27,143 nt of DNA from Clostridiaceae bacterium (GTDB taxonomy: Bacteria > Bacillota > Clostridia > Saccharofermentanales > UBA5734): the NCBI GenBank assembly GCA_012522285.1, contig JAAYKS010000108.1, positions 1 through 27,143 on the forward strand. Reading direction: 5' to 3'. The notes beneath the pieces were generated by a model. The model ran no database searches, was not told the origin of the DNA, and saw only the letters and a program-made list of their open reading frames with translations. Shown one piece after another: positions 1 to 27,143 of the stretch (position 1 is the stretch's first letter; each line of letters begins with the position of its first letter). Position numbers and translations under genes: made by a program.

Positions 1-1052
1 GTGTAGTACCACCCGATCCCGGGTTCGGTCTCCTCGGACGCGATCAAGTAATCCGCGTGCCGGTTGGCCATATAGGCGGTCTCGAGTGTCGCCATCAGAC
101 AGGCATCAAAACCGATCCAGTCAAACGTGACGCCCGCGCCGGACAACGCGGCATCGATCTCATCGATCGACATCGAACCTTCCTGCGGAAACACCTGGTC
201 GTATCCGTATCCGGTAAGCGATCCGCCTCCGTGGTCCCAAAAGATCAGCGCATACCGGTTCGCGGGATACCGGTCGGCACAATAGGAGACAAAATTCCGC
301 AAGGTGTCGGGATTGGTCATGGGCCGCGCGCCGAGGTCGGATTCCAAACGCTCGAGACCCGTGTCCGTCACGCGATATCGCTGGTTGGTCTGACTCGAAA
401 TCACAGAGTTGCGCCAGCTTGAAGTGCCGCCGGTCTCCACGATGATCTGTACCTGGTCTCCGACCGTCGCGTACAACATCTCGTTCAGATCCGCCGTCGC
501 CATACCGTATTCGCTCTCGAGATCGGTGCCGCACATAAACAGCATGATCGTGAATACGTCGGCTCCGTTCCCCTTGATTGTGGTGCGGGGTGAGCGGGTT
601 TCCAGAACGCCGGTGGGAGGAATTGTCGCGGCCGTAGTGCCGCCCGGCAGAGTTGTACGCCGGGTGGTCGGTGCGACGATGGAGGGATTGGGATCGGTTG
701 TGGGCGGGGTCTCGGTCGGCCCTCCCAGGATGCCGCAGGACTTTAATATGAAATAGCCGGCGACCAGTACCACGGCAATCAACATCCATCTGGGTATCGA
801 TTTTATGCCGCGGCCCGAAGGGGTGGTACCCGACCCAAACGGACTGCCCGAGGTGCCGCCTGACGATCCGCCGGCTCCATAGGGAGGAACAGTTCCCCCT
901 CCACCAGTGCGCTGTGCTGCCTTGCGGTCACGGTAGCCGTCGGCTTTGCCGACCGGTCCGCCCATCCCCAAACCGGAACCACGCCGGAATACACCACCGC
1001 CACTCGCCTTGCCAGCGGGTTTTTGGGGTCTTCCTCCGCTTTTGCGTTCCAT
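1..1052 (-). CDS. Clostripain-family (peptidase C11) cysteine peptidase, membrane-anchored; 3'-partial (runs off the window start)
   Basis: Manual translation, absent from the ORF track because it has no stop in the window. ATG at 1052 with GGAGG RBS. Sequence runs MERKSGGRPQ (Gly-rich), TM helix WMLIAVVLVAGYFIL, Pro/Thr linker, then TIMLFMCGTDLES, LIFWDHGGG (catalytic His), IGFDACLM (catalytic Cys) and YLIASEETEPGIGWYY. Confidence 0.9.
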   Translation of the reverse strand, partial: MERKSGGRPQKPAGKASGGGVFRRGSGLGMGGPVGKADGYRDRKAAQRTGGGGTVPPYGAGGSSGGTSGSPFGSGTTPSGRGIKSIPRWMLIAVVLVAGYFILKSCGILGGPTETPPTTDPNPSIVAPTTRRTTLPGGTTAATIPPTGVLETRSPRTTIKGNGADVFTIMLFMCGTDLESEYGMATADLNEMLYATVGDQVQIIVETGGTSSWRNSVISSQTNQRYRVTDTGLERLESDLGARPMTNPDTLRNFVSYCADRYPANRYALIFWDHGGGSLTGYGYDQVFPQEGSMSIDEIDAALSGAGVTFDWIGFDACLMATLETAYMANRHADYLIASEETEPGIGWYY

Positions 1053-1170
1053 ATACGAATCCTCCGCAACCTGCCTGTCGGGACACGGGCGACACAGAAG
1101 GCCGGATCCGTGTAGCGGCCGGTCTCACCATCAGTGTAGCACTCCCGATCGTCAGGGGGCCGAGGCGGAT

Positions 1171-2880
1171 TTAGTCAATGTGTTTGTCGATATGGAAGCG
1201 CTGAATTTTACGGGTGGTGTTTTTGGGAAACTCTTCCGCGCGCAGTTTGACATGATTTACCGTCTTATAGGAGACCATGCGGGCGTTGACTTTCTTGACC
1301 TCCGCGTTGAAATACGCGAGCGGATCTTCGACCCCTATGGAATGGATTTTGTCCGCGTTCGGATAAATCTCCGCGACGATGAGCTCTTTGTTTTTGAGAT
1401 TCCCACCCTCCCCCGCGTATACGACGACTTCCTCGACGCCCGGAATCTGCGCGATTTCGTTTTCAATTTCCTCGGGATATACGTTCTTGCCGTTGGAGAG
1501 AATGATCAGGTTTTTGAGACGCCCGGTGATATAGAGCCAGCCTTCTTCGTCCAGCTTGCCATAGTCCCCGGTGTGGAAAAACCCGTCGGCGTCAAACACC
1601 GCGGCCGTCGCTTCCGGATCTTTGTAGTATCCACTCATGACATTGGGGCCCTTGACGCAGATTTCGCCTTCTCCGTTCTCATCCGGGTCGACGATGCGCA
1701 CGATTTCGTCCTTGATCGGGAACCCGACGCTCCCGCGTTTCTGGAGTTTGTTCCGGTTGCAGGAAACCAGCGGGGCACACTCGGTGATGCCGTAGCCGTT
1801 GAGGAGTGTGACGCCGATCCCGTCAAAGGTGTCGATGATGTCCTGTCGGAGCGCGGCACCGCCGGAAATCACCATCTCGAGCTTGCCGCCGAGCTGTGCA
1901 AGAACGCTTTTGAAGAGCGTCCGACGCAAATCAATCCCGACTTTCCGGAGCAGGTTGCTTGCCTTCATCATCGTGCGCAATAGTGAGGCTTTGCCCTGTT
2001 CTTCCGCGCTGGTCCAGATCCGGCTGTGGAGTTTTTCCAGAAAGAGCGGAACCAGTACCAGGTGGGAAGGCTGTTGCTCCTTGATCTCCGCGCCGATGTA
2101 GCGCAGACCGCTGGAAAGATAGATCGTGGAACCCTGTGAAATGTGTCCCACAAGGATGACAGTCGAACCGAAAGTGTGGTGCAGCGGCAGGGTGCAGATC
2201 GTCCGGGGCGTGATCGCAAAATAGTACATCCCGTTGGTCATATCCAGCGCGATATTGCGTTGGGAGAGCATGACCCCCTTGCCCTTGCCGGTCGTCCCGG
2301 AGGTGAACACGATGGTCGCGAGGCGGTCCGGGTCGATCGGGGTATCGTAGTAGGAGGTGTCCCCTCCCAGAAACGCTTCCCGGCCACTGACGGCGATCTC
2401 TTCCAGTGCGATTGCTTCTTCACACCCGGGAGAGCCGAGGCAGAGCCAGGAGTCCATTCCGGGCACCTGTCCCCGGAATGACGAAACCTTGGGCTCGATG
2501 GAGGCGCCGTGGAGCAGACCCACGCACTCCGCGGTCCGCAGGATGTCCGCCATATCTTCCGCAGGCATATCATTATCGATCGGCACCACCACCGACCCGA
2601 TGGACATCAATGCGAGATAGGAACAGATCCAGTCGTAGGAATTCTCTCCCGCGAGCGCGATGTGCCGGTCACGGAATCCGAGCCCGATCAGTCCCGTCCC
2701 GAGATCCCTCACCCGGTCGCGCAGCTGACTGTAGGTGACATCGACCACGGACTTGTCCCGCGGATCGGCCTTGTAGGCGATAGCGGTCCGCTCTGGAAAA
2801 CGCTGGGCGGCGTTTTCGACCATCACGCGAAAGTCGTCAAACTCCGTGGTTTCATAGAGCGGGTAGTTTTTCCGTGCCAT
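1171..2880 (-). CDS. Long-chain fatty-acid--CoA ligase / AMP-binding enzyme (FadD-like), 569 aa
   Basis: ANL-superfamily motifs FTSGTTGKGKG, NGYGITE, FHTGD, GRLK and NVYPEEIE. RBS AGGAG upstream of the ATG. Confidence 0.9.
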   Translation of the reverse strand: MARKNYPLYETTEFDDFRVMVENAAQRFPERTAIAYKADPRDKSVVDVTYSQLRDRVRDLGTGLIGLGFRDRHIALAGENSYDWICSYLALMSIGSVVVPIDNDMPAEDMADILRTAECVGLLHGASIEPKVSSFRGQVPGMDSWLCLGSPGCEEAIALEEIAVSGREAFLGGDTSYYDTPIDPDRLATIVFTSGTTGKGKGVMLSQRNIALDMTNGMYYFAITPRTICTLPLHHTFGSTVILVGHISQGSTIYLSSGLRYIGAEIKEQQPSHLVLVPLFLEKLHSRIWTSAEEQGKASLLRTMMKASNLLRKVGIDLRRTLFKSVLAQLGGKLEMVISGGAALRQDIIDTFDGIGVTLLNGYGITECAPLVSCNRNKLQKRGSVGFPIKDEIVRIVDPDENGEGEICVKGPNVMSGYYKDPEATAAVFDADGFFHTGDYGKLDEEGWLYITGRLKNLIILSNGKNVYPEEIENEIAQIPGVEEVVVYAGEGGNLKNKELIVAEIYPNADKIHSIGVEDPLAYFNAEVKKVNARMVSYKTVNHVKLRAEEFPKNTTRKIQRFHIDKHID

Positions 2881-2937
2881 GTGTTTGATCTCCTATAGAA
2901 AAGAATCGATGGGACCGGATTGGAACACGGTCTGTAT

Positions 2938-2951
2938 CACTGTCCACAGTG
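2938..2951. promoter_or_regulatory. Palindrome CACTGT-cc-ACAGTG upstream of the acyl-CoA ligase; possible operator
   Basis: 6-bp inverted repeat with a 2-nt spacer, about 60 nt upstream of the start codon. Function is inferred. Confidence 0.3.
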
Positions 2952-3058
2952 TGCCGGTTTTGTTTTAAAAAACTACCCGCTGTCCGTTTGATTTCATTGC
3001 TGATGATAACGTGCGCGTGGTCGAAAAGCAAACCTGCTCTACGTTTTAGAAGAGCGTC

Positions 3059-4144
3059 TTAAGTGCCATCGGCGCGTACCTGCTCCCGTGTTTTGGCCAG
3101 CAGATCCTGTACCCGCACCGGCAGCCCGGTTCGGCTGCTTTCGATGGCTGCAAACACGATCGCGACGGCCTGTAAATTTTCTTCGACACGGGTTTCCATC
3201 GGGGAGCCCCCGTCCAGCCATCCGATGAATTTTTCAATCAGCCAGGCATTGGCCCATTTTGGCTGTGCAAGCATGGGAAGTTTCGTCCCCTCCCCTTCCC
3301 GCGCATGGGTCCACGTGGCCTCCGGATTGTAGACAAACCGCTCCATTTGGCGATGGTCGAGGATCAGGGTCGCTTGTTCGCATTCCGCGCGAATGTACTC
3401 GTTGGCCCACGGATGGAGGCCGACCGCATTGGTGTCCGCTCCCTCATAGGAGATCCGGACTCCGTTTTCACAAGTTATTTGAACCAGCCCCTGCGCATGG
3501 TTTTTGAAATCGCTCCAGGGTGGATTCCAGGTCGTGGCGTACACCGTCTCGACCGGAGCACCGGCCATGTCGGCGAGCAAATCGAGATGGTGCACCGCGC
3601 CCTCCAGCAGGAGCGGGTGGTCCATTTCGTGCCGGAATCCCCAGCAGCCCGCACGGCGCAAATCGGTGGAGTACCGGCAGCAAAGATAGTCCAGCCGTCC
3701 GTTCCTGCCGCTCTGGAGCTCTTCACGCAACGTGGTTTTGTCCATGTCGAACCGGTGGCTCATGGTCACGCCCATCTTGACCCCCGCCCGGCGCACCTTG
3801 TCCGCGATCCGGACCGCGCCTTCCAGCGTGTCCGCTATGGGTTTTTCGGTGAGGATATGCATCCCGTGGCGCAGCGCGCAGTCGACCACTTGCTCATGAA
3901 AACGAGGCGGTACCACGATCGCACAGCAATCCGCTTCCACCTGTGCGAAGGCCTTCTCCACATCGGAAAAACACTGGGCGTCGGTCAACCCGAGATGCTT
4001 TTTCGCGTTCTCCAGGGCTGCGGGATCGAGGTCGACCGCGGCGACCACCTCCACCACACCATCTGCGACGTTGGGTGGCAGAAAATCCCTGCACCACCAT
4101 TCTCCCCAGCCTCCGGTGCCGACCAGAATCATCCGGTGTCCCAT
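3059..4144 (-). CDS. Gfo/Idh/MocA family NAD(P)-dependent oxidoreductase, 361 aa
   Basis: Rossmann motif LVGTGGWG, HILTEKPIA motif, and LLEGAVHHLD catalytic His region. Confidence 0.9.
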   Translation of the reverse strand: MGHRMILVGTGGWGEWWCRDFLPPNVADGVVEVVAAVDLDPAALENAKKHLGLTDAQCFSDVEKAFAQVEADCCAIVVPPRFHEQVVDCALRHGMHILTEKPIADTLEGAVRIADKVRRAGVKMGVTMSHRFDMDKTTLREELQSGRNGRLDYLCCRYSTDLRRAGCWGFRHEMDHPLLLEGAVHHLDLLADMAGAPVETVYATTWNPPWSDFKNHAQGLVQITCENGVRISYEGADTNAVGLHPWANEYIRAECEQATLILDHRQMERFVYNPEATWTHAREGEGTKLPMLAQPKWANAWLIEKFIGWLDGGSPMETRVEENLQAVAIVFAAIESSRTGLPVRVQDLLAKTREQVRADGT

Positions 4145-4147
4145 GTG

Positions 4148-4795
4148 CTATCTCTCCTCCCCGCAAGTCCAGAGGATGCCCCGGGCGAGCACCGTCCGAA
4201 AATGCGGATCTTCATATGCCGCCCGGTCGTGTCCGGACTGGTAGCAAAACACCTTTGCGTTGCGGTAGTGCCGAGTCCAGGCGATCACGCCGAGGCTTTC
4301 CGTACAGGGCGTCGAGAGCAGGATGTCCGACCCCTCTCCGGGATCTGCGGCGTCATAGGTTTCGTCGACCAGGTCCCAGTCCTCCAATCCCCGTGTGATC
4401 GGGTGGCCGGGATGCTCGATGTGCGAACGGACGGTTCGGCCAAACGCGTACTGGTAGTTTTTCCGATCCGGGATCCCGGTTACGTCGGTCCACATGTCCC
4501 ATTCTGGAAACGCAAGTACCGCATGGTGCAGCACCACAATCCCCTGTCCGCGCTTTGCGATCGCCTCGAGAGATGCCTTGTCGATCGTGTTCCAGGCGGG
4601 AGCGTCTGCCGGCGTCTCCAGCTCCATCGCAAAGAAAACCACCGCGTCGTAGCAGTCGGTGTATCCTCCGAAGTTCGTGCAAAATTCCTGAACCGACTGC
4701 ACATGACAATCGATGCCGGGCAGGCTGCGCAGGCATGCGTTGAAGGCCGGGACATCGTAAGGGTGGCCTCCGGTCAGAACCGCGACCGTTTTCAT
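4148..4795 (-). CDS. ThuA-like domain protein (class I glutamine amidotransferase-like fold), 215 aa
   Basis: VLTGGH N-terminus, GIVVLHHA, HPITRGL...DETY and VFCYQSGHD are typical ThuA motifs. Ends 3 nt before the oxidoreductase. Confidence 0.8.
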   Translation of the reverse strand: MKTVAVLTGGHPYDVPAFNACLRSLPGIDCHVQSVQEFCTNFGGYTDCYDAVVFFAMELETPADAPAWNTIDKASLEAIAKRGQGIVVLHHAVLAFPEWDMWTDVTGIPDRKNYQYAFGRTVRSHIEHPGHPITRGLEDWDLVDETYDAADPGEGSDILLSTPCTESLGVIAWTRHYRNAKVFCYQSGHDRAAYEDPHFRTVLARGILWTCGEER

Positions 4796-4810
4796 GGATG
4801 GATCCTCCTG

Positions 4811-5377
4811 TCAGGGGTCCTTTCGGACCGGTATACGAGACTGATGTTCCTCAAACAGGTTTTTGGCCTTGTGAAAGGAAAACAGGAACGCGATATTGGA
4901 GATCAGGCCGATCAGCATGCTCGCGAGCGAGAGTTCCGGGAAGATCTGGAACAGCAGGATGGTGCCGAACGAGGCAAATGCCATCCAGATCCAGAACAGG
5001 CGCAGGGACTCCGCGTTGAGCGGGATCCCCGCCGCTGACTCCATGTCCGCCACTCCCTTGGCGATTTCGTACGTGATCTTGAGTGAAACCGTGATTGACA
5101 ACTGCTCGAGCGGCAGGGTAATCGCGGTCCCCAGCATGGCGGACAAACCGACCAGGTCCGAAACCCACAGCGCCGCGGTATAGATCACCATCCCCGTAAC
5201 CCACGGGCGGGCACGGGCGAATCTTCTGCTGTACGGCGCCATCGCATCCAGTCCCAGGCGGATGAGGATGTAACCGACAAAGTCCGGAATCAACCCGACG
5301 ATGTGAATTCCTCCCGCACCGAAGGTGATGTCGAAATCGAGCAGGGCCATCAGCAGCCCGTAGAATATTCTCTGCAT
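4811..5377 (-). CDS. Hypothetical integral membrane protein (about 5 TM), 188 aa
   Basis: Several hydrophobic segments and a conserved-looking LIPDFVGYIL motif. RBS AAAGGA. Ends 15 nt before the ThuA-like gene. Confidence 0.75.
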   Translation of the reverse strand: MQRIFYGLLMALLDFDITFGAGGIHIVGLIPDFVGYILIRLGLDAMAPYSRRFARARPWVTGMVIYTAALWVSDLVGLSAMLGTAITLPLEQLSITVSLKITYEIAKGVADMESAAGIPLNAESLRLFWIWMAFASFGTILLFQIFPELSLASMLIGLISNIAFLFSFHKAKNLFEEHQSRIPVRKDP

Positions 5378-5421
5378 GGGTTGTTTCCTTTCGTCGGTCC
5401 GTATCCAGCGGGTGCCTGACC

Positions 5422-5469
5422 ATTCTACCCCCGAAACGGTACACGATCATCTCCAAAAGGATGATCGTG
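5422..5469 (-). promoter_or_regulatory. Putative -10 (TAGAAT, 5422-5427) with a perfect 10-bp inverted repeat (5442-5469) over the -35 zone
   Basis: CACGATCATC-N8-GATGATCGTG is seen directly. There is no U-tract, so an operator or stabilising hairpin is as likely as a terminator. Confidence 0.4.
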
Positions 5470-5523
5470 CCCCCGATGAGGGCCGCGAAGCCGGGGACTT
5501 TCCGCAAAGCGCATCTGCGGTCT

Positions 5524-6924
5524 TCAGCCCAGATCTCGGAGCGCACGACCCACCGCGCGCATGTTTGCGACCCGCATCTCCGCGTACTCCCGCGACAGCA
5601 TGATACCAGACGCACCGGCTTCGAACGCCTGGATCACGGCCCGATAAACGATTTCCGGATCTCCTCCAAAATGGTCGTCGCCGTAGGGCACATCGAACCC
5701 GATCCCCGGATAGACAGGCACCTGACCGCCCACACCGTCGACGATGCGACGCGTCAGCCGATAGACGTAATCCTCGGAAAACCCGCAGGTGTCCATTTCG
5801 TTCAGTTCGGGTTCACGCGTTTTGTCGTATCCCATCAAATCGTAGAACGCCTCTGCCAGAAGTCCCATCGAGGTGTCCCTCAGCAGGGTCTTTTGCGCCC
5901 GGGCCAGATACCAGTTTTTGATCCGCGGCGCCGCGATGTCGTGATACGCGATCGGTTTGACAAAGTCGCAATACCGGGCGAGCGCTCCATAGTCGATCTC
6001 CGCGCGCTGGAACAAATCCCACGTGCTCTGCTGATGGTCGACATGAATGCCAAAGCGGGCATCCGGCCGGATGATTTTCACAGCGCCATACAGACGCTTG
6101 GCCAGATCTTCCTTGGAGTCGTGCGCCATCTGCTCCCATGCCAGTATTTCGGGATATCGGAGAAGGATCCGCAGAAAGGTGGGGAAAGCGCCGTCGACCG
6201 GATTTTCCGTCCCGTTCTTGAGCCCGAGATTGTATTCGTAGAGTTTCTGAAAGCCTTCGCGGGCACGTTCCCCGTTGATGCCTGCCGCCCGGGCGCGCGC
6301 CATGCAGTGATCGCAAAAGCAGGTCGGAACGTCATCCCAGAACAACATCCGAGACAGGGGACCGCAACGCTCGGATCCGTACTGGAGACCGTCGATCGGA
6401 TAGGTTTTGAACATGTCCTCGACAGAGCTCATCCAAAAGCGCTGGTATTCGGGGTTGTTGAAGCAGGTGTTGGGATGCAGCCGGCCGTAGACGTCGATCG
6501 AGAGCACCTGGGACCAGTTTTCGACATAGCGCATCGTGCGCGCCTGGTGGGGTTCCAGGAAACGGGCGAACACCTTCATTCCCCGCTTGCGGGCGGGTTC
6601 TGCCAGATCTTCCAGGATGTCGTGCCCGGCATACTCCGTCCCCTCCGGGTCCGGCCGATGCCGGAGCACCGTGCCACGGAACCGCTCCTCGTGGTGGCGG
6701 ATCCAGAGGCCGGGGAGTTTTCTCCCCCGCTCGTCCCGGACCGGTACTCCGTGGTCCTGCGCCAACGCGTCGCGCGGGCGGTTGTGGGCGCCGTAATACG
6801 TATGGGTATAGGCGATCAGGGTGTTGACCCCCGCCGTATCCTGCATCAGATCGAGTGCGTGTTCGATCCCCTCGTCGTACAATCCGACCGGGTTGACCTG
6901 GATCCCTACAAATCCGTCTCTCAT
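5524..6924 (-). CDS. Uncharacterised protein, probably a glycoside-hydrolase-like TIM barrel, 466 aa
   Basis: Long ORF with an RBS. Alternating beta/alpha pattern with motifs CFNNPEY, YPIDGLQYGSE, DFVKPIAY and VYPGIGFD, which resemble GHL10/DUF187-like barrels. Family not confirmed. Confidence 0.6.
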   Translation of the reverse strand: MRDGFVGIQVNPVGLYDEGIEHALDLMQDTAGVNTLIAYTHTYYGAHNRPRDALAQDHGVPVRDERGRKLPGLWIRHHEERFRGTVLRHRPDPEGTEYAGHDILEDLAEPARKRGMKVFARFLEPHQARTMRYVENWSQVLSIDVYGRLHPNTCFNNPEYQRFWMSSVEDMFKTYPIDGLQYGSERCGPLSRMLFWDDVPTCFCDHCMARARAAGINGERAREGFQKLYEYNLGLKNGTENPVDGAFPTFLRILLRYPEILAWEQMAHDSKEDLAKRLYGAVKIIRPDARFGIHVDHQQSTWDLFQRAEIDYGALARYCDFVKPIAYHDIAAPRIKNWYLARAQKTLLRDTSMGLLAEAFYDLMGYDKTREPELNEMDTCGFSEDYVYRLTRRIVDGVGGQVPVYPGIGFDVPYGDDHFGGDPEIVYRAVIQAFEAGASGIMLSREYAEMRVANMRAVGRALRDLG

Positions 6925-6984
6925 GTCTCTCTCCCCACTCTGTGACTTGCGATCCCTGTATTCACCTGGTCCGCACTTCTCAAC

Positions 6985-7371
6985 CTATCTGCGCTTTTCT
7001 CCGGTCCGTATCAACCAGATGATCTCCTCTTCGGTGGAGTACTGGTCGTAGTCCCCGACCAATGTGCCTGGATGGTGGTAGACGATTCCGTTTTTTTCAT
7101 TCCGTTCGAGTGCCCGCATCAGGTCTTCTTCCCCGAACTCCCGGATGTAGCGCGCAAATGCCCGGATGCGGACTTTGTCCAGCATATTTCCCGTACAAGG
7201 AAATTCCGGACACTCCCAACACCCACGGTACCCTTTATCGATACAGCAAAGCCGGTTCTTGCACCATTCCCGGTCTGCGCAGCCATCGTTGCGGCAACCC
7301 GCGCAGGTCGCGTTTTCACCACAAACACAGCAAGCAAGTCCGCAGTACGCCAGTCCTTTTTCCCGATCCAT
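6985..7371 (-). CDS. DUF3795 family Cys-rich (metal-binding) protein, 128 aa
   Basis: AYCGLACCVC...CAGC...C...CC...CWECPEFPC pattern. Start moved to ATG 7371, which has a GGAAGGA RBS and lies 5 nt past the upstream stop. Confidence 0.85.
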   Translation of the reverse strand: MDREKGLAYCGLACCVCGENATCAGCRNDGCADREWCKNRLCCIDKGYRGCWECPEFPCTGNMLDKVRIRAFARYIREFGEEDLMRALERNEKNGIVYHHPGTLVGDYDQYSTEEEIIWLIRTGEKRR

Positions 7372-7376
7372 TTTGC

Positions 7377-8126
7377 TTATTCCTTCCATGCCATCCAGCC
7401 GTATCCGGCTGCTATCTCCATCGCTTGGTCCTCTTCACCCCGCGGCACAGGAACGGCGATTTCCACCCACTGATACCGAACCGGGATGAACCTGCCGCCA
7501 CTCCCAATCTGGCGCAGGGTGAACACCAATACGGCCGGACTTCCCGTCATGAGTCGGACCTGTTCGAGCCGGGCGATCCATTTCCGGTTCCACGTGTACA
7601 GCACACCCAGGTACCAAATGCCTTCCCGGGAAAGGATCGCCTCGGGTCGCGCGCGGTCAGCACGGCGGTTGTGCGCACGCATCGCGGTAAACCCAACCAG
7701 GGCGAACAAGACCGCCAGCCCTCCCATGATCGCAAGAAACAACCCGTTCTCCGAAGCGTCGAATAAAAAAACGATCAGGCCGATCAACAGAAACAAAACG
7801 GCAAGCGCAAAGCCCCCCAACACTGCCGCACCGTTTCCACCTTTCTCTTCCCGGACGATCGCTTTCCACTCAGTAGAGCTGTAATGCCAATGCGCGAGCT
7901 GCATCGACGGATCACGCATCCGCGAAGCCACGTCCGCCCGGTCCCAAAATACCAGAAATGCCACGAAAGAGGAGACGACCACAAAAATGCCAACAAAGAA
8001 GAGGGCGTATCCACCGCGCATCCCGTCCGCTCCCGCCAGAGGGGGCAGCAGGATCACCAGCCAACCGGCCAGAAAAATAGCCAGACAGACCACAGCGGCA
8101 CGACGTTCCCTGCGAGTGGCATCCAT
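7377..8126 (-). CDS. Hypothetical membrane protein (4 TM plus soluble C-terminal region), 249 aa
   Basis: Two TM hairpins. ATG 8126 has a GGGAGG RBS. A perfect TATAAT lies at 8167-8172 on the minus strand. Confidence 0.75.
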   Translation of the reverse strand: MDATRRERRAAVVCLAIFLAGWLVILLPPLAGADGMRGGYALFFVGIFVVVSSFVAFLVFWDRADVASRMRDPSMQLAHWHYSSTEWKAIVREEKGGNGAAVLGGFALAVLFLLIGLIVFLFDASENGLFLAIMGGLAVLFALVGFTAMRAHNRRADRARPEAILSREGIWYLGVLYTWNRKWIARLEQVRLMTGSPAVLVFTLRQIGSGGRFIPVRYQWVEIAVPVPRGEEDQAMEIAAGYGWMAWKE

Positions 8127-8202
8127 GCCGGGGTCCTCCCTCTTTCTTTCGCGTTCCATGACTGAAATTATACCCGAGTCGGAGACTACAGCACAGGAGG
8201 GT

Positions 8203-10023
8203 TCATTCGATTCGCCAGCCCAGGTCCTCCAACCGCTTATATCGCGCGTACCAGCCCTCCTCGCGGGCGAGCGCCCGGGGTGGGCCGCTTTCCACGATCC
8301 GTCCTTTTTCCATGATATGAACGGTATCCACGTCGAGAAGTCCGGACAATCGATGACTCACCGTCAAGATGGTTTTTTTGCCACCCACCGCGCGAATGGC
8401 ATCCAATACTTTGCGCTCGGTCAGAGCGTCCAGTCCGGATGTCAGCTCGTCGAGCAGCAGTAGCAGCGGATCAGTGACCAGCGCCCGGGCCAAAGACAAC
8501 AGCTGGGTTTGTCCGAAAGAAAGATGTGCGGCGCCCTCTCCCAGAAGGGTATCCAATCCTTCTTCCAACCCGTCGACCATTTCCCGCAGCCCGACGAGCT
8601 CCAACGCTCCCAGCACCTGGTCCCGCGTGATCGCATCGTCACGCAGTGTGATGTTGTCGCGAATGCTACCGTTGAATACGACCACGGTCTGCGGCACGAT
8701 GCCGATTCTGCGCCTGCGCTCCTCCGGTGCCAGCAGATACGGATTGACACCCCCGACCCGGATGGAGCCTTCCGCCACTGGATACAGCCCGACCACAAGG
8801 TGGAGCAGTGTTGTTTTGCCCGATCCCGTGCGCCCGGCCAGCGCGGCTTTGGTACCGGTGGGAATGGTAAGGTCGGTGCCGTGTAGTACATCCGCTCCGT
8901 TCCGATAGGAGAATCGGACCCCAGTCAGCACGATGTCAGGGCGGGCACACGGTCCTACCGAGACGGAGGAGTCTGCTTCCACCGGTGCCGGGCAAGAGAG
9001 GTCGGGTGCCTCTGTTTTTTGGAGAGGCTGTTTTCCTTCCGTCTCGGTAGGAAGACGAAAATACGCGCGAATTCGCACCAGCCCGGCCATCGCCTGCTGG
9101 ATGGTCAGCAATTCACCCGCGGCGGCTTCGATCGGTTCAAACAGCCGGATCATCAGATCCGCCGAGGCTGCCAAAGCGCCTAAACTGAGTCCCAGTGCGA
9201 GTGGCGTGGCATTTTGCCCGGCACCTGCTACCAGCACCAGCGCGATCACGGCCGCGCGAACGGTCTGTAGCACACAGGGAAACCAGGCGTCGTACACACT
9301 GTTGGCGTTCATGGCGACGCGGTGCCCTTCCAGCAGCGGCTCAAATCGCTCCGCGAAGTGCCTCTCGCGGCCGAACACCTTGATCACATTCATGCCGGAG
9401 TAGATTTCCTGGATTCCGGTATTGATGTCCGATACCCGCTGGCGTACCACCTTCTGCCGCTGGTAAATCCTGCGACGGAAAAAATCGGATAGAACATAGA
9501 CAACGGGAATGGCTCCCGCAGCGATCCATCCCACCACCGGCGAGATCGCAAACAGCGCCAGCAGCAAACCACCGATCTTGAGCAAGTCCGCTGCCGCGCC
9601 GACCAACCCCGCGGTAAAGAGGCTGTTCACAGCATCGATATCCGAGGAGAATCGCGCCATGGTCTCGCCCGCCGGCGTGTTGAGATAGTGATCCATCGGC
9701 AGCAACGGTAACCGTTCCAGCATCATAGAGCGGATTCGGAGCAGGATGCGCTGGCCAAGTACCATCGCGCCGTACTCTCGTACGAGATCTGACAGCCCGA
9801 TCGCCAGCACCGCGCCCAGATAGAGAAGGGCCATCTGCCACAGACTCCCGGGCCCTCCCGTCAACGGGCCGTCGACCAACCGGCGCAACACACGGGACGG
9901 GCCGGCGACCAACACCGTCCCGGCGACCACCGCGGCCAGCATCGCGACAGTGTGCCAGGGCCTCCTGCGCACAGTTTCGGCCAAAGCGCGCCATAAAAAA
10001 CGCTCTTCCGGATTTTTACGCAT
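8203..10023 (-). CDS. ABC exporter ATP-binding/permease subunit B (fused TMD-NBD), 606 aa
   Basis: TMD, then Walker A GRTGSGKT, degenerate signature LSFGQ, Walker B LLLLDE and H-loop SHR. ATG 10023 overlaps the upstream stop and has a GGAGG RBS. Confidence 0.92.
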   Translation of the reverse strand: MRKNPEERFLWRALAETVRRRPWHTVAMLAAVVAGTVLVAGPSRVLRRLVDGPLTGGPGSLWQMALLYLGAVLAIGLSDLVREYGAMVLGQRILLRIRSMMLERLPLLPMDHYLNTPAGETMARFSSDIDAVNSLFTAGLVGAAADLLKIGGLLLALFAISPVVGWIAAGAIPVVYVLSDFFRRRIYQRQKVVRQRVSDINTGIQEIYSGMNVIKVFGRERHFAERFEPLLEGHRVAMNANSVYDAWFPCVLQTVRAAVIALVLVAGAGQNATPLALGLSLGALAASADLMIRLFEPIEAAAGELLTIQQAMAGLVRIRAYFRLPTETEGKQPLQKTEAPDLSCPAPVEADSSVSVGPCARPDIVLTGVRFSYRNGADVLHGTDLTIPTGTKAALAGRTGSGKTTLLHLVVGLYPVAEGSIRVGGVNPYLLAPEERRRRIGIVPQTVVVFNGSIRDNITLRDDAITRDQVLGALELVGLREMVDGLEEGLDTLLGEGAAHLSFGQTQLLSLARALVTDPLLLLLDELTSGLDALTERKVLDAIRAVGGKKTILTVSHRLSGLLDVDTVHIMEKGRIVESGPPRALAREEGWYARYKRLEDLGWRIE

Positions 10024-11790
10024 AGCCGCCCTCCTCCAGAAACACCTGCGCTTCGTAGATTTCCTTGTATAGCCCGGATTGGCGCACCAGTTCCTCATGT
10101 GTTCCCGATTGGACGATCCTGCCCTGTTCCAGCACCAATATCCGATCGGCTTGCCGGAACGCGGTCAACCGGTGTGTGAACAACAATATGATGCGGTCGG
10201 CAGCATCCGTCCGAAGTCCATCGACAATACGCTCCTCCGTCGCGATGTCCACCGCGGAAAAAGGATCGTCCAGCAGCAGGACGGGCGCCTGAGAGTAAAC
10301 AGCCCTCGCCATGGCAATCCGCTGCCGCTGTCCGCCGGACACCCGGACTCCTTTCTCTCCGACCGCGGTGTCCAGCCCTTGGGGAAACCGACCAAGATCT
10401 TCCAGCAGGGCGGTCGCCTCCAAAACGGTGTCCAGTCTGTCCCGGCCCTTTCCAGCCCCGGAGTCAGGTGCTTTTTGACCTTCCTCGTCGATGCCGAGCA
10501 GAATGTTGTCACGGATGCTCATGGAGAACAGGAACTGTTCGTGTCCCGCATACGCGACCAGTCGCCGTCGCTCGGAGGCGGATAACCCGGACAGTTCCCT
10601 GTCTCCCATCCGGATGCTTCCGAGATAGGGATAGAGGCCGGTCAGGCAGTGGGCCAGTTGACTTTTCCCCGATCCGACGGCACCGGTGATCCCGATGATC
10701 TCGCCGCGTTTTGCCGAAAAGGCGATGTCGTGGAGAAAATGACCGCCATCCAAACCAAACGACAAGTCCTCGACCACAAGTTCCGGGCAGTCGGGCACCG
10801 AGGACGTCTCGACTCCCTCTTCAGGCCGGCCATCCTCCATCTTTTCACGGATTCTCGTCCAGGCGGCACGTGCGCCGTGCCAACGGTTAAAACACGCGCG
10901 GCAACCCGCGTCCTGCCTGAGAACGCGATAAACATCACCAGAAACGCGTTGAACGTGCCGACGCTCCACGCGCCGTTCACAACCTCGCGCCCGCCCTGTG
11001 CCAGGACCACCACGATCCCCAAACCCGCAATCAAGGCATAGACCGGCAGCATCGCCTGCTGCAACAACATTTCCCGGATGGAAAACCGTGCCTGCCGTTC
11101 GTAGGCGTCGCGGATGCCCTCTGCCTCGTCCCGCTCCCGTCCGAACAGGCGGAGTACGGCGACGGCATCCAGATAACGCTGCAGCCCGGTGCTGGAAGCT
11201 GCGGCGGCCTTGCGCGCATTCATGGAATATCGATAGAGCACATGCCGCATGTTCTGTGCGAGAAAAATGGTCACCGGAACCATCACCGAAGCCAACAGTG
11301 TAATCCGCCAGTCCCGAATCATGAGGACCACAAAGTACGATACCATCAGCAACCACGTATCCCAGCCCTCGTTGAGCGTGGTCATCACGGTGTCGACCAC
11401 CAGTGTGATGTCCCCCACCGTTCTGGACATCAGATCGCCGACGGACTCCTTTTCCAGTTCGGGCAACGGTCGTCCGAGAACACGTTCAATCAGGGTCTGC
11501 CGCAGGTCGCAGGCAACCCGGTTGAACTGGTCCCGCATGAACCATCGTTTCACATATCGCGCGAACTGGAAGAATCCGGTCATACCGACAAAATAGGCGG
11601 CCGACAGCCATACCTGCCGCGCCGTGCCGCCGCCAGCCGCATCGAGCAGCCGCCCCATCAGGATGGGACCCAGCACAATCATGGTGTTGTACAGAATGCC
11701 CCCGATCGACGACACAATGAACTGGAACCGGTATTTCCACAGATACGCGGGCAGCGTTTCGCGTCCACGGGGCGGGCCGAATCGTTTCAT
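10016..11790 (-). pseudogene. ABC exporter subunit A (fused TMD-NBD) split by a 1-nt frameshift at about 10889-10892; 591 aa if restored
   Basis: The TMD is in the frame of ORF 10642..11838 (true ATG 11790 with AGGAG RBS). The NBD (GAVGSGKS, SGGQRQR, VLLLDD, THR) is in the frame of ORF 10016..11356. The frames join at CGT GTT TT(T) AAC CGT TGG. It could be a real lesion, a sequencing error or recoding. Confidence 0.85.
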
Positions 11791-11806
11791 CTGATTCGCT
11801 CTCCTG

Positions 11807-12148
11807 TCAGGATCTGTCGTCGTTCTGCATCTCCGCATGAGGCATACGGATTTCTTTGAACAACTCGTATGCTTTCCCGCGGGCGCGGTCGAGAACCATG
11901 CGGCCTGCTTCGGTGATCGTATAATACTTGCGCGTCTTGCCGGCGACCACCCGGTTTTCGCTTTCGATCAATCCGTCTTTCTCCTTCGCGTGCAGGATGG
12001 GATACAGGGTCCCGGCACTCATGGAGTATCCGTGTCTGCTCAGTTCTTCGATCATCCATGCGCCATAGACCGGCTCCTGACCGGCGTGATGCAAGATGTG
12101 GATACTGATAAATCCGAGGAACATACGGCGGATGACGCGACTGTCCAT
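11807..12148 (-). CDS. PadR family transcriptional regulator, 113 aa
   Basis: HILHHA...YGAWMIEEL...SAGTLYPIL...RKYYTITEAG. ATG 12148 has a GAGGGAG RBS. Confidence 0.92.
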   Translation of the reverse strand: MDSRVIRRMFLGFISIHILHHAGQEPVYGAWMIEELSRHGYSMSAGTLYPILHAKEKDGLIESENRVVAGKTRKYYTITEAGRMVLDRARGKAYELFKEIRMPHAEMQNDDRS

Positions 12149-12178
12149 ACAATGCGCTCCCTCTCTGTAACGGATGAC

Positions 12179-12216
12179 GATATCGGCATTCGATATCAAT
12201 ATGGTATCATATTGAT
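12179..12216. promoter_or_regulatory. Two overlapping palindromes in the padR/chrA divergent promoter; probable PadR operators
   Basis: GATATCG-N5-CGATATC (12179-12197) and ATCAATATG-N4-CATATTGAT (12195-12216). Extended -10 TGgTATCAT on plus (12202-12210). TTGACA on minus (12232-12237). Confidence 0.55.
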
Positions 12217-12262
12217 CACACCCCCCCGCATTGTCAAGGGACAAGGCACAAGGAGGTTTGAC

Positions 12263-13369
12263 ATGTCGCACAACCAACTCAACCGCACCCGGTATCTTGA
12301 GATCGCCCGCGTGTTTCTGCGGCTGGGGTTGTTGGCGTTTGGCGGACCTGCCGCCCATATTGCGATGATGGAAGACGAAATCGTCACCCGCCGCAAATGG
12401 ATCTCCAAAGAGAGGTTCGTCGACCTGCTCGGATTTACCAACTTGATTCCAGGCCCAAATTCGACCGAAATGGCCATCCACCTCGGACTCGAGCGGGGAG
12501 GACGCCTCGGTCTTCTGATCGCGGGAACCTGCTTCATCTTTCCCGCGATGGCGATCGTCCTGTTGTTCGCGTACGTGTATGTCCGATTTGGCTCGATCCC
12601 CACAGTCGCGCACATCTTTGACGGGATCAAGCCGGTCATCCTCGCGGTGGTCGTCCAGGCACTGTACCGACTGGGCACTCTGGTGCTCAAAAAAAGGGAT
12701 GCCGCGCTCCTGGCGGCCGGAGCGCTCGCGGCCTCCCTGTTGGGGGTGGGGGAGATTCCGATCCTGCTGGCGGCCGGGCTGCTGCTGCTGGGTTGGCGGT
12801 CGATCGGGAAACGCGGGGCGTCCACCCGGTTGATGATCGTCGATCCGATGTCGCTTGGGCTGCTTTTCCTGTTGTTTCTCAAAATCGGATCGGTCCTGTA
12901 TGGCAGCGGATACGTGTTGCTCGCCTTTTTGCGATCCGAATTTGTAGACCGGTATGCGGTGCTTTCGACGCAGCAACTGCTCGACGCGGTCGCGGTAGGG
13001 CAGTTCACCCCCGGACCGGTGTTCACGACTGCAACCTTTGTCGGTTACCTGATTCGGGGAGTGCCGGGTGCGCTGCTTGCGACGGCCGGCATTTTCCTCC
13101 CGTCATTTGTACTGGTGCTGTTGTTTCATCCGTTGATCGACCGGATGCGGCGGTCTCCGGTCGTATCCGATGTGCTGGACGGGGTCAACGCCGCTTCGAT
13201 CGCCCTGATGGCTGCGGTCACGCTGATTCTGGGTCGTGCGACATTGGTCACCTGGCCGGCGGTCGTCCTCTTCGCAGCCAGCGCATTTCTGCTGATCCGA
13301 TACAAGGTCAACGCGACCTGGTTGATCCTGGGAGGCGGTGCTGCAGGCGTCCTGCTGTCACTTTTGTAG
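12263..13369 (+). CDS. chrA: Chromate efflux transporter (long-chain CHR family), 368 aa
   Basis: FGGPAAHIAMM, PGPNSTE, YGSGYVL and TPGPVFTTATFVGY in two homologous halves. ATG 12263 has an AGGAGG RBS. Confidence 0.92.
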   Translation: MSHNQLNRTRYLEIARVFLRLGLLAFGGPAAHIAMMEDEIVTRRKWISKERFVDLLGFTNLIPGPNSTEMAIHLGLERGGRLGLLIAGTCFIFPAMAIVLLFAYVYVRFGSIPTVAHIFDGIKPVILAVVVQALYRLGTLVLKKRDAALLAAGALAASLLGVGEIPILLAAGLLLLGWRSIGKRGASTRLMIVDPMSLGLLFLLFLKIGSVLYGSGYVLLAFLRSEFVDRYAVLSTQQLLDAVAVGQFTPGPVFTTATFVGYLIRGVPGALLATAGIFLPSFVLVLLFHPLIDRMRRSPVVSDVLDGVNAASIALMAAVTLILGRATLVTWPAVVLFAASAFLLIRYKVNATWLILGGGAAGVLLSLL

Positions 13370-13389
13370 AGATATAGCTCCGCGAGAAG

Positions 13390-14298
13390 TTATGATGTGG
13401 GTGCAGCGGAAGTGGGATCGAGAACCGACACATCCTGTGATCCCTCATCGTTGAGAAAAGGCGCGTACATCATGACCGCATGGTTTTCCGTAACGTACTC
13501 TTCGTCGAGATAGGTTCCGTCCGGATCGTAGCGCAACCGAACCAGCTCGTTGTGCCGGGAGAACCCGCCCCAGTATTCCCGCCGGATCTCATGGTTGCGT
13601 TCCACCACCTGATAGACATTTATCGGGGAAGCCGATGCGCGCCATTCGCCCTCCAGATTCGTTTCTCCCACGCGAAGCGACAACTGAAAGTCCATTCCCG
13701 TATCGTTGCGGACCATGAGATCCCTGTAGGGATAGACACAAGTCGCACCGCTTCCGAACGGCAAAGTTCGATTGACGTCCGGAAAGACGTCGTAGGAGTG
13801 ACGGAACCGTTCCGCGATGGTCAGGTCGGTGTGCAGTGTCATCCAGTACAGCAGATTGGTGATCTGACACAGACCGCCGCCGATCCCGGGTTTGACCGAT
13901 CCACACTCCAGCTCGAATCCAAGGATATATCCATGGCGCGCGACCGGAGGGCGCACCCTTTTCCAAAAACTCAGTGCCTCACCGGGATGCAGCACCAGTC
14001 CGTCCAGCCGGGCGGATGCCACACGCAAATTCGTGATTTTATTGTATTGGTAGACCATGTCGACATTTTTAAGCGGTCGGATCAATGGGGAATCGTGTGT
14101 CGCATGGACATGCGGCAAACGATCGGTCGTCTGTTCGCGGGCAAACCGGATGCGGCCCGACCACCACAATAGATATCGCCTTCCCTTATAGTACATCCGT
14201 CCCAGTTGACGTCGGATCAGCCCGCGTCGGATCGGCCGGATGTCATCCGGATCCCTTCGCCGGTCCAGCAGTAGCCGGATGCGTTTTGTAGTCCCCAT
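13390..14298 (-). CDS. VanW family protein (stand-alone type), 302 aa
   Basis: KITNLRVA...LDGLVLHPGEALSFW...GIGGGLCQITNLLYW...ERFRHSY...DLMVRNDT. Ends an apparent operon, 24 nt after DUF3307. Confidence 0.88.
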   Translation of the reverse strand: MGTTKRIRLLLDRRRDPDDIRPIRRGLIRRQLGRMYYKGRRYLLWWSGRIRFAREQTTDRLPHVHATHDSPLIRPLKNVDMVYQYNKITNLRVASARLDGLVLHPGEALSFWKRVRPPVARHGYILGFELECGSVKPGIGGGLCQITNLLYWMTLHTDLTIAERFRHSYDVFPDVNRTLPFGSGATCVYPYRDLMVRNDTGMDFQLSLRVGETNLEGEWRASASPINVYQVVERNHEIRREYWGGFSRHNELVRLRYDPDGTYLDEEYVTENHAVMMYAPFLNDEGSQDVSVLDPTSAAPTS

Positions 14299-14322
14299 CT
14301 TGTACCCCTCCCCCTCGTAACC

Positions 14323-15072
14323 CTATCCCGCGATCGACCAATATCCGACACACAGCAAGGCGGCCAGCACACTGGCGAGTGTCCCGACCAGATAGCGTTC
14401 CGCGAAGCTGCGGTCTGCAGCCAATCGGTTAAACCGCGCCACACTTTTAGCCGCGACGATCAACCCGATCGCACCCAGCTGGCCGACCAGCCCGAGCGTC
14501 AGAATCACCGCGCGCTCCAACATCCCGATGGCTCGCCCGGCGCGGTCAGGCGCTTCGCCGGCACCGCCTTCCGTATCCAAGTGTCCCTCTCCCACCGATT
14601 GCAGCACCTTGCGCACCAGGATCGATGCGGGCTGAAGACAAAGCAAATACAACAACAGAAGCAATACAACCTGTGCGACCGGACCTTCCCCATATGTGTT
14701 GATGAAATGTCGAAGAGGAGTTCCTTCCACCGGTCCAGCTGTCACCGCCAATCGGACGACAACGAGAATAGTTGCCACGTGAATCGCCTGATCGGCCAGA
14801 AACAAAGCCAGCCCGTCACGCTCCAGGTGATTGCGCAGTACCAGGGATTTCATGCCATCGACAAAAATATGAATCAATGAAAGGGTCAGCGCGACCGGCC
14901 AGGCTCGGCCTGGTGGCAAAGCAAAAAAAGAAACTGCCGTAACACATGCCAGGTACAATGCGGCATGCATTGCCAGTCCGGAGAAGCTGCGATGCTTTCG
15001 TTGCACCGCCATACCGGACTGCAGAAAAAAATCTCCCGCCAGGTGTGCAATGAGAAACAATTGGACGATCAC
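14323..15072 (-). CDS. DUF3307 domain multi-pass membrane protein, 249 aa
   Basis: AHLAGDFFLQS, HIFVD, FLADQAIH, GRAIGMLER, AAKSVARF and ERYLVGTLAS. GTG start 15072 with GGAGGAGG RBS overlaps the SatD stop (GTGA). Confidence 0.85.
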   Translation of the reverse strand: MIVQLFLIAHLAGDFFLQSGMAVQRKHRSFSGLAMHAALYLACVTAVSFFALPPGRAWPVALTLSLIHIFVDGMKSLVLRNHLERDGLALFLADQAIHVATILVVVRLAVTAGPVEGTPLRHFINTYGEGPVAQVVLLLLLYLLCLQPASILVRKVLQSVGEGHLDTEGGAGEAPDRAGRAIGMLERAVILTLGLVGQLGAIGLIVAAKSVARFNRLAADRSFAERYLVGTLASVLAALLCVGYWSIAG

Positions 15073-15902
15073 GTTGCATCCTCCTCCAGGAGCGTATCCA
15101 GCCACCTCAGGATCACCATTTCCTGGTCCCTTATACCGGACAGATTGCCCGCCCTCATGATATTGGCGATATTTTGCCGCGACTCTCCCGTGATGTCCGC
15201 CAGCCTCCCCGGGAGACCGCGCAAGGTTCGGAACCGCCGCAACACTCCCTGCCCGTCCGCAGGGTCATCCGTGATCCATTCTACGACAGATACTTTGTCA
15301 AAATCAAAGATGTCTCCTTTGGATTGATACAGTGGATGATCTTTCATCAGCATTTCGATGTCCGGGAAGACCGATGGGTCCATTTCGTCCTGCAGCAAAA
15401 CCGGAACCATCACTTCCGTCAGGACCAGAAGCTGCCGCTGTTTTAGAGTCAATGCCACACGCATTTCGTGTTCCCGAATCAGAAATTCGTTGGCAAAGAC
15501 ATCTGCAGCGGTATCGGTAAGCAATGCGGCTTTCCCGCCAGCCTCTTCCGCCAACCCGATCGCACGCCGGGCTCGATGGTAGGCAGTACCGTCCTGTTCC
15601 GTCGACTGTCCGCCTTCCACGCGGAGCGTCCAGTCTCCGACGCCGATTCCCATCCGCAGCGGGACCGGTGCTGTCAGGCTATCCAGCACCCGGAAATACC
15701 GATACGCCGCGGCAGGCGCGCTAAACAGACCCTGAAACTCGTCTCCGGCAGAAAAGCCGACTCGAATCAGCAGCGACGGCGCGAACAACCGGTTGAGGAA
15801 TTCCAGGCAGCGAAGGAGACGTTCCTGGAGCGCCTGCCGCTCCACCCGTTCGTATTTCCGGGATTTTTCGATGTCTACCATGAGAGCGGCGTAAGATTTC
15901 AT
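15069..15902 (-). CDS. SatD family protein (nucleotide-cyclase-like N-domain plus C-terminal HTH), 277 aa
   Basis: AALMVDIEKSR, SAGDEFQGLF, LRMGIGVG and QDGTAYHRAR, then LTLKQRQ and an HTH-like LADITGESRQNIANIMRAG. ATG 15902 has a GGGGAGGG RBS. Confidence 0.85.
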   Translation of the reverse strand: MKSYAALMVDIEKSRKYERVERQALQERLLRCLEFLNRLFAPSLLIRVGFSAGDEFQGLFSAPAAAYRYFRVLDSLTAPVPLRMGIGVGDWTLRVEGGQSTEQDGTAYHRARRAIGLAEEAGGKAALLTDTAADVFANEFLIREHEMRVALTLKQRQLLVLTEVMVPVLLQDEMDPSVFPDIEMLMKDHPLYQSKGDIFDFDKVSVVEWITDDPADGQGVLRRFRTLRGLPGRLADITGESRQNIANIMRAGNLSGIRDQEMVILRWLDTLLEEDAT

Positions 15903-15950
15903 GAGCAAGCCCTCCCCTGGGAAGAATACCACACGAGGGGCTAAAACGAC

Positions 15951-16002
15951 AACTAAATAGAGTTGCTTTTTAAAATAGCAACCTTTTTTAGTTTCATGTC
16001 AA
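15951..16002 (-). promoter_or_regulatory. 43-bp imperfect palindrome overlapping the putative satD promoter (TTGACA at 15997-16002)
   Basis: AACTAAA-N4-GTTGCT-N9-AGCAAC-N4-TTTAGTT at 15951-15993, in an AT-rich patch. Confidence 0.55.
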
Positions 16003-16141
16003 ACCGTAAGTCGTCCGAACGAATCGACGGCAAACCGGACATTGCGGCTCCAGCCCGCTTCGGTAAGCGGGGTATAATCGTCTTGCGGGACTTACGTTCC
16101 CATCCGCTACTTTCCACAAACGGATCGTGAAAGGTAAAAGT

Positions 16142-16858
16142 ATGTCCTGGGCCTGGAACCCCTGGCACGGCTGCCACAAGATCAGCCCCGGCTGCGCGCA
16201 CTGCTACGTGTACCGCCACGACGCGAGATACGAGCGGGATGCTGCCGACGTGCGCAAAAACGCGGACTTCGGGCTGCCGGTACGCCGGGATCGAAGCGGC
16301 CATTTCAAAATTCCGCCGGGCGAATTGGTCTATACCTGCTTTACGTCGGATTTTTTTCTTGAAGATGCGGATGCGTGGCGCAAAGAGGCCTGGGACATGA
16401 TCCGTATGCGCGACGATCTGTCTTTTTTTCTGATCACCAAACGGATTCACCGGTTTGCGGTGAATCTGCCCGCAGACTGGGGGGAGGGGTACCCGCATGT
16501 GTCGATCGCGACGACGGTCGAAAACCAGGACCGCGTGGATTTCCGGATGCCATTGTATCTTGTCGCGCCGATCCGGCACAAAAGCATCGTCTGCGAGCCG
16601 TTGCTTGAGAGAATCGACCTGACTCCCTATTTGTCCGACGAGATCGAACACGTGACGGTCGGCGGCGAGTCGGGAAATGAAGCACGGCTGTGCCGTTACG
16701 AGTGGGTACTGGACATCCGGGAGCAGTGCAGGCAGCGAGGCATCCCGTTCCATTTCAAGCAGACTGGAGCGTTGTTCGAAAAAGACGGCTACACCTACCG
16801 TGTCCCCCGCGAACACCAGCACAAGCAAGCTCAAAAAGCCGGGATCAATCTGCCCTAA
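16142..16858 (+). CDS. DUF5131 family (phage Gp37/Gp68-like) radical-SAM-like protein, 238 aa
   Basis: WNPWHGCHKISPGCAHCY (CX6CX2C), CFTSDFF, ITKRIHR, SIVCEPLL, VGGESG and FHFKQTG. Confidence 0.9.
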   Translation: MSWAWNPWHGCHKISPGCAHCYVYRHDARYERDAADVRKNADFGLPVRRDRSGHFKIPPGELVYTCFTSDFFLEDADAWRKEAWDMIRMRDDLSFFLITKRIHRFAVNLPADWGEGYPHVSIATTVENQDRVDFRMPLYLVAPIRHKSIVCEPLLERIDLTPYLSDEIEHVTVGGESGNEARLCRYEWVLDIREQCRQRGIPFHFKQTGALFEKDGYTYRVPREHQHKQAQKAGINLP

Positions 16859-16887
16859 CGTTTAAAATACACAAGATGCGTTTCGGT

Positions 16888-18177
16888 TCATTCCTTCTCC
16901 CGCAAGGACGATTCCGGCAAGGACACCTGCTGTCGCCGGGCATGCCATTTTTCCACCAGCAGGGAAACGAACCAGCCTGCCGCGGGATGGACCGTCAGGC
17001 CAACTGCGACACAAATCGCCGCCGTTCCCCGGTCGGAGCCGGTGCGGAGGGTCGCCAGACCTGTTTCCAGCAAGGGAAGGTAGATGCCAAAGAGCAGGAC
17101 CATCCACAACAGCGGGGGAAAGACCGCCAGGTCAATAGGAAACCCCAACAACCCTGCCGTGACGCCAAAAAGCCCCAACCACAACGCGCTGCGGCGGAGT
17201 GGCCCGCGTACGACACCCAGCGGAATCATAAAGCTCCGCCAGACCGCCGCGGTCTGCGCACCCCCGAGCAGGACACCTGCCAGATTCCGGACCCCAACCA
17301 GATATGCGGTCTTGCGAAAATCGATGGTCGGCACGGTTCCGGTATCGCCACTGTGCCCCTGCAGGACCGCCTGCACGGCCAATGCGTCGATCGGCCACAT
17401 CACGAGAGCCAAAAGAACAAACGGCACTGCGCGCAAAAATCCTTGCCACTCCATGCCCCACCCGATCCCCCACAGTTCCTGCCACCAACGCGCCGGGTCG
17501 ACGATCGGCAACCCGACCCCCGTGGACCATTCAGGGAAATGGCCGAAAAGGAAGGCAAGGAGCAGGGCAGTGACAGCGCAGACCGGAATTGTCAGCCACC
17601 GTGCATGGAGCCGCTTGAGCGAGATTGACCAGGCGATGCCGGCGGTCAGCAACAACAGGGCAGGCAGGGTACCGTTTTCCGAGGCGGCCCACCGGTGAAG
17701 GCCCAAAAGACCACTCTGAAAACCCATGAGTGAAAACAACACCAGGATGCCCCCGCGCGTTCCGGGACCGTTGAGCCGCATGAGGCGGTCCTGCCAGCCG
17801 AGCAACGCGGTCAGCAACCCCGCCACGCCGGCGAGCAGCCCGAACGACAAGGGATGCACCCCGGCGGCTGCCATCGCAGGGACCAGCGCAATCAGCGGAG
17901 CGAGCGTGCCGGGAGGGCCGGCCGGTACCCGCAGGGCAACCGTCACGACGAGGGTCAGCACACTCGCAAGAATCAGTTCGAGTCGCACATTTTCCCGGAC
18001 AAACGTCGGATCCAAAATGCCGAGAGCAGACGCCCAGGCAGAAGCGAAAGCGGCGACCAACGCAATCTTGCCGATCACGCCGGACAGGGCGGGGATCAGG
18101 CTTTTGATCTTTCCGCTCCGTTTATCCGTCGAATCGGAAGGTTGGGTAGAGCAAGAAGAAGAGCAGGGTTTAGTCAT
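16888..18177 (-). CDS. DUF3360 family membrane protein (nucleobase/xanthine-uracil permease-like), 429 aa
   Basis: LIPALSGVIGKIALVAA, ENVRLELILAS, HPLSFG, WPIDALA and RSFMIPL, with about 12 hydrophobic segments. AAAGGA RBS 7 nt before ATG 18177. Confidence 0.75.
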   Translation of the reverse strand: MTKPCSSSCSTQPSDSTDKRSGKIKSLIPALSGVIGKIALVAAFASAWASALGILDPTFVRENVRLELILASVLTLVVTVALRVPAGPPGTLAPLIALVPAMAAAGVHPLSFGLLAGVAGLLTALLGWQDRLMRLNGPGTRGGILVLFSLMGFQSGLLGLHRWAASENGTLPALLLLTAGIAWSISLKRLHARWLTIPVCAVTALLLAFLFGHFPEWSTGVGLPIVDPARWWQELWGIGWGMEWQGFLRAVPFVLLALVMWPIDALAVQAVLQGHSGDTGTVPTIDFRKTAYLVGVRNLAGVLLGGAQTAAVWRSFMIPLGVVRGPLRRSALWLGLFGVTAGLLGFPIDLAVFPPLLWMVLLFGIYLPLLETGLATLRTGSDRGTAAICVAVGLTVHPAAGWFVSLLVEKWHARRQQVSLPESSLREKE

Positions 18178-18300
18178 GCATGAATCCTTTCTGATTCATG
18201 CAAAAATACCAGTATATTGAGTGAAAATCAAGCGATATTCGATAATAATTGCATATTCGTCATTCGGTTTATGCAAATCCTACCAAAACGCTCATGCAAA
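18177..18300 (-). promoter_or_regulatory. AT-rich upstream region of DUF3360 with two inverted repeats sharing TGCAT half-sites
   Basis: TGCATGAATC-N6-GATTCATGCA (18177-18202), TTGCATA-N14-TATGCAA (18249-18276), and -10-like TATACT at 18211-18216. Confidence 0.55.
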
Positions 18301-18306
18301 ACACAC

Positions 18307-18651
18307 TCAATGCCGGAACCCAATCTCATCGAGGATCCGCTCCACCGTGCCGACAAAACTGTCTTCGGCCCCCCAGGAAAACGAAAAAAGCGCTCCTTGC
18401 CCACCGCCCGATCCGATGGCGTCCACCTGGACCTGACCGCCCTGACCTGAGACCACCACCGTCAGGCTGGCCCGGTTGGACGCACGCATAAAGTACTTTT
18501 CAAACACCATCACAACCACTGTGCCTTCACCCAGTCTCCGCTGGACACGGTCAATCAGCGAGCAGCTGAGTCCGCTCGACTCAATACGGTCTGCCAGCAG
18601 AGAAGCGATCTGCGTCGCGTCACCGTTTCCGTAGCGTGTTGCTTTTGCCAT
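18307..18651 (-). CDS. DUF6054 family protein, 114 aa
   Basis: VFEKYFMRASNRASLTVVV...DAIGSGGGQGALFSFSWGAE motif. AGGAGG RBS. Confidence 0.8.
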   Translation of the reverse strand: MAKATRYGNGDATQIASLLADRIESSGLSCSLIDRVQRRLGEGTVVVMVFEKYFMRASNRASLTVVVSGQGGQVQVDAIGSGGGQGALFSFSWGAEDSFVGTVERILDEIGFRH

Positions 18652-18672
18652 GGGGGTCCTCCTGTCGATACT

Positions 18673-19734
18673 TTAGTGCAGGTAAGCCCGCACCCGTGTG
18701 CGCGAGCCCGGTTGCAGTTCGGCCAGCACGGGGCCCTGCAGAAACAGTGGGTCATTGGATCCTGCCGGTGTCAGCATCAAAAAATGCGTCCCAAGAATGG
18801 CATCCCCGAGGCGGATGGTGTTCATGGGGTCGAACCCGGCCAGGGAAAAGTCTCCTTCGATCCGCTGGGAATGGCTGTCCTGAAATGACGCAAAGGCACG
18901 GACACGTTCTTCGCGGAGAGATTGCGCCAGGCGGGCGACCTCGCCATCCGGATCTGCCTCATCGGAGCTTGCGGGCCGGATATCCGCACTCAAGAGTTCG
19001 AACAAGGTCTCCTGAACCGCACCGATGTCGTGCCCGACCGGCCGACCGGCCTCCTCGCAAACCAAGGCGAACACTGCCCCGGTGGTATACGTCATGCGCC
19101 GCACGTCAAACAATCGGGTCCCCGGATCGGTCAATATCGTCAGATGGTGTTCGATCCGGGCCATTGCTTTGTCCGGCGCGATCCGCTCCAGCGTCCGGAT
19201 GCCGATGTATTCGGCCAGCCCTTCATGCGTTTCAGACAAAAACTCGCTGCGCGCGGCGTCGCCAAAGAGAGAGACGCGGTCTTTGCGGTATGCCATGAAC
19301 CGTTCGAGCCGTTCTCGTTTCCGCGAAAAGGAGGTGGATCGGTAGGCTTCCGCCAGCATCTTGTTTTCCAGGGCTCTGCGACGGAAGATCTCCACATCGA
19401 CCGAGTCCTCCAAAAAATCCAGCACCATCGGTTGGCGCAGGTCCTTCCGGATTTGTTGAAACGCGTGGAACATCTCGTGGACAAGTCCGGCGGCCAGCGT
19501 GTCCCGGTCTTCATGTTCGGGATCCGGCACCTGCCAGATTGCCACTTGGTTCCCCTCAAACGTAATCGCAGTGTTGCCCAAAAAGCGGTTGTCGTGCGGG
19601 AGGATGCGGTCACCCGGGAGCCATACGCCGGTCTGATTGTACAAAGCAAACGGCAGGCGAGCAAAGCCCGGCCACAAGCTTCCAAATGCGATCCGATCGA
19701 GGATGCCCTCCATCTCCCGGTACAGCGCTCTCAT
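18673..19734 (-). CDS. Putative cytoplasmic zinc metallopeptidase (HExxH...E, gluzincin-like), 353 aa
   Basis: AGLVHEMFHAFQ with a downstream HEGLAEY. No signal peptide. ATG 19734 overlaps the upstream stop (ATGA). Confidence 0.7.
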   Translation of the reverse strand: MRALYREMEGILDRIAFGSLWPGFARLPFALYNQTGVWLPGDRILPHDNRFLGNTAITFEGNQVAIWQVPDPEHEDRDTLAAGLVHEMFHAFQQIRKDLRQPMVLDFLEDSVDVEIFRRRALENKMLAEAYRSTSFSRKRERLERFMAYRKDRVSLFGDAARSEFLSETHEGLAEYIGIRTLERIAPDKAMARIEHHLTILTDPGTRLFDVRRMTYTTGAVFALVCEEAGRPVGHDIGAVQETLFELLSADIRPASSDEADPDGEVARLAQSLREERVRAFASFQDSHSQRIEGDFSLAGFDPMNTIRLGDAILGTHFLMLTPAGSNDPLFLQGPVLAELQPGSRTRVRAYLH

Positions 19735-20546
19735 CCCTGTCCCCCGTCCAGAAATCTGCGTACGATCTTGCGGTTGACCCCTGTCTCCCCCGGCAGCGCA
19801 AGCCACAACCGCGACGCCGCGACCAACACGCGCCACCCCTGGATCGGAAGTTCGTCCACCCCAGCCAGCGTTCGATATCGTGCGACATATGCGGCTCCCA
19901 CCGCTTCGCGGGCCGCATTCATAGCGTGCCCGGTTTCCGACGGAGTGTCCGGGGGGAGTGCCCGGCTTTCGAACACGAGCATCGTGCGCGCGACATCCGC
20001 CCACGGATTGCCGGCCGTCGCGTCGCACCAGTCGATCACGACATCCCCTCCGGGTGTGCGCAAGATGTTGTCCGGATGAAAATCATTGTGGCAAAACCGG
20101 TTTCCGGTCTCCTGCGCGGCAAGCAATGCGAGCAGACGGTCGATTTCCTCCGGGCGAAGGTCCGGGGCGCGCCGAATTCGGGCTTCCAACCAGTCGGTCA
20201 ACGATGTCAATCCGGTATCGATCCGATTTTTGTGGATGGAAAAATGCAATGTCGCCATCTCCGCACCGACTGACTCGACAGATGCGGCGCCACTCAGTAA
20301 AGCCAAAATCAGGCTTTGACCTGAGACCCGGTCCATTATGATCGCCGGCTGTCCGTCCCATGTCGTGACCTCGTATATCCTCGGCACGGGCAGACCGCAC
20401 GCAAGCGCCAGACGAGTGTTCTCCGCCTCACGATCGATCGCGGGATTGTCCGCGTGGGTATGGAACACCTTGGCGACGCGGTCCGGGCCGCAAGCATACA
20501 CCGTTGCATCGGCTCCCCGGCCGACCACAGTTGGATCAATCCGCAT
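19731..20546 (-). CDS. Aminoglycoside phosphotransferase / choline kinase-like family protein, 271 aa
   Basis: GRGADATVY glycine loop, VAKVF, Brenner motif CHNDFHPDNIL and VIDW. ATG 20546 has a GAGGAG RBS. Confidence 0.85.
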   Translation of the reverse strand: MRIDPTVVGRGADATVYACGPDRVAKVFHTHADNPAIDREAENTRLALACGLPVPRIYEVTTWDGQPAIIMDRVSGQSLILALLSGAASVESVGAEMATLHFSIHKNRIDTGLTSLTDWLEARIRRAPDLRPEEIDRLLALLAAQETGNRFCHNDFHPDNILRTPGGDVVIDWCDATAGNPWADVARTMLVFESRALPPDTPSETGHAMNAAREAVGAAYVARYRTLAGVDELPIQGWRVLVAASRLWLALPGETGVNRKIVRRFLDGGQG

Positions 20547-21627
20547 GGCGCTCCTCTGTCTGCTGCTCCGATCCATCCCGCACCGTTTCCTGGTACAGGG
20601 AGATCGAAGGGAGCGCCATGGAGATTTCCATCTCCCGAGCCATGTTCAGGATCGCGAGGTTGATCTTTTCCCGCACCCGCAACATCTCTGCGTAGTCCGG
20701 GTTGGTGCGATAGGCAATAAACACTTCAAGTGAGGAAGCCGCGAACTTTTCGAACGCGACCAGCACGCTGTCCGGTTCCACTTCGGGATCCTCGTTCAAC
20801 AGGGTTTTGACCCCTTCCACAAACGCGGCGACCGCTGCGGCCGGCGTCGCATATACGAGCCCGATATGGAATGCCACGCGACGTGAACTGCGCAATGCGC
20901 CGTTGGAGACGATGCTCGAAGCCAGCTTGCTGTTTGGAACAGAAAGGATGGATTGATCGATCACGCGGATTTTGGTGCTTCGCAGTCCCACCGCGACCAC
21001 TGTACCGGCGAAGCCGTCAAACTCCACCCAATCCCCGATTTCAAACGGTTTGTCCACCATGATCGCGATGCTGCCGAATAGATTGGATGCGGTGTCCTGA
21101 GCCGCCAGCGCGAGCGCGAGCCCGCCGATGCCAAGTCCGGCCACCAATCCGGATATATCCGTCACCCAGCGAGAGAGTACCGCAAAGATGGCAAAGACGA
21201 ATACCATCGCTTTGAGCGCGATGGTAATGTAGTTGGCGGCGTTCGCGTCCACCTTGCCGGGCGCTGCGCGTTCGGGATCCAGCAGCAGGCTTGCGACCAG
21301 ACCCGCAGCGGCATACAGCGTCCAAAACGCAGCCAGCAAAAACAGGGTGGACAGCACATTGGCCGCCACTCTTTCATAAGGAGCGGGGATCGACAACAAA
21401 GGCAACACCGCACGTGCGGTGCCCGCCAAAAAGAAAAAGGAAAGTGGACGCAAAAGCGCGGATCGAACCCGTGTGTACCGGTCGGCGTTTCGGCGGCGCA
21501 GTCTTGCGAACAAGATCCGGACCGTCAGCTTTGCCAACGGAGTACGAAGAAAGAGAAGCGCAACCACGAAGGCGACGGCGACCAGACGAGGTGCGAGAAC
21601 GGTCCATTCAAAGAAATCGGGCGGCAT
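20536..21627 (-). CDS. mscS: Small-conductance mechanosensitive channel (MscS family), 363 aa
   Basis: GLGIGGLALALAAQDTASNLFGSIAIMVDKPFEIGDWV...GLRSTKIR...VPNSKL. GGAGG RBS. Confidence 0.92.
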   Translation of the reverse strand: MPPDFFEWTVLAPRLVAVAFVVALLFLRTPLAKLTVRILFARLRRRNADRYTRVRSALLRPLSFFFLAGTARAVLPLLSIPAPYERVAANVLSTLFLLAAFWTLYAAAGLVASLLLDPERAAPGKVDANAANYITIALKAMVFVFAIFAVLSRWVTDISGLVAGLGIGGLALALAAQDTASNLFGSIAIMVDKPFEIGDWVEFDGFAGTVVAVGLRSTKIRVIDQSILSVPNSKLASSIVSNGALRSSRRVAFHIGLVYATPAAAVAAFVEGVKTLLNEDPEVEPDSVLVAFEKFAASSLEVFIAYRTNPDYAEMLRVREKINLAILNMAREMEISMALPSISLYQETVRDGSEQQTEERHAD

Positions 21628-21733
21628 GATGCATTCCTCCGGAAACTGGTTGTTTCATAGGCTTTCGCCAACGAAACCATTGTATACCACCGATCCCGGA
21701 ACACCAAAATCGAAACGGTTACGGCGATCCCTT

Positions 21734-23440
21734 CTACGCCCTGATCCGAACCTCAAAGCATCCGTCCGGATCAGGTCGGATCCGGACCTCGCGCGCTCCA
21801 AACCCGCCAGTGAGGAAAAAGATGTGTGCGGGATCCGGTTCCGCGTTCGGACTCTCGACGATTGCCCCCTCGGCGATGATGGGAAGCACAAAGACGGCGT
21901 CGTCAAAGCGTCCTTCCATCTTGCCCAGGATCTCGACGCTGTTCGCGGTAAACCGGTAGGACAGTCGGCAGGTCGCGGGAGGATCGGCAGGGACTTGCTC
22001 CAGATCGACCAACGAGGCATCAACCTGCATCGACACGGCCCCCGGGGATTGCTCCGCCCGGATGTCCGCCCGGGTGTCGTAACACTGCGCGTAACGCCGC
22101 TTGCCGGACAGGCGCTCCACCCGAGGGGTAAGCGGTCGGTGCCGAGCCCGATTGAGCGGAAGCTGCATGTTGAGTGGCTCGACCAGCCGGTAGTCCACAA
22201 CAGATGAGGCGATGACCGGGCCAAGTCGTCGATGCCACAGCAAGGTCAGGGTGCCGCCGGTCGCATGCCCCGCGTCGATGCCAAAATCGTAGCCTGTCAC
22301 TGTCGCATGCCAATCCCCCACCGCGATTTTCCAGGTATCTATTTCCGGATAATGACGGAGCGGCGCGGGATGGTCGCAGGGCAACGGGACAGCCGGCCCT
22401 TCGCCGCCATCTTTTGCCCCGCATTCCAGCGCCGCGGCAAGCGCGTTCGCGTGGGTGATCGTGTGGTGCACACAAGGGGGTTCCCCGTGTGAGTGATAGT
22501 GCAGGCCGCCGTGCAGCAGGCCGTCATGAGTACAAGCCGCCAGCAGGCGTGTATTGCGCAGGGCAGCCTCCGCAAAGGCGGGGTGCAGATCGCACAGAAC
22601 CGCATAGGCACCCTGACAGCCGTCCGACGTCCGGCTGCCCCAGTAAGTCCACTTGTTGTTCCGCGAGCCGAACGAGTTGTCCCATCCCCCGTCCGGGATC
22701 ATGAACTCCAATTGGCGCAGCAGGATATCGGTCAAGCGTGTCAACAAACCATCTTCTCCCGACTCCCGCGCGTAGAGGACCAAAGCGGGCAGGGATTCTT
22801 CCGCGTTGTAGCCGATGTCAACCGGACGGCAACCTCGAGGGGTCAGCGCCTCCCTGGGACGACCCTCTCCCCACAACAATCCCTCCGGCGTGAAATGCGC
22901 CATCGAGTATGCCGCCAATCGGCGGGCGCGGGCGATGTAGTCCGGTCTGTCGAACTTCCGTCCCAGAAGTGCCATCGCCGCGGCGTTGGAAACCGGATAG
23001 TTGATGTTGGTGGGATAGTCTTCGTCGATCGTCTCATACAGCCATGACCCCATCCAGGCCAGACGGGCTTCCCATTGTCCGCGCACAGCTGGCGGGAGCA
23101 GATGACCGTACCGGTCCAGCGCTTCGCACAACCCGATCGCGGAAAACACCGTGATCCCTCGCCACTCACTGTTGGGGTCGTTGTACAGACTCCCGTCGTC
23201 GCACAGCATGTTCGCCTGCCAGTCAAACAACCGCATCGCCGCTGTCAGATAGCGCGGATCGCCCGTCCGGTCCGCCAGTAGCATCAAAGGCCGGATCGCA
23301 TTGTCCGCCCGTCCGTGCATGATCTTGCAGGCCGGACAGAGGATGCCGCCGTCCAGCCGGGGATCGCCGGTGCCATACATCTGGAGAGAGACCAGGCGGT
23401 CGCACCAGGTGGTCAGAAGGTCAAGATACAGGTTCGCCAT
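21734..23440 (-). CDS. Uncharacterised 568-aa protein; possible (alpha/alpha)n toroid plus beta-sandwich carbohydrate-active enzyme
   Basis: Long ORF with a GGAGG RBS. Helical repeat-like N-terminal two-thirds (YLTAAMRLFDW, YIARARRLAAY) and a beta-rich C-terminus. Motifs CPACKIMHGR and CVHHTITH. The fold is inferred. Confidence 0.6.
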   Translation of the reverse strand: MANLYLDLLTTWCDRLVSLQMYGTGDPRLDGGILCPACKIMHGRADNAIRPLMLLADRTGDPRYLTAAMRLFDWQANMLCDDGSLYNDPNSEWRGITVFSAIGLCEALDRYGHLLPPAVRGQWEARLAWMGSWLYETIDEDYPTNINYPVSNAAAMALLGRKFDRPDYIARARRLAAYSMAHFTPEGLLWGEGRPREALTPRGCRPVDIGYNAEESLPALVLYARESGEDGLLTRLTDILLRQLEFMIPDGGWDNSFGSRNNKWTYWGSRTSDGCQGAYAVLCDLHPAFAEAALRNTRLLAACTHDGLLHGGLHYHSHGEPPCVHHTITHANALAAALECGAKDGGEGPAVPLPCDHPAPLRHYPEIDTWKIAVGDWHATVTGYDFGIDAGHATGGTLTLLWHRRLGPVIASSVVDYRLVEPLNMQLPLNRARHRPLTPRVERLSGKRRYAQCYDTRADIRAEQSPGAVSMQVDASLVDLEQVPADPPATCRLSYRFTANSVEILGKMEGRFDDAVFVLPIIAEGAIVESPNAEPDPAHIFFLTGGFGAREVRIRPDPDGCFEVRIRA

Positions 23441-23583
23441 GGGAAAGGTCCTCCGTTAAGGCGTCTTGGATTGTGTCCCCGATTGTACCTTTTCCGGATG
23501 TCGGGCGACATGTGTATACTCTGAAGAGGCAGTCGTTTTGCCATCACATTGAATGGGATCCCATCTTCAGGAGGAACCGCCAC

Positions 23584-24195
23584 ATGACAAACCCCCTTTG
23601 TCCCGACCGCAAAGAAGCGGATCGGCTGTTGACATGGGCCGGCACTCAGAACCCCGGACTTTGGGTGGATCACTGCAGAGTCGTGGCGCGTGTGGCGGAA
23701 ACCGTCGCCCGCTGGTGCGGGATGGATGGAGACCGCGCTTATGCACTGGGACTGCTCCACGACACCGGACGATATGAAGGCGTCAGCGACCTGCACCACG
23801 TGATCGCGGGCTACGCGCTGCTATGCGAAAATGGATACAGGGACGCCGCCAGGATCTGTCTGACCCATTCGTTCTCCTATCCGGATCTGCGTGCCTATTT
23901 GGGAAAACAGGACTGCTCCGAGGAAGAACTTGCCTTTCTACGGACTTTCCTGGAAACAGCCGAATACGACGACGAGGATCGGCTCATCCAGCTGGGGGAC
24001 GCGCTGGGGTCCGCGCACGGAGTCGTCCTGCTCGACATCCGTCTGCTGGATGTCATCCGTCGACACGGATTCGCGGAACTGGGTCAAAAGAAAATCGAAA
24101 CGGTGTTTGCGATTAAAGCACATTTTGATCGGCTTGCCGGTCTCAATATCTATACGTTATTTTCGGATGAAATCCAGACCAACTGCTTCGGCTAA
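23584..24195 (+). CDS. HD domain-containing phosphohydrolase, 203 aa
   Basis: WVDHCRVVA...ALGLLHDTGR...ICLTHSF...QLGDAL. ATG 23584 has an AGGAGG RBS. Extended -10 TGTGTATACT at 23511-23520. Confidence 0.88.
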   Translation: MTNPLCPDRKEADRLLTWAGTQNPGLWVDHCRVVARVAETVARWCGMDGDRAYALGLLHDTGRYEGVSDLHHVIAGYALLCENGYRDAARICLTHSFSYPDLRAYLGKQDCSEEELAFLRTFLETAEYDDEDRLIQLGDALGSAHGVVLLDIRLLDVIRRHGFAELGQKKIETVFAIKAHFDRLAGLNIYTLFSDEIQTNCFG

Positions 24196-24214
24196 CCTCA
24201 CGGGGGAGGCGCGT

Positions 24215-24802
24215 ATGCCGGGAACCATTTTTCATCTATATGTGGCACAACGGTTTGCTGAGCGCAATCCCGCCGTGCCGGCATCTCCGGATTACTATCT
24301 CGGCCATGTGGCACCGGACGCGGTATTGCTGCGTTCGGACGCGGACGCAGGTCTTCATGCCGTCACTCACCTGAAACAGGATGGCATTCCGTGGGAGCGC
24401 TCCGTGCTGGAGTCTCTTCGCCGCCTCGACCATCCTTCGGTTTATCTGCTGGCCTTCCATTTGCACGTGCTGGTAGACGTAGTGTTTTATGAACAGCTCC
24501 ATACGCGCCGGAACGGAGCGTCCGCTTATGGTAGCGCTATGGAAGTACTGGACCGGAACCTCTCGGCACGGATGACGGATCTTCCGGCAATCGTCGCCCT
24601 GATGGCCAAGGCAAAGCCAGCCGATCCCACCCCCGGAACAACAAACGACGACCTGGCCGCCATGGTGGCGGACTGCCGTCGTCTGGTTGCCGAAGCACCC
24701 GGCCGAGCGGAGGAGCCTCCGGATCCGGTCGAATACCCCTTACATCGTCTGCTGGCGTTGACCGATCCGATCGTCACCTATCTGGAAAATTGTTTACACT
24801 AG
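24215..24802 (+). CDS. Zinc-dependent phospholipase C-like family protein, 195 aa
   Basis: N-terminal MPGTIFHL, YYLGHVAPD, THL and AFHLHVLVD metal-ligand pattern. ATG 24215 has a GGGAGG RBS. Confidence 0.7.
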   Translation: MPGTIFHLYVAQRFAERNPAVPASPDYYLGHVAPDAVLLRSDADAGLHAVTHLKQDGIPWERSVLESLRRLDHPSVYLLAFHLHVLVDVVFYEQLHTRRNGASAYGSAMEVLDRNLSARMTDLPAIVALMAKAKPADPTPGTTNDDLAAMVADCRRLVAEAPGRAEEPPDPVEYPLHRLLALTDPIVTYLENCLH

Positions 24803-24821
24803 AGGACTAAACTCGTCCCAC

Positions 24822-25319
24822 TCAGGATTCGATCTGCCCCAGAATAAACGGCAAGACCTGATCCGGCTCCAACTCGAGGATCAGCGCCAGTTCGTTGTAA
24901 AGCAGTTTCTCCGCTATTTTCATCGCGTCTGCATCCGCACCGGACAGCTTTTTGTCCCTTTTTTCCAGTTCGATTTTGCGATGATGGATCATCTTGATCC
25001 ACTGCGCCAGTTTTCTGGTTTCGCACGAATGGAGCATTTCGGTGAACATGTTCTTGCGGAGAGAGTCGTCCTCGACCCACTCGCTATCGATGTCCGGCAG
25101 TTCCTGGATCAATGCGAGGATTTCCTCTTTGGTATGGATCCTGCGGAAATGTTCTTGATTGTGGTCCGTCGGGAGATATACCGTCTCGTTGTTTCCATAC
25201 ACGGGGCGCAGCACATAATACTCGCGCGCCGGCATGCCACTAAAGCTTTTCTCGACGATCTCGGCGATCTGGCAGACCCCGGTCGATCCGAAAACAACAT
25301 AATCGTTCACTTGCAGCAT
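24822..25319 (-). CDS. carD: CarD family (CdnL/YdeB-like) RNA polymerase-binding transcription factor, 165 aa
   Basis: VNDYVVFGSTGVCQIAEI...YYVLRPVY...LSGADADAMKIAEKLLYNELALIL. GAGGAGG RBS. Confidence 0.9.
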   Translation of the reverse strand: MLQVNDYVVFGSTGVCQIAEIVEKSFSGMPAREYYVLRPVYGNNETVYLPTDHNQEHFRRIHTKEEILALIQELPDIDSEWVEDDSLRKNMFTEMLHSCETRKLAQWIKMIHHRKIELEKRDKKLSGADADAMKIAEKLLYNELALILELEPDQVLPFILGQIES

Positions 25320-25465
25320 TCTGTTCCTCCTCAGGCGTTCCTCTCCGCATGGCAGGTGCTGCGCTTGCTACGATACACTTGGCGGCATGTGGTAGAGGAT
25401 CCGTATACGTTCTTCCCTGTCCGATATCCGGCACCATGGGGACGTTACGTTGTACTACTATTGTA
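25320..25465 (-). promoter_or_regulatory. Putative -10 (TACAAT, 25460-25465) and a 5' leader of about 135 nt for carD; candidate structured cis-regulatory RNA
   Basis: The -10 is seen directly. Potential stems are TCCC/GGGA enclosing GT-CCG/CGG-AC, TACG-GAT/ATCGTA and GCAG/CTGC, and an anti-SD-like TCCTC is present. Confidence 0.45.
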
Positions 25466-25574
25466 CCGCCAAATCCCGATTTTCCCTAATGGGCAATCTG
25501 CTGAATCCGATCTACCAGTCGGAAGCGATCCCTCCTCAACATCTTGAAAAAAGTCTACAGATTGTCCCTCCGAC

Positions 25575-26828
25575 TCAAATCGACCTGCGTTTGCGAATCC
25601 ATTGGAGAATTCCCCAGGTTGCACCAGCGCCGACCAGCAGGCAGGCGACGCCGATCGCGATGGTCGCACCCGCCGATATTCCGTTGTCAGCGGGAGGGAG
25701 GACGGGAGGTGCTGTCGTCGGGGTTGGAGTCGCAGGCTGGGTCGGTGACGGGGTGGGCGCTTTGGTCGGAGAAGGCACCACAGTAGGCTTTACAGTGGTG
25801 GGACTCGTCCCGATGGCAGGCATGCGGTGCACAGTGATCTCGTACACCTTTTCGGTGCCGTTTTCCGCTTTGACGGTAATCTCGTCCTGGTTCGCCCCGG
25901 GCTTGAGGGCGATCAGCTCGCTCTGCACCGTTGCGTTGGCATCTTCAGGTGTTCCGCCCGCCAGGAAAGAGAGTATTTCATAGGGCAGGTAAAGGACGTA
26001 TTCGGTGCGGTCGGGATCAAATGGCGGAGACAGGATGCCGACTTCCGGTTCCAATGCAGACAGGTTGGCATTTCCGCTTGGTTCGTAGTCCGGGTCTTGT
26101 GCCCGCGTGACGGATATGGTGTATTTCTTGACTGCACCATTGGCAGCAGTGACTGTCACAGACACCGTATTGCCACCCACTGCAAGTTCCGGATTCGAAA
26201 TGCTGACACGCGCGCCTCCATCCTCTGCGGAGGCGGTCAGATTCAACTTCGCAACCGCAAAAGGAACCTCTGCGGTGTAGGAAGTCGTTCCTGCTGAGAA
26301 CGAAGGTGTGAACGTAGCATTGCTCACGACCATTGACCGCAGATTGTTGTTGGAAGATGGAGGTGCGATTACGCTGGCGGCAAAAGTGGCGTCACCTATT
26401 GAACTATCCGCAGAGCCGTCGCTTACTCCGAGCCCGGTACCAACCACCTGGACCAGAGTGCCTACGGATACCCCTGCATTGACGGTAAAGGTCAGCGTAA
26501 ACAGCCGCCGGCTTCCATTGATCGGGGCTGCCAACTGATCGTCGATCGCAAGGAATCTGATCTGCCCGGACGATGCTTCGAGGTCGACTGCCCATCCCGC
26601 CAGTTTGTTGGTGCTGCCGGTATACGACAGAAGTCCCGAGTCAAACACCAAGTTCCCTTGCGCGGCATAAATGCCGGATGCGTTGACGACCACATCCACG
26701 GAGAGGCTCTCACCGGCCCGACAGACAGCGGGTCCGGTGATGCTGGCTGTCGCGGTTGCTGCGAAAATACCGGAAGGCAAACAGATGAGCAGAAACAGAA
26801 GGGCAAGGGCGACGATTGCTTTCTTCAT
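25575..26828 (-). CDS. Cell-surface protein: signal peptide, cohesin-like domain, two cadherin-like beta-sandwich domains, Pro/Thr linker, C-terminal TM anchor; 417 aa
   Basis: ATG 26828 with GGAGG RBS and signal peptide MKKAIVALALLF. Cohesin-like segment QGNLVFDSGLLSY...LFTLTFTV. Two repeats of N(N/A)NL...(T/S)P.F...T.Y...VTV.A.NG..K.Y.I.V.R. PTPSPTQPATPTPT linker, TM helix and RKRR tail. Confidence 0.85.
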   Translation of the reverse strand: MKKAIVALALLFLLICLPSGIFAATATASITGPAVCRAGESLSVDVVVNASGIYAAQGNLVFDSGLLSYTGSTNKLAGWAVDLEASSGQIRFLAIDDQLAAPINGSRRLFTLTFTVNAGVSVGTLVQVVGTGLGVSDGSADSSIGDATFAASVIAPPSSNNNLRSMVVSNATFTPSFSAGTTSYTAEVPFAVAKLNLTASAEDGGARVSISNPELAVGGNTVSVTVTAANGAVKKYTISVTRAQDPDYEPSGNANLSALEPEVGILSPPFDPDRTEYVLYLPYEILSFLAGGTPEDANATVQSELIALKPGANQDEITVKAENGTEKVYEITVHRMPAIGTSPTTVKPTVVPSPTKAPTPSPTQPATPTPTTAPPVLPPADNGISAGATIAIGVACLLVGAGATWGILQWIRKRRSI

Positions 26829-26883
26829 TCGATAACCTCCAACCACGGGTTCCATGTTGTCTTGCCTTCCAGAATGCAGAAGG

Positions 26884-27143
26884 TCAATGTGTTTGCGCTG
26901 TGATCGTTCCTTTGCCCAACAGGTGTGCTTTGACCTGGACAAAATCGGTCAGGGAAATCTTCCCGTCTCCGTTGACGTCCGCTGCGCTTGCATACGGATC
27001 GTTCAGCACCTGTTTCCCGAGCAGGTGAGCGCGCATCCGGATAAACCCAGTCAATGACAATGTGCCGCTGCCGGCGACATCGCCGGTTACCACTATCGTC
27101 AATTCCTGCAAGACCTGGCTTCCGTTCATGAGGCGGACGGACA
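26884..27143 (-). CDS. C-terminus of a protein ending in a type I-like dockerin module; 5'-partial
   Basis: The frame is open to the window end. Duplicated segments GDVAGSGTLSLTGFIRMRAHLLGK and ADVNGDGKISLTDFVQVKAHLLGK. Confidence 0.85.
   Translation of the reverse strand, partial: SVRLMNGSQVLQELTIVVTGDVAGSGTLSLTGFIRMRAHLLGKQVLNDPYASAADVNGDGKISLTDFVQVKAHLLGKGTITAQTH

Follow-up and report, generated by a model that had tools for sequence, protein, structure and literature searches.

The genes satD and its DUF3307-family neighbour form a real and widespread pair, which on sequence and modelled structure is likely to be a nucleotide-signalling module. More specifically, we give an even chance to a self-contained, autoregulated two-gene cassette in which SatD, a DNA-binding protein with a cyclase fold, would signal to its membrane partner by a nucleotide or by contact. 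The direct support for this reading comes from the fold of SatD, the conservation of its residues, the linkage of the two genes, the operator array in front of satD, and the exchange of the partner for PycTM in relatives of the pair.

In the mechanism that we propose, the HTH of SatD would bind an array of GCAAC-N8-GTTGC palindromes set 29 bp apart and, when bound at the last palindrome, over the -35 region, would repress its own operon. The palm domain, acting as a dimer, would most likely bind NTP and metal and turn the NTP into a signalling nucleotide, cyclic or otherwise. The membrane protein would then be the receiver or effector of SatD, reached either through this nucleotide or through direct contact.

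Linkage and distribution of the pair

Both proteins encoded in the window (the whole stretch of DNA analysed, 27,143 nt; features in Table 1) pass the Pfam cut-offs of their families. SatD matches PF16264 at 48.8 bits (gathering cut-off 29, E 8.9e-13, residues 4-117 aligned; 49.2 bits in the genome-level search), and the partner matches DUF3307 PF11750 at 59.6 bits (cut-off 23, E 3.9e-16, residues 3-109). The start codons of both genes agree with the N-termini of homologues: satD begins with the ATG at 15902, preceded by GGGGAGGG 7 nt 5' of it, and the partner begins with a GTG, with GGAGGAGG lying 8 nt 5' of it at 15080-15087. Searches of NCBIfam and PADLOC gave no match for either protein.

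The first-pass annotation had described the two genes as translationally coupled through a GTGA overlap and had raised the possibility of a conserved linkage between them. The overlap is confirmed from the sequence, and at most homologous loci satD and the membrane gene likewise overlap or are separated by no more than 11 nt. The membrane gene lies 3' of satD in 76 of the 77 relatives that have room downstream, and the membrane protein is in this respect a nearly obligate partner of SatD. When 401 genomes of the phylum were sampled, 63 carried SatD; at 49 of the 67 SatD places a Pfam-DUF3307 gene was found directly downstream, with 2 more recognised by a custom profile. The SatD profile search as a whole returned 2,516 clusters at 50% identity. 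Judged by a dN/dS of 0.13 relative to its closest relative, satD is under purifying selection.

Table 1. Positions of the pair, its protein domains and its upstream elements in the window
Feature	Position	Strand	Basis and details
satD CDS	15902-15069	(-)	277 aa + TGA stop; ORF, translation, Pfam SatD PF16264
SatD palm domain (nucleotide-cyclase/GGDEF type), residues 1-149	15456-15902	(-)	conserved D10, G53-D54-E55; AF2 model, fold matches
SatD helical linker and ~50-residue insertion, residues 150-229	15216-15455	(-)	model helices 153-165 and 176-187; alignment
SatD predicted HTH DNA-binding end, residues 230-277	15072-15215	(-)	three model helices, family-conserved motif
DUF3307-family membrane protein gene	15072-14323	(-)	249 aa + stop; Pfam DUF3307 PF11750
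Partner His/Asp domain, residues 1-110	14743-15072	(-)	H10-x3-D14, H36-x3-Y40, H68-x3-D72, D94-Q-x2-H98; Pfam DUF3307 part
Partner C-terminal three-helix module, residues 175-249	14326-14550	(-)	invariant columns in 53 homologues; most conserved part
GTGA start/stop overlap, satD-DUF3307	15069-15072	(-)	GTG 15072-15070, TGA 15071-15069; translational coupling
Distal operator-like palindrome	15978-15995	.	GAAACTAAAAAAGGTTGC on satD strand, 1 mismatch to GCAAC-N8-GTTGC
Proximal operator-like palindrome	15949-15966	.	GCAACTCTATTTAGTTGT; exactly 29 bp from distal palindrome
Promoter-like element of satD	15923-15952	(-)	TTGTCG 15952-15947, 18-nt spacer, TG-n-TATTCT 15931-15923

The order of the two genes, satD and then the membrane gene, is the norm for SatD/SatE-type pairs; SatE of S. 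mutans we take to be a DUF3307 protein. The SatD of the window differs from such pairs in that its subfamily, with proteins about 280 aa long, has a specific insertion of roughly 50 residues before the HTH, as seen on alignment with the canonical SatD proteins of 215-230 aa.

The palm domain of SatD

The SatD motifs listed in the first-pass annotation all occur in the translation, with MVDIEKS at residues 8-14, GDEFQ at 53-57, LRMGIGVG at 82-89 and DGTAYHRAR at 104-112. Across 57 homologues the invariant residues are D10, S14, S51-A-G-D54-E55, Q57, R83, G85, G87, D104-G105, A111 and R112. In a wider set of the SatD family D10, S14, G53-D54-E55, Q57, G85, G87, G89 and D104-G105 are still invariant.

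To judge from the AF2 model of SatD (pLDDT 91.5), residues 1-149 have the palm fold (beta-alpha-alpha-beta-beta-alpha-beta) of class III cyclases and GGDEF domains. When this model was searched with Foldseek, the best match had an E of 1.7e-4 and the others were weaker, at a probability of 1.00, and the 50 best-ranked matches were all domains of the class III cyclase, GGDEF or GTP cyclohydrolase III (GCH-III) type. VIA-align returned the same three groups at Z 8-9.9 over 115-140 residues, the lone exception at Z of at least 8 being one Cas10-type Cmr2 chain (Z 8.0). Many class III cyclases matched at Z 8.7-9.9, with an rmsd of about 3 A over 130-140 residues, and these included Rv1900c of M. 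tuberculosis (1ybt), Ma1120 of M. avium (4wp9) and the guanylate cyclase 3et6. Structures of PycC are also among the fold matches (7r65, Foldseek E 4.7e-4; 8jsz, Z 7.7). The claim that SatD carries a cyclase-type fold is thus borne out by its top structural matches.

The alignment with Rv1900c bears on the proposed metal-binding aspartates. In class III cyclases these two residues sit on strand 1 and on the beta2-beta3 hairpin, and the enzyme works as a head-to-tail dimer. A phmmer search of PDB sequences with the single SatD sequence found 1ybt at E 0.016, placing SAGDEF of SatD opposite the TAGDGF metal motif of Rv1900c, and the R-x-G-I-G strand and G-x-A-x-H-x-A-R helix of SatD correspond to VRIGIH and GVAVHIGAR. 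D10 and D54, the two residues previously put forward as metal ligands, are invariant; D54 falls opposite the GD motif of Rv1900c, and the spacing of 44 residues between them is that of Rv1900c and PycC. In EaPycC the catalytic aspartates are D102 and D146, i.e., also 44 residues apart (PMC11224242). H109 of SatD is aligned with the His of Rv1900c and R113 with its Arg, the invariant residues of SatD here being A111 and R112, and this alignment gave no confident assignment of the Lys/Asp base-specifying and Asn/Arg transition-state pairs. When the SatD alignment was used as a profile against PDB sequences, the only match was a helical one at E 0.48, which was discarded as spurious.

SatD has in common with class III cyclases a palm fold that aligns across some 130-140 residues (Z 9-9.9) and two putative metal Asp 44 residues apart, and differs from them by its HTH fusion and by the absence of a Pfam Guanylate_cyc match. 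The Guanylate_cyc model (PF00211) gave no match to SatD at E<=1 and is absent from the 25 commonest families among the 57 relatives; the Pfam cyclase models and the PADLOC models likewise gave no match to SatD. The Pfam mCpol model (PF18182) cross-matched weakly in 15 of the 57 relatives (best E 3.3e-4), gave no match at E<=1 to the SatD encoded at 15902-15069, and in the phylum sample had no matches other than long ORFs with several domains (536-989 aa). Our literature search found no paper linking SatD to a cyclase or treating the function of DUF3307.

It counts against the catalytic reading that this fold is found as well in a hydrolase, GCH-III (Z 9.6-9.7), and in 6yii (Z 9.0), which binds ATP without catalysis. 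The latter, a class III AC-like ATP-binding protein of P. aeruginosa, resembles SatD in that a cyclase-like domain forms the N-terminal part of a larger, DNA-binding regulator, and the match covers 156 residues, reaching the first linker helices of SatD (residues 1-189). It is far larger than SatD and has been described as an ATP-binding protein, not an enzyme. We know of no linked membrane partner for it.

The membrane partner and its exchange for PycTM

The AF2 model of the partner (pLDDT 92.2) has about 8 long helices. Its motifs HLAGD (residues 10-14), HIFVD (68-72) and DQAIH (94-98), which had been picked out in the initial reading, are present and highly conserved among 53 homologues, with H10 invariant and D14, H68, D72, Q95 and H98 conserved in at least 90%. 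The His/Asp domain that contains these motifs is also found by itself, as a protein of some 110-150 aa, where there is no SatD.

Based on the alignment of the homologues, the constant core of the partner is the C-terminal module and not the His/Asp domain. Its conserved residues are G179, G183, E186, R187, A208-K209, A212-R213, F223-A224-E225, G230 and S234, and from the positive-inside rule we read its charged motifs as probably facing the cytoplasm. The module lies outside every Pfam model. In 5-6 lineages it is a separate protein of 155-163 aa, encoded directly upstream of satD. The first-pass annotation had overlooked this module as the conserved core of the partner.

The suggestion that the DUF3307 protein is an effector or a membrane metallohydrolase gained no backing from the fold searches, in which no solved fold was matched. 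A metallohydrolase effector built on the His/Asp centre was rejected as the core of the system because some lineages retain just the C-terminal module alongside SatD. With the partner model, Foldseek found nothing below E 0.37 in the PDB, the AFDB returned only DUF3307 models, and no named cluster of use came from the ESM Atlas. The PDB and AFDB structure searches revealed no 2TM-beta or CARF-TM protein, although an effector of this type could escape such searches, and nothing that could be recognised as a ligand-binding or pore fold. Of the 50 rows listed by VIA-align, about 10 were RND, NPC1, Patched or SecDF bundles, spanning residues ~86-135 to 249, but this likeness was rejected, the best Z of 8.8 being at noise level for helical bundles.

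In one distant SatD lineage, satD is immediately preceded by a gene for Pfam PycTM (PF18967), the Pycsar effector family, whether or not DUF3307 is also present. SatD follows PycTM in all 5 PycTM clusters whose context was examined and in the founding locus, an association that belongs to a single evolutionary lineage and to one syntenic site (sodA-uvrB). The partner encoded at 15072-14323 matches DUF3307 only, with no match to PF18967. The earlier idea of a cyclase working with a membrane effector thus gains from the presence of PycTM upstream of satD in this lineage and loses from the unmatched fold of the partner in the window.

A broader reading, which we advance tentatively and with less confidence than the cassette itself, is that SatD may represent a third, undescribed class of stand-alone palm nucleotide-signal synthases beside PycC and mCpol. 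It would be fused to its own repressor module and would signal to interchangeable membrane effectors (the C-module of long DUF3307 proteins, the C-module alone, or PycTM), in defence or envelope stress across bacteria. If SatD does make a nucleotide signal, this would be a new synthase-effector pairing beside those of Pycsar, CBASS, type III CRISPR and Panoptes. Such a system would be unusual both for a synthase that doubles as a sequence-specific DNA-binding autoregulator with strictly 29-bp-spaced operators and for an effector that is a membrane protein without a known fold.

Operator array, autoregulation and possible roles

SatD evidently regulates its own gene, in front of which stands a conserved array of operators. 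GCAAC-N8-GTTGC sites are enriched 79-fold 5' of satD (4.28 per kb against 0.054 per kb elsewhere, 80 loci), and 53 of the 56 adjacent site pairs across loci are spaced by 29 bp. The window holds 6 matches where 1.05 are expected, 2 of them at 15949-15995. The right half of the proximal palindrome overlaps the -35-like hexamer of a promoter-like element, which was identified by eye with the help of the homologous loci; most of these have TATAAT- or TATACT-like boxes at the equivalent place after the last palindrome. A consensus promoter scan did not call this promoter-like site 5' of satD. From site position only, we infer that SatD most likely represses its own operon, the last palindrome lying across the -35 region of the satD promoter. 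The autoregulation and the operator array had been missed in the first reading.

The DNA-binding part would be the C-terminal end of SatD, which is a predicted HTH. The model places helices at 230-238, 242-252 and 254-276, and the canonical members of the family have a conserved HTH motif, xAExLGIsxxxVxxRL. Pfam HTH models gave no significant match to the C-terminus, and among ESM Atlas clusters a Sigma70_r4/HTH lead scored 0.83, below the level rated reliable. The HTH proposed earlier to follow the palm is accordingly backed by the model helices and the conserved operator array, without a significant Pfam HTH match.

These features also suit a simpler account, in which SatD is a plain ligand-sensing repressor whose palm binds nucleotide or metal and makes nothing, and which controls a housekeeping DUF3307 enzyme or transporter for envelope, metal or acid stress. 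Among the functional features of the system, the HTH and the operator array have the best support, the flanking genes are of ordinary metabolism and transport, and the non-catalytic 6yii provides a precedent. The His/Asp cluster of the partner looks like a metal site, and the family name goes back to S. mutans genes for 'secretion and acid tolerance' (PMC11323703). However, both metal Asp as well as S14, E55 and Q57 are strictly invariant across a deep family, which is more than a sensor usually needs. In addition, the His/Asp domain is dispensable where only the C-module is kept, the partner in one lineage is a Pycsar-type effector, and the spread over the sampled genomes is patchy, unlike that of a housekeeping function. 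We consider this account rather unlikely; if it is correct, the pair would still be an unstudied regulator-membrane protein pair, of ordinary interest.

The signalling cassette that we favour could act in stress or membrane homeostasis or in phage defence, and the latter role had been proposed from the outset. As abortive infection of the Pycsar or Panoptes type, SatD would make a (cyclic) nucleotide on infection, or constitutively as in Panoptes, and the membrane protein would kill or arrest the cell by membrane damage. The cyclase fold with its conserved catalytic residues, the weak mCpol cross-matches in relatives, the exchangeable small membrane partners and the accessory, patchy distribution are consistent with this. 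The window pair is like Pycsar in that two adjacent genes combine a class III-type cyclase fold with a small polytopic membrane protein, and the PycTM-SatD operons have the typical Pycsar order of TM then cyclase (PMC13069673). It is like Panoptes in that a gene for a minimal palm-domain nucleotide synthase adjoins a membrane effector gene, and Panoptes sets the precedent of a minimal palm cyclase and a TM effector working as a defence system, its mCpol acting as a dimer that binds two ATP (PMC12657230).

In contrast to Pycsar, the window pair has DUF3307 instead of PycTM, an HTH and operator array on SatD, and no defence-island context, and the descriptions of Pycsar and Panoptes consulted here include neither a DNA-binding domain on the cyclase nor an operator array. 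The chains nearest to SatD are class III cyclases, with Cas10-type Cmr2 at only Z 7.5-8.0 (rmsd 3.9-7.1), and the Panoptes effector family (2TM-beta or CARF-TM) differs from DUF3307. No PADLOC family matched SatD at E<=1, and the PADLOC models presumably include Pycsar. The neighbours of the pair in the window are VanW, ChrA, ABC transporters, DUF5131 and DUF3360, and mobile-element genes were not seen near it. The 132 genes flanking 41 non-redundant loci are spread over 183 Pfam families, each present in at most 4 genes. No enrichment of defence genes was found around these loci, the matches amounting to one Csm3, one UvrD-like helicase and a few generic ones. Phage defence appears to us unlikely as the role of the pair.

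The PycTM-SatD loci have no GCAAC-N8-GTTGC sites, and their inverted repeats resemble the terminator of the upstream sodA gene.

We regard as quite improbable an addiction module of the toxin-antitoxin kind, in which the membrane protein would be harmful when overproduced and SatD would restrain it by repression or direct binding: the tight translational coupling and the autoregulation agree with it, but a simple antitoxin role leaves the deep conservation of a catalytic-looking palm unexplained. Such a module would also fit the satD of S. pyogenes, which is accessory (178 of 249 genomes) yet came out as essential when three emm types were screened by transposon mutagenesis (PMC11323703). We found neither satD or satE entries nor essentiality scores of neighbours in the supplements of that paper, so that this essentiality may be polar or technical. 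The closest relative of the window pair offers a further point in its favour, in that its membrane gene is reduced to a remnant of ~33 codons while satD is intact and the flanks are syntenic. The retention of an intact SatD by a relative that has lost the partner also counts against the two-gene cassette that we favour, as SatD may be able to function independently of the membrane protein.

The gene pair and its upstream region

The source assembly is a metagenome-assembled genome (2.5 Mb, 525 contigs) whose nearest relative in the genome collection carries the label Oscillospiraceae, and satD and the DUF3307 gene are each present in it as a single copy. The two genes overlap by GTGA, and Shine-Dalgarno-like runs lie 7 nt 5' of the satD ATG (GGGGAGGG) and 8 nt 5' of the GTG of the DUF3307 gene (GGAGGAGG). 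SatD matches Pfam SatD with 48.8 bits (cut-off 29) and its partner matches Pfam DUF3307 with 59.6 bits (cut-off 23); NCBIfam and PADLOC gave no match for either protein.

The linkage of the two genes, whose absence would have spoken against the first-pass annotation, proved to be conserved. Of eighty loci taken from reference genomes, 77 extend far enough downstream of satD, and 76 of these encode a partner in the same orientation; in most of them it overlaps or directly adjoins satD, while one lies 1.3 kb away and two are apparently split. In an even sample of the phylum (401 genomes) SatD occurs in 63 genomes and DUF3307 in 70. A Pfam-detectable DUF3307 lies directly downstream at 49 of the 67 SatD places in this sample, and a profile built from our alignment of 53 partner proteins recovered 2 more. 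A SatD profile search of 1.84 billion representatives returned 2,516 clusters at E<=0.001, 255 of them at E<=1e-30, and the pair in the window is typical of this recurring and still uncharacterised family.

Comparison of the 160 nt 5' of satD in the 80 loci revealed a palindrome, GCAAC-N8-GTTGC, present in one to four copies in nearly all of them, immediately ahead of a TATAAT-like box. Allowing one mismatch at most, it occurs at 4.28/kb upstream of satD against 0.054/kb in the rest of the same loci (79-fold), and 53 of 56 neighbouring pairs have a spacing of 29 bp. In the whole window 6 sites match, where shuffled sequence would give 1.05. The proximal palindrome of the window overlaps a -35-like TTGTCG, followed 18 nt on by TG-n-TATTCT. 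In L003, the closest relative, the TTGC-N11-GCAA junction is retained and the intervening bases vary. Based on the position and conservation of these sites, SatD is probably a DNA-binding autoregulator that represses its own promoter. The 225-bp region between satD and the divergent DUF5131 gene contains both window palindromes, and L003 keeps the DUF5131 neighbour.

Features of the module in the window and in homologous satD loci of other genomes (L numbers)
Feature	Position	Strand	Remarks
satD	ATG 15902 to TGA 15071-15069	minus	277 aa
DUF3307 gene	GTG start 15072-15070, end 14323	minus	249 aa
Operator-like palindromes	15978-15995 and 15949-15966		spacing exactly 29 bp
DUF5131 gene	16127-16858	plus	phage Gp37/Gp68-like
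ORF with ABC_membrane	10642-11838	minus	
ORF with ABC_tran	10016-11356	minus	
Partner-gene remnant	L003:3562-3663		~33 codons; Oscillospiraceae MAG
C-module-only proteins	L102:28-495, L104:22-486, L105:2700-3188, L106:1091-1570, L107:24-515		three-helix; broken in L110
PycTM-satD loci	L127:4001-6067, L128-L130; L123:4001-5230; L131, L134, L136; L100:600-1829		PycTM translationally coupled
Partnerless satD locus	L101:1177-2041		

Fold and conserved residues of SatD

Of 138 SatD homologues found at E<=0.001, 57 were aligned. D10, S14, R22, N37, S51-A-G-D54-E55, Q57, F60, R83, G85, G87, D104-G105, A111 and R112 are invariant in all 57. With canonical SatD proteins of 215-230 aa and PycTM-linked SatD added, D10, S14, G53-D54-E55, Q57, G85, G87, G89 and D104-G105 are still invariant. 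The AlphaFold2 model built with this alignment is confident (pLDDT 91.5, pTM 0.91). Residues 1-130 form a beta-alpha-beta-beta-alpha-beta core, followed by helices to about residue 190, a lower-confidence stretch and three C-terminal helices (230-276).

The first-pass annotation had read SatD as a candidate class III nucleotide cyclase, and the fold it implied was confirmed. The top 50 Foldseek matches are all class III adenylyl, guanylyl or uridylyl cyclases or GGDEF domains (best E 1.7e-4, probability 1.00), and in an independent all-against-all alignment the matches to class III cyclases, to GTP cyclohydrolase III and to GGDEF domains cover residues 1-150 at Z 8-9.9. A second structural ranking contained 171 chains at Z>=8; of the best 50 of the 171, 48 are class III cyclases, aligned over 130-140 residues, and the other two are a GTP cyclohydrolase III and a GGDEF domain. 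In the all-against-all alignment two Cas10-type Cmr chains matched as well (Z 7.5-8.0), and Pfam mCpol gives weak cross-matches in 15 of the 57 relatives (best 3.3e-4). At the sequence level, phmmer aligned SatD with Rv1900c (E 0.016), pairing SAGDEFQGLF with TAGDGFVATF, LRMGIGVGD with VRIGIHAGE and DGTAYHRARRA with AGVAVHIGARV. The 44 residues between D10 and D54 equal the spacing of the catalytic aspartates D102 and D146 of EaPycC (PMC11224242). Since the structural matches, the Rv1900c alignment and this spacing agree, both the fold and the proposed assignment of the invariant D10 and D54 as metal-binding aspartates hold.

The fold leaves cyclase chemistry unproven: among the structural matches, GCH-III uses this scaffold as a hydrolase, and 6yii is a non-catalytic ATP binder. 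No counterpart of the transition-state Asn/Arg pair was recognised with confidence in SatD. The palm domain probably binds NTP with metal, and the chances that it converts NTP into a signal seem evenly balanced. Divergent second copies of SatD (L112-L116), which one family in the 401-genome sample carries without a membrane partner, have the first metal aspartate replaced (…AVKLAL… in place of …xxDIxxS…) and look degenerate or repurposed.

The membrane partner and its exchange

The partner model is confident and all-helical (pLDDT 92.2); comparison with solved folds gave nothing above noise, and its AFDB matches are DUF3307 models only. By our positive-inside reading there would be about eight putative membrane helices; the His/Asp residues would sit in the half of helices 1-4 nearer the cytoplasm, and the cytoplasmic face would carry the LER, AKSxARF and FAEKY motifs. 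The Pfam-modelled N-terminal part conserves H10-x3-D14, Q18, K26, H36-x3-Y40, H68-x3-D72 and D94-Q95-x2-H98. More conserved across the 53 partner proteins, which were taken from the fetched loci, is the C-terminal module (C-module; residues 175-249: G179, G183, E186, R187, A208-K209, A212-R213, F223-A224-E225, G230, S234), over which Pfam has no model.

DUF3307 also has a short form of about 110-150 aa, the His/Asp domain by itself, which was found standing alone, without SatD, in the 401-genome sample. In five or six lineages the partner is a protein of 155-163 aa made up of the C-module only and matched by no Pfam family; its gene immediately precedes satD, with which it overlaps, and no His/Asp domain was seen in these genomes. 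It is thus the C-module, and not the His/Asp centre, that constantly accompanies SatD.

In one lineage, at a conserved sodA-uvrB site, the gene directly upstream of satD encodes a four-helix protein of 175-192 aa from PycTM (PF18967), the Pycsar effector family. PF18967 was found in all nine homologue clusters of this protein, and SatD comes next in all five clusters whose context was looked up, as in the founding locus L100. One clade has a PycTM-SatD-DUF3307 triple and others PycTM-SatD only. The order matches that of a typical Pycsar operon, TM gene and then cyclase (PMC13069673). By the tests run, the satD-DUF3307 module does not belong to Pycsar, and probably not to Panoptes either; it is at most similar in its working. 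After the partnerless satD of L101 come a nucleotidyltransferase-like gene and another small gene; judged by eye from the N-terminal sequences, the two may resemble an MNT/HEPN toxin-antitoxin pair.

Readings of the cassette and its surroundings

The best-supported reading is an autoregulated cassette that couples, at the level of translation, a cyclase-fold, HTH-bearing regulator and its obligate membrane partner. A SatD-made signal, or SatD itself, would act on the membrane protein; the exchangeable partners, among them a known cyclic-nucleotide-gated effector family (PycTM), support this. There are hints, and only hints, that SatD restrains a potentially harmful partner. L003, which shares DUF5131/satD/VanW synteny with the window and whose SatD is 82% identical, has kept satD intact (dN/dS 0.13 against the window gene), while its partner gene is cut to a remnant of the start and last helix. 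In S. pyogenes, according to a published pangenome and Tn-seq study, satD is accessory (178 of 249 genomes) yet scored essential in three lineages (PMC11323703).

An anti-phage role had also been suggested, with a survey for defence-island enrichment as a check, and the surroundings gave it no support. We surveyed two genes on each side at 41 non-redundant loci; the 132 flanking proteins carry 183 different Pfam families, each in four proteins at most, the commonest being Pyr_redox_2, ABC_tran and GNAT. PADLOC matches were scattered, with a single Csm3 and a single UvrD-like helicase besides some generic mad3/mad8 hits. On this survey, the window's SatD subfamily sits outside defence islands, in variable and mostly housekeeping surroundings, and no copy among the 41 loci lay inside a type I restriction locus. 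A defence role, possible but lacking contextual support in this subfamily, appears unlikely. The type III CRISPR Csm3/Cas7 gene, within two genes of the pair at 1 of the 41 loci, is a single case and no enrichment.

In the window itself the pair is accompanied by VanW, a chromate transporter, ABC transporters, DUF5131 (divergent from satD), DUF3360, DUF6054, an APH-type kinase and MscS. Two long minus-strand ORFs there, in different frames and overlapping by about 700 nt (10016-11838), look like the result of a frameshift in a single ABC transporter gene or of an error in the assembly.
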